A stretch of 64,000 nucleotides of DNA, from positions 31,863 to 95,862 of the forward strand of contig CALVOW010000001.1 in assembly GCA_944350445.1 (NCBI GenBank), in the 5' to 3' direction. The position numbers and the translations under genes were made by a program. The notes beneath the pieces are model-generated. The model had not been told where the DNA came from, searched no databases, and saw only the letters and a program-made list of their open reading frames with translations. The stretch comes from an uncultured Bacilli bacterium (lineage in GTDB: Bacteria; Bacillota_I; Bacilli_A; RF39; UBA660). This document shows positions 1-64,000 of this stretch, one piece after another (positions within the stretch are counted from its first letter, which is position 1; the number at the start of each line of letters is the position of its first letter).

Positions 1-36
1 GTAGTATTTTGACAATTCATATTCAACCCTCCTTAA

Positions 37-123
37 TTATATATAATTACCTAGAATGATTACTAGTAAAATAAATAATACTAAAACGATTGCATAAGAA
101 GATGTATAGTTATTATTACACAT
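37..123 (-). CDS. Small hydrophobic peptide (28 aa, MCNNNYTSSYAIVLVLFILLVIILGNYI), YjcZ-like. A second truncated copy starts at position 20 and runs off the window edge.
   Basis: GGAGGA RBS lies 7 nt upstream of the ATG. A second RBS (AAGGAGGG) plus ATG follows directly downstream. The peptide is a single TM-like segment and is not in the ORF track because it is short. Confidence 0.3.
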   Translation of the reverse strand: MCNNNYTSSYAIVLVLFILLVIILGNYI

Positions 124-270
124 AATTGATTCCTCCTTTTTTTATATATTCACATTATTGTATGGTTTTTTTTCTATTTTGTGAGGGCAATTTATAGAAA
201 TTATGTAAAAAAGAATTGTTTTTTTATTACTATTTTGTTATGATATTAATGTTACTTGAAGGAGGATAAT

Positions 271-1251
271 ATGAAAAAAATATTAACATTTTTAATTGCA
301 TTTACGATTATTTTAACAACCCTTGGTTGCGATAAAAATACAAATCTTGAAGGTGGAGAAAATGATTTAGTAACATTTAATGATACTAATTTAAATATTA
401 CGACCAATGATTTATATGAAAAATTAAAAGCTAAATATGGAGTTAATTTTTTAATTGATATGATTGATACCAATATTTTAAATGAAGAGTATCCTGATGA
501 TGAAGAAATAGAAGATTATGCAACAATTCAAATCGACTCTTTAAAAAATTATTATAGTACAGAAGCTGAATTTTTAGAATATATTAATTCTTATGGTTAT
601 GAAGATGAAGAAGAATTAAAAGACTATTTTAAATTAAATTATAAAAGAAATTTAGCTGTTTATGACTATCTTGAAACTTTAATAAGTGATGAAGATATTC
701 AAAAATATTATGATGAAAAAATAAGTGGTGATATAACTGGTAGTCATATTCTAATTGAAGTTAATCTAACCGATTCAATGACTGAAGAGGAAAAAAGAAC
801 GGCTAAAGAAGAAGCATTAGAAAAAGCTGAAGAAGCTATTCAAAAATTAGAAGATGGAGAATCTTTTGAAAATGTTGCAAGAGACTATTCTGATGATACC
901 GAAAATTATGATAATGGTGGAAGTATGGGCACATTTGCAAGTTTAGATTTAGATGATGTTACCCGTCAAGAATTTGCTAGATTAGAAGTTGGGGCTTATT
1001 CAACTACTCCCGTTGAAACGGAATATGGTTATGAAATATTTTTGAAAGTTGCTGAAAAAGAAAAACCAAGTTTAGAAAGTGTTAAAACAAGAATCATTAA
1101 AAATATATCAGATGAGAAATTAACGGCTGATAGTACTTTACAATATGAAGGAATTAAAGCTATGCGTGAAAAATACGGCTTTAAAATTCAAGATGAAGAT
1201 TTAGAAATTTACTATGAAAACACCATGAATAATTTACTTGCTGGCGAGTAA
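271..1251 (+). CDS. prsA: Foldase lipoprotein, PrsA-like parvulin-type peptidyl-prolyl isomerase
   Basis: Signal peptide with lipobox LTTLGC and a parvulin PPIase core (GSHILIEV ... ). A strong GAAGGAGGA RBS precedes the ATG at 271, so the ORF-track start at 256 is probably too early. Confidence 0.5.
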   Translation: MKKILTFLIAFTIILTTLGCDKNTNLEGGENDLVTFNDTNLNITTNDLYEKLKAKYGVNFLIDMIDTNILNEEYPDDEEIEDYATIQIDSLKNYYSTEAEFLEYINSYGYEDEEELKDYFKLNYKRNLAVYDYLETLISDEDIQKYYDEKISGDITGSHILIEVNLTDSMTEEEKRTAKEEALEKAEEAIQKLEDGESFENVARDYSDDTENYDNGGSMGTFASLDLDDVTRQEFARLEVGAYSTTPVETEYGYEIFLKVAEKEKPSLESVKTRIIKNISDEKLTADSTLQYEGIKAMREKYGFKIQDEDLEIYYENTMNNLLAGE

Positions 1252-1280
1252 TTATCTAATTCTTTTTTTAAAGGAGCATA

Positions 1281-2138
1281 ATGGAATACATATATAAACA
1301 ATATGAAGTAGAAACACAAAAAAAACTAAATGAAAAAAAGATTGTCACAATTAGTGATTTACATTTAAATGAAAATATTACGAAATATGAATTAGATGAT
1401 TTAATTATAAAAATCAACGATTTATTACCAGAATATATTTTTATTCTTGGAGATGTTACTTCATACAATCATTTACAAAATAAAAATTTCCAAAAAAATC
1501 TCCTATATTTTTTAAAAGTTCTAGCCTCACTTGCTAAAACGTATATGGTATTTGGAAATCATGATTATTTAATTGATAGCAAAAACAAGCTTTTTTTCAC
1601 TAATTTAAATAATTTATTAGAGTTTTACGATAAAACTAATGTTAAAATAATTCATGATTATGTAATTGAAGATGATGATATGAATATTGTTGGGTTTGAT
1701 AAGTTACCAATTTATTATGATCTGGAAATGAAAGATATTAGTAAATTAAAAGAACAAGTATTATATTTACTTACCAAAATTAAAAATATTTTAGAAAATC
1801 AAAAATATACGATTTTATTAACACATTCACATCTTGATTTTTTAAAACTTGAAAAAGATATTTTACAAGCTTTTGATTTAATTTTAGCCGGGCATACTCA
1901 TAATGGATTAGTACCAAATAATTTAGAAAGATTTTTTCGAAAGAATCAAGGTTTTGTTGCCCATAAGAAATTTTTTCCAGATAACATCAGAGGAATGATT
2001 GAAGTAAATAATACTCCTCCTATTATTGTTAATGGCGGTATTACGAAAATTGGCGAATCACATTCCCAAGTTATAAAAACTCTTACAAAACCACTTTTTA
2101 AAGGAGAAATTGATTATATAAAAATAAAAGGATGCTAA
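1281..2138 (+). CDS. Calcineurin-like metallophosphoesterase
   Basis: Motifs ISDLHL, GDV, GNHD and GHTH are present. RBS is AAAGGAG. Confidence 0.6.
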   Translation: MEYIYKQYEVETQKKLNEKKIVTISDLHLNENITKYELDDLIIKINDLLPEYIFILGDVTSYNHLQNKNFQKNLLYFLKVLASLAKTYMVFGNHDYLIDSKNKLFFTNLNNLLEFYDKTNVKIIHDYVIEDDDMNIVGFDKLPIYYDLEMKDISKLKEQVLYLLTKIKNILENQKYTILLTHSHLDFLKLEKDILQAFDLILAGHTHNGLVPNNLERFFRKNQGFVAHKKFFPDNIRGMIEVNNTPPIIVNGGITKIGESHSQVIKTLTKPLFKGEIDYIKIKGC

Positions 2139-2148
2139 ATCCTTTTTT

Positions 2149-2364
2149 TTACATAAATTCCATTACTAAACTAATTACGAAAAATAAAATGCCAAGAAAA
2201 AGAGTAAAACGGCTTATAACAAGTTCACTACCTCTTTCTTTTCTTTTATTAAATAAATCAATACTACCACCACTAATAATTTGACTAGCAGGTTCAGCTT
2301 TACCACTTTGTAGTAAAACAATAATAATTAATAAAATGGAAATTACTAATAAAAATATTTTCAT
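2149..2364 (-). CDS. secG: Preprotein translocase subunit SecG
   Basis: 71 aa with two TM segments and the LLQSGK...G motif typical of SecG. Confidence 0.5.
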   Translation of the reverse strand: MKIFLLVISILLIIIVLLQSGKAEPASQIISGGSIDLFNKRKERGSELVISRFTLFLGILFFVISLVMEFM

Positions 2365-2446
2365 AATCTCACCCTCACTTTTTAAAGAATACCATATAAT
2401 AAAGGTTTTGACAAGTCCCTTTAAGGAAGTTAAGATAAACGCATTT

Positions 2447-2938
2447 TCAAGATTTCATGCGTTTATCCTGACTTTTTATTTTTTTATTACCAAAAGACAA
2501 AAAGAAAAATCCCAAACTAGCCCCAAATGTATCAATTAAAATGTCAATTATTCCAAAACTTCTTTCGGTAATAAATAACTGATGAACTTCATCACTAATT
2601 GCATATAAAAAACAAAGACCTAAAATTAGAAAATAACTTTTTATATTTTTTAAAAAATTAAATGATTTAAAAACGGAAAAAATAGCTATATACAAAACAA
2701 AATATAAAAACATATGAGCTAATTTTCTAATCAAAAAAGAAATACCTTCAATATTATTTAAATCAATACTATCATTAAAAATTCTTAAAAACTGATTTAA
2801 TAAATCAATCACACCATTACTACTGTTTTTAGAAATATCACCTTTTTGATTAGAAAAATAAAAAATTAATAAACACCAAAATATTAAAAAAAGAAGGCTA
2901 AATATCTTTTTAAAATTATCTACTTTTTTTCGTTTCAT
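2447..2938 (-). CDS. VanZ-like family membrane protein
   Basis: Multi-TM protein with the RKLAHMFLYFVL motif (VanZ R-K-x-A-H). Confidence 0.4.
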   Translation of the reverse strand: MKRKKVDNFKKIFSLLFLIFWCLLIFYFSNQKGDISKNSSNGVIDLLNQFLRIFNDSIDLNNIEGISFLIRKLAHMFLYFVLYIAIFSVFKSFNFLKNIKSYFLILGLCFLYAISDEVHQLFITERSFGIIDILIDTFGASLGFFFLSFGNKKIKSQDKRMKS

Positions 2939-3401
2939 ATTCTATTTCTTCTCTTCTTTCATTTAAAATATAAGCATGCATAGTAACTTCTCTTTCTAAA
3001 ATTTGAATTTTTTTATCTAAAAGTTTTAATTGTTCACGACTCATATAATCTAAATACTTATTTAAAAGTTCTCGTTTAAACTTTTCAACCTCATTTAAAG
3101 CCATCATTAAAGAACCAGCTGGATCATCTTCATCACTGTCATAAATATTAGCTAATAAATCAATTAATTTTTTCATTTTTTGATTAATTTTTTTGGTTAT
3201 CAACTTTTCAATTAAACTAGGATTTATAATTACCATTTTATTAACATTAATAGCATCTTTTAACTTAATATTTTTATTTTTAGATGTCATTTTAAATCCT
3301 GTTAATTTGTCATATTCAAAATAAGTAATTTCTTTTTTATCTTTGGTTTTTACAATTAGATAATGAGTCGTATCAGTCATTTTTCCCCTCCCATAAATCA
3401 T
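2916..3401 (-). CDS. Hypothetical protein (coiled-coil, acidic)
   Basis: ORF only. It lies downstream of trmD in the same orientation. Confidence 0.25.
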   Translation of the reverse strand: MIYGRGKMTDTTHYLIVKTKDKKEITYFEYDKLTGFKMTSKNKNIKLKDAINVNKMVIINPSLIEKLITKKINQKMKKLIDLLANIYDSDEDDPAGSLMMALNEVEKFKRELLNKYLDYMSREQLKLLDKKIQILEREVTMHAYILNERREEIEYETKKSR

Positions 3402-4047
3402 TTCTTAAAGACTTAGTCTTTTTTATTTGTTCATTCAAGCGGTATTCCTGAATTTTTTTATGATCACCACTTAATAAAACACTTGGTACTTCCATTCCTT
3501 CATAAACTCTTGGTTTAGTATAAGTTGGATAATCTAATAAATTATTATTAAAAGACTCACTTTCTAAACTCTCTTGATCTATTACTCCATCTAAAAGTCT
3601 AACAACACTATCAGTAATTACCATACTAGGAATTTCCCCACCAGTAAGGATAAAATCACCAATACTAATAAATTCATCACAAATACTTTTAATTCGCTCA
3701 TCAAAGCCTTCATAATGACCACAAAGTAAAATTAAATGCTTCTTTTTGGAAAACTTCTTAGCTATTTCTTGATTATAAGTTTTCCCATCAGGTGTTAACA
3801 TAACAACAAAACTATCCTTGGTTTTTAAACTTTTAATACAATCAAATATTGGTTGGCACATTAAAACCATACCAGCTCCGCCACCATAAGGAGTATCATC
3901 AACCTTACCATGAGGATCAAGGGAAAAATCACGAAAATTATGAATTTTTATTTCCACCTTATGCTTTGCCATTGCTCGAGCAATTATTGATTCTTCTAAA
4001 AAACCAGCAAACATATTGGGAAAAAGAGATAAAATATCAATTTTCAT
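3373..4047 (-). CDS. trmD: tRNA (guanine37-N1)-methyltransferase
   Basis: Full-length match to the TrmD SPOUT fold (MKIDILSLFPNMF...GGGAGMVL...). It sits next to rimM as in the conserved operon. Confidence 0.9.
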   Translation of the reverse strand: MKIDILSLFPNMFAGFLEESIIARAMAKHKVEIKIHNFRDFSLDPHGKVDDTPYGGGAGMVLMCQPIFDCIKSLKTKDSFVVMLTPDGKTYNQEIAKKFSKKKHLILLCGHYEGFDERIKSICDEFISIGDFILTGGEIPSMVITDSVVRLLDGVIDQESLESESFNNNLLDYPTYTKPRVYEGMEVPSVLLSGDHKKIQEYRLNEQIKKTKSLRNDLWEGKND

Positions 4048-4511
4048 AACAAGCCTAAAACCTCCTCTATATCAATTCTTTTATTTTTTAAATCAACCTT
4101 TTTAATAAGTTCAAAGGGAACATAATGCGAATTTATTACTAATAATTTTTTATTTTTTGTTATAAAAGCAATATCTCTAACTTTACCAACAAAAATATTA
4201 TTTTGATATAAATCTAAACCAATTAAATCCGAATCTAAATATTCTTCCTGTTTTAAACCTAAATCTTCGCGATTGGCATAAAGAAAATTTCCTTTTAAAG
4301 AAAGAATTTGATTAATATCATTAATGCCTTCAAAAGTTAGCATATCATATTCTTGATGTTTACGATAGTCTTTAATTGTAAATTCTTGATCTTTTATGAA
4401 AATTTTTTTACCTGCTCGAAAAATACGATCTTTATAAAGAAAGTTTGATCGAACTTTTATTTCCCCTTTTATACCATGCGTTTTTACATATTTACCAACT
4501 AAAACTTTCAT
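4044..4511 (-). CDS. rimM: 16S rRNA processing protein RimM
   Basis: N-terminal VGK..THGIKGEIKV PRC-barrel signature. Immediately upstream of trmD. Confidence 0.8.
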   Translation of the reverse strand: MKVLVGKYVKTHGIKGEIKVRSNFLYKDRIFRAGKKIFIKDQEFTIKDYRKHQEYDMLTFEGINDINQILSLKGNFLYANREDLGLKQEEYLDSDLIGLDLYQNNIFVGKVRDIAFITKNKKLLVINSHYVPFELIKKVDLKNKRIDIEEVLGLL

Positions 4512-4514
4512 ATC

Positions 4515-5240
4515 TCACCTATTTAACTCATATAAAAGAATACTTGTGGCAACACCAACATTTAAACTTTCTACTTTTGAATTCATCTTTATATATAAAT
4601 TTTTATCACACATTTTTTTTAATTCTGCTTTAACACCTGATCCTTCATTTCCCATAATAAGAGCAAATTTTTCTGGGGAAATATCTTTCACATCAATTCC
4701 TTTAAAAACATCCGTTCCTAAAATTACATAATCTTTCTTTTTCAAGTCAGTAATTACTTTTCCTAAATCACGTCTTAGAATATTCATTTGAAAAATCATC
4801 CCTTGACTACTACGAATTACTTTATCATTATATAAATCAACCGAATTTAAATTTAGGATGATGTCAAAAACCGAAAAAGCTAAGCTACTTCGAATAATCG
4901 TTCCTAAATTACCCGGATCTTGAATATCATCTAATAATAATACCCTATTACCTGTAATTTCTTTTTCTTCTAAAAATTTACAAACACCTATTACACTTGG
5001 AACACTATCCATATTCGAAAGTTTTTTCATCACTTTACTTCCAACATAAGTAATAGGAAAATGATAATCTTTAATATTTCCATCAAGAACTAATAAATCA
5101 ACTAGTAAATCACTTTTTAAAGCTTCTTCAACTAAATGTTCGCCTTCAATTAAAAATAATTTCTCTTCGTCACGAAATTTTTTTATTTTTAATTTTAAAT
5201 ACTTTTTAATCTTTTGATTATCCAAACTCGTAATAAGCAT
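4515..5240 (-). CDS. TrmH/SpoU-family RNA 2'-O-methyltransferase (RlmB-like)
   Basis: SpoU methylase motifs (GNEGSGV, LNVGVATSILLYE). Confidence 0.65.
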   Translation of the reverse strand: MLITSLDNQKIKKYLKLKIKKFRDEEKLFLIEGEHLVEEALKSDLLVDLLVLDGNIKDYHFPITYVGSKVMKKLSNMDSVPSVIGVCKFLEEKEITGNRVLLLDDIQDPGNLGTIIRSSLAFSVFDIILNLNSVDLYNDKVIRSSQGMIFQMNILRRDLGKVITDLKKKDYVILGTDVFKGIDVKDISPEKFALIMGNEGSGVKAELKKMCDKNLYIKMNSKVESLNVGVATSILLYELNR

Positions 5241-5373
5241 AAAATCACTTCCAATATAATCATATCACATTTAAGAATTTTAGAAAATAAAGTTAACATT
5301 TTTTTCCTTTTAATTTAGCATCTTAAAAATCGATTATTTTTGGTTTAAAAACATAAACTTTAATGGTGATAAG

Positions 5374-6462
5374 ATGAAAAAAATGGATAAATTACTCTTT
5401 ATAGCCGTTATTATACTAATGATATTTTCTCTTTTTATGATTTATTCGGCCAGTTATATTTGGGCTGAATATAAGTTTGATAACCCGTTTAAATATGTAA
5501 TTAATCAAGGAATATTTAGTATTATTGGAGTAATTTGCCTTCTTATAATCTCAAAAATTGAGCACAAGTTTTATTATAAAAAAGCTAATCATATTCTTTT
5601 AATTTGTATTATATTACTTTCGATTGTTTTAATACCAGGTATTGGAGTCGTTCGAAATGGTAGTCGAAGTTGGTTTTTAATTGGATCATTTGGAATTCAA
5701 CCCAGTGAATTTTCCAAAATTGGTCTTATAATATTCACAAGTAAATATTTAAGTAAAAGTAATAAGTTTTTAAAAGATTATAAAAAAGGGGTATTCCCTA
5801 TTTTAATTATTTTATTTTTAATCTTTGGCTTAATTATGTTAGAACCAGATTTTGGGACCGGGATGATAATTGTTGTAACAATTATTGCTATGTTGTTTGT
5901 AGCTGGGGTTAATATGAAGTTTTTTTATATTCTTTTTATTTTAGGAATTTTAGGAATTACAGGTTTAATTTTAATTGCTCCTTATCGAATGGATCGCATT
6001 ACCTCATTTTTAAATCCGTGGTCCGATCCCTTAGGTACCGGATTTCAAATTATTCAAAGTTTATATGCCATTGGTCCCGGAGGATTGTTTGGAGTTGGCT
6101 ATTTAAATAGTAGACAAAAAAACTTTTACTTACCAGAACCGCAAACGGATTTTATTTTTTCAATTATTGCCGAAGAATTTGGAGTCGTTGGAGCTTTATT
6201 TGTTCTTAGTTTATTTGCAATTATCTTAATTCGCAGTTTAAAAATTTCCTTACGGCAAAATGATTTATTTAGTAAATATTTAGCTTTTGGTTTGACTTTT
6301 CAATTAATAATTCAAGTTATCATGAACTTATCAGTTGTCATTGGTTTAATACCAGTTACTGGTGTAACACTTCCTTTTTTAAGTTATGGTGGTTCTAGTT
6401 TATTAACTAGTTTAGTAGGAATAGGTATTATTTTAAATATATCAAGAAAAAAAGATATTTAA
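5374..6462 (+). CDS. ftsW: FtsW/RodA/SpoVE family peptidoglycan glycosyltransferase
   Basis: Ten-TM SEDS-family sequence (…PEPQTDFIFS…LPFLSYGGSS…). Confidence 0.8.
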   Translation: MKKMDKLLFIAVIILMIFSLFMIYSASYIWAEYKFDNPFKYVINQGIFSIIGVICLLIISKIEHKFYYKKANHILLICIILLSIVLIPGIGVVRNGSRSWFLIGSFGIQPSEFSKIGLIIFTSKYLSKSNKFLKDYKKGVFPILIILFLIFGLIMLEPDFGTGMIIVVTIIAMLFVAGVNMKFFYILFILGILGITGLILIAPYRMDRITSFLNPWSDPLGTGFQIIQSLYAIGPGGLFGVGYLNSRQKNFYLPEPQTDFIFSIIAEEFGVVGALFVLSLFAIILIRSLKISLRQNDLFSKYLAFGLTFQLIIQVIMNLSVVIGLIPVTGVTLPFLSYGGSSLLTSLVGIGIILNISRKKDI

Positions 6463-6478
6463 AAATTAATCTAAATAT

Positions 6479-7057
6479 CTACTGTTTTTGATTATAAATC
6501 ATACTAAGATCAAGGGTTGTAATTTGCACACTTTCACTCGGTATTTCTAAAGCATTAGCATCATAACCAATTTTTAAAGTTATATTTTTCTTTTCTCCCG
6601 CTGCTAAAATATCCGAAATTGAAACTTCCTCGCCCGTTTCCGTATAAGTTAAAGTATATTCTAAATTATCACATACTAATTGCTCATCTTCTAATATTGG
6701 TGGATAAGCAAGACTTGTACAAATGGGAGATATTTTAATTAAAGAATCCAAAGAAGCATCAAAAGAACCACTATTAACAACATCAAAATTATAAATAGCA
6801 TAATCGCCTGGTTTACTTAATAAAACATCATAAGATTTAATTGAAGTAGATTCTAAAACTGGTTCTTCTGGTACTAAAGCCTCTCCACTTATAATAGAAG
6901 TCCTTAAATTAGCAAAATAAACATTCCAATTTTTGGAATCTAATTCATTATTATTTTTACTATAAATAAATGAAAGAAGACCAAAAGTAATACCTAAACT
7001 TCCAAACACTAAAGCTAATACCGTAATCAATTTATTTCTATTTTTCATATTCATCAC
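6479..7057 (-). CDS. Hypothetical membrane-anchored exported protein
   Basis: N-terminal TM anchor. No recognisable domain. Confidence 0.3.
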   Translation of the reverse strand: MMNMKNRNKLITVLALVFGSLGITFGLLSFIYSKNNNELDSKNWNVYFANLRTSIISGEALVPEEPVLESTSIKSYDVLLSKPGDYAIYNFDVVNSGSFDASLDSLIKISPICTSLAYPPILEDEQLVCDNLEYTLTYTETGEEVSISDILAAGEKKNITLKIGYDANALEIPSESVQITTLDLSMIYNQKQ

Positions 7058-7072
7058 CTTTTAATAAAATAA

Positions 7073-7540
7073 CTAATCTTCTAAATAATTAGGTGTAATA
7101 TCAACTTTTGAAGAATCAATTACAAATTCAAAACGTGATAATCTAATATAGTCAAGTTCCGAAGTTGCTTCAACATAAATACTTTCATCTGTTTCAAGCG
7201 ATTCAATCAAATAATTATAAGTATAAACTAAATTAGTACCATCATACATATTAATATCTAAAACCTCTGTTTCAATTGGTATGTCAGCTGTATTAGTTAA
7301 TTTAAAAGCCATTTTAACTTTTCCACTTGCACTTTCTGATACTTCAAAATCAGAAATATCAAAAGTACTAACAGCAACTGGTTTTTCTTCTTGATTATTA
7401 TTTTGTTGATTATTATTAGTATTATCATCATTAGCATTATTTTTTAATACCAAAAAAACTACTACTCCCAAAATTATGATACCAAGCACAATTAAAATAA
7501 TTGCTAACTTTTTTTTATTTCCTTCCATTAAATCCTCCAT
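7073..7540 (-). CDS. Hypothetical membrane-anchored protein with an Asn/Gln-rich linker
   Basis: N-terminal TM segment followed by a low-complexity N/Q stretch. Confidence 0.3.
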   Translation of the reverse strand: MEDLMEGNKKKLAIILIVLGIIILGVVVFLVLKNNANDDNTNNNQQNNNQEEKPVAVSTFDISDFEVSESASGKVKMAFKLTNTADIPIETEVLDINMYDGTNLVYTYNYLIESLETDESIYVEATSELDYIRLSRFEFVIDSSKVDITPNYLED

Positions 7541-7584
7541 TATTATTTTTATTATAACAAAGGATAACTAATTTTTCAAGGAAC

Positions 7585-8370
7585 TTATTTAGAAAGTAAC
7601 ATGTATAGCTTTGTACATATAGCTTGGAAAAAGGGAGCTTTATATAAAAAATGATTAGAATCATCCAAAACAGATTCAACAATTTTCGAAACTATACTAT
7701 CTAAATTATTTTTGCCAACTAATTTAAAAAGTTGCTTCTTCTCTTCCAAAAGATTCTTTATATTTTTAAAATATTTACTGTTATCTATACTATCAAACAT
7801 ATAGTCATTAAAACCTGTATTATAAATACCTGGTTCAATTAATTTTATTTGGATATTTTTATTTATTAAGAAAAGTTCCTTTCTTAAAATAGAGGCCATC
7901 ATGATAATACTAGCTTTACTCATACAATAAGATCCTAAAAAGGAAATTGGATAAATTCCTGCTAAACTAGCTATAAAAATTACTTTACCTTGTTTTGACT
8001 TTAAAAATAAATTATTTATAAAAAGTCTCGTTAATTCTAAATTTTTAAAAACATTTACTTCAAAATTTCTTTTTATATCAGCAACGGGCATATCTAAGAG
8101 TGATCCACCAATTCCAATTCCCGCATTATCAATTAAACAATCTATATCTAAATTGATAATTTTCTTCCAAGATTTTTCATCTAAAAGATCTAAGCAATAA
8201 CAATCAATAAAAAGATTTAAAAATTTATCTTCGTTTTTTATTTTTTCTTTTAAAGAAGATAATTCATAATCATGATGAACAGTTAAATAAACAAAATTGC
8301 CAAGTTTAGCTAATTTAATTCCTACTTGATAACCAATATTACTAGCAGCCCCAGTAATTAAAACTTTCAT
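7585..8370 (-). CDS. Short-chain dehydrogenase/reductase (SDR) family oxidoreductase
   Basis: TGAASNIG Rossmann motif and the YCMSK catalytic Y-x-x-x-K. An AGGTGA RBS precedes the internal MKVLITG start, so the ORF-track N-terminal extension to 8451 is probably spurious. Confidence 0.6.
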   Translation of the reverse strand: MKVLITGAASNIGYQVGIKLAKLGNFVYLTVHHDYELSSLKEKIKNEDKFLNLFIDCYCLDLLDEKSWKKIINLDIDCLIDNAGIGIGGSLLDMPVADIKRNFEVNVFKNLELTRLFINNLFLKSKQGKVIFIASLAGIYPISFLGSYCMSKASIIMMASILRKELFLINKNIQIKLIEPGIYNTGFNDYMFDSIDNSKYFKNIKNLLEEKKQLFKLVGKNNLDSIVSKIVESVLDDSNHFLYKAPFFQAICTKLYMLLSK

Positions 8371-8434
8371 ACCATCACCTTTAATAGTATGGATAATATT
8401 TAAAAAAAAATAAAAAAAAAGTGCTCTTAACACT

Positions 8435-9415
8435 TTAAATCCAAACTCCAAAGATAATTCCTGCCATAGCTAAAATTAAACCAACTAGCCAAAACATACG
8501 AACAATATCAACTTCATTCATACCAAGTTTTTCAAAATGATGATGAATTGGGGTCATTAAAAATAGTTTTTTATTAAAACATTTTACCCAAATAACTTGT
8601 AAAATTACCGATAAAGTTTCAATAACAAAAACAAAAGCTACAATTAAAAGCGTTACTTCGCGGTGCGTTAAGATGGCAATAATACCCATAACGGCTCCCA
8701 GAGCGAGGGATCCCGTATCCCCCATAAATACTTTGGCAGGATAAGCATTATAAAATAGAAAGCCAAGTAATGCTCCAGTTAAAATAAGGGCAAAAATTCC
8801 CATATCGGTGTATCCTACCATTAAAGATATTAAACTAAAAGCAACAAAGGAAATAGCCGACAAACCCCCAGCAAGTCCATCAAGACCATCCGTTAAATTA
8901 ACAGCATTACTACTACCAACCAAAATAAATAATATAAATATTCCATAAAGCCATTTCATTTCAATATTAATTCCAAGAGTAGAAACAACAAGTCTCGTTT
9001 GACCACCATTTTGAATATATAAATAAAAGACAATTAAAGCAACAATAAGTTGCATAAATAATTTTTGAAATGTTGTTAAACCTTCATTTTTACCTCTTTT
9101 AAGACTCAAAAAATCATCTAAAAAGCCAATAAAAGCATAACTTATAAAAACAAATAAAACGATTTTTAAATCTTCGGTTAATTCCATTTTACCAGTTACT
9201 AATAAACCAAAAACGACTAAAAGCGTTGGCAAAATAAAAATTAAGCCTCCAAGCGTTGGAGTTCCTTCTTTGACTTGATGCCTATTTGATACATAACTAC
9301 TAATTCTTTGCCCGGCATGCATTTTTTTTAAAATAGGAATTAATATAAAACCAAGAACAACTGCCGAGATAAATCCTAACATTGCTGCAAGTATTGATTT
9401 TGTTAATAGATACAT
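8435..9415 (-). CDS. mraY: Phospho-N-acetylmuramoyl-pentapeptide transferase
   Basis: Clear MraY signature (…DDFLSL…MGDTGSLALGA…HHHFE…). Confidence 0.9.
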   Translation of the reverse strand: MYLLTKSILAAMLGFISAVVLGFILIPILKKMHAGQRISSYVSNRHQVKEGTPTLGGLIFILPTLLVVFGLLVTGKMELTEDLKIVLFVFISYAFIGFLDDFLSLKRGKNEGLTTFQKLFMQLIVALIVFYLYIQNGGQTRLVVSTLGINIEMKWLYGIFILFILVGSSNAVNLTDGLDGLAGGLSAISFVAFSLISLMVGYTDMGIFALILTGALLGFLFYNAYPAKVFMGDTGSLALGAVMGIIAILTHREVTLLIVAFVFVIETLSVILQVIWVKCFNKKLFLMTPIHHHFEKLGMNEVDIVRMFWLVGLILAMAGIIFGVWI

Positions 9416-9520
9416 ATACTCAACTCCTATCTATATAAGTATACTACAAAATTATGTTGATATTAATAAGATTTTTTTAAATTTACACTTTTTGACAAAA
9501 GAAAAAGACAATTAATTGTC

Positions 9521-10507
9521 TTATCTAACAAGAGTTTTTGGTTTTTGTAAAATTTCAGTACTAGAATCTCCATAACCACATTTTTCAAGTTCTCTAAATA
9601 TACTTTCAGGTTTAGTTGATTTAACCATTGCAAAGCCATAAGGATTAGGTCTACTATTAGGATTTACAAAAATTGGAGTTCCCCCATGAGAGTACACATC
9701 AATACAATTATCCGGACTATCATCAACAACTACAACTCCCCTTAAATCATCTAAACCATAGATTTCTTTAATTTTTTGTCCTTTACTATTTCTTGGTCTT
9801 CTAATTCCATCTATATGTTCCGTTTTATGAAAACGAAGTCCATAATGAACAATTCCTGGATTAATATCATAAATTGCTTCTTTTTTAGCTTCAAATTCAC
9901 GACCATGCATATCATCAATACCATTATGAGCAGTTAAACTAAACAATCTCTCACCAAATATTTTATAAAGGTCATTAACATTTTCCCTTGTATAAGGAAG
10001 CCAATTTTTCTCCCCATAAATTTCCTGATAAGGAATAAGACCTTCAACTTTTTTCCCATCAGCTTCAACGGTTGCATCACGCTCTTCTAAAAACATTTCT
10101 TTATCAAATTTAACAAGTTCTAAAGCCTCTCCAACTTCTAAAAGTGGTCGGCGATAAAATTCATCTTCAAAATCAGCTTGCTTTTCCTCGACACCACGTA
10201 TTACATCATTTCGATTAACATTAAAGTTAGGAAGATTAGGAATAACTCCTAATTCTCTAGCTCTTTTAATTTCGGCTTCAATTAAATCATATTGATATTG
10301 CACTAAACTAATTGCCCTTTCCCTTGTTTTTAAAATCCTTGTTGCAAACTTTGGCCAATTTCTCTCGACATGAAATTGAATAAACGGTGAAGAATTAAAC
10401 AAAACATCATCGTTATCTAAACATAAAAATTTTAGATTTTTAAATTGTATCATAAATATACTCTCCTTTTGGTATAAGATAATATCATAAAGTAAAGAAA
10501 ATGTCAA
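9521..10507 (-). CDS. HAD-superfamily hydrolase-like protein
   Basis: Motif I (LCLDNDDVLF, DxD) and motif IV (VVVDDSPDN). The real start may be the internal M at MIQFKNL. Confidence 0.35.
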   Translation of the reverse strand: MTFSLLYDIILYQKESIFMIQFKNLKFLCLDNDDVLFNSSPFIQFHVERNWPKFATRILKTRERAISLVQYQYDLIEAEIKRARELGVIPNLPNFNVNRNDVIRGVEEKQADFEDEFYRRPLLEVGEALELVKFDKEMFLEERDATVEADGKKVEGLIPYQEIYGEKNWLPYTRENVNDLYKIFGERLFSLTAHNGIDDMHGREFEAKKEAIYDINPGIVHYGLRFHKTEHIDGIRRPRNSKGQKIKEIYGLDDLRGVVVVDDSPDNCIDVYSHGGTPIFVNPNSRPNPYGFAMVKSTKPESIFRELEKCGYGDSSTEILQKPKTLVR

Positions 10508-10566
10508 ATAATAATTTAATTTTTCGAAAAACCAATTTTTCCTTGTTATAATAAAAATGGTGATTT

Positions 10567-11277
10567 ATGAAATTATTAGTATGTGATTTTGATGGAACTT
10601 ATTTTAAAGATGAAGAAAGTATTTTAATAAATAATCAAGAAGTTCAAAAATGGCGAAAAGAAAATAACTTATTTATGTTATCGTCTGGAAGAAGTTTTCA
10701 ATCTTTAAAAAAAATGTGTCTTAAGTATAATATTGAATATGATTATTTATCATGTTGTGATGGTTCAATTCTTTATGATAAAGATGATAATATTATTACC
10801 TACTATTCTTTAAATAAAGATATTCTAGGTAAATTTCTCTCTTTAAAAAAATATGCCAAAATTGAAAGAATTCAATATTCTTATCCCGATGATTATTATC
10901 CAAGTTACCAAGGAGATAATTTAATTGGTTGTAATTTAGTAATTCAAAATAAAGAGATTACCAACAAACTAATTGAAAAATTCTTATTTTTACAAAAAGA
11001 ATATCCTAATTTTGATTTTTTATGCTATAAGCATGATGAAGTTGCTTTCTTTTGTCTTAAAAATAAAGGAATTAATAAAAGTACAACTGTAAATTATTTA
11101 AAAGGCTTTTTTAATATAAATGAAAAAGACATCTATACAGTTGGAGATAATGAAAATGATTATCCAATGTTAAAATTATTTCCAAGTTATTATATTGGGG
11201 AAGTTTCTGAAAAAATTAAAAAAGTTTGTCAAAAAGGTTACACACAAGTCTATGAAATATTTAACGATATAAATTAA
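10567..11277 (+). CDS. Cof-type HAD-IIB family phosphatase
   Basis: Motif I (CDFDGTYF) and motif IV (VGDNENDYPML). Confidence 0.6.
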   Translation: MKLLVCDFDGTYFKDEESILINNQEVQKWRKENNLFMLSSGRSFQSLKKMCLKYNIEYDYLSCCDGSILYDKDDNIITYYSLNKDILGKFLSLKKYAKIERIQYSYPDDYYPSYQGDNLIGCNLVIQNKEITNKLIEKFLFLQKEYPNFDFLCYKHDEVAFFCLKNKGINKSTTVNYLKGFFNINEKDIYTVGDNENDYPMLKLFPSYYIGEVSEKIKKVCQKGYTQVYEIFNDIN

Positions 11278-11322
11278 AAAATATAACCAAATTTAATCAT
11301 GGTTATATTTTTTTTAATTGTT

Positions 11323-13056
11323 TTAATTTTTGTTTTTAATTTTTTCTTTTACTAATTCTAAAAATTCCGCAATTTTTAAAGTATTAGTATTCTTTTCACC
11401 AAATAAACGATAACTAATATCTTCATTTTCTTTTTCTTTATCACCTAAAATAATTGTAATAGGAACTTTCTTTACTTGACTCTCACGCATTTTATAACTT
11501 AGTTTTTCATTTCTTACATCCAAATTAACACGATATTTATTATTTTCTAGTAATTCCTTTATTTTTGTAGCATATTCTAAGTGAATATCATTATTAACTG
11601 GAATAATAGTAAATTGAACTGGAGCAAGCCATAAAGGAAAAGCACCTGCATAATGCTCAATTAAGATACCAATAAATCTTTCAATTGAACCATAAATAAC
11701 TCTATGAAGCATAACTGGTCTTTTTTTACTACCATCTGAATCAACATAAGTTAAATCAAATCTTTCTGGTAAATTCATATCTAGTTGAATAGTTCCACAT
11801 TGCCATACTCTTCCTAAGGAATCTTTAATATGAAAATCTAATTTAGGACCATAAAAAGCTCCATCACCAGGATTAATTTTACAATCACGTCCCGCTTTAT
11901 GGCAAGCTTCTTCTAAAGCTTTTTCAGATTTATCCCAAATTTCAATACTACCAATATATTTTTCTTCTGGTCTAGTTGATAATTCAATATCATAGGTTAA
12001 GCCAAAAACAGCATACATACGATCAATAAAGTTAATAAGCCTAATTACCTCATCTTCAATTTGATCTTCTCTCATAAAAATATGGGCATCATCTTGGGTA
12101 AATGTTCGAACGCGAAATAAACCATTTAAAGCCCCACTAGCTTCATGACGGTGAACTTGACCTAATTCACCTATTCTTAAAGGTAAATCTTTATAGGAAT
12201 GTAAGGAATTTTTATAAACAAGCATTCCCCCCGGACAATTCATCGGCTTAATAGCAAAAGTTGTTTCATCAATTTCACTAATATACATATTTTCGCGATA
12301 ATTATACCAATGACCTGATAATTCCCATAATTCTTTATTAAGCATAATTGGGGTTTTAATAAATTCATACCCTTCTTTTGTATGTTCTTCATACCAGAAA
12401 TTTTCTAATTGATTGCGAAGTATCATCCCATTATTAAGAAAAAATGGAAATCCAGGACCATATTCACTCATCATAAATAAATCTAATTCTTTTCCTAGTT
12501 TTTTATGATCTCTTTTTTTAGCTTCTTCAAGTAAGTATAAGTATTCGTTCAAATCTGTTTCGGTTTGAAAGCAAATTCCATAAATACGTTGAAGCATTTT
12601 ATTTTTAGAATCCCCTTTATAATAGGCACCACTTACTTTTAATAATTTAAAATATTTAATTTCTTTGACACTCTCAACATGTGGTCCCCGACAAAGATCA
12701 GTAAAATCACCCTGAGAATAACAAGTAATAATCGTATCAGCTGGCATTTCCTTAATTAAATCAATTTTATAAGGATCATCATGAAACTTTTCAAGCGCTT
12801 CCTCACGACTTATTTCATGACGAATTATTTTTTTACCATCTTTACTAATCTTTTTCATTTCTTTTTCAATTTTTGGTAAATCTTCTTCGGTTAAAGTAAT
12901 ATCACCTAAATCAATATCATAATAAAAACCATCACTAATTACTGGTCCTACCCAAAATTTAGCATCCTTATACAAATGTTTTACTGCTTGGGCAAGCAAA
13001 TGAGCACAACTATGATTTAATACACTTAATTTTTCATCTTCTTTAATGTTTAGCAT
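11323..13056 (-). CDS. thrS: Threonyl-tRNA synthetase (short form lacking the N-terminal TGS domain)
   Basis: Class II aaRS core and anticodon-binding domain (…HRHEASGALNGLFRVR…). RBS is GGAGGAG. A T-box leader lies upstream. Confidence 0.9.
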   Translation of the reverse strand: MLNIKEDEKLSVLNHSCAHLLAQAVKHLYKDAKFWVGPVISDGFYYDIDLGDITLTEEDLPKIEKEMKKISKDGKKIIRHEISREEALEKFHDDPYKIDLIKEMPADTIITCYSQGDFTDLCRGPHVESVKEIKYFKLLKVSGAYYKGDSKNKMLQRIYGICFQTETDLNEYLYLLEEAKKRDHKKLGKELDLFMMSEYGPGFPFFLNNGMILRNQLENFWYEEHTKEGYEFIKTPIMLNKELWELSGHWYNYRENMYISEIDETTFAIKPMNCPGGMLVYKNSLHSYKDLPLRIGELGQVHRHEASGALNGLFRVRTFTQDDAHIFMREDQIEDEVIRLINFIDRMYAVFGLTYDIELSTRPEEKYIGSIEIWDKSEKALEEACHKAGRDCKINPGDGAFYGPKLDFHIKDSLGRVWQCGTIQLDMNLPERFDLTYVDSDGSKKRPVMLHRVIYGSIERFIGILIEHYAGAFPLWLAPVQFTIIPVNNDIHLEYATKIKELLENNKYRVNLDVRNEKLSYKMRESQVKKVPITIILGDKEKENEDISYRLFGEKNTNTLKIAEFLELVKEKIKNKN

Positions 13057-13074
13057 TTTCTCCTCCTAAATTGT

Positions 13075-13270
13075 AAAAAAAAAGAATGATACCAAGGAGT
13101 CTATAAGACGGTACCATCCTAAATTTTACTTGATTTTTTTAACGGTAATTACCGGGAATCTCTTTCGAGTCCAATTCATAGGTAGTAATTTATTAATCTT
13201 TTTATTAGTTTGCACCGACCACTAACTCTCTTCAAAAATTATTAATAAACCATGTCCTAATCAACATATT
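13075..13270 (-). promoter_or_regulatory. T-box riboswitch leader of thrS with a Thr specifier (ACU/ACC) and an intrinsic terminator
   Basis: The minus strand carries the conserved T-box sequence AATTTAGGATGGTACCGTC (plus 13108..13126). It overlaps a terminator hairpin that is followed by a U-run (plus A-run 13073..13083). GA-motif elements (AAGAGAG / GAAAGAG) are present, and ACUACC sits in the returning strand of stem I. Confidence 0.65.
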
Positions 13271-13279
13271 TATGGTAGA

Positions 13280-13308
13280 ATTATAACACTTAAAAAACTA
13301 TTAGTCAA
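13280..13308 (-). promoter_or_regulatory. Sigma-A-type promoter for the thrS leader
   Basis: Minus strand reads TTGACT - 17 nt - TATAAT. Confidence 0.55.
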
Positions 13309-13317
13309 TTATTTTTA

Positions 13318-14658
13318 TTAAGATTCCTCGTCAACTATTTGATTTAATTGTTTAACACACTCATCTATATTGTCTGCCCCAATTAAATTACTAATAAAAA
13401 TTAAAATAGTTGGTATCAAATAAATTAAAACAGCAACAATTACACGTTTACCAAATTTTTTCCCAGCTGTTTTAATCCCTTCTTTATCATCTATAAATAC
13501 CACCTTGGCAAAATCAAATGATGTTAAAAGAATTAAAATAATTGGAATACCAATATAAATAATTTTTAAAACATTATTATTTAAAAATTCTAAAAAATCA
13601 TTACCAATAATAATTTGGCAAGTGTTTGTTAAATCATCATCAATTTTTGCTTCAAATAAATGCTCATAATAAATATATAAATTTAAATAAGAAGAACCTG
13701 GTTTAGTATCTGTAAAATGCCAACCATTTCCATCTTGAACAAGATAGGTTGGATAATTATCATAGTCACTTTCATCAATTGTCGATTTATAATCAGCTAA
13801 ATTAGTAATATCAAAATTACTACCATTAGCATTAATTTTATAGACATTATTTTCTTCTATAATAATGACTCTTTTTATTTTAGCACTAGCATTATAAGCT
13901 AGATAAATACCATAACCTGCATTTTGATCAGCATAATTTGTTTCACCTGTATATACCCAGTTAGTTTCAGTTTCAGAAGGATCAACATAAAAATCTCTTT
14001 TATTAAGCCAAGTTCTTGGCGAAATCTCTATATAAGGGGGACATTCATATGTAAAATTCCTAAATTCAAAACTTGGATTTGTATACTCAGAAACACCATC
14101 TTCAGTAATATTAGAAAATTCAATTGCTCCCCCATTTTTAGGTTTTAAAATTGAAAAAGAAAATGTTTGATATGTACTTTCAGTATTTTTATATGCACAA
14201 TTTAAACTATCATATTCATTAGTAACACTACTACCTCCACTATTTTCTACCCAAGAATCGCTAGTTGGTTGTAATTCACCATATTTTTCAAAAGTACCAG
14301 CCATGCTACTAGCCCTATCAAAATAAATGTTATAATAAACCCCAGCACTATTTGTATAATATTTCCAATATAAAGTAGGACAAACTAAACTTTTATCATT
14401 AGAATCTTGAATATTATTTATAGATATTGAAGTTGGTACGAACACATAAATATTTAGTCCGTTAAACATATTATCACTTGTTATTGATGGTTGACTGTCA
14501 TTTTCACCATCATAACTGATTGTAACAGTGCCAACTAAAACTTGAGAATTAGTAGCATCATATAAATTGTAATAACACTCAACTCCATATGCTAAAGCAT
14601 CTATATTAAAAATAAATAAAGAAAGAAATCCAAATAAAATATACTTTAAGTATTTCAT
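13318..14658 (-). CDS. Exported protein P1. It has a signal peptide, an extracellular beta-rich domain and a conserved C-terminal two-helix membrane module.
   Basis: N-terminus MKYLKYILFGFLSLFIFNIDALAYG. C-terminus IPIILILLTSFDFAKVVFIDDKEGIKTAGKKFGKRVIVAVLIYLIPTILIFISNLIG…C. It is a paralog of 15104..16411. Confidence 0.45.
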   Translation of the reverse strand: MKYLKYILFGFLSLFIFNIDALAYGVECYYNLYDATNSQVLVGTVTISYDGENDSQPSITSDNMFNGLNIYVFVPTSISINNIQDSNDKSLVCPTLYWKYYTNSAGVYYNIYFDRASSMAGTFEKYGELQPTSDSWVENSGGSSVTNEYDSLNCAYKNTESTYQTFSFSILKPKNGGAIEFSNITEDGVSEYTNPSFEFRNFTYECPPYIEISPRTWLNKRDFYVDPSETETNWVYTGETNYADQNAGYGIYLAYNASAKIKRVIIIEENNVYKINANGSNFDITNLADYKSTIDESDYDNYPTYLVQDGNGWHFTDTKPGSSYLNLYIYYEHLFEAKIDDDLTNTCQIIIGNDFLEFLNNNVLKIIYIGIPIILILLTSFDFAKVVFIDDKEGIKTAGKKFGKRVIVAVLIYLIPTILIFISNLIGADNIDECVKQLNQIVDEES

Positions 14659-14737
14659 ATTTTCTACCCTTCTAGTTTATATAATTATAATAGCATAGAT
14701 TTTTAATTTTTACTATATCAAAAGAATTAATTAAAGT

Positions 14738-14830
14738 CTTTTAAACCTCATTTAATTCTTCAAGTGATTCTTCATTTTTTTCAACTTTCTTATCAAATTA
14801 TAAAGATAAATTATCCAAATCTTTTATAGT
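14738..14830 (-). pseudogene. Remnant copy of the dnaB-like 3' end, from a duplicated segment
   Basis: 14738..14830 is a near-identical DNA copy of 16481..16575, which is the last ~30 codons of the dnaB-like gene plus its downstream region. Confidence 0.5.
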
Positions 14831-15103
14831 TTTTATTCATTGTTAGATTGCTTGAATTAAAAAGGAATCATCTTTATTCTACTAATAAATTAATTACAGC
14901 TTTAAAAAATTTAATTATAGAAAAATTGAACATAATATTTATTAAATTCTTATAATTCTTCTATTATTAATGATTTATCTGCTATTTATAGCTTAGATTT
15001 TTCTAACAAAATTCTTTTAAACTAACCTATATACATCAACGCTTTACGTATTTTAATTGTCAAATTTAAGATATCTGTAAAATTATAACACTTTAAAAAC
15101 TAG

Positions 15104-16411
15104 TCAATTATTCCCACCTGCATTTTCAGCAACTTCTTCAAGTTGTTTTGCACACTCATCTATTTTATTAGCCCCTAATAAATTACTAACAAAAATTAAA
15201 ATCGTTGGTACTAAATAAATTAAAACAGCAACAATTACACGTTTTCCAAATCTTTTCCCAGCTTTTTGAATTCCTTCTTTATCATCTATAAATACCACCT
15301 TAGCAAAATCAAATGATGTTAAAAGAATTAAAACGATTGGAATACCAATATAAATAATTTTAAAAATATTATTATTTAAAAATTCTAAAAAATCATTTCC
15401 AAATATAACTTGACAAGTTGCTTCTAACTGATCCGTATTGCCCGAAATAGAAAATAGATGTTCGTTAAAAATATAAATATTTTTATACGTACCTGGCTTA
15501 CTTTCAGTAAATTCAAAACCTGAATCCGTTTCAACAAGATAAGTTGGATAATTCTTACCACTTGCAAATTCATCTTGATAATCACTCATATTATTAACAG
15601 TTACTTCCAAAGTATTTGAATAAGCTTTAAATCCACTTCCACTTTTTTGAATAATAATCCTTGGAGCCTTTGAATTACGATAAGCCAAGTAAATTGCATG
15701 AGCAGAATTTTCATCAGCAGTATTACTACTTCCAGTATAAACCCATTCAGTTGCACTGGTTGAAGGACTTATATTATATGTGTAACCATTTAAAATTCCA
15801 CTTGTTCGAACATTTATATACTGCGAACAAGAAAAACTATTAAAATTTTCAAATTTTACAATTGGGGTTAATAGTGCATTCTCTATGGCTGGATTAGTAA
15901 CTGTTAATTCATTAGTTGTTTTATTCCTTTGAATAGTAAAACTAACGGTCACTCCAGTATTATTAACATATTTACATGATAAGTCTTCATATTCATAGGT
16001 AGGCTTATTACTATTCTCAATCCAAGAAGTACTAGCAATATATTCTAAAGTTTTTATTTCAAAATCATTTGGAATATCTTTTTCATTAATAGCAATTCTA
16101 TACTGATTAGCACCCCAATAATTTCGATATCCTTGATATAAGTTTGGACAAGTTAAATCACCACTGCTTGTTTTGATATTATTTAAGGAAATTGTATCTG
16201 GAACCAAAAACAAACCTACACTAACTTTTTGATCATAAGTTATAACAGGACTATTTTCTCCATCATAACTAATATTGATAGTGGAAATGATTTGGTTAGA
16301 ATCATTTGGATTTACAATTTCATAATCACAACTAAGTCCATATGCCAAAGCATCTATATTAAAAATAAATAAAAAAAGAAATCCAAATAAAATATACTTT
16401 AAATATTTCAT
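15104..16411 (-). CDS. Exported protein P2, a paralog of P1 with the same signal peptide and C-terminal membrane module
   Basis: The N-terminal 25 aa and C-terminal ~90 aa are almost identical to P1. The central domain has diverged. The stop codon is TGA. Confidence 0.45.
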   Translation of the reverse strand: MKYLKYILFGFLFLFIFNIDALAYGLSCDYEIVNPNDSNQIISTINISYDGENSPVITYDQKVSVGLFLVPDTISLNNIKTSSGDLTCPNLYQGYRNYWGANQYRIAINEKDIPNDFEIKTLEYIASTSWIENSNKPTYEYEDLSCKYVNNTGVTVSFTIQRNKTTNELTVTNPAIENALLTPIVKFENFNSFSCSQYINVRTSGILNGYTYNISPSTSATEWVYTGSSNTADENSAHAIYLAYRNSKAPRIIIQKSGSGFKAYSNTLEVTVNNMSDYQDEFASGKNYPTYLVETDSGFEFTESKPGTYKNIYIFNEHLFSISGNTDQLEATCQVIFGNDFLEFLNNNIFKIIYIGIPIVLILLTSFDFAKVVFIDDKEGIQKAGKRFGKRVIVAVLIYLVPTILIFVSNLLGANKIDECAKQLEEVAENAGGNN

Positions 16412-16480
16412 ATTTCCTACCCTTCTAGTTTATATAATTATAATAACATAAATTTTTACTTTTTACCATATAAAAAAGAA

Positions 16481-17785
16481 TTAATTAAAGTCTTTTAAAA
16501 CCTCATTTAATTCTTCAAGTGATTCCTCATTCTTTTCAACTTTTTTATCAAACCATAAAGGTAAATTATCCAAATCTTTTAAATCTTTATTATTAACAGT
16601 CTTAGTTTCATTTTTCATGACAATCTTTTTAAACTTTTTATGTTCTTTTTTACAAACATCCATAGCATCAACAACGGTTTCAACTTTTAAACGCTTCCAC
16701 TGACCAACAATCGTTTCAATATAATCTTTATTTAATTTTTTATTATTAACTTTTAAAACATAATCAATTAAAACATTAACAACTCCCGGATTTAATTTTT
16801 GTTCTAACATTAAATTTTCAATTAATTTTTTATCGCGATTAGTAGGTTCTGTGTTACCATAACTTTTTCTTAAAAAATCATAAGGACTGGTATTTTCAAA
16901 CATATAAATTATTTTAGCTAACTTTGAATCTCCACCAAGCGGTGTTTTTAAATAGTCGGGTTGTTTATTATAAATTAAAGTTGGTAAACGTCCATTATTT
17001 TCAAATTGATAGAAATTTCTAGCACTTTTTCGAAGTTCATTTTTATCAATCATTCCTCGTTCATTTAAAGAATTTCTTACTAAGCCTTGCATATTCATAT
17101 TATCAATTTTATAAATATAAGCAAGGTTTAAAATAAGTTTTTTTGTCTCTTCACTAAAACATTTATCACTTACTAATCTCTTCGGAATACTACTAATTAA
17201 TAAATCAATATCTAAATTACTTTTCATTTGAATTTCTAACCAACTATCTTTTTGAATATCACTGTTATCAAATAACAAATTAGTATTTACTGATGAGGTA
17301 AAGACATCTTGAAACTCCTCGGTAATATCTTCATAGTCTTTTAAAGAAATTCTTGGTACTTTATAAAAAATTTGCAATTTTTCATACTCAACGGCTCCAA
17401 TATTATTATATAAAACAATATTTAAAATTGGATGATTAAAAAATTCATAAGATGAAAGTGGTGAATACAAAATATAGACATAATTATCAATTTCTCCTCT
17501 TTTTAAATATGTCTTTAAAAGACCAATCCCTTCTAATTTCCGTCTAGCATCAATAATACTATCTAATTTTAATTGCATATTGGTCATTAAATGATGATGA
17601 GTATATTCTAAACTTTCCTGCGATTTATTATTTAGATCATTATAAAATGTTAAATATAAAGAAATAGCTGTATAACCAATAATTGGCTGATATAAATTCG
17701 TTAATATCTTAATTTTTTCAGAAGTAATAATTCCTTTATTATAAATGAAATATTTATCAGCTGGCTCTAATTTAAAGTCTTGCAT
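16481..17785 (-). CDS. dnaB: Replication initiation / membrane attachment protein, DnaB/DnaD family
   Basis: The C-terminal DDBH2 motif Y-x-x-x-I-x-x-x-W is present (YIETIVGQW). Its position relative to thrS matches the Bacillus dnaB-dnaI ... thrS neighbourhood. Confidence 0.45.
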   Translation of the reverse strand: MQDFKLEPADKYFIYNKGIITSEKIKILTNLYQPIIGYTAISLYLTFYNDLNNKSQESLEYTHHHLMTNMQLKLDSIIDARRKLEGIGLLKTYLKRGEIDNYVYILYSPLSSYEFFNHPILNIVLYNNIGAVEYEKLQIFYKVPRISLKDYEDITEEFQDVFTSSVNTNLLFDNSDIQKDSWLEIQMKSNLDIDLLISSIPKRLVSDKCFSEETKKLILNLAYIYKIDNMNMQGLVRNSLNERGMIDKNELRKSARNFYQFENNGRLPTLIYNKQPDYLKTPLGGDSKLAKIIYMFENTSPYDFLRKSYGNTEPTNRDKKLIENLMLEQKLNPGVVNVLIDYVLKVNNKKLNKDYIETIVGQWKRLKVETVVDAMDVCKKEHKKFKKIVMKNETKTVNNKDLKDLDNLPLWFDKKVEKNEESLEELNEVLKDFN

Positions 17786-17846
17786 ATTACCTCCCTAATA
17801 AAGTTATTATAACATAAAAGAAAAAAATAGTTAAAATAACTATTAA

Positions 17847-18407
17847 CTATTTAATAAATAATTTAAAAACTAAAAGAGCAATCATTAAAATATCTAAAAA
17901 CCAAATAGCACTAATAAATAAAATCATATAATTAGAAAAGCCCATTGATAATGACAATTTCAGTGATATATTTTTATTTTTATTCAATTGTTCATCATAA
18001 AAACTTATTACTTTTTCATCTTTACTCGGCTCTTTAATAATATTTAAATTAGCCTGAATTTTTTGAATTTCTTCTTTGTTAAATTTTAGAAAAGATATTT
18101 TTCTTTTATTCTTAAAAATCACTTCATAATTAAGATCTAAATTATTGTTAAATAAAGATTCATTTAAAACCTCAAGATTAGGTTCGATTTTTTCCATTAT
18201 AAACTTTAAATTAGTAAAAAACACATCTTTGGAAACCTTAACAAAGGTTTTGTTGAAGGTATCATTAGTATAGCAAAAATTTACTTTTACAAGATCTTCA
18301 TTATTTAAAACTTCAATTATTAAACTACTATTTTTTTCTTTCATAGTATATAAATCTAAAATGCTTAATAAATAACTAATACTCATGCTACCTCCTATTT
18401 TATTCAA
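17847..18407 (-). CDS. Hypothetical protein with a C-terminal TM segment. It occupies the dnaI position but has no ATPase motifs.
   Basis: ORF only. No Walker motifs. Confidence 0.3.
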   Translation of the reverse strand: MNKIGGSMSISYLLSILDLYTMKEKNSSLIIEVLNNEDLVKVNFCYTNDTFNKTFVKVSKDVFFTNLKFIMEKIEPNLEVLNESLFNNNLDLNYEVIFKNKRKISFLKFNKEEIQKIQANLNIIKEPSKDEKVISFYDEQLNKNKNISLKLSLSMGFSNYMILFISAIWFLDILMIALLVFKLFIK

Positions 18408-18442
18408 CTTAACTATATCACATTTTAAAAAGAGAGTAAATA

Positions 18443-20683
18443 CTATTCTTCTTCATTTTCATTTTCTTCTAATTTAACTAAAACTTCTCTTGGTTTCGAA
18501 CCATTTTGTGGTCCAATAATACCTCTTTCTTCAAGTAAATCTATAATTCTGGCTGCCCGATTATAACCAAGTTTAAAACGTCTTTGTAAAAGCGAAGCAC
18601 TGGCTTTTCCACTTGTAATTACAAATTCAACAATTTCATCATACAAAGGATCATCATATTCTTCCTTAAGTTTAGTATTAGCATCAACTTGGGTTTCACT
18701 TGTTGGAGTTAAATTCATTAATTTTTCATCATAAATAGCTTTTTGTTGACTAATTGTATAATCAACGATTCTTTTAACCTCTTCTTCAGTAATCCAAGCT
18801 CCTTGAATACGTGTTGGAATTGATTCACCCATTGGTAAAAATAACATATCTCCGCGACCAAGTAATTTCTCAGCCCCTGTCATATCAAGAATAGTTCTGG
18901 AATCAATTCCACTAGAAACAGCAAAAGAAATACGCGATGGAATATTAGCTTTAATAACTCCAGTAATAACATCAGTAGATGGTCTTTGGGTAGCAATAAT
19001 TAAATGAATACCAGCTGCTCTTGCCATTTGGGTTATTCGCATGATAGAATCTTCTACTTCTTTAGAGGCAACTAACATTAAATCCGCAAGTTCATCAACA
19101 ATAACAACAATATAAGGCATCTTTTTTAATTTTTCCGAATCACTTAAATTCTTATTTTTCTTTTCAACCATTTCGTTATATGATCCAATATTTTTGACCC
19201 CCTTTTCTTCAAAAATATCATAACGATCTTCCATCTCTTTAACAATTTTTGATAAAGCCACACTAGCCTTTTTCGGATCAGTTACAACTGGAGCTAATAA
19301 ATGCGGAACGCCATTAAAAACTGATAACTCAACCTTTTTGGGATCAACAAGTAATAATCTTACTTCATCAGGTTTAGCATTCATTAAAATACTTGCTAAA
19401 ATACAGTTAATACAAACGGATTTACCGGAACCGGTTGCACCAGCTACTAATAAGTGCGGAGTTTTATTTATTTCACAAAATTTAGGATTACTTAAAATAT
19501 CTTTTCCAAGCGCCACTAATAATTTATTATCAGATTTTAAAGAAACTAATTTATCCATAATTTCTTTAATGTAAACAGTAGTTGGGGTTTCATTAGAAAT
19601 TTCAATTCCAACCGTACTCTTACCAGGAATCGGAGCTTGAATTCGCACATCTTTTTTAGCAAGAGCTAAACTAATTTCCTTGTTAATACTTGTTAATTTA
19701 CTTAACTTAGTTCCCGCTTTTAATTCTAATTCATATTGGGTAATAGCCGGTCCAACGGTTACTTCGACAACATGACCAATAATTCCAAATTCCCGTAAAA
19801 CTTCTTCTAATTTTTTAATATTCGCTTCAATTCCTGCTTGATTATTATTTTTTACTTTCTTAGGTGGATCTAAAAGTGATAATGGTGGTAATTTATAATT
19901 TTCGTTTGTTTTTAATTCTTTTGGTTCATCTTCTTTATCTTCATTTAATGAAACATTATTATTATCAACAATTTTTGCTGATTTTAAATCATTAATATTA
20001 GAAATTACTATTTTTCCATCAGGAGTTTCTTCTTCTGATTCATGATCATTAATTTTAACATCAACTTTTCCGTCGCCTTTATTCTTTTTATGAGGTACCA
20101 TTTTTTTACTTTGATCAATAATCTTTTTAAGGAAATCACCAATACTAATACCTGTTATTATTAAAGCCCCAAAAGCAATAAAAACAATATAAATTATTTT
20201 TACTCCATTTTCAGCAAATAAACTTGTAAATAAAGAAATAAAAAAGCCACCAATTAAACCGCCCCCAATATTTTGAAATGTTAAAGTTCGATTAGCACCA
20301 TTTACAATATCAAAAACTTGCATCAAATTTTGAAATGTTTCTTTTAAAGTATTCGAAAATCCCGAAAATCCATCTTTAATATAAGGAACATGAAGCATCA
20401 TTAAAAGACCAATTAATAATATATAAAAACCAATTAATTTAGTATTAAAAAAGTCAGGATATTGTTTTTTTAAAATAATATAAAAACCAATAATAATAAG
20501 GGATATTAAAAAGATAAAATATAAACAACCAAATAAAAAAGCTGAAAAAGCACAAATAAGTTCGCCACAAGGTCCATATCCACAAATTCCAAGAATTCCA
20601 ATTAAAATATATAAAATACCGTATAGATCAACTTGATATGAAAAATTTTTTTTGGGTTCTTTTTTCTTTTTTTTCTTTGCCAT
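18443..20683 (-). CDS. ftsK: DNA translocase FtsK/SpoIIIE
   Basis: N-terminal 4-TM domain, a linker, a RecA-like motor with Walker A (GATGSGKS), and a C-terminal gamma winged-helix domain. Confidence 0.85.
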   Translation of the reverse strand: MAKKKKKKEPKKNFSYQVDLYGILYILIGILGICGYGPCGELICAFSAFLFGCLYFIFLISLIIIGFYIILKKQYPDFFNTKLIGFYILLIGLLMMLHVPYIKDGFSGFSNTLKETFQNLMQVFDIVNGANRTLTFQNIGGGLIGGFFISLFTSLFAENGVKIIYIVFIAFGALIITGISIGDFLKKIIDQSKKMVPHKKNKGDGKVDVKINDHESEEETPDGKIVISNINDLKSAKIVDNNNVSLNEDKEDEPKELKTNENYKLPPLSLLDPPKKVKNNNQAGIEANIKKLEEVLREFGIIGHVVEVTVGPAITQYELELKAGTKLSKLTSINKEISLALAKKDVRIQAPIPGKSTVGIEISNETPTTVYIKEIMDKLVSLKSDNKLLVALGKDILSNPKFCEINKTPHLLVAGATGSGKSVCINCILASILMNAKPDEVRLLLVDPKKVELSVFNGVPHLLAPVVTDPKKASVALSKIVKEMEDRYDIFEEKGVKNIGSYNEMVEKKNKNLSDSEKLKKMPYIVVIVDELADLMLVASKEVEDSIMRITQMARAAGIHLIIATQRPSTDVITGVIKANIPSRISFAVSSGIDSRTILDMTGAEKLLGRGDMLFLPMGESIPTRIQGAWITEEEVKRIVDYTISQQKAIYDEKLMNLTPTSETQVDANTKLKEEYDDPLYDEIVEFVITSGKASASLLQRRFKLGYNRAARIIDLLEERGIIGPQNGSKPREVLVKLEENENEEE

Positions 20684-20737
20684 AATAACCTACTTTCTCT
20701 AAAATAATTATATCATTTATAAAAAAAATAACAAGAT

Positions 20738-21001
20738 TTATCTTGTCATTTTTGGATATTTTGAATCTTCATTTATATTAATTTGGGAAGAATTTAATTT
20801 AGCATTTATAATCGTTTCAACTTGATTTTTGGAAATTCTTTGATATTCTTCTTCTCCATCAACAAACATACTCATATACCATTCTTGATTAGGTATCCAT
20901 TTACATTCTGGGTTTAAGTATTCTAAAATCACACCATTAATTAATCTAACAACTACTCCACTTTTTCTAATATAATAACTAATATTGTCATTATTACTCA
21001 T
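20738..21001 (-). CDS. Hypothetical small protein (87 aa) immediately downstream of the RelA/SpoT-like gene
   Basis: Only a 3-nt gap separates it from the upstream gene, which suggests translational coupling. No recognisable domain. Confidence 0.3.
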   Translation of the reverse strand: MSNNDNISYYIRKSGVVVRLINGVILEYLNPECKWIPNQEWYMSMFVDGEEEYQRISKNQVETIINAKLNSSQININEDSKYPKMTR

Positions 21002-21004
21002 TTT

Positions 21005-21805
21005 TTACCTCCTTTTAATCTCTGAATCATATTGATAACCAAGAGCATCAACTGGAGCTATTACTTTTGTTTGTAATAAAATTCTCAAATTATTAGCTCT
21101 CGTTTTAAGTTCTAAGGGAGCTGATTCTTCTCTTATTACTTGATATAAATCTCTTGTATTACCTTCTTTTATTTGATAACCAACTGGGGTATGAAATTGT
21201 AATTCAAATAAATCGTTATTTTCACTAACAGCAAGCCTTACATTTATTCCTTGATAAGCAGGTTTTCCCCAATTGTTTTTAACATCAATGACGTCATAAC
21301 CCATACTTTCTAAATGATGTAAATATTCATCAACCTTTAAAATATATTCATCATCAGGAATTACTATAGTATAACGAACACTATCACAAATATTATAAGC
21401 AGCTCTTTTATATGAACCATTATAATCTTTACTATCAGCAATAATTTTCCGTTGTAATCCCGCAATTGTTTTTAAGCGGTGTTCAAAAGAAATTAAATAA
21501 GCTCTTTCATCAATAACTAAAGAAATTAAATCTCTAGATATTTTCGGTTCAATACTTTTAGCTCTTTCATAAACATCACGAACAACATCATCAACAATTT
21601 TTTTATGCTCAGAACTTAAAGCCTCATAATCGGTTATTCGATTTAAATATTCTGGACTATGCAAATAATGGTAAACATCATCCCGAATTTTATAATACTC
21701 TTCAACTGTCCAACTACTTTTGCTAAATTCATAACCAACTATATCATCAATTAATTCTTCCCCCCTTTGACTATTATTTAAATTATTTAGTTCATTATTA
21801 GTCAA
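21005..21805 (-). CDS. RelA/SpoT-domain nucleotidyltransferase (small alarmone synthetase-like, diverged)
   Basis: Matches synthetase-fold motifs: HRLKTIAGLQRKI (compare RVKxxxSIxEKxxRK), DSVRYTIV (DxxGxRI), YQGINV (YRSLH) and ELQFHT (EIQIRT). It also has an ~80-aa N-terminal extension. Confidence 0.45.
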   Translation of the reverse strand: MTNNELNNLNNSQRGEELIDDIVGYEFSKSSWTVEEYYKIRDDVYHYLHSPEYLNRITDYEALSSEHKKIVDDVVRDVYERAKSIEPKISRDLISLVIDERAYLISFEHRLKTIAGLQRKIIADSKDYNGSYKRAAYNICDSVRYTIVIPDDEYILKVDEYLHHLESMGYDVIDVKNNWGKPAYQGINVRLAVSENNDLFELQFHTPVGYQIKEGNTRDLYQVIREESAPLELKTRANNLRILLQTKVIAPVDALGYQYDSEIKRR

Positions 21806-21876
21806 TTTATCACTCTTTTCTTCGCTAATTTTTGATTATATGATATACTATATTTATTAAAAAGTAAAGGAAAAAT

Positions 21877-22191
21877 ATGGAAATAATTGTAGAAAATAAA
21901 AAAATAAAATTAGAACTTGCTAATACTTTTTTAAAAAGATTAAAAGGTTTTATGTTTAAAAAAAATATTAATTATTGTCTTTTGTTAAAAACTAATAGCA
22001 TTCATACTTTCTTTATGAAAGAAGATATTGATATTTTAATGACTAATAAAAATAATGAAGTATTATATATTTTTAAAAATGTTAAAAAAAATAAAATAAT
22101 AATTAAAAAAGATACTTATTATACTTATGAATTTCCTAGTAATTTTCTTAAAGATTTTCAAAAAATTTCGAAAATAAAAATAATAAAATAG
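21877..22191 (+). CDS. DUF192 (COG1430) family small protein
   Basis: Pattern L..RLKGFMF … IHTFFMKEDIDIL is typical of DUF192. Confidence 0.4.
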   Translation: MEIIVENKKIKLELANTFLKRLKGFMFKKNINYCLLLKTNSIHTFFMKEDIDILMTNKNNEVLYIFKNVKKNKIIIKKDTYYTYEFPSNFLKDFQKISKIKIIK

Positions 22192-22210
22192 AAGTTCAAT
22201 TATATGACCT

Positions 22211-22717
22211 CTATTTTATTATGTATTCTCGTAAACAAACAGCTTTTTTCTTTTTTAAAGATGATTTTACATTAATAATTCTTTGATTTTTTGATCCGCG
22301 ATATTTGGCACTATAACTTTTTAAATTATTATCAAATTTTCCGTCAACTAAAACATCAACATAGTTTAAAAATTCTAAACAATTGGGTTTATTTAATAAT
22401 TCTTCAAACAAAAAACCTGTATAACACCAAATATTATAGCCTAATTCTTTGCATTTTTTAGCTATTTCTAAACAAGCAAGTGGTTGCATCATTGGATCAC
22501 CACCGGAAAAAGTAATTCCATCTTGAAGTTCTAAACTTTTAATTTCTTCGATTATATCTTGAACGGGAACAATAGTTCCTCCTTCAAAAGAATGCGTTTC
22601 AGGATTGTGACAAAAGGGACAATGATGGGGACAGCCCTGGGTCCAAATAACTGTTCTAATTCCTGGGCCATCCACAACACTATCTTTTTGAATAGGTGAA
22701 GCTAGACGAATTTCCAT
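22211..22717 (-). CDS. nrdG: Anaerobic ribonucleoside-triphosphate reductase activating protein (radical SAM)
   Basis: CPHHCPFCHN cluster. Overlaps nrdD by 1 nt. Confidence 0.85.
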   Translation of the reverse strand: MEIRLASPIQKDSVVDGPGIRTVIWTQGCPHHCPFCHNPETHSFEGGTIVPVQDIIEEIKSLELQDGITFSGGDPMMQPLACLEIAKKCKELGYNIWCYTGFLFEELLNKPNCLEFLNYVDVLVDGKFDNNLKSYSAKYRGSKNQRIINVKSSLKKKKAVCLREYIIK

Positions 22718-25065
22718 TATTTAAATGTATGTTTTACACGGTCACGTTCTTCAGCTCGTTTTCCATTATTGAAACGATCAACAGTTCCTACTAAATAACC
22801 GGTAATTCTCCTAATACGTTCAAATTTAACGCCATCACTTTCTCTTCTACCACAACCTGGACAAACATCACCAATAACACCCGTAAATCCACAAACAGGA
22901 TCACGATCAACTGGATGATTAACAGCCCCATAACCAATTCCTGCTTCTTTCATTAAACGAATTACTTTCATAAAAGCATCGACATTTTCGGTTAAATCTC
23001 CATCAAGTTCAATATAAGAAATATGTCCACCATTTGTTAAAGCATGATATGGTGCTTCTATTTTTATTTTATTAGCAATTGTTGTTTGATAATAGACTGG
23101 AACATGGAAAGAATTCGTATAATATTCACGATCTGTAACTCCGGGAATTACTCCATAAATTGATTTATCAATGGCTGTAAAACGACCTGATAAGCCTTCC
23201 GCAGGAGTCGCAATTAAAGAGAAATTAAGTTTATATTCCTTAGTATATTCATCACAACGATTTCTCATAAAACTAATAATTTCAAGACCTAACTTTTGAC
23301 TAGCTTGCGATTCACCATGATGGAAACCTGTTAAAGCTTTTAAACATTCAGCTAAACCAATAAAACCTTCCGTTAAAGTTCCATGTTTTAAAACCTTACG
23401 TAAATTATCTTTATCTTTTAAATTCTTTGAATCAATCCAAACACCTTGACCTAATAAGAATGGAAAATTATAAACATGACGACGACATTGAATATCAAAA
23501 CGTTCAAGTAACTGATCACGAACTTTATCCATGGTTTCGGCAAGTTCTTTATAGAATCCTTCCATATCAGCTTTTTTATTACCATTTACAATACCATATT
23601 TAATTCCTAAACGAACTAAATTAATTGATGTAAAAGACAAATTCCCACGACCAGTTACAATTTCTCTATCTGGATCGCAAACATTACCAATTACTCTAGT
23701 TCGACATCCCATATAAGCAATTTCAGTATTGATATTTCCTTCTTTATAATATTGTTTATTAAATGGCGCATCAATAAACGAAAAATTAGGAAATAAACGT
23801 TTAGCACTTACACGACAAGCAAGTTTAAATAAATCATAGTTAGGATCGCCTTCATTATAATTTATGCCTTCTTTAACTTTAAAAATGGAAATTGGAAAAA
23901 TAGGAGTTTCTCCATTACCAAGACCAGCCTCAGTTGCAAGTAAATAATTTTTAATTACCATTCTACCTTCAAAACTAGTATCGGTTCCAAAGTTAACAGA
24001 TGAAAAAGGAACTTGAGCCCCAGCACGAGAATGCATAGTATTTAAATTATGAATAAAACTTTCCATGGCTTGATAAGTTAATTTTTCTACTTTAATAATG
24101 GCTTTTTTATGAGCTTTTCGAAATAACAATTCAACGTCACCACTACCCTTAAAAAACTTTTCAAAACGTGACATTGAGAAATTAACTTCTTTAATTTTAC
24201 TAATTTCCTTTTCAATACCTTTCATATTTAAGAAAATATCAAAGCCCATTAATTCTAAATAATCAAATAACAACGCTTTAAATTCTTTACGAAAACTTTT
24301 AACAACTCCAGGTGCCATGTAATAATCAAAAGCTGGAATACTTTGACCACCATGTTGATCATTTTGATTAGATTGAATAACAATAGCCGCAAGAGCAGCA
24401 TAACTCATAATACTATTAGGAGTTCTTAAAAAACCATGACCTGTTGAAAAACCTTTTTCAAACAAAGCATTAAGGTCAATTTGACAACAAGTAGTTGTTC
24501 CCATTGGTAAAAAGTCCATATCATGAATATGAATCATACCCGAATCATGCATATCCGAAAACTCTGGTTTAATAAAATAGGCTTTTGAAAATTCCTTGGA
24601 AATAGTACTACCATATTGAAGCATAGTTCCCATAGCTGTATCACCATTTACATTAGCATTATCACGTTTTGAATCTTCTTCAAAAGCTTCTTTTAAGGAT
24701 AAAGCTTCAATGGCTTTTATTAATTTATGTTGACGTTGAATAAACATACTACGCGATTTAGCACGATTCTCCCGATAAGTTGAAAAACTTTCTAAAACAT
24801 CTAAATATCCAAGTTCACGTAAATTATGTTCAATTAAATCTTGAATATCTTCAATTTTAATCGTTTTAGCATCTTGATAATCCTCATTAATAGCTTCAAT
24901 TACTTTTTTATAAACTAAACTACTATCTTCAGGACTATATTTATCGCCTAAACTATCAAAACCTTTTTTAATTGCAAGTCCAATCTTATCTTCATTAAAT
25001 GGAACTTTTTTTCCATCCCTTTTAATAACTTTTAATGTATTACTTTTACATACATCTGTAATCAT
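22717..25065 (-). CDS. nrdD: Anaerobic ribonucleoside-triphosphate reductase
   Basis: N-terminal ATP-cone, a glycyl-radical C-terminus (…RITGYLVG…) and a Zn ribbon (CPGCG). Confidence 0.9.
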   Translation of the reverse strand: MITDVCKSNTLKVIKRDGKKVPFNEDKIGLAIKKGFDSLGDKYSPEDSSLVYKKVIEAINEDYQDAKTIKIEDIQDLIEHNLRELGYLDVLESFSTYRENRAKSRSMFIQRQHKLIKAIEALSLKEAFEEDSKRDNANVNGDTAMGTMLQYGSTISKEFSKAYFIKPEFSDMHDSGMIHIHDMDFLPMGTTTCCQIDLNALFEKGFSTGHGFLRTPNSIMSYAALAAIVIQSNQNDQHGGQSIPAFDYYMAPGVVKSFRKEFKALLFDYLELMGFDIFLNMKGIEKEISKIKEVNFSMSRFEKFFKGSGDVELLFRKAHKKAIIKVEKLTYQAMESFIHNLNTMHSRAGAQVPFSSVNFGTDTSFEGRMVIKNYLLATEAGLGNGETPIFPISIFKVKEGINYNEGDPNYDLFKLACRVSAKRLFPNFSFIDAPFNKQYYKEGNINTEIAYMGCRTRVIGNVCDPDREIVTGRGNLSFTSINLVRLGIKYGIVNGNKKADMEGFYKELAETMDKVRDQLLERFDIQCRRHVYNFPFLLGQGVWIDSKNLKDKDNLRKVLKHGTLTEGFIGLAECLKALTGFHHGESQASQKLGLEIISFMRNRCDEYTKEYKLNFSLIATPAEGLSGRFTAIDKSIYGVIPGVTDREYYTNSFHVPVYYQTTIANKIKIEAPYHALTNGGHISYIELDGDLTENVDAFMKVIRLMKEAGIGYGAVNHPVDRDPVCGFTGVIGDVCPGCGRRESDGVKFERIRRITGYLVGTVDRFNNGKRAEERDRVKHTFK

Positions 25066-25150
25066 ATACTCCTCCTAAAACTATATTAAGATTTTACAAA
25101 AGATACTTTTTATCTTCTTTTGTACTTCCATTATATGTAATTTTAAAAAA

Positions 25151-25174
25151 ATAAAGTGTTGCAATTGCAACACT
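25151..25174 (-). terminator. Perfect 24-bp palindrome AAAGTGTTGCAATTGCAACACTTT followed by a T-run on the minus strand. Likely terminator of the Rpn-like gene, lying in the nrdD upstream region.
   Basis: Inverted repeat read directly. A-run on plus strand before it gives a U-run after it on the minus strand. Confidence 0.4.
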
Positions 25175-25244
25175 TTACAAAACTTATTTGCAAACTCTTA
25201 TCCCGTAAGGAAATATTTTTTTGAGAAATATTTCTCTTTATATT

Positions 25245-26207
25245 TTAATCTTTCTTATTTAAAGAAAGATAATCTTGAATTATTTTTTCGACTTCTTCTT
25301 TTTTTATATTTACACATGAACTAATTAAATCTATATCTAATTTTTGTTTATACATGTTAATAACAACATCTTTAGTTTTTTTATTGATTCCTTCTTCTAA
25401 AGCTTCAGCTCGTTCTTCTTTTCTAATGCCAGCCCAAATTCTCGCTTCTTCTTCCTCTTTGTTATAAAATCGGCCCCACATTTTTTCATCTTCAGTCATT
25501 TCCGTCAATACTCCTTCCATTAAATTTTTAATTTCCGGTTTCGTTCGAACATGTTCAATGATACTTTCAAAATCTTTTTGTTTAGTTACACACATGGCAG
25601 CTGATAGTAACATTAAATCCTCTTCATATGGTTCAAACATCCCTTGATAATTATTATCATACCAAAGATTATAACATTCGACAATATTAATATTTAAAAC
25701 TTTTTGCTTTTCAGATAAAATATAACCTTCTTCGTTACGAAATACATATTCATCAAAGACTTTTTTATTTATTTTATCAACATAAAAAGTATTAAAGTTA
25801 ACTAAGAAAGTTATGTCTAAGTTTTCAAAATCAGCTCCTTCTTCCAAACCACTAGTTGCAACTTCTTGCATATAGAAAATGTTTCTATCCATAATACTTT
25901 GATAAAACTTTTTCTTAACATTAACTTCTAAAATAATCTTTTTGGAATTAGTGGTATTAATAGATACAACTACATCTCTTTCTGTTTTTTTCTCACCCAA
26001 AGTATGATTTGGAATACTTAAAGGAGCAAGACTTACGCGACCAACAATATCTTTATATTCAACTTTTAAAATTCTTGATAATAATAAAGTTAGAATTTCT
26101 AAGTGTTCAGGATTAGCAAACATTATTTTAAAAGCTTCATCAAAGTAAAGGGGAATAATCTCTCCATCTTGCAAATTTCTTTTTTTCGTTAATATATTCT
26201 GTTTCAT
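25245..26207 (-). CDS. Rpn-family PD-(D/E)XK nuclease (YhgA-like 'putative transposase')
   Basis: N-terminal FDEAFKIMFANPEHL…LLL…IL plus a D…E.Q…R..Y core arrangement. Confidence 0.45.
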   Translation of the reverse strand: MKQNILTKKRNLQDGEIIPLYFDEAFKIMFANPEHLEILTLLLSRILKVEYKDIVGRVSLAPLSIPNHTLGEKKTERDVVVSINTTNSKKIILEVNVKKKFYQSIMDRNIFYMQEVATSGLEEGADFENLDITFLVNFNTFYVDKINKKVFDEYVFRNEEGYILSEKQKVLNINIVECYNLWYDNNYQGMFEPYEEDLMLLSAAMCVTKQKDFESIIEHVRTKPEIKNLMEGVLTEMTEDEKMWGRFYNKEEEEARIWAGIRKEERAEALEEGINKKTKDVVINMYKQKLDIDLISSCVNIKKEEVEKIIQDYLSLNKKD

Positions 26208-26473
26208 TTTACATCCTTAAAAAATAATAGTCCATAAGAAAAAGAGAAATACTTCTCAATATAATATAAACGGTTTTTAATTGGAAAAATAAAATTAGTT
26301 TAAAATATTAATAAAAAATATTTCTCTGTATTTTTTTATTTATCTTTTAGATAAAGGAATTATATTCTATATATCCAAAAAATCCTTAACCATTCCTCAA
26401 TTAATACAACTATGAAATATGCCAAAGTAATTAAAAAAATAATCCCAAAATAGACAATAATTTGTCAAATTAA

Positions 26474-26500
26474 AATAAAAGCCTTGAATTTTCAAGACCT
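26474..26500 (-). terminator. Hairpin CTTGAAAATTCAAG plus T-run after the stop of the 630-aa gene
   Basis: Inverted repeat plus U-run on the minus strand. Confidence 0.4.
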
Positions 26501-26514
26501 TATTTTTTTACATC

Positions 26515-28407
26515 TTAAAGACTAATTTCAAAAGGCGAACTTTTTGTTCCTAACCCTCCTGTTATCTTAACCGCTGATGATAGATTGATAGATGGACGAG
26601 CGTCATTCATGCCAATCGACGGATCGCTGTAGTTCGCAAAGCCATTGCGACTCACGCGCCAGACGTTTGAGGAAGAAAGTGGAGTTATTAACCACATAAA
26701 TTCTGACGAAGAATATCCGCTTCCTTGTTGGCTTGCAAACATCTCTCCATATCTTGGTAGTCCAACATATCCGGTCCATGTATTTGTTGTTTTAGTACAA
26801 TTGGCTGTAGTTACTGTACTGCTTGTAACTTCACAAATTGCTGACTTATAATTATAATAATCTTCAACTATTCCTAAGTAATAAGTTCCTTCGACTAACA
26901 TATTTTTATAAGTTTCACTGATGGAGTTATACCAGGTATTATTCAAATAATAATCCCAGTATGTATCACTATCTCCACTTCCAAACGTTGTACTACTTGA
27001 AAAATTCTTCTCTATTACAGTATTATCATTATCTCTTACATAATCCATTTTATTTAATTTTGTGGTATTGTTTTCAATGCCAACGATTCGATACAACTCA
27101 CCATCAAAATTTACATATTCACCACTATTTCTTGTATTCAAAAGAGTGACACCAGCTGTTATTGTTTCTTTATCCCCACTTATTGTATATGGATCATCAC
27201 TAGTTCCTGTACCGCCATTTATTGTGATTCCTGATTGCAGATTGATGGATGGTCGAGTGCCATGCAGGGTACTCGACATACTGGTGGAGTACGCACCGCC
27301 GTTGGAGTAGTTGATGTACCAGACTCTCGAGTTCGAAGAAGAATAGGGATTCAGCAACCACCAACAATAACCGATATTTAAATAACCATTACTAGAACTT
27401 GTATTTTGATAACTCTTATAGTATTCATAACTATTTAAAAGCCCAACTGGGGCGGTTACCATGGTTGTTTCTGGCAATTTAGTGCTTACATCTGACACTG
27501 TTGAGGCATTGGAATTGGTGGCATTCCAACTAGCATCGGTAACGATGATATTTTCATAATTATATAAAGTACTCAAAAAATCTTCATTTAACCATTGATA
27601 TATATAAGAACTGGTACTCGCATCAGTATAGAAATTGACATCTTCGCCATAAGCAATTGTTGTAATTGCATCATCCGTTATCATTTTCATCGTACCATCT
27701 GGATAAATCGCCGTTATTCTCCATAGTTTACCACTATACCAAACATAATTAAAATCAATATTATCTGCTGAACCCGATATATAAGTTATTCCATCTTCAA
27801 CAACTGATACTTGGTCTGGAGAACTATTAATTGATGACAATATTTTATCACTTAAAGTATTAACTTGAAATACTTCTATTACAATTCTAGCGGTAAAAGT
27901 TTTATTCATATAAGTACTATCGGCTGTTTCCGATAACCACAATTTTACTTTGTAAGTTGCTGTTTCTAAAACATCTAAAACACCACCAGTATCAATATAA
28001 TAATCTTCACTTAAAGTCTTTGGACTATTATAACCTGTATCATTTTTATTGGAAATAAAGCGAATTACACTTTTAAGTTCAGGGTTAGTTGAAGTCTCTT
28101 CAATATAGACATTATACTGAGCTGTAAAATCACCTGTATTTTTTACTGTAAAAATAAGTTCATCACTTTGACTCATTCCTTCACTATCTGACATAGGAAC
28201 AGCATTATTAATAGTTAATTCATTAGTTTCACTATCAATAAACGTTACTTCTAATAAACCGACATTCATAACATAAGTATTTTCTCCTTGATCGCTACTT
28301 CGAAGTAGTGCATAACTAGTTCCTAATAAAAGAACAACTGCTAATATAATCAAAAAGACTGGTAAAAACTTTTTAAACTCCTTGTTAAACTTTAAATATT
28401 CTTTCAT
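26515..28407 (-). CDS. Secreted/membrane-anchored protein with two CLec/DUF1566-like modules (WRLPT..EL ... YWSST ... VRcV type)
   Basis: N-terminal signal anchor. Two ~75-aa modules: …GLLNSYEYY…CWWLLNPYSSSNSRVWYINYSNGGAYS…GTRPSINL, and …VGLPRYGEM…MWLITPLSSSNVWRVSRNGFANYSDP…DARPSINL. Each is encoded by a locally GC-rich DNA patch. Confidence 0.5.
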   Translation of the reverse strand: MKEYLKFNKEFKKFLPVFLIILAVVLLLGTSYALLRSSDQGENTYVMNVGLLEVTFIDSETNELTINNAVPMSDSEGMSQSDELIFTVKNTGDFTAQYNVYIEETSTNPELKSVIRFISNKNDTGYNSPKTLSEDYYIDTGGVLDVLETATYKVKLWLSETADSTYMNKTFTARIVIEVFQVNTLSDKILSSINSSPDQVSVVEDGITYISGSADNIDFNYVWYSGKLWRITAIYPDGTMKMITDDAITTIAYGEDVNFYTDASTSSYIYQWLNEDFLSTLYNYENIIVTDASWNATNSNASTVSDVSTKLPETTMVTAPVGLLNSYEYYKSYQNTSSSNGYLNIGYCWWLLNPYSSSNSRVWYINYSNGGAYSTSMSSTLHGTRPSINLQSGITINGGTGTSDDPYTISGDKETITAGVTLLNTRNSGEYVNFDGELYRIVGIENNTTKLNKMDYVRDNDNTVIEKNFSSSTTFGSGDSDTYWDYYLNNTWYNSISETYKNMLVEGTYYLGIVEDYYNYKSAICEVTSSTVTTANCTKTTNTWTGYVGLPRYGEMFASQQGSGYSSSEFMWLITPLSSSNVWRVSRNGFANYSDPSIGMNDARPSINLSSAVKITGGLGTKSSPFEISL

Positions 28408-28458
28408 AAAGCCTCCATATTATATATCAATTATAATAAATAAACTCGATTTTAGCAA

Positions 28459-31400
28459 TTACTTTTTTGTTAATTCTAATCTTAATCTTTTTTCATCGAC
28501 TCTAATAAATTCATAATTATCTGTATTTATAGTACTAAAATCTGTATAAGCAATATCAATTAATTCTCCATAGTAAGTTTTATCATTAGATGTTGTTTTA
28601 ATATAAATAGCATAATTACCAGTTTTTAAATTTGTTAAATCGATCTCTTTTTGAAACCAAGCTCTTGTTTTATCTAATTTGTCATCAACTGGTAAAACTA
28701 CTTGATAATCACCATTATCAATATAAGAAATATCATAAGTATATCTTTCAAAAGTTTTGGTATTTTCAAAAATAAGTTCTCTTTTTACTGTATCACTCTT
28801 TGAATAAGATACAAAGGCATTATGACTTGTTCCTTTTATTTTTAAAGTATTACCACTAAGTGATAATTCATTAAAGAAATTATACATTGGATCCATACTA
28901 GGTGGTATGTCATAACTTAATAGACCATTATCACGAATTGTAAGTAAAATTGGACTTCCGGCATAACTATAATCTACATCAAACGAGAAACCTCTTGTTT
29001 TTGTCTCTACTCTTCTTGGCATTTCTTGATAAGCAATATTCGTAAAATAAGTGCTTGTCATATAACCAGTATCAGTATTATAGGCAGTAATTGAGATAGT
29101 ATAATCACCTTGTTTAATATTCGTACTAGATAAATCAACTTCACCCATAAACCAACCACCAGAATAATCATAGGCCTTATCATCATCTAAACTAGACATT
29201 TCATAAGGATAATCTAAATATTCATCCATTGTAAACGTATAAGTTTCCTCAGTTTCTTGATTATAGAAAGTTAATTCATGAATAACATTTTTATTATCCA
29301 TTTTTTTAACTCCTAAGAAGCCTTTAAAAAGAAACTTCGTATCACTTACTTGTTCTAAAGACTCATACATGAACAAAGGATTTCCCTCTTGATAATTAGA
29401 AACGGTAACCGTAATTGTTTTTGATACTTTCTCACCCTTTGAATCCGATACTTCATAAGTAACTTCATACTTTCCAGCTTTACTTGTATTAACATTATTT
29501 TTAGTTATTTTAATATCTGAAGTTAAATTACCATCTTCTTGGTCATAAGCTGTAACTCCCTCTTTTGGATCAAAATTTTCGTATAAATATAAAGTTTTAT
29601 TACTAGCTGTAATACTAGGTACTTGATTTAATTTATCTAAAGTATAAGAAAGAGTTCCTTTACTAGTTGAAATATTTGTATTTAACCAAGCATAAGTATT
29701 ATCAACTCCATAATGAATTTTTATCCATAAATCATTGTTATAAGTCATCTTATCAACAATAACTGTATAAGTATCTGTATAAAGACTACCTAAAACACTT
29801 CCCCCAGGACTTGTAAAGACATTTAAATAATCACCACTATTTAAAAGATTAACTTTTAAAATATCTTTATTAGAAAAACTAAGATCACTAGCCTTAATCC
29901 AACCTTTTTGATTTTTACTATAGTCAACTGTTACCATATAGGCAACTACTTTTCCATCATCATCTTTAGCTTCCATAAAAACGGTTGTTAAATGGCCTTT
30001 TTTAATCGTTTTTCCACTTAAAACTGATAAAGTAGCTGTATCATAAACAGAAGTATCCTTAGTAATTAAGCCAACTTTTGGTTCGTAGGTAGCATTGGTT
30101 GCATATTCTTTATATGTATAATTTTTCTCAATATTCGAAAAATTATTAGTATTATACTCGCCATTTTTTGATTTATTAATTTTATCAATAAAAGATGAAT
30201 GCACATAGACATAAGAATCCCAATTATAATAATTACTAAATGAACAACTTTGAATTCTAGTTCTTCCTGAGACTAAATTGGGATCACTAGCTATTTTATA
30301 CCATTTGGTACTACCATTATAACTATCTCCTTCAACCTCACCTAAAATAATAACAGGAATATTTTCATACTTTAATTGATAAGGAATAGCACTTATCATA
30401 TTTGGTTCTGTTCTTGTATTAATACTATCAATATTAGTAATTCCTAGTTGATAATAATTATAATCTAAATAACCATTATCTCGATCGAATAAATAGTAGT
30501 AATTAGCAGCTTTCTCTCCCCATAAAGGATCACTAGCATATTTAATATTCATACCACTACTTTTATTTCCAACATTAGATCCATAATATCTATAATCATT
30601 TGGATTTGCATAGGAACAATTAATATAATTATTAGCATGACCAATAATACTTTGATAAGGATTTAAATAACCCGTTGCTGAATCATAGGCTGACGAATCA
30701 TAAGCAGTATGCCCAAATAAATTATTTTTATTAATAGCAATTGAACTTTGTCCAAGAGAAGATTCATTAGTAGCAAGAGCCATCATCAAAATAGCATTAG
30801 CACCATATAAAGTTTCACTTGATTTAAAAAATATTCCCGTTTGATACATATTAGAGTATCCTGCAACATATTTTTTTCCATAAATTGTTCCAATTAAATT
30901 ACGATTATTTTTTAAATAAGCATCAATATCATCAGCTGAATAATTAGATCTAGCTCGATGTGGTAAATACATATAATAGTTATAATAAGGATTATTATAA
31001 TTAACACTATTTTCATAAGTATCATTCATATAATCTTTAATCATATCACTAGCATATTTATAAAAATAAATACCATCATGACTATAATATCTACCCTCAG
31101 GTAAAAAACTTGGTTTATCATCTAATTCTCTGCCAAATTGCGAATATAAAGTTTGAATATCCTTCGAATAATAATGCCAAAGCGATTTATCAGTTACTTG
31201 ATAATAACTATAACTACCCGTAAAATTTAAAGGTACAATAACATAATTACCATCTTTAATCCATCCAGTAACCCCATTAGTTTTTACTTTAATACCATAA
31301 TTACTATAATTAAGCTCTAAGAATACTCCATCCGTTGCTCCATAACTATTATGATGATTCATATAAGCAATATTTGTTTTAAAAGAAGAATCAGAATAAT

Positions 31401-31719
31401 AATAAGTATTTTCATCAACAGGATTAACCCCTAAATAAACAAGAGCCATCTTAGCATCTATTACTCTGGTTGTATTATTTTTTCTTTCTAAAATAACTAA
31501 ATTATCATTATCCGTTTTAGCCATCTCAGCCTTAGCTGTTTGATAATCATCAAAACATTTAACACTAGTTAACGATTTATCACTATTAGCAATAGCAAGT
31601 TCTATATTACTACATACATTTCTTTTAGAAATCTCACTACTTGTTAACCCAGAAACATTACTAATGATAAAGAAGAAAAGAATATAAAAACATAATAAAT
31701 ATTTTTTCAAATTTACCAC
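28459..31719 (-). CDS. Large secreted cell-wall hydrolase with a GH73 N-acetylglucosaminidase domain, SH3b-like domains, a DUF5011 Ig-like domain and two C-terminal ~100-aa repeats
   Basis: GH73 motifs ESSLGQSSIA…NNLFGHTAYD and YASDPLWGEKA. SH3b-like WYKIASD. DUF5011-like VTAYDQEDGNLTSDIKI…GKYEVTYEVSDSKG. Signal peptide present. Confidence 0.55.
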   Translation of the reverse strand: MVNLKKYLLCFYILFFFIISNVSGLTSSEISKRNVCSNIELAIANSDKSLTSVKCFDDYQTAKAEMAKTDNDNLVILERKNNTTRVIDAKMALVYLGVNPVDENTYYYSDSSFKTNIAYMNHHNSYGATDGVFLELNYSNYGIKVKTNGVTGWIKDGNYVIVPLNFTGSYSYYQVTDKSLWHYYSKDIQTLYSQFGRELDDKPSFLPEGRYYSHDGIYFYKYASDMIKDYMNDTYENSVNYNNPYYNYYMYLPHRARSNYSADDIDAYLKNNRNLIGTIYGKKYVAGYSNMYQTGIFFKSSETLYGANAILMMALATNESSLGQSSIAINKNNLFGHTAYDSSAYDSATGYLNPYQSIIGHANNYINCSYANPNDYRYYGSNVGNKSSGMNIKYASDPLWGEKAANYYYLFDRDNGYLDYNYYQLGITNIDSINTRTEPNMISAIPYQLKYENIPVIILGEVEGDSYNGSTKWYKIASDPNLVSGRTRIQSCSFSNYYNWDSYVYVHSSFIDKINKSKNGEYNTNNFSNIEKNYTYKEYATNATYEPKVGLITKDTSVYDTATLSVLSGKTIKKGHLTTVFMEAKDDDGKVVAYMVTVDYSKNQKGWIKASDLSFSNKDILKVNLLNSGDYLNVFTSPGGSVLGSLYTDTYTVIVDKMTYNNDLWIKIHYGVDNTYAWLNTNISTSKGTLSYTLDKLNQVPSITASNKTLYLYENFDPKEGVTAYDQEDGNLTSDIKITKNNVNTSKAGKYEVTYEVSDSKGEKVSKTITVTVSNYQEGNPLFMYESLEQVSDTKFLFKGFLGVKKMDNKNVIHELTFYNQETEETYTFTMDEYLDYPYEMSSLDDDKAYDYSGGWFMGEVDLSSTNIKQGDYTISITAYNTDTGYMTSTYFTNIAYQEMPRRVETKTRGFSFDVDYSYAGSPILLTIRDNGLLSYDIPPSMDPMYNFFNELSLSGNTLKIKGTSHNAFVSYSKSDTVKRELIFENTKTFERYTYDISYIDNGDYQVVLPVDDKLDKTRAWFQKEIDLTNLKTGNYAIYIKTTSNDKTYYGELIDIAYTDFSTINTDNYEFIRVDEKRLRLELTKK

Positions 31720-31823
31720 CTCTATTATAGTAATTATATCAAAATTAAAAAAGATAGTAAAATCCCATAATCAATATTTTGTAAAAAAACGTCAAAAAAA
31801 GTTGATTTTTGTAATCAACTAAA

Positions 31824-32324
31824 CTAGTTTACCAAATATTTTTTAACCAAAAAACAAGAAAATAAAAAAATACTAAAAATTAAAAAATAACTAACTGTTT
31901 TTAAATAAGTAAAAAAATTAAATAATTCATTATTAGGAAAGAAAAAATAAATTAAAAAATAATTAACACTTCTTATCACAAATATAAATAATAATAAAAT
32001 AATTAATTTATTTATATTTCTTTTTAAGTGATTAATTCTTAAAAAGATAAATTCAAATGAATTATTATATTCATAAATAAAAAAGGTATAAACAATATAA
32101 ATTGTTAAAACGATATTAAAAATTAAAAATAATTTTTCTAAAATACCTAACTCACTAAAGGGAACAAGCGACAATAGCATTAATATTGTTTCTTTTTGAA
32201 TATTAGCATCAGGAGTTGATGTTACTATATATATTTCAATTAGCATGAAGAATAAATAAATAATAAACCATTTTAAATATTTTTTAAAAAACAAATTTCT
32301 TAAAATAGAAAACTGATACTTCAT
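31824..32324 (-). CDS. Hypothetical polytopic membrane protein (ABC locus)
   Basis: 4-5 TM segments. Overlaps the upstream permease gene by 4 nt. Confidence 0.3.
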   Translation of the reverse strand: MKYQFSILRNLFFKKYLKWFIIYLFFMLIEIYIVTSTPDANIQKETILMLLSLVPFSELGILEKLFLIFNIVLTIYIVYTFFIYEYNNSFEFIFLRINHLKRNINKLIILLLFIFVIRSVNYFLIYFFFPNNELFNFFTYLKTVSYFLIFSIFLFSCFLVKKYLVN

Positions 32325-33094
32325 AATATATTCTCCTTTTTATTCATTAATATATATTTTAAAAGAAACATAATTCCTATTAAGATATAAAATTGCAAAA
32401 AACTAGCTGTAATTTCTAAGAAAAAATTAGAATAATTTACAAACTGAAAGTAATTTGTTAAAAGTAAAGGTATCTCAAATAAACTATTTACTGTCTTGGT
32501 ATATATATCAAGACTAAAACTAAAAATAACCAATAATAATACTATATAAGCTAATATTTTACCACCTATTTGATAAAGAAAATATATTAAAATAATAATT
32601 AAAGATAAAAATAAATAAAAACGCAAGTAATAAAAAAGCAAATAAACTATAATTGGCATTTCATATATTTTAATATCTAAAAAATTAAAATCCCAACCAC
32701 GAAATATAATATGTAATAATATTTCAAAGAAAAGACTAAAAATAAATACTAAAAAAATAATAATTAATATTTTTTTTATTTGATCTTTTAAATAATTTTT
32801 ATAACCTGCATATCTTATCAAAAAATTACTATTTTTAGTAGCCTCAGCCATACAAATAACATTATAAGAAATAATTGCGATTAAAAAAATAATATGAACA
32901 TGATTAATTCCTAGTTCAAATAAACTATTCCAAATATTAGGTGATGACGTTGAATAAACGTTGGGAATTACACTTAAAAAAGTTAAGAAAATTACTATCC
33001 CTATTCTTTTAAAACCAACGAAATTTCCTATATCATTTATTTGCCCTTTTAGATTTTTTAATTTATTCTTCATCTTTGACAACACCATTATCAA
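32321..33094 (-). CDS. ABC-2-type permease-like membrane protein
   Basis: 6-TM protein immediately downstream of, and overlapping, the ABC ATPase gene. Confidence 0.4.
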   Translation of the reverse strand: MIMVLSKMKNKLKNLKGQINDIGNFVGFKRIGIVIFLTFLSVIPNVYSTSSPNIWNSLFELGINHVHIIFLIAIISYNVICMAEATKNSNFLIRYAGYKNYLKDQIKKILIIIFLVFIFSLFFEILLHIIFRGWDFNFLDIKIYEMPIIVYLLFYYLRFYLFLSLIIILIYFLYQIGGKILAYIVLLLVIFSFSLDIYTKTVNSLFEIPLLLTNYFQFVNYSNFFLEITASFLQFYILIGIMFLLKYILMNKKENIL

Positions 33095-33695
33095 AAAAAT
33101 AAATTTTATCGCATAAGAGTTCTAAATCTTCTTTTTGATGACTAGTAATTATAATTATTTTCTCTTTTTTTATCTCTTTTAAATAGTCTTTTAATTTTAA
33201 AACCGTATTTTCTTCTAAGCCATTAAACACCTCATCAAGAATTAAAATTTCGGGATTTTCCATAAAAACTTGAGCTATTCCTAACTTTTGTTTCATTCCA
33301 AGGGAGTATTTATTATATTTTTTATCTTTTTCCGAAATTAAATTTACTAATTCTAAAGCTTCAAGAATTTCTTTATCGGAAATTTTTCCTTGAATTTTTG
33401 CTAATAATTTTAAATTTTCATAGCCTGTCATATTAGCAAAAAAGGTCGGATTTTCAATTAAAGCTCGCATATTAGGCGGATATTCTTTTTTGGGATTAAA
33501 TTTTTTATTATCAAATAAAACTTCGCCTTCACTGGGTATATATAAACCAGCTAAAATCTTTAAAAAGACACTTTTGCCACTGCCATTTCGTCCTTTAAGA
33601 CCATAAATATGGCCAGTTGTAAAAGTTAAATTTACTTTATCTAACACTAAATTATTTTTAAATTTTTTACTAACATTTTTAATTTCTATTTTCAT
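33063..33695 (-). CDS. ABC transporter ATP-binding protein (short, ABC-2/immunity type)
   Basis: Walker A (GRNGSGKS), signature (LSLGMKQK) and Walker B (ILILDE). Confidence 0.75.
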   Translation of the reverse strand: MKIEIKNVSKKFKNNLVLDKVNLTFTTGHIYGLKGRNGSGKSVFLKILAGLYIPSEGEVLFDNKKFNPKKEYPPNMRALIENPTFFANMTGYENLKLLAKIQGKISDKEILEALELVNLISEKDKKYNKYSLGMKQKLGIAQVFMENPEILILDEVFNGLEENTVLKLKDYLKEIKKEKIIIITSHQKEDLELLCDKIYFFDNGVVKDEE

Positions 33696-33703
33696 ACTTT
33701 CTC

Positions 33704-34642
33704 CTACTTATTTTTCTCACAATCAATTACTAATTTCTCTTTATTTCGATAACTAAAATAAACGAATACAAAAGATATTAGTAAGAATATTAAATTAACT
33801 AAAAAGAACATAGCTACATTAGAATTAATTCCAATGTAAAAATCTGGCATATTTACAAAATTAAAGAAATGACCTAAAAGATTTACTTTTTCAAATTCAT
33901 ATAATAAATTATTAAAAATAAATTTAATCACAACTAATTCTAAAAATAATTGAATAGCAAGGATTACTAATATAATTTCAATTAAAGCAAGAAAATAATT
34001 ATGTTGCCGTCTTACAATAACTAAGGCAATATTTAAACAAATACTAGAAAAAATAATGGTATTAATAATAAATAAAATCATAAAGATATAGGGATGATTA
34101 ATAATAAACGAACCAAAATGCACATCAAAAGCATAAAGAGGCTTAACTGGGTCAAGACTTGCATTATAAAGGGAAAATAAAAACATGATAATAGCAAGCA
34201 ATGGATAAAACCATATATAACGATAACTTTTACAAAATAATTTTTTTAAAAACTTTGAGTAATTTTCTCTTTCTAACATATAAAGGGCTACTTTATCTTT
34301 AAATATCCGTGTTACGCCAATTAAAGAAATAGCAATAAAAAAATAAGCTAATAAATCTTTCGAACTCCAAATTCCGTCAGAAATAGATGTAAAGTTATCG
34401 AAAAAATTATATTCTTTTTGATAAGTATCAAAAAAGTCTTCAGCTAAAAATCTTTCACATCTAGCAATCTCACCAGCATCAGTTAAAGTATCCATTGTCT
34501 CTAAGCATTCTTTTTGAATCTCGCTAGCATACTCATATCCTTTTTGATGTAAATTATATTTTTCTTGCCAAATATTAAAACACTGAATAGTAAAAATGAT
34601 AATAAATAATATAATTAAAAAATTATTTTTTAAAAACTTCAT
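33704..34642 (-). CDS. Hypothetical membrane protein with an extracytoplasmic N-terminal domain (ABC locus)
   Basis: N-terminal TM, an ~80-aa Cys-containing loop, then multiple TM segments. Confidence 0.3.
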   Translation of the reverse strand: MKFLKNNFLIILFIIIFTIQCFNIWQEKYNLHQKGYEYASEIQKECLETMDTLTDAGEIARCERFLAEDFFDTYQKEYNFFDNFTSISDGIWSSKDLLAYFFIAISLIGVTRIFKDKVALYMLERENYSKFLKKLFCKSYRYIWFYPLLAIIMFLFSLYNASLDPVKPLYAFDVHFGSFIINHPYIFMILFIINTIIFSSICLNIALVIVRRQHNYFLALIEIILVILAIQLFLELVVIKFIFNNLLYEFEKVNLLGHFFNFVNMPDFYIGINSNVAMFFLVNLIFLLISFVFVYFSYRNKEKLVIDCEKNK

Positions 34643-34686
34643 ACTCCTCCTAATAAAAAGTAAAGAGAATTGGAAATATTATATCT

Positions 34687-35127
34687 TTAACTAAATGGAT
34701 AAGTTTCTGTTGCCGGACTAATAGCCCATGTCGATTCAATATCAGTTTTTAACAATGTGAAGTCAGTTCTTTTTACAGAAAGTGTATAATCATAATTAGG
34801 TTCATTAATTAAAGAGTTAGTAAACCATTTTCTAGTATTCATCTTCATATCCTTAAATATTTCACTACCAAGGCCACCAGTAAGTACTACTTGAAATCTA
34901 CACTCCAAACATGGATCTGTCATCGCTGTTTTGGCAGAATTTAAAAAATAGTATTGATGAAATGTATTAGTTTTTCTATATGGACCATAGCTGTAAGCTG
35001 TATTATATTGCATACCTGTTTTGTTAATTACAACTCCACGTGGTGAAGAACTTGCAAATGAATTAGAAGTGCTAAGAACTAATGCAATCGTAAAAATAAA
35101 AAATGAAATAATTAAAATTTTCTTCAT
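34687..35127 (-). CDS. Small secreted protein (146 aa) with a signal peptide and a CLEC Cys pair
   Basis: Signal peptide MKKILIISFFIFTIALVLSTSNSFASS. It is the first gene of the ABC cluster. Confidence 0.35.
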   Translation of the reverse strand: MKKILIISFFIFTIALVLSTSNSFASSSPRGVVINKTGMQYNTAYSYGPYRKTNTFHQYYFLNSAKTAMTDPCLECRFQVVLTGGLGSEIFKDMKMNTRKWFTNSLINEPNYDYTLSVKRTDFTLLKTDIESTWAISPATETYPFS

Positions 35128-35305
35128 ATAAAATACCTCCTATCTAAACTCCAATTCTCTTCAATTTAATTATATAAAAAATTATAAAAGCAAATTGTTT
35201 TTTTATTTTTTAGTTAAAAAAAAGCCATTTTTAGCAAATTTTCGTAATAAATTTTCAAATAATTACCAAAAGATGCTAAAAAACGACACTTTTAATATTT
35301 TGAAA

Positions 35306-36445
35306 TTATAATTTTTCATCTTCTTCAAGCAACATTTCATCTTTTATCTTAACATTCGAGATACTATCAAACTTTTTCTTAATTTTATCAGTTGTAATAC
35401 TAAAAGCTTCAATATCTTTATTAACCGTTAAAACACTTTTAGATAATTTATCAAAACGATCTTTAAAACGTGTAAATTCTATACCTAGTTTATTTAACTC
35501 TTCATGAATAATATTCGTATATTTGTCTCGCTCAATATTTTGAATAATCATCATAATCATCGTTAAAGTGGAAATTAAAGTAGTTGGACTTGTCAACCAA
35601 ACACGTTTTTTATAAGCATATTCAACTAAATCAGGGTGATAGGCATTAATTTCAGCGAATATTGCCTCAGCTGGTATAAACATCATGGCTTGATCACTTG
35701 TAACTTTATCAATTATATATTTATAACTAATATCATCAATATGTTTTTTTACATCTAACTTAAATTGTTTAAAAGCTATATTTCTATCCGTATCACTTCG
35801 CTTTTTATCAACCATAATTCGGTAATTTTCAAGAGGAAATTTGGAATCAATGGCAATAGTATTCAAAGGTTCAGGAGCAAATATTACTGAATCAGCAATA
35901 TAGCCATTAGGAAGTTTATATTGGGTTTTATAAAGTAAATCATTTTTCTCACCAAACACATTTTTTAAAATATTATATAAATTTACTTCCCCAAAAATAC
36001 CTCGCGTTTTTTTATCGGTTAAAATATTTTCAAGGGAAATAATATCAACTGATAAATTATCGATTTTCTTTTGGGCTTCATCTATTTTTGATAATCTTTC
36101 TAAAACATTAATAAATGTTTTATTAGTTTTTTCAAAGTTTTCATCAAGTTGCATATTTACTTTATTATTTATTTCATTTAACTTGGTTTCCAATTTATCA
36201 TTTACTTTATCAAAATGATCAGTCATATCTTTAAATAAACTATTCTTTAAATCGGCAAATTCTTTATTTATATTTACTTCAAATCGACCAATTCTCTCTA
36301 AAAAATCTAAGCTATCTTGTCTTGGCTTTTTAAGTCTTATAATAAAAAATAAATTTACAATAAGCAGAATAATAACTATTATTAAAAGAATAATTGTAAT
36401 TTCCATTAAACTTCTCCAATCACAGTTATTATCATTGGTCGACAT
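35306..36445 (-). CDS. rmuC: DNA recombination protein RmuC
   Basis: N-terminal TM, a coiled coil, and the conserved DSKFPLENY motif. Confidence 0.55.
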   Translation of the reverse strand: MSTNDNNCDWRSLMEITIILLIIVIILLIVNLFFIIRLKKPRQDSLDFLERIGRFEVNINKEFADLKNSLFKDMTDHFDKVNDKLETKLNEINNKVNMQLDENFEKTNKTFINVLERLSKIDEAQKKIDNLSVDIISLENILTDKKTRGIFGEVNLYNILKNVFGEKNDLLYKTQYKLPNGYIADSVIFAPEPLNTIAIDSKFPLENYRIMVDKKRSDTDRNIAFKQFKLDVKKHIDDISYKYIIDKVTSDQAMMFIPAEAIFAEINAYHPDLVEYAYKKRVWLTSPTTLISTLTMIMMIIQNIERDKYTNIIHEELNKLGIEFTRFKDRFDKLSKSVLTVNKDIEAFSITTDKIKKKFDSISNVKIKDEMLLEEDEKL

Positions 36446-38052
36446 TCCGTTTGTTCATAAAAATATTTCCCTAAATTACTTCTTATTTCTTGTTTGATTG
36501 TATTATAATCAACAAAACTACCGGAAGTATTATTTTTAATGATACGTTCTGAGATAACACTACTTTCTTTTAAGACATCCATATTATCTTTAACATAAAT
36601 AAATCCCCTTGTTAAAATTTCTGGACCAGCTAGTATTTCTTTGGTTTTTTTATCAAGAGTTGCTGTTACTAAAACAATTCCTGCCTCAGCTAACATTTCC
36701 CGATCTTTTAAAACTAATTCTCCAACATCATTTTGACTTTTTCCATCAATTAAAACTTCATCCGTTTTAAATTTCTCTTGACTATCTTGTAATTTACCAT
36801 TTACAAAAGTTACAATATCACCATTTTGCTTTAATAAAATATTTTCTCTTTTAATTCCAAGTTTGAAAGCTAAATCAGCATTTTTAACTTGATCTTTGTA
36901 ATTTCCCTTTACTGGAAAATAGTATTTGGGATGCATCATATTAATCATTAACATTAAATCTTCTTTAGACGGATGAAATAAAAGATGTTCTTTATTTGAT
37001 AAAGCTATAACATTAATTTTTTTTCTAGCAAATTCATCCATGATCATAACCATTCTTTTTTCAACTCCCATATACATAGGCTCGGTTATAAAAATAGTAT
37101 CATCTGGGGTTAGCGAAATATATTTATCATTTCCCCGTAAAATTCTTTCTAAATTAGCATAAGGTTTGTCTTTTAAATCACTAACTAAAACAACTACTCC
37201 TTTATCATTTAAATTCGAAAGAGTGCCAATTTTCTCTGGATTAATTGTTAAATAATTTAAATTTATGGACATATTAATAATATCTTGAAACATTTTTCCC
37301 ATAATAACAATCTTCCGATTAGTTTTGCTAACTTCATCAAATATTTCTTGAATTCTATAAATATGAGCTGGTAGAACACTCATAATAATTCGATTTTCAT
37401 TATCATGTAAAACATTTCTAATAAAAGAGGAAACTCTATGTTTGGGACTTGTAAAACCATCTCTTTCCGCATACATAGATTCGGTCATTAAACATAAAAC
37501 ATTTTGTTTACCAATATAAGCAAGTCGACCTATATCTGTTGCAAAATGATTAGTCATTGTTGGATCAAAAATAAAATCTCCACCATAAACAATACTTCCA
37601 TCTCTTGTATTTAAAACATATAAAGTACTATCAGGTATTGAATGAGTAACTGGAATTGGAATAATACTACATAATCCAAAGTTTAATTTAACATTTGGTT
37701 TAATTATATTTAAATTTAAAGCTTTAACTTCATCAAGATCTAATTGTAGTTTTAAAGTTTCGATTGTATATTTAAGTCCATAAATAGGAATATCCGGTAA
37801 ATCCATTAAAATATCCGATAAAGCCCCCATATTAGATTCATGACCATGTGATAAAAAGATTCCTTTTATTCTTTTTCTATTTTCTTTTAAATAATCAAAA
37901 TTAGGAATAATATAATCAATTCCTAGTAATCGATCCTTAGGATATTTAAGACCAGCATCAAAAACAAATATATCTTTATCAACAGTTACGATATACATAT
38001 TTTTACCATCTTCATTTAAACCACCTAAGGCAAATATTTTAATTTTTGACAT
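36406..38052 (-). CDS. rnj: Ribonuclease J (metallo-beta-lactamase/beta-CASP)
   Basis: HGHESNMGA (HxHxDH-like) motif and a 548-aa beta-CASP architecture. Confidence 0.7.
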   Translation of the reverse strand: MSKIKIFALGGLNEDGKNMYIVTVDKDIFVFDAGLKYPKDRLLGIDYIIPNFDYLKENRKRIKGIFLSHGHESNMGALSDILMDLPDIPIYGLKYTIETLKLQLDLDEVKALNLNIIKPNVKLNFGLCSIIPIPVTHSIPDSTLYVLNTRDGSIVYGGDFIFDPTMTNHFATDIGRLAYIGKQNVLCLMTESMYAERDGFTSPKHRVSSFIRNVLHDNENRIIMSVLPAHIYRIQEIFDEVSKTNRKIVIMGKMFQDIINMSINLNYLTINPEKIGTLSNLNDKGVVVLVSDLKDKPYANLERILRGNDKYISLTPDDTIFITEPMYMGVEKRMVMIMDEFARKKINVIALSNKEHLLFHPSKEDLMLMINMMHPKYYFPVKGNYKDQVKNADLAFKLGIKRENILLKQNGDIVTFVNGKLQDSQEKFKTDEVLIDGKSQNDVGELVLKDREMLAEAGIVLVTATLDKKTKEILAGPEILTRGFIYVKDNMDVLKESSVISERIIKNNTSGSFVDYNTIKQEIRSNLGKYFYEQTECRPMIITVIGEV

Positions 38053-38080
38053 AAGACCTCCTTTTTATAATAATTTAAAT

Positions 38081-38653
38081 TTATTCTCTTTCTTGACTCG
38101 CCATATAATCTATAAATTCATAATTAGGAAATAAGAGAATAGAATCAGATGCAAATTCTTCTACTTGTTGTTTAATTAAATTACATGTCGTACTTTGAAA
38201 ATTATTAGCTAAAACTCCATAAGAAAATTCTTTTTCACAAATAAATTCTTCGGTTTCTCTATCATATTCACCTTTAAAGATAGCATTAACTGCATCATAA
38301 GAAATTCGATAAGTAAAAATTAAAGAATTATCTCGGTAATCAAAAGTTTCCGTTAAAGAAGAAGTTACACCTTCTTGGTAATCTTCTATATTTCTTGTTA
38401 ATCGAAAAGTAGCTATACTAAATGATTCTTTTGAATAAGTAACGGGAACTTTTAAAGATACATAATAGTCATATTCTTCTTTTTTCAAAGTAGAAATTTG
38501 TTTTTCATATAAATCACCATTATTTGTATACCCTTGTTTTAATAAATAACTAGTAATTCTTTCCTCAATGTTTGGTTTTATAATAATACTTAAAAGAACA
38601 ATAATAGCAATTACAATTAAAAAAACAATAATTAATTTTTTATACTTTTTCAT
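38081..38653 (-). CDS. Hypothetical membrane-anchored protein (last gene of the P3-P4 operon)
   Basis: N-terminal TM. No recognisable domain. Confidence 0.3.
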   Translation of the reverse strand: MKKYKKLIIVFLIVIAIIVLLSIIIKPNIEERITSYLLKQGYTNNGDLYEKQISTLKKEEYDYYVSLKVPVTYSKESFSIATFRLTRNIEDYQEGVTSSLTETFDYRDNSLIFTYRISYDAVNAIFKGEYDRETEEFICEKEFSYGVLANNFQSTTCNLIKQQVEEFASDSILLFPNYEFIDYMASQERE

Positions 38654-38661
38654 ACATTCTC

Positions 38662-39693
38662 CTAATTACTAAGACCATCTATCCTATTTTTAGCACTACT
38701 GGTATAACCAAATGGATCACTAGATGAAGTTGGATGGGTATAGTAAGTATAAACTGCCCCCATTTCATTATAAATAACTGTAACATCTTGAATATAATTA
38801 GAATGATTTTCAAAAGCACTTCTTGATGTATAAGTTTTTCCATTAGTAACAATTTTTTCTAAATCACCGACCCAATCATGTTCATCAACATAAAAAGGTA
38901 AAGTCCTTTGACCATCGATTAAAACTTCCCTGACAGCACTTAAGACATCGCTTTTTAAATTAGTGTTTTTATAAGTTCCTTTATTAGCCGGAGCCCACCA
39001 ACCACAATTCATTACATAATCATAAAGACTACTATTTTTCCATTTGCTTCCTTTAATAATTTCTAATTCATATCTATTAGCCATTAAAGAAGCTTCAGCA
39101 GCTGCTCCAATAGCACTTCCTTGTTCTCTTTGACAAATTTTGGCTAAATCTTCAAGCTCTGAATTGGTTAAATTATACTTTTGTCCAACTGATACTCCCC
39201 CAGTTGAACCACTTCCAGATGATGAACTACCAGAAGAATTACTGGCATTAGCTAGATTATTTTTAACAAGTTCAGCTTGTTCTTGTTTATACTTTTCAGC
39301 TAGTTGCAATAACTCATTTCTTTTTGCGTCTTCGGCTTGTTTTTCTCTTTCTCTTTCTAAATTTTCATAATATTCAATATTAGAAACATTAGCAAGACAA
39401 CTTTGATAATCTAAAGAAGCTGAAAAAGTATTTTCAATAATAGAAACAATAAAATTAACAAGCATAGGTGTTAAAAAAACGATAATAGCAGCAACTATCC
39501 GATTAAAACTATTTTTAAAAATAGTACTTAGAGATTCTCCACTCCCCGCTACCATACCTTTATAAAAATCCATAATAAGCTTTACTATTAATCCAATTGG
39601 AACAGCTATACTTATTACTTGTAAAGCAATTTTAAAATAAAGTAAAATTCTTAAAAAGACAACATTTGTACAAATCATATGACACCCTACCAA
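38662..39693 (-). CDS. Membrane-anchored SleB/CwlJ-like (Hydrolase_2) cell-wall hydrolase (P4). Its N-terminus is homologous to the C-terminal module of P1-P3.
   Basis: N-terminus IAVPIGLIVKLIMDFYKG…FNRIVAAIIVFLTPMLVNFIVSII, a Ser/Gly-rich linker, then ELEDLAKICQREQGSAIGAAAEASLMANR (compare SleB LLARiIyaEargE..Gq.AVaaVvlNR). Confidence 0.45.
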   Translation of the reverse strand: MVGCHMICTNVVFLRILLYFKIALQVISIAVPIGLIVKLIMDFYKGMVAGSGESLSTIFKNSFNRIVAAIIVFLTPMLVNFIVSIIENTFSASLDYQSCLANVSNIEYYENLEREREKQAEDAKRNELLQLAEKYKQEQAELVKNNLANASNSSGSSSSGSGSTGGVSVGQKYNLTNSELEDLAKICQREQGSAIGAAAEASLMANRYELEIIKGSKWKNSSLYDYVMNCGWWAPANKGTYKNTNLKSDVLSAVREVLIDGQRTLPFYVDEHDWVGDLEKIVTNGKTYTSRSAFENHSNYIQDVTVIYNEMGAVYTYYTHPTSSSDPFGYTSSAKNRIDGLSN

Positions 39694-39797
39694 AAAAATT
39701 ATATCATATCTGAATATGAATATATATATTTTTTTAAAAAATAAATGATGTTAAAAAACATCATAAAAATTATTGATTAAAAATTATTAATAAAATA

Positions 39798-40448
39798 CTA
39801 TTCTGTAATATTCTCTGTTGTTTTAAATGTATTTACACAACTTTCAATTTCTTCAGTTCCTAATAAATTAGTAAGAAAAATCAAAATAGTCGGTACTAAA
39901 AAAATTAAAACTGAAGCTATTGCTCTTCTTGAAAAGCGTTTAAAAGCACCACTAAGTCCATCTTTATCATCAGAAAAAACTAACTTAGCAAAATCAAAAG
40001 TTGAGAAAAGAATCAAAGCAATTGGTATTATATAATAAATCATTCGAAAAACATTATTTTTCAATAAATTAATAAGTTGATAACCAAATAAATCTTCACA
40101 ATTGGTAATATCAGTTGCCATATCATCAAATGAAATATTATGAATTTTTGATGATAGAATGTAAACATTTTGAGCTATTTCTTTAGTATCTGAAAAAGTG
40201 TACTCATCATTTATCTTTAAAATATATAATGGATAATTAGAGTCACTACCACTTGCTAAGACACTTTGATAAGTACCTAGATTTTGAATAGTAATGGTTT
40301 CATCATTTGCTTTAACTTCCCAAGTTTCTTTATCAATTATAATTGATCCACTTTCTGATAAATTAAAATAAACGATACTTTCTCCTTCGGCTTTTACATT
40401 TAAAAAGATAAAAAAGAAAGCAAAAACAACAATAATAATTTTTTTCAA
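39798..40448 (-). CDS. Exported protein P3, a short member of the P1/P2 family with the same C-terminal membrane module
   Basis: Signal peptide, then …NYPLYIL…NCEDLFGYQLINLLKNN…IPIALILFSTFDFAKLVFSDDKDG…FLVPTILIFLTNLLG…SC. Confidence 0.45.
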   Translation of the reverse strand: MKKIIIVVFAFFFIFLNVKAEGESIVYFNLSESGSIIIDKETWEVKANDETITIQNLGTYQSVLASGSDSNYPLYILKINDEYTFSDTKEIAQNVYILSSKIHNISFDDMATDITNCEDLFGYQLINLLKNNVFRMIYYIIPIALILFSTFDFAKLVFSDDKDGLSGAFKRFSRRAIASVLIFLVPTILIFLTNLLGTEEIESCVNTFKTTENITE

Positions 40449-40475
40449 ACTACCCCCACCTTACTTCTTTAAAAA

Positions 40476-41987
40476 CTATTTATTTATTAAACTTTCTCCT
40501 GTCATTTCTTTTGGTTTTTCTATTTCTAAAATACTTAAGATAGTTGGACTAATGTCAGCTAAGCGACCACTTTTTAAAGTAACTTCACCCATATTAATAA
40601 GAGCTAATGGAACTAAGTTATTAGTATGAGCTGTATTTTTAGTTTTATCTTCATTTAGCATTTTTTCACAATTTCCATGATCAGCTGTTACAATCATTGC
40701 ATAGTCATTATCCAATACTTTGGTAAGAATTCTTTCCATACAAGAGTCAATTACTTCTAAAGCTTTAATAGCTGCTTCTAGATTACCAGTATGACCAACC
40801 ATATCAGGATTAGCAAAATTTAAAACAATTAAATCATAGTAATTTCTATCTAATTCTTCTAAAACTTTTTCAGTAACTAAATAAGCCGACATTTCCGGTT
40901 TTAAATCATAAGTTTTAACATCTTTTGGTGATGGTATTAAAATCCTATCTTCACCTGGAAATTTTGTTTCGATTCCCCCGTTTAAGAAAAAAGTAACATG
41001 AGCATATTTTTCTGTTTCCGCAATTCTTAATTGGGTTAAATTATGTTTAGAAACTACTTCCCCAATCGTATTTTTTATAACTTCATTTGGATAAATAACA
41101 TGTAAATTAGAAATCGTACTATCATATTCGGTCATAGCAACAAAATAAGGATTTAAATATTCACGTTCAAAGCCTTGAAAATCTTTATCAACAAAGGCTC
41201 TAGTAATTTCCCTAGCTCGATCAGGACGGAAATTATAAAAAATTATAACATCTTCTTCTTCGACTAATCCCTTGGAATTAACAAGGATTGGTTCAATAAA
41301 TTCATCCGTCTGGTTATTATAATACAAATCTTCAATATATGCAAGTAAATTTTTGGTTTTCGAACCTTCTCCCTTGGTCATTAAAGAATAACCTTTTTGA
41401 ACTCTTTCATATCTATTATCACGATCCATCGTGTAAAAACGACCAATGACCGTAGCAATATTTGGAAATTTTAAACTTTTTAATTTTTCGTCTAACTCTT
41501 TTAAATAAGTAAGACCACTAGTTGGTAAAGTATCACGACCATCTAAAATAACATGGACAAAAACATCAGAAAAATTTTCTTGATAACAATAATCTAAAAT
41601 GGCAAATAAATGCTTTATATGACTATGAACTCCCCCATCAGATAAAAGCCCTAAAAGATGAACTTTTTTATGGTTCTTTTTAGCATAGCAAATAGCTTCT
41701 TTTAAAACTTTATTAGCAAAAAATTCCTTCGTTTCAATATCATGATTAATTTTTGTTAAATCCTGATAAATTATTCTTCCAGCCCCGATATTCATATGTC
41801 CAACTTCCGAGTTTCCCATTTGCTTATCAGGAAGCCCAACATCAACTCCACTAGCTTTAATAGTTGTATTTGGATAATCTTGAAATATTTTATCTAGGGT
41901 TTTCGTATTAGCTAATTTAACTGCATTTCCTTCTGAATTTTTACTTAGACCATATCCATCTAAAATAGTTAATATTGTTTTTTTCAT
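40476..41987 (-). CDS. gpmI: 2,3-bisphosphoglycerate-independent phosphoglycerate mutase
   Basis: Full-length iPGM (…SEVGHMNIGAGR…TADHGN…). Confidence 0.9.
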   Translation of the reverse strand: MKKTILTILDGYGLSKNSEGNAVKLANTKTLDKIFQDYPNTTIKASGVDVGLPDKQMGNSEVGHMNIGAGRIIYQDLTKINHDIETKEFFANKVLKEAICYAKKNHKKVHLLGLLSDGGVHSHIKHLFAILDYCYQENFSDVFVHVILDGRDTLPTSGLTYLKELDEKLKSLKFPNIATVIGRFYTMDRDNRYERVQKGYSLMTKGEGSKTKNLLAYIEDLYYNNQTDEFIEPILVNSKGLVEEEDVIIFYNFRPDRAREITRAFVDKDFQGFEREYLNPYFVAMTEYDSTISNLHVIYPNEVIKNTIGEVVSKHNLTQLRIAETEKYAHVTFFLNGGIETKFPGEDRILIPSPKDVKTYDLKPEMSAYLVTEKVLEELDRNYYDLIVLNFANPDMVGHTGNLEAAIKALEVIDSCMERILTKVLDNDYAMIVTADHGNCEKMLNEDKTKNTAHTNNLVPLALINMGEVTLKSGRLADISPTILSILEIEKPKEMTGESLINK

Positions 41988-43168
41988 TTTTTTATTCCTT
42001 TAATTCCTTTAACACCTTTTAAACCATTAAATCCTTCTAAAATATTATTTTTAAAAGTAATCGTTTTCTTATTTTTATTTTTATAATTTACAATACCAAG
42101 ATTAATAATATCTTCTAAAAGTTCTGGATATTCTTTATTAGTTTTTTCCCATAAATAGAAAGATAAAGACCCTGGAATACTATTAATTTCGTTAACATAA
42201 ACTTTTTCCGTTTCCATATCAATTAAAAAATCAATTCTCACAACACCACTAGAATTTAAAGCTCGAAAAGCTCGAAGAGCCATTTCTTCAACATCATGAG
42301 CTAATTTTTCACTAATATTCGCAGGAATTTTTCGTCTAGCACTAGCCATTCCTTTACTTGGACCTTTCTTTCCACCGGTATATTTATCCTCATAAGTTAA
42401 GATTTCATTTTGACTGCCAACTTCTTCAATAGTACTTAATTCTTGATGTTCATAATTACCAAGCACACTGATATTTACTTCTTTTAAATTAGTAATTACT
42501 TCTTCAACTAAAATTTTACTATCATAATTAATAGCATCAAGTATAGCTTCGCGAAGTTCTAACTGATTATGGCAAACTTGAATACCAACACTAGATCCAA
42601 GCGTAGCTGGCTTTACAATCATCGGATAATTAAGTTTTTCACACTCTTTCATAATTTTATCAGGATCATTTAAATAATCCGTATCAAAAAACCATTTATA
42701 TTTAACTACATTAACAGAGTTTTCTCTAAAAATTTGTTTCATGAAAACTTTATCTTGACCAACCGCACTAGCATAAACGCCACTTTCAGCATAAGGAATA
42801 CCAATGGTTTCAAAATAGCCTTGAAGAGTTCCATCTTCCCCATTTGTTCCATGCATAATAGGTAGAGCCATATCAATTTCATTGACAACTCTTTTTAAAA
42901 TACCATTTTTATTTTGTAAAAGAAATCTTCCATCTTTATTGTATAAAACAACTTCCCGAGCATATCTTTTAAGTAAATCTAAATCACTATAAATATCAAT
43001 ATCTAAAAGCATTTTCCCTGTATACCAAACCCCACTTTTAGCAATATAAATGGGAATTATCTCATATTTTACTTTATCAATCTTAGCAATTGCTTGAAGA
43101 GCAGTAATAATACTTACTTCATGTTCAACACTACGACCTCCAAAAAAAACTCCTAATCTAATTTTCAT
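41984..43168 (-). CDS. ddl: D-alanine--D-alanine ligase
   Basis: ATP-grasp Ddl with a Gly/Lys-rich C-terminal tail. Confidence 0.8.
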   Translation of the reverse strand: MKIRLGVFFGGRSVEHEVSIITALQAIAKIDKVKYEIIPIYIAKSGVWYTGKMLLDIDIYSDLDLLKRYAREVVLYNKDGRFLLQNKNGILKRVVNEIDMALPIMHGTNGEDGTLQGYFETIGIPYAESGVYASAVGQDKVFMKQIFRENSVNVVKYKWFFDTDYLNDPDKIMKECEKLNYPMIVKPATLGSSVGIQVCHNQLELREAILDAINYDSKILVEEVITNLKEVNISVLGNYEHQELSTIEEVGSQNEILTYEDKYTGGKKGPSKGMASARRKIPANISEKLAHDVEEMALRAFRALNSSGVVRIDFLIDMETEKVYVNEINSIPGSLSFYLWEKTNKEYPELLEDIINLGIVNYKNKNKKTITFKNNILEGFNGLKGVKGIKGIKK

Positions 43169-44775
43169 TATTTTCCTCCCTCACTATAAATATCTGGTAA
43201 ATCATTTTCAAACAAAGCATAAACTTCTTTATCCGAATTTTTACTTTTAATTTTTTCAAGTTCTTGATAAGCATCACTTACGCGATTTAAAACAATTATT
43301 TTTTTATCACTAAATCCCCCATCAATAACTCCTCTTTTTATATCAAGACAACGCTTTTCACCAATTAAAATAACATAGTCAGCTACTTTACTAATTGAAG
43401 TACCAAATTCATAATTTAAAGTTTTCTCAGATTCTCCAAGTTCAATCATACCAGGAGTTACAACTACTTTAATACCTGGCATCATTCCTAAAACATCTAA
43501 GGCATTACGAGCTCCCGTTGGATTAGAATTATAGGCATCATCAATCATCATAATATTACCAACTTTTTTCATTTCAAGCCGATGTTCAACTGGTAAAATC
43601 GTTCGAACTTTACTTATCATATCTTTAATTGGAACTTTTAACTCTACTCCAAGGGCAATACTTGCTAAAATATTATAAACATTATGAACACCTAATAATT
43701 TAGTTTCAACATGATATTTTTCGCCTTGATATAAAATATCAAAACTAGTACCAAATTGATTACTATTAATATTAATAGCATTAAAATCACTTTCTTGGTT
43801 TTCAACACCAATCCAAATAATTTTCACTTTATTTTTTAATTCATTTTTAACATAATTTACTTGATAAGGATCATCTAAATTTAAAACACAAGCCCCATCA
43901 CTGTCTAATGATTCAATAAGTTCAAATTTAGCCCGACAAATATTTTCTCGCGTTTTAAAAGTTTCTAAATGAGCTTCCCCAATGACCGTTAAAATACCGT
44001 ATTTAGGTCGCACAAACTCACACATATTTTTAATTTCCCCATTAACATAGGCACCCATTTCAGCAATTAATATTTCATCAAACTTATCTAAATAGTTATT
44101 AATAGTTATCATAAGTCCATAAGGAGTATTCAAATTCTTTGGGGTTGGTCTTGTGATATATTTACAAGATAGAACATGACTTAAAATATTTTTACTTGTT
44201 GTTTTCCCATAGCTTCCTGTTACTCCGATTACTTTTAAACGTGTCATATCTTTTAATTTATTTTTAGCCTTATTGAAATAATAATAATAAACAATTTTTT
44301 CAACTGGCTTATTAATAAGGGAAACAAGATATATAAAATAATAAGTAAAAGCAATTGTTAAAGATAAAAGAACTAAAAATATTCCTGAAAAATTTGTTAA
44401 AACAAGGAAAAACAATAAAAGACCAATAATTAAAAACTCTGTTATGTAAAGTCTTTTAATTCGACTAGTTATATTAAATTTAATTTTATTTTGATTACTT
44501 AAATTCTTTTTATATTCATCATATATTCCCTTTACATAAATAAAAGTAATTGATAAATAAACTATTTCCATAATAAAAGATTCTTGACGCAAAAAAACAA
44601 AAATAGCAAGTAAAAATGGCAAGAAATCAATTACATTGAAACATCTATCACGACTTCTTTCAATCCATCTTAAATAACGCTTATTTTCGTTATAAAGATT
44701 TTGTTGTAACATATATAAAGAGGTTCTACTCTTATAAAAAATATAAACTAAATAAATAAAAATATAAAGATACAT
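43168..44775 (-). CDS. murF: UDP-MurNAc-tripeptide--D-alanyl-D-alanine ligase with an extra N-terminal multi-TM extension
   Basis: GVTGSYGKTTSKN P-loop at about residue 185. The first ~160 aa contain 4 hydrophobic helices. Confidence 0.75.
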   Translation of the reverse strand: MYLYIFIYLVYIFYKSRTSLYMLQQNLYNENKRYLRWIERSRDRCFNVIDFLPFLLAIFVFLRQESFIMEIVYLSITFIYVKGIYDEYKKNLSNQNKIKFNITSRIKRLYITEFLIIGLLLFFLVLTNFSGIFLVLLSLTIAFTYYFIYLVSLINKPVEKIVYYYYFNKAKNKLKDMTRLKVIGVTGSYGKTTSKNILSHVLSCKYITRPTPKNLNTPYGLMITINNYLDKFDEILIAEMGAYVNGEIKNMCEFVRPKYGILTVIGEAHLETFKTRENICRAKFELIESLDSDGACVLNLDDPYQVNYVKNELKNKVKIIWIGVENQESDFNAININSNQFGTSFDILYQGEKYHVETKLLGVHNVYNILASIALGVELKVPIKDMISKVRTILPVEHRLEMKKVGNIMMIDDAYNSNPTGARNALDVLGMMPGIKVVVTPGMIELGESEKTLNYEFGTSISKVADYVILIGEKRCLDIKRGVIDGGFSDKKIIVLNRVSDAYQELEKIKSKNSDKEVYALFENDLPDIYSEGGK

Positions 44776-44784
44776 AACAACCTC

Positions 44785-45498
44785 CTAGATAAAATTTTCT
44801 AAAATACTAGCAACATGATTTAAATTTTCTAAATAACAATAATGACTTCCGTTTAAAACAATTAAAGCACTATCAGAAATTAATTTTTCTAACTCCTTTG
44901 CTTCACTAACAGGTACTGCCTCATCTTTATCTCCCCAAATCAAAAGAGTTGGAACAGTTATTTTTTTAGCTTCTTCACTTAAATCAATATTAACAGTATT
45001 AACAAGAATCTCACGCATTACCCCAGATGCTGCACGGTAATCTGCACTTCCCATATGTCCTTTCATATATTCGGCTAAATTATTCAAACACTTAATTTTT
45101 TTTAATTGTTTTAAGATTTTAACTTTTAAACCATTTTTTTCTCTTTTTATAAAAGGTGATCCAAATAAAACTAATTTCGAAACAGTATAACGTGCCGCAT
45201 AGCAAATTGCAACTCTTCCCCCAAAAGAATGACCAATTAAAACGGGATTTTCAATATTAAGGCTTTCTAAAAATTCATGTAAAAATTCGGTATAATCATA
45301 TATAGTATAAGCAAATTTGGGAATTTCGCTACCTCCAAACCCTGGAAAATCAAGAATTGTAATTTTTTTATTAAAAATATTTTTTCCAAGAGGATCCATC
45401 ATTTGAATATTTTGGCCCCACCCATGAAGTAAAACAACATCTTCACCTTTTCCATATTGAATATAATTAACTTCTAAATCTCTAATTTTTTTTATCAT
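44785..45498 (-). CDS. Alpha/beta-fold hydrolase
   Basis: GHSFGG nucleophile elbow and HGWG. Confidence 0.6.
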   Translation of the reverse strand: MIKKIRDLEVNYIQYGKGEDVVLLHGWGQNIQMMDPLGKNIFNKKITILDFPGFGGSEIPKFAYTIYDYTEFLHEFLESLNIENPVLIGHSFGGRVAICYAARYTVSKLVLFGSPFIKREKNGLKVKILKQLKKIKCLNNLAEYMKGHMGSADYRAASGVMREILVNTVNIDLSEEAKKITVPTLLIWGDKDEAVPVSEAKELEKLISDSALIVLNGSHYCYLENLNHVASILENFI

Positions 45499-45614
45499 AT
45501 ATAATTCCTCGTATACATTATATCACGATTTTATTTTGACCAAAAAAAAAGCAACTTTCAGTTGACATTTTTAGACAACTTTATTACTTTCTTTTCTTAA
45601 TTTTCGAAAATTAT

Positions 45615-46934
45615 TTATTCACTCATATTATTTAAAATATTACAACTATCAGACGTTATTTCATATTCAAGAGAAAGTATATAACTATAAGTAGGATTTC
45701 CAGATAAATGTCCACCTTCGATACAACTTAATGTTTGATAATAAGGACTTTTTAAAATACGATAATCGCTATTTGGCGAAATATAAACCGTTTCTTCTAA
45801 GGGACTTAAATCTATTTCGACCGTATTTTTGTTTTCTTCTAAATCTCTTAAATACTCTCGGTAGTCATAGTCAACCCCATCTTTTGTTACTGTAATACTT
45901 TCAATATTATACCAATAAGCCTTACCTGTTGTATATTCATTAACTAAAACTTTACCAATATCTTCGTTAACTTTTACCTTAATATCCGTTATAATTTTTT
46001 CTTTTTCAAGTCCTAATTTCTGTTCATATTCTTCATTAAAAAAACTGCTTTTAAGAAAATTTTCTAAATCTTTAATTTCATTGCCAATTTTAACTTCTCC
46101 TACTCCATAATTACAACTACTATAATAATGATAATTATTATAATCAGTTATAAAAGTTCTTTCATCACTTAAACATACTAACTTTGAAATATCTACTTTT
46201 CTTGAATTTATATCTAAAACAAAACGATAAATATAAAAACTACTTACTAATAACAATACTATAAATAATAAAGTATAAAAAAGATTGCCAATTATTTTTT
46301 TCTTAATAGAAAATTTTAAAAAGATAAATTCAATTATTTTTTTAAGTTTTGTTCTTTTAATAAGTAAATATAATAAGAAAGCCCCACCTATATTTAAAAT
46401 AATATCATCTATATCAAAACTACCGACATTAATAAGAAATTGAACAATTTCAATAAATAAAGTTAAACTAACTATACTAATTAAAAATATTTTCGTCTTT
46501 TTAAATTTATCATTTATTAAAGGAAGTAAAATACTAAGGGGGGTTAACATTAAAAAGTTACCAGTTATATTGTAAAGACCAAATTTTACTCCTAAGGGAC
46601 TATTTAACATTTCAATCATTGATTTAAAAGGAATAAAATTCCAATTATAATGATAAATGTCATTAGTAATTGCTGAACTAACAGTTCTAGCGTTTGAAAA
46701 AACAAACCCAACTAAAACAATCAAATAAATTATTAAATAAATAATTAAATTTTGTTTTTTAGTCTTTTTATCAGTTGTTAAAAATGACGATATTAAAATC
46801 ATAAAACAAGGTATAGCTAAAAAATATACATGCTTAATTTCTCTTAAAATATTACTATGAATATTAAAAACAAATAATAGCAAAATATACATAATTGAAC
46901 CAATTAAAACTGAAATATAATTTAGTATTTTCAT
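45615..46934 (-). CDS. VanZ-like N-terminal membrane domain fused to a Cys-containing extracytoplasmic C-terminal domain (paralog A)
   Basis: VanZ core (NFIPF…IEIVQF…FDIDDIILNIGGAF). C-terminal …CIEGGHLSGNPTYSYIL.L.YEITSDSCNILN. Confidence 0.45.
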   Translation of the reverse strand: MKILNYISVLIGSIMYILLLFVFNIHSNILREIKHVYFLAIPCFMILISSFLTTDKKTKKQNLIIYLIIYLIVLVGFVFSNARTVSSAITNDIYHYNWNFIPFKSMIEMLNSPLGVKFGLYNITGNFLMLTPLSILLPLINDKFKKTKIFLISIVSLTLFIEIVQFLINVGSFDIDDIILNIGGAFLLYLLIKRTKLKKIIEFIFLKFSIKKKIIGNLFYTLLFIVLLLVSSFYIYRFVLDINSRKVDISKLVCLSDERTFITDYNNYHYYSSCNYGVGEVKIGNEIKDLENFLKSSFFNEEYEQKLGLEKEKIITDIKVKVNEDIGKVLVNEYTTGKAYWYNIESITVTKDGVDYDYREYLRDLEENKNTVEIDLSPLEETVYISPNSDYRILKSPYYQTLSCIEGGHLSGNPTYSYILSLEYEITSDSCNILNNMSE

Positions 46935-46980
46935 TACAAATATCCCTCCTTTTAATAAAATATTTCAATTAATAATTTAA

Positions 46981-48333
46981 TTATTGTTCATCTAAACTAT
47001 TTAAAATATTACAACTATCAGAAGTTATTTCATAATCAAGTGGAAGTATATAACTATAAGTAGGATTCCCAGATAAATGTCCACCTTCGATACAATTTAA
47101 TTCTTGATAATAAGGACTTCTTGAAATAGTATAACTTCTATCAGGAGACATATAAATTGTTTCTTCAAAAGGTGCTAAATTTATTTCTACCGTATTTTTA
47201 TCTTCTTTTAAAGCTTCTAGATATTCACGAAAATCGTACTCAACTCCATCTTGGATTATTGTTATACTTTCAATATTATACCAATAAGTATTAACATCTT
47301 GAAATTTATTAACTAAAACTTTACCAATATCTTTATTAACTTTTACCTTAATATCCGTTATAATTTTTTCTTTATCTAAATCTAATTTTTCTTCATATTC
47401 TAAATCTAAATGACCATAATAAATAAAATCAATTAAAGTATATGGAAAATCATTAACAAGAATGGTATTATTTCCATAATTACAATTACTATAATAATGA
47501 TAGTTATCATAATCTAATAAGTAAACTCTTTCGTCACTAACACAAACCATATTTGATATATCAATATTATCTTTTCTAATACTTAAATCATAAAAAATAT
47601 TAAAAAAATTATAAATAGATAATAAAAACAAAACAATAAATAATAGAAAATAGAAAATATTTAAAAGAATCTTTAATACTTTTCTTTTATTATTAATTTT
47701 TAAAGTTAAAAAGAACTTTTCAAGATAAATTTTTAATCTTGTTTTTTTAATAAGTAAATATAATAAGAAAGCTCCACCTATATTTAAAATAACATCATCA
47801 ATATCAAAACTACCGACATTAACAAGAAATTGAACAATTTCAATGAATAAGGTTAAACCAACAATACTAATTAAAAATATTTTCGTCTTTTTAAATTTAT
47901 CATTTATTAAAGGAAGTAATATACTAAGGGGTGTTAACATTAAAAAGTTACCAATTATATTGTAAAGTCCAAATGTTACTCCTAAGGGACTATTTAACAT
48001 CTCAATCATTGATTTAAAAGGGATAAAATTCCAGTAATAATGCATTATACCACTAGTAAGTGCTGAATTAACCCTAGCATTTGAAAAGACAAAACCAACT
48101 AAAACCGTAAGATAAATTATTAAATATAAATATAAAATTCTTTTTCTATCTTTTCCTTCTTTAAAAAAAGATGTAATTAAAAGCATAAAACAAGGTATGG
48201 CTAAAATATAAACATATTTTATTTCTTTTAAATAATTTATATCAATTTGATAAACAAAAAGCATTAATAAATATACAACAATACTAATAATAACAGCAAA
48301 ATAATTAAGTATTTTCTTCATAAACTCCTCCAT
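46981..48333 (-). CDS. VanZ-like fusion protein, paralog B. It is tandem to paralog A, and one ~250-bp tract is about 95% identical at the DNA level.
   Basis: Same architecture. DNA 47701..47940 is near-identical to 46321..46560. Confidence 0.45.
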   Translation of the reverse strand: MEEFMKKILNYFAVIISIVVYLLMLFVYQIDINYLKEIKYVYILAIPCFMLLITSFFKEGKDRKRILYLYLIIYLTVLVGFVFSNARVNSALTSGIMHYYWNFIPFKSMIEMLNSPLGVTFGLYNIIGNFLMLTPLSILLPLINDKFKKTKIFLISIVGLTLFIEIVQFLVNVGSFDIDDVILNIGGAFLLYLLIKKTRLKIYLEKFFLTLKINNKRKVLKILLNIFYFLLFIVLFLLSIYNFFNIFYDLSIRKDNIDISNMVCVSDERVYLLDYDNYHYYSNCNYGNNTILVNDFPYTLIDFIYYGHLDLEYEEKLDLDKEKIITDIKVKVNKDIGKVLVNKFQDVNTYWYNIESITIIQDGVEYDFREYLEALKEDKNTVEINLAPFEETIYMSPDRSYTISRSPYYQELNCIEGGHLSGNPTYSYILPLDYEITSDSCNILNSLDEQ

Positions 48334-48366
48334 ACCAACAATATATAATAAAACTACAAAAAAAGT

Positions 48367-48420
48367 AAAGAGCCGATTCGGCCCATCGCGGGCTTATTCG
48401 GCTCATTTGTTAATTTTTTT
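48367..48420 (-). terminator. GC-rich nested hairpin GAGCCGAttcgGCCCatcgcGGGCttatTCGGCTC flanked by T-runs on both strands. It is the terminator of the XRE-like gene.
   Basis: Strong inverted repeat in otherwise AT-rich DNA, with U-runs on both sides. Confidence 0.6.
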
Positions 48421-48455
48421 CTTATATAGCAAGGATTTTTAAATAATAAATTTTT

Positions 48456-49556
48456 TTAATAACTAATGAATTTATTATAATAAGTTTCTAAAAAATATTC
48501 TTTTTTAGGGTTAGAACAATCTCCTTTTAAACATTTTTTACCTAAAATATCATAATTAAAAACATATTCCAAATAGCCATTTTCTTTATAAATTTCATAT
48601 TCAAAAGTAAGAAAATTTCCCCAAAAAGTCATAATATGAATTTCTTTACCAATATGTTCTCTGATTATCAAAGTTTTTGTTCCTTTTAAATACCGAATAT
48701 CAACTTTATTTCCATTTATAGTTATATTAAGAAAATAACTATCTTCTTCTTCATTATAAGTAAAATTATTATCTACATAAGTCTCTATTTGTTTTACCTC
48801 ATATGGCTCTTCAAAAGTTTGATCCGGACTTTGATTATCTCCTTTTAACTTTTGATAAAAAAATTTATTATTTCGCATATCTTCTTGAAAGAATAATTTT
48901 AAAATCTCTATTTTATCATCATAATAAATTCTTATATAACTATTTTGAATTAGCCATTCTCTTATATCATAGGAAAAATATTGATCATTTCCATAACACG
49001 ATATTAAAGTATAGTTATCATCATTTGATTCAAAAATTAAATTTTCTAAACCATTTTCATCATAATAAAATATTTCAAATTTTAAATATTCTAAGTCTTT
49101 AAATGATTTTATAGTTCCAAGTCGCATATAACTTTTATCCTTAGAAAAAATAACTAAACCATCATGAACATAAAAGTTTTCATTTTCAGCTGTTACTCTA
49201 TAAACATAAATTGAATTATAATTATTTAAAAAATAAAGAAAGAAAAAGAAGGTAACTAAAACCATTACAAAACTTAAAATTATAGTAATTAATTTTTTCT
49301 TATTCTTTTTATTTTCTGTTTTAATATTGTTATTACTATCTCTTTCACCATTTAATATTTCATTAACACTAACATTATATATTTTACTTAATTCAAGCAA
49401 TACTTCCGGTGGTGGTACATTAATACCTCGTTCCCATTTTGAAATGGCTGATCTTGATACCGATATTTTTTGACTTAATTCTTCTTGGGTTAAATTAAAT
49501 TCATTCCTTAAATCAATTAGAAAATTTCCTATTTTTTTATTATTCATACTAAACAC
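48456..49556 (-). CDS. Membrane-anchored XRE-family HTH regulator with an extracytoplasmic C-terminal domain
   Basis: HTH_3 (LTQEELSQKISVSRSAISKWERG), one TM segment and a ~250-aa outside domain. Confidence 0.55.
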   Translation of the reverse strand: MFSMNNKKIGNFLIDLRNEFNLTQEELSQKISVSRSAISKWERGINVPPPEVLLELSKIYNVSVNEILNGERDSNNNIKTENKKNKKKLITIILSFVMVLVTFFFFLYFLNNYNSIYVYRVTAENENFYVHDGLVIFSKDKSYMRLGTIKSFKDLEYLKFEIFYYDENGLENLIFESNDDNYTLISCYGNDQYFSYDIREWLIQNSYIRIYYDDKIEILKLFFQEDMRNNKFFYQKLKGDNQSPDQTFEEPYEVKQIETYVDNNFTYNEEEDSYFLNITINGNKVDIRYLKGTKTLIIREHIGKEIHIMTFWGNFLTFEYEIYKENGYLEYVFNYDILGKKCLKGDCSNPKKEYFLETYYNKFISY

Positions 49557-49562
49557 TCAAAA

Positions 49563-50093
49563 CTAATCATGATGTTCAATACCATCTATTATATAGTTTT
49601 CACTTTTATGTGGTTCGGATCTTAATAAATCTAAATAATCAAGTTGTCTTAAAACTTCATAGACAACAATCGCACAACAATTAGCAAGATTTAAACTCCG
49701 AACATTTTTGGTCATCGGAATTCGCATACAATGTTCTAAATCTTTGGCTAATATTTCCCGAGGAATTCCCGTTGATTCTTTACCAAAAATTAAATAAATA
49801 TCGCCTTCTTGATAACTTTTTTTATAATCAAAACTTGTATGGGGTTTTTTACCATATCTTGTAAAATAATAATAAGTTCCTTTATTTTTACTTTGAAAAT
49901 CAAGAAAATTTTCATAGACATAATAATTTAATTTATCAATATAATTAACACCACTTCTTTTTATACTTTTCTCATCTAATTTAAAGCCTAAGGGTTTAAT
50001 TAAATGTAAAGTCGTATTGGTTGCTACACAAGTTCGCATAATATTTCCCGTATTAGTAGGAATTTCTGGTTCAAATAAAACAATATGAATCAT
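49563..50093 (-). CDS. trmL: tRNA (cytidine34/U34-2'-O)-methyltransferase TrmL (SpoU family)
   Basis: MIHIVLFEPEIPTNTGNIMRTC… SPOUT knot motifs. Confidence 0.65.
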   Translation of the reverse strand: MIHIVLFEPEIPTNTGNIMRTCVATNTTLHLIKPLGFKLDEKSIKRSGVNYIDKLNYYVYENFLDFQSKNKGTYYYFTRYGKKPHTSFDYKKSYQEGDIYLIFGKESTGIPREILAKDLEHCMRIPMTKNVRSLNLANCCAIVVYEVLRQLDYLDLLRSEPHKSENYIIDGIEHHD

Positions 50094-50500
50094 TTTATTT
50101 CCTCTAAATTACCATGAATAATAATTGGCGAGAAACCACTTATTTCATCATATAATAACCCCTCAGGAATATCATTATATAAATAGATTTTTTTATTATT
50201 CATAAAAGCTTCATACATCTCTAAAAAAGTAGAACCACCGATATAATTTTCAATACCTTTTTTCTTCTTATTTAAAACGAGAATTGCATCCATTTCTTGT
50301 ATTCTTTCTCGACTTAATCGAAACATTCTCGCTTTAAAGGCAGCATGTGATTCCTTTCCTTCTTGCCAAGTTTCCTCTTCCTCTTCGGGATGTAAATACG
50401 TATGAGGCAAGAAAACTTCAAAATTATTCTTCTCTAAATACGTTTTAATTGGTTCAAGATCCTTAAAAAATGCTTTACTACAAACTATAAATATTTTCAT
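50090..50500 (-). CDS. Hypothetical protein, possibly nucleoside 2-deoxyribosyltransferase-like fold
   Basis: MKIFIV…DAILVLN…G..E pattern. Weak evidence. Confidence 0.25.
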   Translation of the reverse strand: MKIFIVCSKAFFKDLEPIKTYLEKNNFEVFLPHTYLHPEEEEETWQEGKESHAAFKARMFRLSRERIQEMDAILVLNKKKKGIENYIGGSTFLEMYEAFMNNKKIYLYNDIPEGLLYDEISGFSPIIIHGNLEEIK

Positions 50501-50547
50501 ACTTCACCTCAAAAAGAATTATATACTAGAAGAATTTAAAAGTAAAG

Positions 50548-51771
50548 TTATAATGGTAGAGATATAATCACTTTAGTTCCAACATTTAACTCAGATAAAT
50601 ACTTAATATTTCCCCCATGAAGTTCAATTATTTCTTTGGATAAACTAGTGCCTAAACCCGTACCATTTCTTTTGGTTGTAAAAAATAAATCCATAATATT
50701 ATGTAAAGTCTCTTGATCCATGCCAATTCCATTGTCAGTTACAATAATTTGAAAATATTTCTTTAAAACTTTCGTTTCAATTTTAATTATCATTTTTCCC
50801 TTTTTCGGATCAAAAGCTTCATGAGAATTTTTTAAAATATTAACAAGTACTTGTTTAATTCGATTATAATCAACATTTAAATACAATTCATCATCAGGTA
50901 AATTCATTTTCAAAATAATATTATTTTCTTTAAAAAATAAATTTAAAGAAGCAATCACTTCTTCTAATAACATATAAATATCTACAATTTCTTTATTAAT
51001 CTTTACCTTTGTATATTCTAAATAATCATCCATTAAAGTTAAAGTTCTTTCAATTTCTCCTTTTATAATTGGAATATATTTTTCAACTTTTCTTTTATCA
51101 TTTAAATCTAACATATCTAAATAACCTTTACAAACAGCAATGGGATTTTTAATTTCATGGGTCATTTTAAAAAGTGATGTTCTTAATACTTTTTCCTTTT
51201 CAAGTTCTCTTATAGCCGTATTTAAATTCATGATTTCTTCTCCTCTCAATAAAAAAACAAAAACTAAATAACTACTAACATAAAATACTAGCATCTTTAT
51301 AAAAACATCTACAAAATTAACTAAAAATGCATTTGCTGGATTATTAAAATAAAATATTTCCACTGATAAAGCTATACTTTTAATAAAAATAAAAATATAA
51401 ATTAATAAATTAACTCGTAAAGTTTTTCTATTTATAATAAGATAAATAACAAAATATAAAACATATTCAAAAAAAATAAAAAAAACATTATATTGAAAAT
51501 AAAAAATGTAATATAGACCAATCAAAATAGATAAAATAATACTAGTTAACTCTTTTCTTTTTAAATAACTAATTAAAAGGGGAATATTAATTAAAATTAA
51601 AGAGTTAGAATATTCTTTAAAGACTATAAAAAGTATTACTTGAATAATTAAAATAAAAGATAAAAATAATTTATCATGTTTTAACTTATAATTAGTATTG
51701 TATGATAGATTTAAAAGGTATATAGCCAGTGGTAAGAAAAGAATACTAACATTAAATACAACATTAACCAC
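50548..51771 (-). CDS. Sensor histidine kinase (multi-TM sensor, HisKA, HATPase_c). No response regulator is adjacent.
   Basis: H-box MTHEIKNPIA, and N/G boxes …NSHEAF…GTGLGTSLS. Confidence 0.7.
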   Translation of the reverse strand: MVNVVFNVSILFLPLAIYLLNLSYNTNYKLKHDKLFLSFILIIQVILFIVFKEYSNSLILINIPLLISYLKRKELTSIILSILIGLYYIFYFQYNVFFIFFEYVLYFVIYLIINRKTLRVNLLIYIFIFIKSIALSVEIFYFNNPANAFLVNFVDVFIKMLVFYVSSYLVFVFLLRGEEIMNLNTAIRELEKEKVLRTSLFKMTHEIKNPIAVCKGYLDMLDLNDKRKVEKYIPIIKGEIERTLTLMDDYLEYTKVKINKEIVDIYMLLEEVIASLNLFFKENNIILKMNLPDDELYLNVDYNRIKQVLVNILKNSHEAFDPKKGKMIIKIETKVLKKYFQIIVTDNGIGMDQETLHNIMDLFFTTKRNGTGLGTSLSKEIIELHGGNIKYLSELNVGTKVIISLPL

Positions 51772-51854
51772 AAAATCACCTCTTTGTTAGTATGCCATTT
51801 TCTATTGTCGAACTTTGTCGAAAATTGTCAAAATATTAAAAAAAACGACATTTT

Positions 51855-52166
51855 TTATCGTTTCATGTCGTCTATATATTTTTTTAGTTGCCTTGAATTA
51901 CTTCCTAAAATAATTTTTAATTGGTTATCAATTTCCACTATTCCCTTGGCACCTAGTTTTTGAATTGCTTCTTTATTTACTTTCTCGGTATCACGAAGGG
52001 TAACAACAAATCTTGATAAATTGTAATCACTAGCAACAATATTATCTTTACCACCTAAATAATCAATTAATTTATTAATTTCTAATCTTGCATCTTTTTT
52101 GGTTGATTTTAAAACTGCTAAGAGAATGATTAAAAAGATAATAAAAATTATTATATATTTTACCAT
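51855..52166 (-). CDS. Membrane-anchored degenerate PTS EIIB-like domain protein
   Basis: YLGGKDNIV…NLSRFVVTLRD…GAKGIVEIDNQLKIILG resembles EIIB-Glc, but the phosphorylatable Cys is replaced (C->N). Confidence 0.3.
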   Translation of the reverse strand: MVKYIIIFIIFLIILLAVLKSTKKDARLEINKLIDYLGGKDNIVASDYNLSRFVVTLRDTEKVNKEAIQKLGAKGIVEIDNQLKIILGSNSRQLKKYIDDMKR

Positions 52167-52272
52167 TAAATCACCTCCTTAATTATATAACAAATAACAA
52201 AAAAATAAAAGTAAATTTGCATTTTTTCAAGATATATGCTATAATTATCGAGATTTATTAAGGGGGATATTC

Positions 52273-52740
52273 ATGAATAATGATAAGTTTGAAAAAAAGA
52301 TAGCCAAAAAGTATGGTGTAAATTCAAGTGAATTAAAAAGTTTATCGCTTAGACAAATAAAAAATTTGCAAATAAACAAGAAAAGAACTCTTCAAGATAA
52401 TGAAAAATTTAAATTAGTTAAAAAACCGGTTAAAGCGATTGTTAAAGGAGCTACAATTGGTGCTTCCGTTGCTGGGGTTGTTAATACCGTATTTCCAAAT
52501 TTAGTTCCGGTTGCAGGTACTTATCTTACAACTTCTAGTAATATACCTGATCAAGCTAAACTTGCTATTTTAACAGCTCTTGCTTCATTACCAGTTGATC
52601 TTGCTAGTGGTTATACAGTTTTAGGTATCGGAGCTGGTATTGGATCTCTTGCTTATTCTGGCTATAAATTAGTAAAAATAGCAACTAATAACTTAAAAGT
52701 TATAAGAGATCGCGGTAAAGCTAAAAAATTAAATAGATAA
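52273..52740 (+). CDS. Small protein with a basic N-terminus and Gly/Ala-rich hydrophobic C-terminal segments
   Basis: RBS AAGGGGG. Two GxxxG-like hydrophobic stretches. It has its own terminator. Confidence 0.35.
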   Translation: MNNDKFEKKIAKKYGVNSSELKSLSLRQIKNLQINKKRTLQDNEKFKLVKKPVKAIVKGATIGASVAGVVNTVFPNLVPVAGTYLTTSSNIPDQAKLAILTALASLPVDLASGYTVLGIGAGIGSLAYSGYKLVKIATNNLKVIRDRGKAKKLNR

Positions 52741-52747
52741 AAATAAA

Positions 52748-52772
52748 AATAGATGCGAATCTATTTTTTTAA
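52748..52772. terminator. Bidirectional terminator hairpin TAGATgcgaATCTA plus T-run, between two convergent genes
   Basis: Inverted repeat followed by TTTTTTT. It overlaps the stop of the convergent minus-strand gene. Confidence 0.5.
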
Positions 52773-53579
52773 TACTTTTGTTCTATCTAAAAGTTCTAAT
52801 TCTTCAATTTTTAAAATACCTTCTATATATTTTTCTTTATTTTTATCTCTTACTATAACTGTTTGATTAAAAAATTCAATTATACTTAAATATTCTAATA
52901 TTCTAAAATTTAAAGTATCTTTTGGCATATCTTCTTCTATCTGAATAAATCTCGTTTCTAAAAGTCTTGTCATTTTTTTCTGACCTTTGGAATCGATAAA
53001 GAAATATTCATTACCTTCTTTTACTAAAGCAAAACCAAAACGAAATAAATCAGCTTCATTATAAGTGGGAGAAATAATAAACTCATTATTTCGATTAATA
53101 AATCCCCATTTTCCATTAGTTTTAACTGGAGCTAAACCATTACTAAAAGAGGAAGCCATCTCATATTGAAAAGGAATTATAACTGAATTAGTTTTATCTA
53201 TAAATCCCCAAGCTCCTTCATACTTAACACAAGCTAAATCTTCTTGAAAAGGTAAACCTTTTTGATAATCAAAAGGAATAATTAGGTTAGAATCAGAATC
53301 CCCATAACCAACCATACCATCTTTTTTTAATGGTTTTAAACTACTAAAATCTGAATTTTTCATTTCTTGATTTCGTTTATAAATAATCATTTTTAAATCA
53401 GATTCTGGATATTCACAAGGTAAAACTTCTTCTAAACGATTATTAATAAAACCACATAAACCATTTTGCGAATTCTTAACTAAATAAAAATTTTCATAGG
53501 CATAAGATACCGCATCATATCTTGCCAACACACTTAATCTTCTTTCTAATTCAACTTTTATAAAATCACTTCTTTGCAT
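52761..53579 (-). CDS. WG-repeat (KWGFI) containing protein
   Basis: Repeated GKWGFINRNNEFIISPTY-type WG beta repeats. Confidence 0.5.
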   Translation of the reverse strand: MQRSDFIKVELERRLSVLARYDAVSYAYENFYLVKNSQNGLCGFINNRLEEVLPCEYPESDLKMIIYKRNQEMKNSDFSSLKPLKKDGMVGYGDSDSNLIIPFDYQKGLPFQEDLACVKYEGAWGFIDKTNSVIIPFQYEMASSFSNGLAPVKTNGKWGFINRNNEFIISPTYNEADLFRFGFALVKEGNEYFFIDSKGQKKMTRLLETRFIQIEEDMPKDTLNFRILEYLSIIEFFNQTVIVRDKNKEKYIEGILKIEELELLDRTKVLKK

Positions 53580-53593
53580 ATAATCTCCTTATT

Positions 53594-54838
53594 TTATCTT
53601 TTTATTTTTTTAACCAAATGTTTATCTAAAATATCTTCGAAAAATTCGCTTTCTTCTTGAACTTGAATCGCTTTATAAACACTTATTAAAGATTCTAAAT
53701 ATTTATTGTAATCACTTTCTGATACAAATACTATTTCCGAAGAATTAGTTTTAAAAGCACTTACATACTCTAATATTTCTGGGTTAAAATATTCACTTGG
53801 TATGTCTTGTAAACTTTTAACATACAAAGTTTCTTCTTTATCTTTTAAGTCTTTAAATTCCAATTCTTTACCTTCTCTATCGATAAAAAAACAGCGACTA
53901 TTGTTTACAACAAAGGCAAAACCTTCATGAAAACTAAAAACTAAGTCATATATACAAGGTACTACTATTTCCCCATTTTTATTGATAAAGCCACATTTAT
54001 TTTTACGCTTATCCTTAATAGCAGCTCGTCCTTCATGAAAATCTTTCAAAAAATAGTACTTATAATCATAAGATATTAATTGCTCTCCATTTTTATTTAT
54101 GAAACCTATATTATTTTTCGTTCTTACATAAGCTAAACCTTCATGAAAAGATCTTGCTTTACAATATTTAAAGGCTATTACTTCTTGACCATCTTTATCT
54201 ATAAAACCATATTTACCATTTTGTGGATTTTTAACACATGCTAGTCCTTCATGAAAAGACTTGGCTGATTCATAAATACACGGTATAACCTCTTTACCAA
54301 ATCTATTTATAAAGCCATTATAATATTCCTTTCTAATACACGCTAAACCTTCTCGAAAGCCTTCGGATTCAGAAGAACAAGTAAAAACTAAATCTCCATT
54401 TTCATTTAAATACCTAGTTTCTAGAAATCCATAAGGATCAATTCCTACCAACCCCTCGCAAAAATCTTCTGGTTGCTCTAAAAGATTACATTTAAAAACC
54501 TCTTTGCCTTCTTTATTTAAAAAACTCCAACGATTATTTTTCATAACAGCTACTCGTCCTTCTTGAAAAGACCTTGCCCTATCATAAATACATGGTACTA
54601 TTTCTTGGCCTTGTTTATTGATAAAACCCCATTTTTCATTTTTTAATACAGCAGCTAAACCTTCCGAAAAATTAAGTACATCATCATAAATACGTGGTAT
54701 CACTTCCTTACCATTTTTATTTATAAAACCATACTTTTTATTTTTGGAAACAACTGCTAAACCTTCTTGAAAATTTCTCACTTCATCATAATCGTCTTTT
54801 TTATAAGCCCGAACTTTTAAGTAATCATATCTTTGCAT
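53594..54838 (-). CDS. WG-repeat containing protein (about 8 repeats)
   Basis: Repeats of …KYGFINK.G.EVIP.IY…F.EGLA.V…. Confidence 0.55.
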   Translation of the reverse strand: MQRYDYLKVRAYKKDDYDEVRNFQEGLAVVSKNKKYGFINKNGKEVIPRIYDDVLNFSEGLAAVLKNEKWGFINKQGQEIVPCIYDRARSFQEGRVAVMKNNRWSFLNKEGKEVFKCNLLEQPEDFCEGLVGIDPYGFLETRYLNENGDLVFTCSSESEGFREGLACIRKEYYNGFINRFGKEVIPCIYESAKSFHEGLACVKNPQNGKYGFIDKDGQEVIAFKYCKARSFHEGLAYVRTKNNIGFINKNGEQLISYDYKYYFLKDFHEGRAAIKDKRKNKCGFINKNGEIVVPCIYDLVFSFHEGFAFVVNNSRCFFIDREGKELEFKDLKDKEETLYVKSLQDIPSEYFNPEILEYVSAFKTNSSEIVFVSESDYNKYLESLISVYKAIQVQEESEFFEDILDKHLVKKIKR

Positions 54839-54898
54839 ATTTTCTCCTTTTAATGTTTTCTATTATAAAAGATTTTAAAACATTAATCAATAAAAAAA

Positions 54899-54922
54899 GA
54901 ATAAATGATTTTTCACTTATTC
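54899..54922 (-). terminator. Weak AT-rich hairpin GAATAA…TTATTC plus U-run after the tsf stop
   Basis: Inverted repeat followed by TTTTTTT on the minus strand. Confidence 0.3.
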
Positions 54923-55803
54923 TAATTATTTCCCTGAATTTGACTCATTACTTCCTCAGCAAAGTTTTCTTGTTTCTTTTCAATTCCTTCGCCGACTTCA
55001 TAACGAATCATACTAACTAATTTAGAGTTATTATTTTTTAAATAATCAAAAACTGTTTCTTTATTTTCAGCTTTAACAAAAATTTGGTTTTCAAGACATA
55101 CTTCTTCATAATACTTACGAACTTTTCCAACTAAAATATTATCGATTTTCTCAGCTGGTTTTCCTTCATTTAGTAATTCTTGACGCATGATATTTTTTTC
55201 TTTTTCAAGAACTTCACTTGGAACTTCGCTACTATTTACATAAAGAGGACGCATAGCAGCTGCATGCATAGCAACTTCTCTTGCTACTTCTTCATTACCG
55301 CCATCAATCAATACTAAAGAAGCAATTCTTCCACCCATATGAATATAAGAACCAAAATGTTGATTAGCTGTTTTTTCTAAAACTTGAAAACGACGAAAAC
55401 TAATTTTTTCACCAATTTTAGCTGTAATTGCAACAATTAAAGATTCTAAACTTTCACCATTAACTTGTAAATTTAAAGCTTCTTCCATAGTTTTGGCATC
55501 ACTATTTAAAATAGTTTCTCCAAGGGTTGTAACAAAAGCTTTAAATTCTTCATTTTTAGCCACAAAATCTGTTTCACTATTTACTTCTAAAACTAAGGCT
55601 TTATCACCGTTAATAAAGATTTGACTTAACCCTTCAGCAGCTATTCTTTCCCCTTTTTTAGCAGCTTTGGCAATTCCTTTTTCACGTAAATAATCAATAG
55701 CTGCATCCATATTACCATTCGTTTCTTGTAAAGCCTTTTTACAATCTAACATTCCGGCACCAGTTTTTTCTCTTAAAGTTTTTACATCACTAGCACTAAA
55801 CAT
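54922..55803 (-). CDS. tsf: Elongation factor Ts
   Basis: N-terminal UBA-like LREKTGAGMLDCKKAL and the full EF-Ts length. Confidence 0.9.
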   Translation of the reverse strand: MFSASDVKTLREKTGAGMLDCKKALQETNGNMDAAIDYLREKGIAKAAKKGERIAAEGLSQIFINGDKALVLEVNSETDFVAKNEEFKAFVTTLGETILNSDAKTMEEALNLQVNGESLESLIVAITAKIGEKISFRRFQVLEKTANQHFGSYIHMGGRIASLVLIDGGNEEVAREVAMHAAAMRPLYVNSSEVPSEVLEKEKNIMRQELLNEGKPAEKIDNILVGKVRKYYEEVCLENQIFVKAENKETVFDYLKNNNSKLVSMIRYEVGEGIEKKQENFAEEVMSQIQGNN

Positions 55804-55812
55804 AATTCCTCC

Positions 55813-56745
55813 TTATTTTAAAATTTCTAATAATTCTTCTTTTTTCATTTTTGAGTAGCCTTTAATACCTTGAGATTTAGCTAATTCTTTAAGTTCAATA
55901 AGGGTTAAATTTTTAATATTAACTTCTTTATCAACATCTTTAACTTCTTCTTGAACTTCTGCTTTTACTTCCTTAGCTTTTTCTTCAACTACTTCTTTTG
56001 TTTCTTCTTTTTTAGTTTCTTTTTTATCCTTTTTATCATCTTCATTTACACAATCAACAATTTCATTTCCATTAACACTTGCAATAGCATTAGTTAAAGC
56101 ATTAAGAACTACTTTAACAGCACGAACTGCATCATCATTTCCTGGAATTGGATAATCAAGAACTTCAGGATCGCAATTAGTATCAACAATACCAAAAGTT
56201 TTAATACCAAGTTTATGAGCTTCCCTTACAGCAATTTCTTCTTGTTTTGGATCAACAACAATCATAGCTTGTGGTAACTCTTTCATATCTCTTATACCAG
56301 CTAAATATCTATTTAACTTTTCATATTCTTTATTTAAAAGAGCAACTTCTTTTTTAGGTAATAAATCAAAAGTTCCATCACTTTGCATTTTTTCAAGTTC
56401 TTCTAATCTTTTAACACGTGAACGAATGGTTTTAAAGTTTGTTAAAGTTCCTCCTAACCAACGTTCAATTACATAATACATGTTAGTACGAGTCGCACAT
56501 TCAAGACAAGCTTCACTAGCTTGTTTTTTCGTACCAACAAAAATAACTTTTCCACCGTCTTTAACAATATTTGCAAGAGCTTCATAAGCACTTTCTAATT
56601 TCTTAACGGTTTTTTGTAAATCGATAATATAAATATCATCGCGAGATTCAAAGATGTATTCTTTCATCTTTGGATTCCATCTTCTTTTTTGATGTCCGAA
56701 GTGAACTCCGGCTTCTAATAAATAATTCATTGAAACAACTGTCAT
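55813..56745 (-). CDS. rpsB: 30S ribosomal protein S2 with a K/E-rich C-terminal extension ending in a Rho_N/SAP-like helix motif
   Basis: S2 core, plus a ~70-aa tail ending …[31 protein letters not shown]. Confidence 0.9.
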
Positions 56746-56835
56746 ATATAAATTCTCCTCTTCTTCTTCAATTAACTTCTTATATTCTTACACATTGGCA
56801 GGACGAATATAAATTCATTAATTTGCTTATTTTTA

Positions 56836-57357
56836 TTATTTTAAAGCTTCAATTAAATCAGCTTTTTTCATTGTTTTATAACCTTCAACATTTTTTTCTT
56901 TAGCAAGGTTTCGAAGTTCTGCAACAGTTAAAGATTTTAAATCTTTATCATCATCTTCTTGAACTTCTTTTTTAGTTTCTTCTTTTTTAACATTCTCTTT
57001 CAAAACTTTACCAGTTTTAGCAATATTAACTAATTCTTTAAAAGCATCTTCATCATTAATTGCAATTTCTGATAACATTTTACGGTTAATTGTAACCCCA
57101 GCTTTATTTAAGCCATCAATAAATTTTGAATAACTAATATCATTCATACGACAAGCAGCATTTATTCTTGTAATCCATAATTTACGAAATTCTCTTTTCT
57201 TTTGTCTTCTATCACGATATGCATAAACACTAGAATGCATTAATTGTTCTTTGGCCGATTTATATAATCTATGTTTACTTCCAAAATAACCACTTGCTTC
57301 TTTTAATACTTTTTTGTGTCTTCTTTTTGTTTGAACACCATTTTTAACTCTTGTCAT
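56836..57357 (-). CDS. rplT: 50S ribosomal protein L20 with a C-terminal extension carrying the same Rho_N/SAP-like motif
   Basis: L20 core (…[19 protein letters not shown]…), plus a tail …[31 protein letters not shown]. Confidence 0.9.
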
Positions 57358-57370
57358 TTAATCCTCCTAA

Positions 57371-57559
57371 CTAGATTATATCTCTTAATCTATTTTGGTC
57401 AGCTTTTGATAAAGTTGATCCCTTTCTATTTTTTCTATTTACAACTGCATTTTTCTTTCCGGTATTATGTCTACTACCTGGTTTTCCAATTTTAATTGTT
57501 CCACCTTTTCTAACTTTTAATACTTTTTTTGTTCCTTTATGCGTCTTTAACTTTGGCAT
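57371..57559 (-). CDS. rpmI: 50S ribosomal protein L35
   Basis: MPKLKTHKGTKKVLKVRKGG…. Confidence 0.85.
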   Translation of the reverse strand: MPKLKTHKGTKKVLKVRKGGTIKIGKPGSRHNTGKKNAVVNRKNRKGSTLSKADQNRLRDII

Positions 57560-57574
57560 AATTTAACTCCTTTC

Positions 57575-58099
57575 TTATTTTTTTGGTGCAAGCATCATTG
57601 TCATAGTTCTACCATCTAACTTAGGTTCGTCAGTAATAACAGCAATATCATTTAATCTAGCCGCAAAATTTTGTAAAACTTCACTACCAATTTCTGTATG
57701 AGCCATTTCACGTCCTCGAAAACGAATAGTAAGTTTAATCTTTGCTCCTTTTTTTAGATAATTACTAACTTGTCTTAACTTAGTTTCAAAATCACCAACA
57801 TCAATTCTTGGACTTAAACGATATTCTTTTGTTTCAACCATATTGGCTTTTTGACGTTTAATATTTTCTTTTTCCTTTTTATTCTTTAAATAACGATACT
57901 TATTGTAATCCATAATTTTACAAACAGGTGGATTACCATTAGGATTCATTAAAACTAAATCAAGCCCAGCATAATTAGCTAAAACTTGGGCATCTTTTAA
58001 AGACTTAACTCCAACTTGTTCTCCATTTGGACCAATTACTAAAACAGAACTCGCTTTGATTTGCTCATTAATTAACAAACCATTTTTGTTATTTGCGAT
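57575..58099 (-). CDS. infC: Translation initiation factor IF-3, probably with a non-AUG (ATC-class) start 6 nt after a GGAGGTG RBS
   Basis: The IF3 core starts at …LLINEQIKASSVLVIGPNGEQ. The ORF-track N-terminal extension to 58150 covers the attenuator hairpin. An unusual start codon is a conserved property of infC. Confidence 0.8.
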   Translation of the reverse strand: MANNKNGLLINEQIKASSVLVIGPNGEQVGVKSLKDAQVLANYAGLDLVLMNPNGNPPVCKIMDYNKYRYLKNKKEKENIKRQKANMVETKEYRLSPRIDVGDFETKLRQVSNYLKKGAKIKLTIRFRGREMAHTEIGSEVLQNFAARLNDIAVITDEPKLDGRTMTMMLAPKK

Positions 58100-58255
58100 A
58101 CAAAACACCTCCAATATTTTAAATTTAAAAAAAGTAGACAGAAAGTCCACTTAAACACACTAAAAAAACAATAAACTTTTTTTCTTAGGCATTTACCCAT
58201 TACGACATGTAATCAGGTGGACAAAATCTCTTTCCTTTTTCAATTTACAAACAAG
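58100..58255 (-). promoter_or_regulatory. infC-rpmI-rplT leader with an attenuator hairpin (GTGGACtttctGTCTAC plus a 7-U run, plus 58121..58150). A distal GTCCAC segment could pair with it alternatively.
   Basis: The hairpin plus U-run lies directly upstream of the infC RBS. Complementary GTCCAC/GTGGAC segments lie ~60 nt apart. This is analogous to the L20-controlled attenuator of the Bacillus infC operon. Confidence 0.45.
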
Positions 58256-58284
58256 ATAATACTAAAAATTTCCTTATTTGTCAA
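58256..58284 (-). promoter_or_regulatory. Sigma-A-type promoter of the infC operon
   Basis: Minus strand reads TTGACA - 17 nt - TATTAT. Confidence 0.55.
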
Positions 58285-58297
58285 GCAATTTTAACTA

Positions 58298-59038
58298 TTA
58301 ACTATTTTTATTTTGGCAAAAATAATTATTTAAATACTTTTTTTCATCTTGAAAATCAATATAATGATAACACTCTTTATAAAAAGCATAAATATTCTTT
58401 GTAATCTTTCCTTTCTTAAATTTAAAATCATATAAATATCTTTCAAGTAAAAATCTTTGATAAGCATACTTAATATCCTTAATACTTTTAATAATTTTAA
58501 AAAATAGAAAAATAAGTAATAAAAATAAATTAAGATTTTGATAATTAAAAAGACAAAATATTATTAAGCTAATTAAGGTTAAAAAAGATAAAATAATACT
58601 TATATAAAAACTAGTTAAATAATTAAAAATTTTATTTAAAAGTAAATTAACTAACTTTCCTCCATCAAGAGTTAAAATCGGTAATAAATTAAAAATTAAA
58701 ATTGTTAAATGATAAGAATAGATATAGTTATAAGAAAAAAAGATATTTAAAATATGATAAGTAATTATTTGACTAATTGGTCCAGCTAAAAGAATTAATA
58801 TTTCTTCATTTATTTTACTATTTTCCCTTTTATTAAATAAAGTTTTTCCACCATAAGGATAAAAAGTAATACTAATAACTTGCCATTTTAAAATAATTCC
58901 CATCATGGCATGACCTAATTCATGAAAAAATAAAAGGACAAAAATAAAAGTAAATTCTTTAAATAAACCTGTTAAAAGAATTAAAAGCAAAAAGAAATAA
59001 AAGGAATTATCTAATTTAATCTTTAATATAGTCTTCAA
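58298..59038 (-). CDS. M50-family intramembrane zinc metalloprotease (SpoIVFB/site-2 protease-like)
   Basis: HELGH in a TM helix and a polytopic membrane protein. Confidence 0.5.
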   Translation of the reverse strand: MKTILKIKLDNSFYFFLLLILLTGLFKEFTFIFVLLFFHELGHAMMGIILKWQVISITFYPYGGKTLFNKRENSKINEEILILLAGPISQIITYHILNIFFSYNYIYSYHLTILIFNLLPILTLDGGKLVNLLLNKIFNYLTSFYISIILSFLTLISLIIFCLFNYQNLNLFLLLIFLFFKIIKSIKDIKYAYQRFLLERYLYDFKFKKGKITKNIYAFYKECYHYIDFQDEKKYLNNYFCQNKNS

Positions 59039-59624
59039 ATTTTAAATATTCCTGGTTCTTTTCGAAAACTAAATACAAGTCTTCTCCTTTTACTTCTCCC
59101 AAATAATCTCCGGAGTTAACGTAATCATAAAGTTTTACACTTATATTTTCAAGATTAGAATACCAAATATCAACACCATCTATTCCTTCAATAATAACAC
59201 TTTCTCCATAGTTATCAATATTACCAATATAAACAACAATCCCTGATTCAATAATAGGAACTAAATAAGACGTTGTAACTGATAATTTATAACCATCTAA
59301 ATATTTATTATATTCAAAGTACTCTAATTTTTCATTAAAAACAACCTCAGTATCCGAATTTTTATAACTTGGTAAAATACTACCAAAATATTTATTATAT
59401 AAATTATTTAAATAAGCAAATGATATATTATCTTTAAATATTTTTTCACTGACAAACTCTTTAAAATTACTATTCGTTTTCATCATAATTAAACAAATAA
59501 TAACTAAGATAATACAAACTAAAATTTTATTAAAAAAACTCATTAAAAAATTCTTTTTTTTATTTTTTTCTTTTTTATTTTTATTCTTATCTTTATCTAA
59601 GAATTTACTAACTGCAGGATCCAT
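59016..59624 (-). CDS. Membrane-anchored degenerate M23/LytM-like protein (SpoIVFA-like position upstream of the M50 protease)
   Basis: N-terminal TM. The C-terminal segment …VVYIGNIDNYGESVIIEGIDGVDIWYSNLENISVKLYDYVNSGDYLGEV is a LytM-like barrel without the HxxxD/HxH metal ligands. Confidence 0.35.
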   Translation of the reverse strand: MDPAVSKFLDKDKNKNKKEKNKKKNFLMSFFNKILVCIILVIICLIMMKTNSNFKEFVSEKIFKDNISFAYLNNLYNKYFGSILPSYKNSDTEVVFNEKLEYFEYNKYLDGYKLSVTTSYLVPIIESGIVVYIGNIDNYGESVIIEGIDGVDIWYSNLENISVKLYDYVNSGDYLGEVKGEDLYLVFEKNQEYLKFEDYIKD

Positions 59625-59718
59625 CTAATCACCAATAAAGTATATTAAGAAATAATTAATTTATGCTTTATAAATAAGAAATAAAATTATAAGCCAAACT
59701 AGTTAAATTATATTGAGG

Positions 59719-61134
59719 TTAAGAAATTTTTTCTATTTTCATAAAATCCGTATTTTTATTATTCAAAGGCAGACCGCCGGTAATAATTACAATATCACCA
59801 ATTTTATAATCCATAATTTCTTTATATTTATTAATACATTCTTTTATAATATCATCGGTTGCATCATATTTTTTAACAAGAACTGGAATAATACCATAAT
59901 TTAGAGTTAAAGATTTAACGGTATTAATATTTGGACTAAGACCTAAGATAGGACTTTTTGGTCGAAAATAACTTATTTTTCTAGCTGTATAACCACTCAT
60001 CGTATTAGCTAAAATACAACTAGCATTTAAATTAATACCAGCATCAACAACCGAATAAGCAATCGTTGAGGTTATATCTTTATTTCCATATGCAAAAGTT
60101 TTTTCTAAATTTTCTTTATAAGGAAAATTATTTTCAGCTTCAAAGATTATTCTTTTCATAACTTCAAGACAAGCGATAGGATTTTCTCCAATTGCAGTCT
60201 CAGCCCCTAAAACTAAACCATCAACTTTATCTAAAACAGCATTATAAATATCTAACACTTCTGATCTTGATGGTTCTTTTTCACCTCGCATACTTTTTAA
60301 TAAATCCGTTGAAACTAAACCTATTTTTTGGTGCCTATTAGCCATTTTAATTATTTCTTTTTGATAAAATGGAAGTTTTTCAATGGAAACATTAAGTCCT
60401 AAATCACCTCTAGCTACTAATACTCCATCACTAACCTTTAATATCTCTTCTAAATTGGAATAAGCATATTCATTTTCAATCTTAGCAATTAAAGATATAT
60501 GGTCATTTCCATTTTCAATTAATAAATCAACCACACTTAAAATATCTTGTTCATCACGAACATATGACAAAGCTAAAAAATCAACATCATTTTTAATTGC
60601 ATATAAAATGTTTTTTTGATCATTTTCATTTAAAAATGGAAGTTTTAAAGAAGCCCCTTTAATATGAACAGGTTGATTACTTTCAATATATCCAGCATCA
60701 ATTACTTTACATATAAAATTATCATCTTTTATATCTATTACTTTTAATTTAACATTACCTGCTCCCAAAACAATAACATCATCTAATTTAACAAGTTCCA
60801 CTAAATTTTGATAATCGGTAGAAAGTTGGGTATTATTACAAACAACATGATAATTATAAAGTCGAATTTCTTTATTAAGCGGTAAAAATACTTTTTCTTC
60901 TTTTAATTTATCAAGTCTAATGCTAGGACCGGGAATATCTAACATAATTCCAATTATTTTATCCAATTTCAAAGAAGCCTCACGAATTTTTTTTAATAAA
61001 TCATCACATTCTTTAAAACTTAGATAATTTAAATTAATTTGAAAAACATCAACTCCCAAATCAATCATATTAAAAATTACTTGATAATCACTAGTACTTG
61101 GTCCTAAACTAGCTATAATTTTCGATTTCTTCAT
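59719..61134 (-). CDS. pyk: Pyruvate kinase
   Basis: MKKSKIIASLGPSTSD… PK barrel, no PEP-utilizer tail. The start is taken at the second ATG, which is preceded by GAGGGAA and overlaps the dnaE 3' end. The ORF-track start is at 61146. Confidence 0.85.
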   Translation of the reverse strand: MKKSKIIASLGPSTSDYQVIFNMIDLGVDVFQINLNYLSFKECDDLLKKIREASLKLDKIIGIMLDIPGPSIRLDKLKEEKVFLPLNKEIRLYNYHVVCNNTQLSTDYQNLVELVKLDDVIVLGAGNVKLKVIDIKDDNFICKVIDAGYIESNQPVHIKGASLKLPFLNENDQKNILYAIKNDVDFLALSYVRDEQDILSVVDLLIENGNDHISLIAKIENEYAYSNLEEILKVSDGVLVARGDLGLNVSIEKLPFYQKEIIKMANRHQKIGLVSTDLLKSMRGEKEPSRSEVLDIYNAVLDKVDGLVLGAETAIGENPIACLEVMKRIIFEAENNFPYKENLEKTFAYGNKDITSTIAYSVVDAGINLNASCILANTMSGYTARKISYFRPKSPILGLSPNINTVKSLTLNYGIIPVLVKKYDATDDIIKECINKYKEIMDYKIGDIVIITGGLPLNNKNTDFMKIEKIS

Positions 61135-64000
61135 ATTCCCTCGCATTCAATTTCCAAAGTTTGGAAACAATTATTTGATAAGTACCATTTCTTTTTTCAA
61201 CTTTCCCAAATATTTTTACAATATCTCCTTTTTGAATAGTAAAATATTTTTCATACTCCTTTGGAAAAACTGTAAAATCTCTTTGCATCTCTTCATCACT
61301 TCCCAAGATAAACATCATTTTATCACCATTTTTGGTCGTAATTTCTTTTATTTTTTCAACTAAAACGATGACATTTATAAACTTATTAAAATATTTTTCA
61401 ACATCAATTAAATTTATAATATCTCTTTCTTTTTGTTTATAACTAAATGTTGGATGATTGGTTATATAAAAACCATACAATTCTTTTTCAAGTTCAATTA
61501 AATAAGCTAAATCATATTCATCTTCGTTTATTATTTCGGGTTTTAATACAAATTCTTTGTCTAAATCCTTACATAAACTAGCATAGTTTAATAAACTATC
61601 TAAATTATTTATTAAAGTCTTTCTAGTATAATTAAAGGTATCAAAACAACCAGCTTTAATCAAGATTTCTAAAATACTTTTGGTTAAATCACAAGTAGCA
61701 AAGAAATCATAAATATCTTGACAATTTTTTTGATTTACTATAATTTTATCACAAATAATTTTACTAATTCCTTTAATAATATTAAATGGAGCAATTATCT
61801 TATTACCAATAATTTTATAAGTACAATCACTTATCGTAATATCCGGTTTTAAAATCTCTAAGCCATATTTTTTTAATTCATAAATATAATCTTTGGTTTT
61901 GGTAGTATCCGAAATAACACTATTTAAAAGGCTAACATAAAAATATTTTTGATAATGAGCCTTTAAATAAGCCATTTTGTAAGATACCATCGTATAAGCA
62001 ATACTATGACTTTTATTAAAACCATAAGAGGCAAATTTTAAAATTAAATCATAAATTTTTAGAGCTAATTCTTTTTTGTAACCTTTTTTTAAAGCACCGG
62101 AAATAAATTTTTCTTTTTCATTTTCGAAAACTTCTTTTTTCTTTTTGGACATAGCTCGTCTTAAAATATCAGCTTCTCCTAAGGTATAACCAGCAATAAT
62201 AGAAGCTATTTGCATGATTTGTTCTTGATAAATAATAATTCCGTAAGTAGATTTTAAAACAGGTTCTAATTCCTTAGTAAAATAATTAATACTTTCCAAC
62301 CCTTCTTTTCTTTTAATGAATGAAGGAATACTACCAGCTGGACCTGGTCTATAAAGAGCAATAGCATTAGCTAAATCTTCAAAATTATTTGGTTTTAATT
62401 CTTTTAAAAAACTTTTCATTCCACTACTTTCAAATTGAAAGATACCATTAGTATCCCCATTTTGAAATAATTCAATTGTTTTTTGATCATTTAAGGGAAT
62501 ATTTTTAAAATCAATTTTAATATTTTCCGTTTTTAAAACATTATCAATAATTTCCATAATTGTGGTTAAATTTTTGATTCCTAAAAAATCCATTTTTAAA
62601 AGACCTAAATCTTCTAAAAAACTTGCTTCATAACCTGCTATATATTGCTTAGTTCCTTCATCATAAACCAAAGGACATAGATTATCAAGTTCTAAATTAG
62701 AAATCAAAATACCAGCGGCATGAGTTGAAGTATGTCTTTTAATTCCTTCAACTTGAATGGCTACTTCCATTAATTTTTTAATTTTATTATCTTTGGAAAT
62801 TATTGCTTGCAAACGCTTATCTTCTTTAATTAAATCTTTTAAACTATTCTTTCTACTACCAATTATTTTACTAATTTGATCAATATCGGGTATAGGAATA
62901 TTCATAACTCTTCCAATATCCCGAATACACATCTTAGCTCCCATCGTTCCAAAAGTAATAATGTTAGAAACATGTTTTTTTCCATATTTTAAATTAACAT
63001 ATTCAATTACTTTATCACGATAAATATCTGGAAAATCTGTATCAATATCTGGCATAGTAACTCGTTCACTATTTAAAAATCTTTCAAACAATAAATCATA
63101 TTTTAAAGGATCAATATCAGTAATTCCCAAAGTATAACTAACTAATGATCCAGCCGCCGAACCTCTTCCAGGTCCAACTAAAATTCCGGAATTCTTAGCA
63201 TATTTAATAAAATCATAAACAACTAAAAAATAATTAGCAAACCCCATTTTAATAATAACATCTAATTCATATTTTAATCTTTCTAAATACTTATTATCTA
63301 ACTTTCCTCCTAATCTTTTTTGAAGGCCTTTATAAGATAAATTAGTTAAATAACTGTTAGCATCAATTGTTTTGTCATAAATAGCTAAATTAAGAGAATA
63401 CTTTGGAAGTTGAAAATTACAAAGACTTGCTAATTTAAAAGTATTTAAACAAGCCAAAGATTCTTCTTGCTTTTTATAATAACAATCCTTTTTATATTCA
63501 TAATCATTGGCAATTGTCAAATTATCCCGAAGTAATTCTAAATATTTTAAAGTTTCATAAGCATTTTCTTCTTTATATAAAATTTTTTTAATATAAATAA
63601 CATTTTCTAAATCTTTATTTTCTTCATTTAAAGGATAAAATATATCTTCATAAATTAAATCAATATCTTTTAAAGGAATACAAATTAAATTATCTTTATA
63701 AGTTAAAAAATCTTCTTTAGTTAATTCTCTTTCAGTTTTAATTGTTACAAGTTTTAATAAATTTTGATAGCCCTGATAATTTTTAGCAAATAAAAGGCGA
63801 TCTTTTAAATCAAGTCCAATAATAGGTTTAATATGATTCTTTTCACAACATCTAATAAAATCCATGACTCCAAACATATTATCATCACAAATAGCCATAC
63901 TATCTAAGTTATTTTCCAAAGCAATATTAATTAAATCTTCAACTTCAAGTAAACTTGATAAAAAAGTATAAGTTGTTTTATTAAAAAGTGGTATATACAT
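61109..64000 (-). CDS. dnaE: DNA polymerase III alpha subunit (DnaE-type, 963 aa) with a degenerate N-terminal PHP domain
   Basis: Pol III alpha palm/fingers motifs (…GPGRGSAAGSLVSYTLGITDIDP…) and a C-terminal OB fold. The N-terminus MYIPLFNKTTYTF lacks the PHP His residues. The ATG is at the window end. Confidence 0.85.
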   Translation of the reverse strand: MYIPLFNKTTYTFLSSLLEVEDLINIALENNLDSMAICDDNMFGVMDFIRCCEKNHIKPIIGLDLKDRLLFAKNYQGYQNLLKLVTIKTERELTKEDFLTYKDNLICIPLKDIDLIYEDIFYPLNEENKDLENVIYIKKILYKEENAYETLKYLELLRDNLTIANDYEYKKDCYYKKQEESLACLNTFKLASLCNFQLPKYSLNLAIYDKTIDANSYLTNLSYKGLQKRLGGKLDNKYLERLKYELDVIIKMGFANYFLVVYDFIKYAKNSGILVGPGRGSAAGSLVSYTLGITDIDPLKYDLLFERFLNSERVTMPDIDTDFPDIYRDKVIEYVNLKYGKKHVSNIITFGTMGAKMCIRDIGRVMNIPIPDIDQISKIIGSRKNSLKDLIKEDKRLQAIISKDNKIKKLMEVAIQVEGIKRHTSTHAAGILISNLELDNLCPLVYDEGTKQYIAGYEASFLEDLGLLKMDFLGIKNLTTIMEIIDNVLKTENIKIDFKNIPLNDQKTIELFQNGDTNGIFQFESSGMKSFLKELKPNNFEDLANAIALYRPGPAGSIPSFIKRKEGLESINYFTKELEPVLKSTYGIIIYQEQIMQIASIIAGYTLGEADILRRAMSKKKKEVFENEKEKFISGALKKGYKKELALKIYDLILKFASYGFNKSHSIAYTMVSYKMAYLKAHYQKYFYVSLLNSVISDTTKTKDYIYELKKYGLEILKPDITISDCTYKIIGNKIIAPFNIIKGISKIICDKIIVNQKNCQDIYDFFATCDLTKSILEILIKAGCFDTFNYTRKTLINNLDSLLNYASLCKDLDKEFVLKPEIINEDEYDLAYLIELEKELYGFYITNHPTFSYKQKERDIINLIDVEKYFNKFINVIVLVEKIKEITTKNGDKMMFILGSDEEMQRDFTVFPKEYEKYFTIQKGDIVKIFGKVEKRNGTYQIIVSKLWKLNAREYEEIENYS

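Follow-up and report, generated by a model that had tools for sequence, protein, structure and literature searches.

Do two short GC-rich patches in a surface-protein gene of an uncultured, very low-GC Bacilli bacterium represent variable regions (VRs) of a diversity-generating retroelement (DGR), and, if so, where are the template repeat (TR) and the reverse transcriptase (RT) that wrote them? The question was raised by a preliminary description of a stretch of DNA of 64,000 nucleotides (64 kb), further called the window. The mean GC content of the window is 0.26 with a standard deviation of 0.055 (150-nt windows), and the top two 150-nt values of the whole 64 kb fall at 26511–26781 (0.49) and 27148–27403 (0.50). 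For codon scoring, 55 open reading frames (ORFs) with 19,400 codons were read in 18,080 sliding 25-codon windows. Against a background of GC3 0.139 and C3 0.053 over the 55 ORFs, rank 1 of the 18,080 codon windows belongs to 27265–27339 (GC3 0.80, C3 0.52) and rank 2, among non-overlapping ones, to 26602–26676 (GC3 0.68, C3 0.44). The third-ranked codon window lies in mraY and reaches a GC3 of 0.56 via a Gly/Ala-rich conserved motif. GC-rich windows in mraY, nrdG and nrdD were considered as related features and rejected, since conserved Gly/Ala/Cys-rich motifs account for them.

The composition anomaly of the patches is far above chance. Their codons are of the NNC, GCG, CCG and TCG types, and fixed residues within them use GTC, TGG, GGC, GCG, CCG, TCG and CGT, which are rare codons in the genome. 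The preliminary description had reported patches of about 50% GC in a genome of A/T-ending codons, a list of NNC-type codons dominating them, and antisense ORFs at 26645..26851 and 27062..27310. The first claim is borne out by ranks 1 and 2 for both GC3 and C3, the same codons are read in the patches, and both antisense ORFs are present as mechanical ORFs.

Both patches belong to one chromosomal gene, whose neighbours include a glucosaminidase gene, nrdD/nrdG and ftsK. The gene and its parts are as follows.

26515..28407, minus strand: target gene ORF, 630 aa
27853..28290, minus strand: N-terminal beta-sandwich domain (aa 40–185), after the signal/TM segment
27172..27822, minus strand: DUF6273 module 1 (aa 196–412), C-type-lectin (CLec) fold
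26518..27156, minus strand: module 2 (aa 418–630), delimited by internal similarity and orthologue alignment

The 630-aa protein starts with an N-terminal signal/TM segment, followed by the beta-sandwich domain and by two tandem DUF6273 modules, each terminated by a VR. The beta-sandwich domain is likely the anchor or fibre-forming part that displays both variable modules. According to internal similarity and the orthologue alignment, modules 1 and 2 share the motifs GLPRYGEMF, MWLITP, SSS.VW and RPSINL. The patches had been described as the equivalent loop of two homologous modules, and both modules indeed end with RPSINL.

DUF6273 (PF19789) is the sole Pfam match of the window protein, at 20.7 bits with the gathering cut-off of 23.5 (E=4e-4); it covers residues 266–391, that is, module 1 only, and reaches the profile end. 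The same domain was found in 35 of 39 orthologues at E<=0.01 (the best value being 2.9e-8), and a precomputed PF19789 match is present in most homologues. For the window protein, the NCBIfam search gave no match, the PDB profile search by sequence gave nothing useful, and no sequence match was obtained with the DUF1566 or FISUMP family profiles. Of the families proposed in the preliminary description, a CLec-fold domain was matched, if below threshold, as DUF6273, whereas DUF1566/FISUMP was not.

The full-length AF2 model computed with 39 close orthologues had pLDDT <50 over the lectin modules and was superseded by a run on module 1 alone (aa 196–412, 121 diverse homologue rows) with a pLDDT of 95.5. 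Structure comparison of the module-1 model yielded values of 17.3 for a domain of the Thomasclavelia ramosa IgA peptidase, 7.4 for the Legionella Lcl C-terminal domain, 7.1 for the Bacteroides fimbrial protein 4eps, 6.8 for the DGR protein TvpA, 5–6 for dozens of C-type lectins and FGE-like proteins, and 4.8 for Mtd. Foldseek with the same model was significant only for the IgA peptidase (PDB 9qa6), a protease with other domains. The resemblance of the model to C-type lectins, TvpA and Mtd agrees with the CLec-like fold assumed earlier. The VR is located at the C-terminal end of the C-type-lectin-fold domain, as is characteristic of DGR targets. For DUF6273 itself, a role as DGR target domain with a C-terminal VR has been published (PMC11792537).

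The variable positions of the gene are as follows.

27250..27342, minus strand: VR of module 1 (the second patch of the preliminary description), codons 356–386, SSSNSRVWYINYSNGGAYSTSMSSTLHGTRP
26593..26676, minus strand: VR of module 2 (the first patch), codons 578–605, SSSNVWRVSRNGFANYSDPSIGMNDARP
27364..27366, minus strand: isolated hypervariable codon 348, the x of GYxWWLL, upstream of the module-1 VR, column entropy 3.18 bits

More than 1,000 homologues per search were retrieved from uncultured 'Bacilli' / Erysipelotrichaceae MAGs and metagenomes, with several paralogues of the target protein per genome. In their alignment the protein is well conserved outside both patches, and inside the patches a fixed frame is retained, SSSxVWxVxxxGxAxxxxP(S)xxxxGxRPSINL, also seen as SSSxVWxVxxxGxAxxxxPSxxxxGARP. 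Among 120 homologues, an entropy of at least 2.5 bits was observed in 27 of 69 patch columns as compared to 16 of 559 columns elsewhere. The hypervariable columns are 359–382 in module 1, with an AAC-type residue spectrum, and 581–601 in module 2. In the same 120 homologues, K, E, Q, M and W together constitute 1.9% of residues at hypervariable patch columns versus 16.8% at variable columns elsewhere. N, Y, S, D, G, H and R are the most frequent residues in the hypervariable patch columns, followed by F, L, T, I and others. Such a spectrum is expected if both adenines of AAC codons are randomised, given that K, E, Q, M and W are unreachable from AAC; similarly, one patch column varies between A, T and S, as expected from an ACG codon mutated at adenine alone. 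Hypervariability restricted to AAC-type positions, with residues derived from AAC, is a distinguishing property of DGR targets, and its concentration in the patches speaks for the DGR-type variable regions postulated in the preliminary description. In generic phage TRs an AAC codon precedes TGG TGG, at the position matching codon 348.

Part of this pattern could be ascribed to point mutation under diversifying selection combined with recombination between paralogues, with no retroelement involved and with the GC content arising from amino-acid or structural constraints. This would leave the near-absence of K/E/Q/M/W unexplained; nor does selection on amino acids account for C-ending synonymous codons being 10 times as frequent as in the genome overall, or for GCG, CCG and TCG at invariant residues.

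An abrupt composition change would also be produced by horizontally acquired or mosaic higher-GC segments or by an assembly chimera, and the 3' part of the gene does move between loci. Specifically, L038 has all of the 1.28-kb 3' cassette, including identical copies of both VRs, at a different genomic site and joined to another N-terminal domain. However, this mobile cassette is low-GC outside the VRs. Moreover, each high-GC stretch spans just some 90 nt and is flanked on both sides by native low-GC codons. Its structural position is shared by the two modules and by every homologue, and assemblies of several samples independently recovered this gene sequence. We consider an origin of this kind extremely improbable.

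The two patches are no near-copies of each other in their DNA, where indels and numerous substitutions separate them. A single TR as the source of both was rejected because of these indels and the many non-adenine positions among the differences. TRs were searched for with the family-specific pattern AAYRTCTGGAAYGTNAAYAAYAAYGG, which is strict (RTC TGG and five AAY codons are required) and thus misses diverged TRs. It matched just two of approximately 185,000 species genomes, an Erysipelotrichaceae rumen MAG with 29% GC (L030) and a spore-former MAG with 23% GC (L031). In both the TR is intergenic and comes directly after a homologue of the window gene that likewise has two modules, the TR RNA gene lying approximately 60–100 nt beyond its stop codon. 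In L031, all seven mismatches between VR-A and the TR are at TR adenines (P=7e-5); in VR-B, all ten mismatches in the 5' 57 nt are on adenines, and a block of non-adenine differences follows. In L030 the differences are mostly adenine-sited, and the VRs are 6 nt longer than the TR. Even when compared to the foreign L031 TR, the window module-2 VR has 12 mismatches in 48 nt, ten of them at TR adenines and two being third-position C->T changes. The preliminary description had predicted a TR with adenine-only mismatches outside the window, and the TRs beside homologous genes in two related MAGs lend support to this prediction.

The 3' limit of the TR/VR homology is CGCCC in L030 and the GC-rich GGCGTCCGTCC in L031, and the window VRs have GCTCGTCC and ACTCGACC at their 3' ends. 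A hairpin 3' of the VRs was sought, and none beat the shuffles (z-scores were positive); such a hairpin is not known to be universal among DGRs.

A metagenome scan with the same family-specific pattern revealed a canonical DGR (L032/L033) in a host with 49% GC. It consists of a target ending with ...GIVWLVYGDGNFIDYGGPSNTYGFRP / ...VWLVYGDGNFIDYGGPSNTYGFRP, an Avd-like gene, a TR, and a 449-aa RT with YVDD. Its TR has the core TGGAACGTGAACAACAATGGCAAC, and both this 24-nt core and the frame are identical to those of the family under study. The generic TR pattern TGGAAYGTNAAYAAYAAYGGNAAY applied to viral contigs retrieved phage DGR TRs of the classical type, which read WWLRSPN..NFWNVNNNGN.NNNNA.N.NGVCP*. 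Since phage TRs share WNVNNNGN.NNNN, this frame is a standard DGR frame. The family-specific pattern and its GTW variant gave 0 matches in viral contigs, and no relatives of the target protein were found there. Blastn of the L031 TR RNA against the phage database retrieved short generic TR segments only. The conserved non-coding RNA motif of the family, when searched in viral contigs, gave six matches, rejected as chance ones: they lie inside unrelated ORFs, and no RT is present at those loci.

The GC content of the TR is 0.51–0.57 in three hosts ranging from 23% to 49% GC, and that of the window VRs is 0.55–0.56. The GC spike in the window is therefore explained by a TR composition that is independent of the host GC and is stamped onto the gene at each homing event.

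We conclude that the patches are very probably DGR variable regions, two per gene, on the DUF6273/CLec modules of a chromosomal surface protein. This conclusion is carried by the composition anomaly, the CLec fold, AAC-type hypervariability in a fixed frame, and, in related genomes, TRs that lie next to homologous genes and mismatch at adenines only; the VRs of the window would have been written likewise, from a TR and an RT outside the window. The non-coding copies with adenine-only differences in relatives are a further observation that diversifying selection and recombination leave unexplained. Exchange of VR cassettes does occur in this family (the L038 3' end and a case described below), and RT was found neither in the window nor at the target loci of the clade, as a scheme with no retroelement would have it; yet such a scheme is strongly disfavoured and, in our estimate, very improbable.

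In the proposed DGR mechanism, a non-translated TR RNA would be reverse-transcribed with random copying at template adenines. The TR, with approximately 55% GC, would be AAC-rich between the fixed codons GTC TGG, GGC, GCG, CCG and CGT CC. In each DUF6273 lectin module the cDNA would take the place of the 3' end, and with every rewrite the TR composition would be stamped on the gene. Imposition of the TR composition by rewriting would account for the presence of about 90 nt per module at approximately 55% GC with NNC codons in a genome whose GC3 is 14%. The outcome would be two independently variable putative ligand-binding faces on one secreted or surface-anchored protein. The mechanism as such is already known; what is unusual is the double-VR, multi-paralogue architecture unlinked from any RT.

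The window itself was searched for parts of the retroelement by several procedures. The adenine-tolerant search with its own patches (A=A, C=M, G=R, T=W) retrieved only the patches themselves and a few A-rich chance 24-mers in the 64 kb, and the generic TR motif with up to three mismatches gave 0 matches there. Likewise, nhmmer with the L030/L031 TR-RNA profile gave no match in the window, and tblastn of the 64 kb with DGR RT gave nothing better than E=0.026. All of these searches are consistent with the earlier statement that neither an RT nor a template repeat is present in the window. Two features follow the target gene.

26472..26509, minus strand: intrinsic-terminator-like hairpin with a T-run directly after the target stop codon, read from the sequence
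25245..26207: PDDEXK_2 transposase-like ORF, next after the terminator hairpin, with 52-nt inverted repeats on both sides

Thus, at the position where L030 and L031 carry the TR, the window has a terminator-like hairpin only. The transposase-like insertion is absent from the syntenic locus L004.

The recent history of the VRs was followed in close relatives. The DNA of the target gene is identical in contigs from two other samples (L001, L003), and a third sample (L002) has 8 nt differences in this gene, all of them outside the VRs. In the 90% cluster of the window protein, two VR columns vary versus 13 columns outside the VRs, and in 14 clusters of the family the VRs are usually frozen while the remaining protein drifts. 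Among clusters, a whole VR is occasionally replaced, and a few changes are confined to AAC-type positions. The VR of cluster 8 is identical to that of cluster 4; given that the new VR is identical to the VR of another lineage, at least one replacement is due to recombination. Some whole-VR differences between close relatives thus appear to have arisen by recombination rather than fresh mutagenesis. In several related lineages (clusters 3 and 5; cluster 4) the VRs contain K, E, M or Q at formerly AAC-type positions. The comparison of strains proposed in the preliminary description has a two-sided outcome: variation among homologues is concentrated in the patches, but the VRs of near-identical strains are almost invariant. 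The latter means that rewriting is rare or episodic, or that the retroelement has been lost. The system in the window strain is apparently quiescent, and the window gene would be either a remote, seldom rewritten target or an orphan.

The orphan state would correspond to a fossil target, written by a DGR in the past and left after loss of the working TR and RT, with VRs that drift AT-ward and move by recombination only. This concerns the present state of the gene and not the origin of its VRs, and we assign it somewhat less than an even chance. The freezing of VRs while the rest of the protein varies, seen in the cluster of the window and several others, is what a fossil would show, as are the K/E/M/Q residues in related lineages. 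The module-1 VR has indels, being three codons longer than the family frame, and non-adenine-type changes at otherwise fixed codons (P->M and A->T relative to the consensus; NNC->CTG), and, compared to the nearest TR, the module-2 VR has C->T changes at third positions. At the site of the relatives' TR, a lone terminator followed by an insertion that the syntenic locus lacks points in the same direction, as does the retrieval of only two species genomes with the strict TR pattern. On the other hand, a GC3 of 0.68–0.80 in a genome with 14% GC3 means little decay, and the module-2 VR still fits the TR frame with two non-adenine differences per 48 nt. Clusters 1 and 4, with changes at AAC-type positions only or with one VR replaced, also argue against a fossil. 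The strict pattern, in turn, would miss diverged TRs, and the absence of TR and RT refers to the 64-kb window.

In L030 and L031 the TR is part of a conserved non-coding unit, which comprises a ATAGGTGTAT(A/G)ATGAA element, the TR, approximately 170 nt of conserved sequence, and a terminator hairpin with a conserved loop. The first element reads as an extended −10 promoter. In the ~170 nt after the TR some compensatory pairs are present, as judged from two sequences only. Rfam has no family for the TR-associated RNA, and no Rfam family was found anywhere in the window.

The RT was sought by tblastn with the L032 RT as a query, a procedure that recovered RT at 20 of 21 phage TR loci. None was found in L001–L008, L030/L034, L031/L045, L035–L038 and L046–L049. 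In particular, the 10 kb that flank the L031 TR on each side contain no RT, and there is none near the L030 TR, whose contig ends 1.1 kb past the gene. The L032 Avd-like protein had no tblastn match outside L032/L033, which is a weak test given that Avd proteins are poorly conserved. The unusual part is that the TR in relatives appears to be a stand-alone RNA gene, with RT absent within 10 kb at the sole fully flanked locus.

It is conceivable, though doubtful, that a 'split' DGR operates in this clade, whose members are Erysipelotrichaceae-like MAGs of Bacilli with very low GC from gut and rumen. The TR RNA gene would then travel with one target, the RT would be distant or supplied by another element, and many scattered two-VR paralogues on TasA-like surface proteins would be serviced, the window gene being a remote double-VR target.

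The DGR of Bordetella phage BPP-1, with the target Mtd, is the founding example of these systems. The family studied here resembles it in the adenine-specific TR-to-VR transfer, the AAC-rich TR, the VR at the C-terminal end of a CLec fold, and the GC-rich 3' end of the TR/VR homology (GGCGTCCGTCC in L031). The DGR targets of the Faecalibacterium prophages Lelie, CP11, Roos and Pioen share the Pfam domain DUF6273 with the family studied here, and their VR likewise maps to its C-terminal end (PMC11792537). They are encoded by phages, next to the TR and RT, whereas the window protein is chromosomal, with neither of them within 64 kb, and has two DUF6273 modules and two VRs. According to DGR surveys, targets are sometimes remote, the TR accompanying the RT (PMC5758913, PMC4143802). 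This is the arrangement in the DGRs of Treponema denticola (TvpA), Legionella and Trichodesmium, with the TR beside the RT and remote targets (PMC5758913, PMC4143802). Unlike these, the relatives of the window gene have the TR RNA gene beside the target, with no RT within 10 kb on either side in L031/L045.

As seen from this locus, an abrupt codon-level composition spike can suffice to reveal a DGR target that has no retroelement in its vicinity. To our knowledge, DGR-finding pipelines anchor on the RT and then seek a nearby TR. If the split DGR is true, such RT-anchored pipelines would miss systems of this type, and if the layout with the TR beside the target and the RT elsewhere is real, RT-anchored surveys under-count DGRs. 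The repertoire of DGR targets gains a large chromosomal family with two variable lectin faces per protein, hosted by uncultured gut and rumen Bacilli. The family also provides a natural series from freshly written VRs (L031) via frozen ones (the window) to visibly decayed ones, which may serve to examine the firing frequency of cellular DGRs and the ways in which their targets die.

In two low-GC relatives, an Erysipelotrichaceae rumen MAG (L030, 29% GC) and the MAG of a spore-former (L031, 23% GC), a stand-alone TR RNA gene lies directly 3' of the two-module target gene:

L030:640-1010, minus strand, stand-alone TR RNA gene
L031:2250-2600, minus strand, stand-alone TR RNA gene

Four parts make up each gene: an extended −10-like element, itself conserved; the TR; a conserved non-coding stretch of about 170 nt that includes some compensatory pairs; and a terminator hairpin whose AATGGTA loop is conserved. 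They are matched by no Rfam family, and no RT was found within 10 kb of the L031 gene. The TR core of these low-GC templates is identical to that of a complete canonical DGR on 49% GC metagenome contigs, where the end of a DUF6273-type target is accompanied by a 225-aa Avd-like gene, a TR and a 449-aa RT with the YVDD motif:

L032:390-2849 and L033:7-3273, complete canonical DGR

In its 3' portion (L031:2489-2520, minus strand) the L031 TR reads GGC GCG TTC, which matches VR-A exactly and departs from the AAC ACG AAC-like family frame present in L031 VR-B and in the L032 TR. The L031 template itself seems to have been overwritten or to have drifted. Both L030 VRs are 6 nt longer than the L030 TR.

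In the window, the intergenic region downstream of the target gene, which is the site of the TR RNA gene in relatives, holds an insertion immediately past the target-gene terminator, with nrdD on its other side:

25213-26267, whole element
25245-26207, minus strand, PDDEXK_2 'transposase' ORF (Pfam E=8e-14)
25213-25264 and 26216-26267, flanking 52-nt inverted repeats

The element is absent from the syntenic locus L004.

The target gene itself carries a third, milder enrichment in C-ending codons:

27475-27558, GC3 0.44, C3 0.32

This stretch encodes a Ser/Thr/Asn-rich, indel-prone linker (WNATNSNASTVSDVSTKLPE), in which AAC-type variability was not seen. Elsewhere in the window are two tandem pairs of paralogous genes, 82–91% identical across stretches of at most 300 nt, and a run of approximately 102-nt repeats within ORFs 52761..53579 and 53594..54838:

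13318-16411, 45615-48333 and 53120-54784, paralogue pairs and repeat run

Finally, a gene at another locus and with another N-terminal domain has 1,284 nt of 3' sequence in common with the window gene, with 19 differences and both VRs identical:

L038:10573-11857, gene sharing 3' sequence with the window gene

Recombination exchanges the VR-bearing cassette.

Follow-up and report, generated by a model that had tools for sequence, protein, structure and literature searches.

Four genes on one stretch of bacterial DNA raise the question of why secreted surface proteins and a putative cell-wall hydrolase should carry the same membrane element, and of what this element is. The stretch, 64 kb from an uncultured member of the class Bacilli (referred to below as the window), encodes three exported paralogues, P1, P2 and P3, and a fourth protein, P4, which ends in a hydrolase-like domain. 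An initial annotation described the shared element as a module outside the named families and offered two possible roles for it, as a holin-like or a pilin-like partner of a trans-envelope structure.

Chromosomal type IV secretion loci of Patescibacteria, in the sections of two papers that deal with them, contain arrays of 2–11 tandem genes for VirB2-like pilins, which were found via the Pfam family PF18895 (PMC12102498; PMC12857230). In their review passages, the same sources describe Gram-positive type IV secretion systems as having no VirB2 pilins, with Patescibacteria as the sole exception (PMC12857230; PMC12102498). Judged by profile comparison, the module of the window proteins appears to belong within, or at the edge of, this same PF18895 family (T4SS_pilin), and in relatives it is encoded beside type IV secretion genes. 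In this study, we describe the module, its relationship to secretion pilins, the putative P4 hydrolase with its neighbour ORF190 and the chromosomal setting of the genes, and weigh the explanations that these observations allow.

The shared module

All four ORFs are present on the minus strand at the coordinates given: P1 (13318..14658; 446 aa by ORF call), its tandem paralogue P2 (15104..16411; 435 aa), P3 (39798..40448; 216 aa) and P4 (38662..39678; 338 aa). For P4 the span first proposed was 38662..39693, opening with a TTG at 39693; this start was not retained, and the ATG at 39678 (MICTNVV...), which has GGTAGGG upstream, is most likely the true one. The proposal that one homologous module runs through the four proteins is borne out by a MAFFT alignment with 16 invariant columns and by BLASTP (P1 versus P3, E 6e-41; P3 versus P4, 28% identity over 64 aa, E 1e-7). 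P1–P3 are also recovered by an HMM from which they were left out and which rests on the N-termini of 37 P4 homologues: it matches P3 (2.5e-14), P2 (9.5e-14) and P1 (2e-13), and no other ORF of the window.

The module is longer than the approximately 60 aa initially proposed. The conserved unit spans about 88 aa between two near-invariant cysteines, and this pair is its best-conserved feature (196 of 196 and 173 of 181 aligned residues among 230 distinct module sequences). It extends from Cys347 to Cys434 in P1 (13357..13620, minus strand; TM1, DDKEGIKTAGKKFGKR loop, TM2), where both cysteines are invariant in a family alignment of 62 sequences, from Cys333 to Cys420 in P2 (15152..15415, minus strand; located by alignment and HMM match) and from Cys117 to Cys204 in P3 (39837..40100, minus strand; HMM match). 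In P4 it runs from Cys3 to Cys94 (39397..39672, minus strand); across the 37 aligned homologues, C3 is invariant and C94 is found in at least 90%.

The arrangement of domains is as initially annotated: the module is C-terminal in P1–P3, following a signal peptide and an ectodomain, and N-terminal in P4. P1 comprises a Sec signal peptide (aa 1–23, ...IDALA|YG), a β-rich ectodomain (aa ~25–330) and the C-terminal pilin-type hairpin. P3 has a short ectodomain, which corresponds by homology to the last third of the ectodomain in P1 and P2. P4 consists of the N-terminal hairpin, a long helix, a Ser/Gly linker and a C-terminal domain, referred to here as HYD. Elsewhere in the family many different ectodomains, among them CHAP, Big_2 and further hydrolase-like ones, precede or follow the hairpin, and one protein of locus L072 has the reversed order of HYD followed by the module.

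Profiling of the 230 modules reveals two hydrophobic helices and a short charged loop, with a K/R-rich segment directly before helix 2; in the AlphaFold model of P4 (mean pLDDT 85) the hairpin helices cover residues 6–43 and 50–84. Both ends of the hairpin are predicted to lie outside, with the charged loop in the cytoplasm and all fused domains extracellular. The side of the hairpin is fixed by the signal peptide and ectodomain that precede it and by the hydrolase that follows it, and this predicted topology is in keeping with the surface exposure that had been proposed. The model of P1 has a mean pLDDT of 81, with the ectodomain at ~90 and the module at moderate confidence only (60–74). When searched with the P1 ectodomain model, the PDB returned only GFP-like barrels at TM ~0.12–0.2, nothing meaningful, and BFVD gave no fold match.

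Relationship to type IV secretion pilins

A search with a profile of the four window modules retrieves 8378 cluster representatives at E ≤ 1e-3, of which 1155 reach E ≤ 1e-10. When relatives from this search were tested, 51 of 74 matched PF18895 (best E 6.3e-10), as did 11 of the 37 P4 homologues (best E 2.7e-6), so that the description of the module as lacking a named family no longer holds. That the wider family falls within PF18895 is shown at the level of these profile matches. The window proteins stand further off. P3 matches PF18895 with E 0.002 and 18.6 bits, under the curated Pfam cut-off of 26.6 bits, P2 has weak matches to PF18895 (11.2 bits) and to NF045848, a mycoplasma conjugal-transfer family, and P1 and P4 gave no match to PF18895. 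We regard the four as probable divergent members of PF18895 or as a sister subfamily.

Many of the relatives are of pilin size (96–134 aa) and consist of a signal peptide followed by a hairpin between two cysteines with the same DFAK and KR motifs; locus L072 encodes short pilin-like ORFs of 135 and 145 aa. This small-precursor form, in which the signal peptide directly precedes a hairpin of ~70–100 aa, is not that of P1–P4: in P1–P3 some 90–320 aa separate the signal peptide from the hairpin, and P4 has no signal peptide and carries 240 aa beyond the hairpin.

The module shares with the VirB2, TrbC and TraA pilins of diderms a helix–loop–helix hairpin whose loop is basic and whose ends both lie outside, a precursor with a signal peptide and a position upstream of virB3 and virB4. 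Unlike these similarities of form, direct sequence similarity to the diderm pilins is not significant: one of the 74 tested relatives also matches TrbC/VirB2 (PF04956) at E 0.0028, and hhalign found no similarity between the module and Agrobacterium VirB2 or F TraA, although this is a weak test. The window proteins are also 2–4 times larger than the diderm pilins through their fused domains. TrbC and VirB2 undergo head-to-tail cyclisation. By analogy, the probable disulfide clamp of the module would be a functional counterpart of this ring closure.

With the Patescibacteria arrays the genes described here have in common the PF18895 family, an origin in monoderm, small-genome, uncultured organisms, divergent tandem pilin paralogues (P1 and P2 here, at least eight in L072), a chromosomal rather than plasmid location and, in relatives, a monoderm-type VirB6, VirB3 and VirB4 core. 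There are also differences. The host is a member of the Bacillota (class Bacilli), a group in which VirB2 homologues are absent according to the review passages of the papers cited above. The hairpin is fused to large ectodomains of 100–330 aa or to a wall hydrolase, and is flanked by a cysteine pair, whereas neither fusions nor such a pair are mentioned in the sections of the Patescibacteria papers that concern the arrays. The genes of the window, moreover, do not adjoin virB4.

The putative P4 hydrolase domain and ORF190

The hairpin of P4 is followed by a stalk and linker (39190..39378, minus strand), consisting of a helix at aa 101–146 (DSSP on the model) and a Ser/Gly-rich linker at aa 147–163; the linker is thus present as initially annotated, and residues 145–159 have pLDDT values below 50. 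The HYD domain (aa ~164–338; 38665..39189, minus strand) is predicted to be extracellular and to adopt a SleB-like fold (pLDDT ~95). Its conserved residues include E185, Q186, E195, N201, W227, R258, the EHD of 266–268 and the DPFGY of 321–325.

HYD had been annotated as a SleB/CwlJ-like Hydrolase_2 domain. A resemblance to SleB is seen in the fold, and it is weak. The top PDB fold matches of the model, and the only notable ones, are the SleB catalytic-domain chains 4fet_B and 4fet_A (probabilities 0.99 and 0.91), at a Foldseek E of 0.16 and TM 0.5–0.6, and a local motif near the start of the domain, L..A......E.G...G.A.E/A....NR, resembles SleB/CwlJ when judged by eye. The family assignment is not supported: Hydrolase_2 (PF07486) is matched by none of 37 full-length P4 homologues and none of 51 domain homologues, and none of these 51 has any Pfam or PDB sequence match. 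Profile searches of HYD against PDB sequences found nothing, and hhalign against SleB and CwlJ gave probabilities below 1%, again a weak test. HYD is also longer than SleB/CwlJ (~175 versus ~120 aa), with an additional β-rich C-terminal half that ends in DPFGY, and its genomic context is different.

At least 11 other loci encode large peptidoglycan hydrolases that contain HYD and adjoin VirB4, most of them lying between VirB4 and VirD4. The domains to which HYD is fused are Phage_lysozyme2, NlpC/P60, M23, C39_2, Glucosaminidase and ChW. In L031 and L041 the lipoprotein family encoded after P4 is the one encoded after the conjugative hydrolases. P4 resembles the Gram-positive VirB1-like hydrolases PrgK, TraG (pIP501), Orf14 (Tn916) and CwlT in its predicted N-terminal membrane anchor and its predicted extracellular, putatively peptidoglycan-degrading domain, and HYD occurs in multi-domain hydrolases of this type directly after VirB4. 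Unlike those enzymes, P4 has a pilin-type hairpin as its anchor in place of a plain transmembrane helix, HYD as its sole (putative) enzymatic domain as opposed to SLT, muramidase, CHAP, NlpC/P60 or LytM, and a dedicated partner, ORF190.

ORF190 (38081..38653, minus strand) starts 8 nt past the stop codon of P4 and encodes an N-terminal membrane anchor and an ectodomain of ~160 aa with two invariant cysteines. It adjoins P4 in ~36 distinct loci, and its association with P4 is thus genuine and conserved. A homologue search with ORF190 retrieved four near-identical proteins only. Against Pfam it has no consistent family match, PepSY included; its profile found nothing among PDB sequences, and hhalign against the lipoprotein family that trails the conjugative hydrolases was negative. 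HYD and ORF190 represent two well-conserved families for which Pfam has no model.

Secretion-gene linkage and chromosomal setting

In five loci of relatives (L085, L086, L019, L022 and L023) the genes are arranged in the order P4, ORF190, a Band_7 protein, a protein with a C-terminal module, TrbL_4/VirB6, a VirB3-like protein of 110 aa and a TraC-like protein; where the stretches extend far enough (L085, L086 and L022), VirB4 is next. The P4 proteins of these clusters are 37% identical to that of the window over their full length. L026 has the same order over the stretch covered, minus the Band_7 gene. In short, one sister clade has P4, ORF190, the SPFH protein and a module protein ahead of VirB6, VirB3 and VirB4. 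A module protein is likewise encoded upstream of VirB6, VirB3 and VirB4 in L070, and a VirB6-like gene closes an array of eight or more module genes in L072. Of the condition under which the initial annotation would have fallen, a known family with unrelated partners, only the first half holds: the family is a named one, but in relatives it is accompanied by type IV secretion genes. A P4 orthologue heads the L085 secretion cluster, which also carries an extra 749-aa hydrolase of its own, so that P4 is not simply 'the' VirB1.

The loci of the window are of a different kind. By phmmer and family HMMs, no VirB4, VirB6, VirB3, VirD4 or TraC-like protein is encoded in the 64 kb, the locus of P4 included, and no secretion core gene lies within 6 kb of most P4 loci examined; a working secretion core in the source genome is therefore hypothetical. 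The gene orders dnaB–P2–P1–thrS and P3–P4–ORF190–RNase J occupy syntenic chromosomal sites in relatives: the former is retained in L083 and L084, and P4–ORF190–RNase J in L001. One NCBI genome (locus-tag prefix IJ068) encodes homologues of both P4 and the P1 type. Searches of plasmids and phages with the module (tblastn) found nothing, nor did a scan of IMG/VR; tblastn with HYD was also without matches, among 50 697 phage records and among plasmids.

Origin and possible function

We propose, with even confidence for and against, that P1–P4 are fusion proteins whose pilin hairpin comes from a type IV secretion system, three of them surface proteins and the fourth a VirB1-like wall hydrolase. 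The module would be a VirB2-type secretion-pilin hairpin of PF18895, its two helices spanning the membrane, its charged loop in the cytoplasm and its ends outside, where the conserved cysteines probably clamp them together by a disulfide. In this small-genome, AT-rich lineage of gut and rumen Bacilli, the hairpin is joined to domains predicted to be extracellular: in P1–P3 behind a signal peptide and a fast-diverging β-rich ectodomain, and in P4 ahead of a helical stalk and the SleB-like domain, which would make P4 a VirB1-like enzyme on a VirB2-like anchor that works with the anchored ORF190. In the most likely mechanism, the hairpins would bring the four proteins to one membrane platform or filament, or co-assemble them into it. 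If this structure is built by a monoderm core of VirB6, VirB3 and VirB4, on which the proteins of the source genome would then depend, P4 could open the peptidoglycan locally, and P1–P3 could expose their variable ectodomains at the cell surface or along a fibre resembling a pilus. The architectures themselves, a pilin hairpin with large variable ectodomains or with a wall hydrolase of an unnamed SleB-like domain, are new. They point to ways in which a monoderm might expose adhesins or breach its own wall where it secretes. A further step, which we think rather unlikely, is that the lineage keeps a chromosomal, Patescibacteria-like type IV secretion apparatus in which the pilin–adhesin fusions P1–P3 and the pilin–hydrolase P4 form a decorated pilus or contact structure. 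If true, such a structure would serve a host- or partner-dependent lifestyle, VirB2-type pili would exist in Bacillota and the pilin arrays of Patescibacteria would be of monoderm origin. The very large PF18895-type family in gut Bacillota (the 8378 cluster representatives), with several loci directly before VirB6, VirB3 and VirB4, bears on the source of those arrays in any case and, together with the new architectures and the HYD and ORF190 families, on the stated absence of VirB2 pilins from Gram-positive systems.

The hairpin may instead have been exapted: derived from a secretion pilin, it could now be only a stable two-helix membrane anchor that needs no secretion machine and, in a bacterium of reduced genome, takes the place of anchoring by sortase or as a lipoprotein. 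P1–P3 would then count as variable surface proteins or adhesins of an ordinary kind, and P4 with ORF190 as a housekeeping autolysin pair. We consider this a real possibility, if a somewhat doubtful one. The core-genome sites among housekeeping genes, with synteny over large distances, speak for it, as do the lack of secretion core genes in the window and around most P4 loci and the variety of ectodomains fused on either side of the hairpin. In the informative contexts, however, the genes directly precede VirB6, VirB3 and VirB4. The D, F, K/R, P and Cys-pair positions of the hairpin are, moreover, very strongly conserved across thousands of proteins, which suggests specific contacts beyond mere hydrophobic anchoring, and the modules of P1 and P2 have remained far more alike than their ectodomains (see below).

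That P4 and ORF190 form a spore-cortex-lytic pair, with P4 as a SleB-like germination enzyme and ORF190 as its YpeB-like anchored partner, is suggested by the SleB fold match and by YlbD_coat and YlbE genes near the P4 locus in L001. The sleB–ypeB operon has two cistrons and encodes a partner anchored at its N-terminus, a layout that P4–ORF190 shares. Against this, Hydrolase_2 is matched by none of the domain homologues, ORF190 has no PepSY or other consistent Pfam match, HYD recurs in conjugative hydrolases adjoining VirB4, and the N-terminus of P4 is a pilin hairpin and not a peptidoglycan-binding domain; we judge the pair very improbable as a cortex-lytic system. Still harder to credit is a phage-like lysis cassette in which P4 is the endolysin and the hairpin acts as a holin or as a signal-anchor-release element. 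A two-helix membrane element beside a wall hydrolase does recall holin–endolysin logic, and some proteins combine HYD with Phage_lysozyme2. Yet no significant PHROG match was obtained, phage records and IMG/VR gave no matches to HYD and the module, respectively, phage genes were not found near the loci, whose chromosomal sites are conserved, and the family that the module does match is one of secretion pilins. Between the two roles initially offered, the holin-like one is thus set aside, and the evidence favours the pilin-like partner of a trans-envelope structure.

Transcriptional layout and duplication

Consensus scans for promoters and terminators gave counts no higher than shuffled controls and are uninformative in DNA of 26% G+C. 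An AT-rich hairpin with a U-run lies between P3 and P4 (39731..39783, minus strand; RNA fold −10.8 kcal/mol, z −2.6) and is possibly a terminator that parts P3 from the P4–ORF190 unit; the consensus scan misses it because its stem has no G–C pairs.

At the other locus, P1 and P2 differ sharply in divergence along their length, with nucleotide identities of 96% in the signal peptide, 88% in the module and down to 55% in the ectodomain (36% at the amino-acid level). The region upstream of P1 (14659..14825, minus strand) is a duplicate of that upstream of P2, with 92% mean column identity, and includes the promoter, the ribosome-binding site and, as a non-functional copy, the final ~100 nt of the dnaB-like gene.

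Identity of the shared module

Four minus-strand genes of the window (G+C content 26%) encode P1 (13318–14658, 446 aa), P2 (15104–16411, 435 aa), P3 (39798–40448, 216 aa) and P4 (38662–39693 as called, although the start is probably the ATG at 39678, with GGTAGGG just ahead of it). The P4 neighbour ORF190 (38081–38653, 190 aa) lies on the same strand. The proposal in the initial annotation that P1–P4 share a two-helix membrane hairpin was borne out: a four-way alignment contains 16 invariant columns, BLASTP matched P3 to P4 across 64 aa (E = 1e-7) and P1 to P3 (E = 6e-41), and an HMM trained solely on N-terminal sequences from 37 P4 homologues matched P3 (2.5e-14), P2 (9.5e-14) and P1 (2e-13) and no other window protein. 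By these comparisons the similarity is well above chance. The module is larger than the ~60 aa first described, extending over ~88 aa from a Cys ahead of helix 1 to a Cys past helix 2.

Nor is the module unnamed, as had been thought. Profile comparison places it within or at the margin of a named family, because its relatives match PF18895 (T4SS_pilin); the family itself is already known to Pfam. When the four window modules were combined into a profile and searched with HMMER against 1.84 billion representatives, 8378 proteins matched at E ≤ 1e-3, of which 1155 reached E ≤ 1e-10. PF18895 was matched by 51 of the 74 relatives tested, which ranked 77th to 150th in that search (best E = 6.3e-10), and by 11 of the 37 P4 homologues (best E = 2.7e-6); one of the 74 also matched TrbC/VirB2. 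Among the window proteins, P3 (E = 0.002) and P2 gave sub-threshold Pfam matches to PF18895, and NCBIfam returned a weak match to a mycoplasma conjugal-transfer family. Many relatives are 96–134 aa long and consist of a Sec signal peptide and then C...helix...DFAK...KR...helix...C, matching a pilin precursor in size and layout. A weak test with approximate reference sequences gave no direct similarity to diderm VirB2 or TraA. VirB2 homologues are described in recent publications as absent from Gram-positive systems except in Patescibacteria (PMC12857230, PMC12102498). The abundance of the module family in Bacillota and its linkage there to secretion clusters are unusual, as are its fusion architectures, in which the pilin is joined to an ectodomain or to a hydrolase.

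Topology and conserved cysteines

A signal peptide and an ectodomain precede the hairpin in P1–P3, and a probable wall hydrolase domain follows it in P4. One protein of the L072 contig has the reverse order, with the hydrolase-like domain first and the module second, and other relatives carry CHAP, Big_2 or further hydrolase-like domains on either side of the hairpin. Within the loop, K/R stands immediately ahead of helix 2. All of these lines fit a predicted topology in which both ends face outward and the loop is cytoplasmic, the point that the initial annotation had proposed to check. With both ends outside, the two conserved cysteines would lie on the same outer side. In a set of 230 distinct module sequences, all 196 residues aligned at the first site are Cys, as are 173 of 181 at the second; both are invariant in the 62-member P1–P3 family, whereas the P4 family has an invariant C3 and keeps C94 in at least 90% of sequences. 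We infer that a disulfide clamps the hairpin ends; such a conserved clamp, unusual in itself, would be a functional analogue of pilin cyclisation.

The P4 family and its hydrolase-like domain

The P4 family comprises ~298 members of identical architecture, hardly any of them named. The full architecture is almost entirely restricted to genomes from uncultured gut and rumen bacteria that bear the labels Bacilli, Tenericutes, Mollicutes or Erysipelotrichaceae, a few bins being labelled otherwise. In the AlphaFold model of P4 (mean pLDDT 85), the hairpin is followed by a helix of 46 residues, then by a Ser/Gly linker that is disordered, and last by a compact α+β C-terminal domain (pLDDT ~95), here called HYD. 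The description of P4 as SleB-like is supported at the level of fold, where the SleB catalytic domain (4fet, both chains) ranked first in a Foldseek search of the PDB (probability 0.99 and 0.91; E = 0.16 and 0.36; target-normalised TM 0.51 and 0.61), but not at the level of sequence, where HYD matched no family in Pfam or NCBIfam and nothing in profile searches of PDB sequences.

Independent evidence in favour of a role in wall hydrolysis comes from the context of HYD. The domain also occurs inside proteins of 600–1976 aa with Phage_lysozyme2, NlpC/P60, Peptidase_M23, Peptidase_C39_2, Glucosaminidase, ChW repeats and Big_3, and at 11 or more loci one of these large proteins directly follows a VirB4-type ATPase, with a VirD4 coupling protein next in most. 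Because of these fusions and neighbours, HYD appears to be a building block of VirB1-like hydrolases in monoderm conjugation systems. In the secreted protein P0075 (469 aa), two HYD domains stand in tandem ahead of a C-terminal dockerin, so HYD is also employed in cellulosome-type proteins. Upstream of the HYD-bearing hydrolase in Clostridia loci lies a 922-aa membrane protein (L066:1050–3815; homologues in L077, L081, L060, L062 and L048) with an internal sub-threshold T4SS_pilin match (aa 182–245, E = 8.9e-5).

ORF190 matched no Pfam or PDB family; that both it and HYD are families without names is unusual. Its homologues adjoin P4 in ~36 distinct loci (three-round HMM), usually 8–15 nt 3′ of P4 and sometimes divergently upstream; on a single contig the two are fused (P0103), with Gln in place of the stop codon. 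A module protein without hydrolase in L003 has an ORF190 paralogue of its own, and in L031 and L041 P4 is followed instead by the lipoprotein family that comes after the conjugative HYD hydrolases. ORF190 is anchored at its N-terminus, and the cysteines C139 and C157 are the sole invariant residues in an alignment of 35 homologues (A5). Disulfides outside the cell seem to be a recurrent feature of this anaerobe lineage. Two other ORFs near P4 were observed: an ORF of 75 aa whose N-terminus is prepilin-like (KKGFAISTMLYGLV...) directly 5′ of two tandem P4 paralogues (L001:6786–7013), and a 778-aa protein with the N_methyl type IV pilin motif ~5.6 kb 3′ of P4 (L003:14613–16949).

Gene order and functional interpretation

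Both module loci of the window lie amid housekeeping genes: P1/P2 are flanked by the genes for ThrRS and a DnaB_2 protein, with FtsK and NrdD/NrdG genes in the vicinity, and P3-P4-ORF190 by RNase J and a phosphoglycerate mutase-like gene, just past which is a D-Ala-D-Ala ligase-like gene (the latter two named by eye from sequence). Both positions are syntenic in distant relatives. The order dnaB–P2-like–P1-like–thrS recurs in L083 and dnaB–P1-like–thrS in L084; conservation of the P3-P4-ORF190 block, which the initial annotation had raised, is seen as P3-like–P4–ORF190 in L006 and L011 and as P4–ORF190–RNase J in L001. One NCBI genome carries both a P4 and a P1-type homologue (locus tags IJ068_01300 and IJ068_07025). 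P3 is followed by an all-A/U hairpin with a U-run (39731–39783, minus strand; −10.8 kcal/mol, z = −2.6), missed by a G+C-based terminator scan, which suggests that P3 is transcribed separately from P4-ORF190.

The likeliest reading, at about even odds, is that P1–P4 are secretion-pilin hairpin fusions working at a monoderm type IV secretion platform, where P4 and ORF190 together would make a local opening in the wall and P1–P3 would be displayed along a pilus-like fibre or on the cell surface. The main alternative, which we regard as less likely, is that the hairpin now serves, by exaptation, as a simple anchor and that the genes need the secretion core no longer. In its favour, core genes are missing from most P4 loci examined and from the window, where VirB4, VirD4, VirB6, VirB3 and TraC-like proteins have no homologues within the 64 kb. 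That P4 serves instead at the spore cortex or in phage lysis is unlikely: none of 51 HYD homologues matched Hydrolase_2, ORF190 matched no Pfam family, no PHROG match was significant, and searches of 50,697 phage records with HYD and of IMG/VR with the module gave no hits.

A sister clade (L019, L022, L023, L026, L085 and L086), whose P4 is 37% identical to the window P4 over its full length, has the common order P4, ORF190, Band_7 (missing in L026), a 265–414-aa protein with a C-terminal module, TrbL_4/VirB6, a VirB3-like protein (110 aa), TraC-like, VirB4 and a 749-aa SpoIID + NlpC/P60 hydrolase, VirB4 and later genes being seen only where the sequence stretch extends so far. A module protein lies upstream of VirB6, VirB3 and VirB4 in L070, and an 8.5-kb contig of an uncultured Bacilli bin (L072:2–8507) is taken up almost wholly by an array of module genes, eight or more in a row (145, 135, 383, 423, 355, 322 and 324 aa and one partial), with a VirB6-like gene at its end. 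These layouts mirror the virB1-virB2-virB3-virB4 logic of the Agrobacterium operon. They also mirror the pilin arrays reported for Patescibacteria (PMC12102498). The SPFH/Band_7 gene between ORF190 and the module gene, ahead of VirB6, is at L085:11748–12953 and L022:7581–8852.

Ectodomains and duplication of P1/P2

The P1 model (mean pLDDT 81, ectodomain ~90) is β-rich and has no meaningful match in PDB or BFVD. The ~165 nt upstream of P1 and of P2 (14659–14825 and 16412–16578, minus strand) are 92% identical, and the P1 copy holds a dead version of the dnaB-like gene's final ~100 nt. Since this upstream region was copied too, P1 and P2 arose by tandem duplication of a unit comprising the dnaB-like 3′ end, promoter and module-protein gene. 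Their nucleotide identity is 96% in the signal peptide, 88% in the module and 55% in the ectodomain (36% aa identity); this pattern, conserved at the ends and divergent between them, could reflect diversifying selection or the exchange of cassettes. The P1-family ectodomain consensus has a repeated C.Y...CP pattern. Between the two module loci lie genes for a PD-(D/E)XK-family transposase (25245–26207), a 630-aa protein with a weak DUF6273 match (26515–28407) and a surface protein of 1086 aa that combines Glucosaminidase, SH3 and Ig-like domains (28459–31719).
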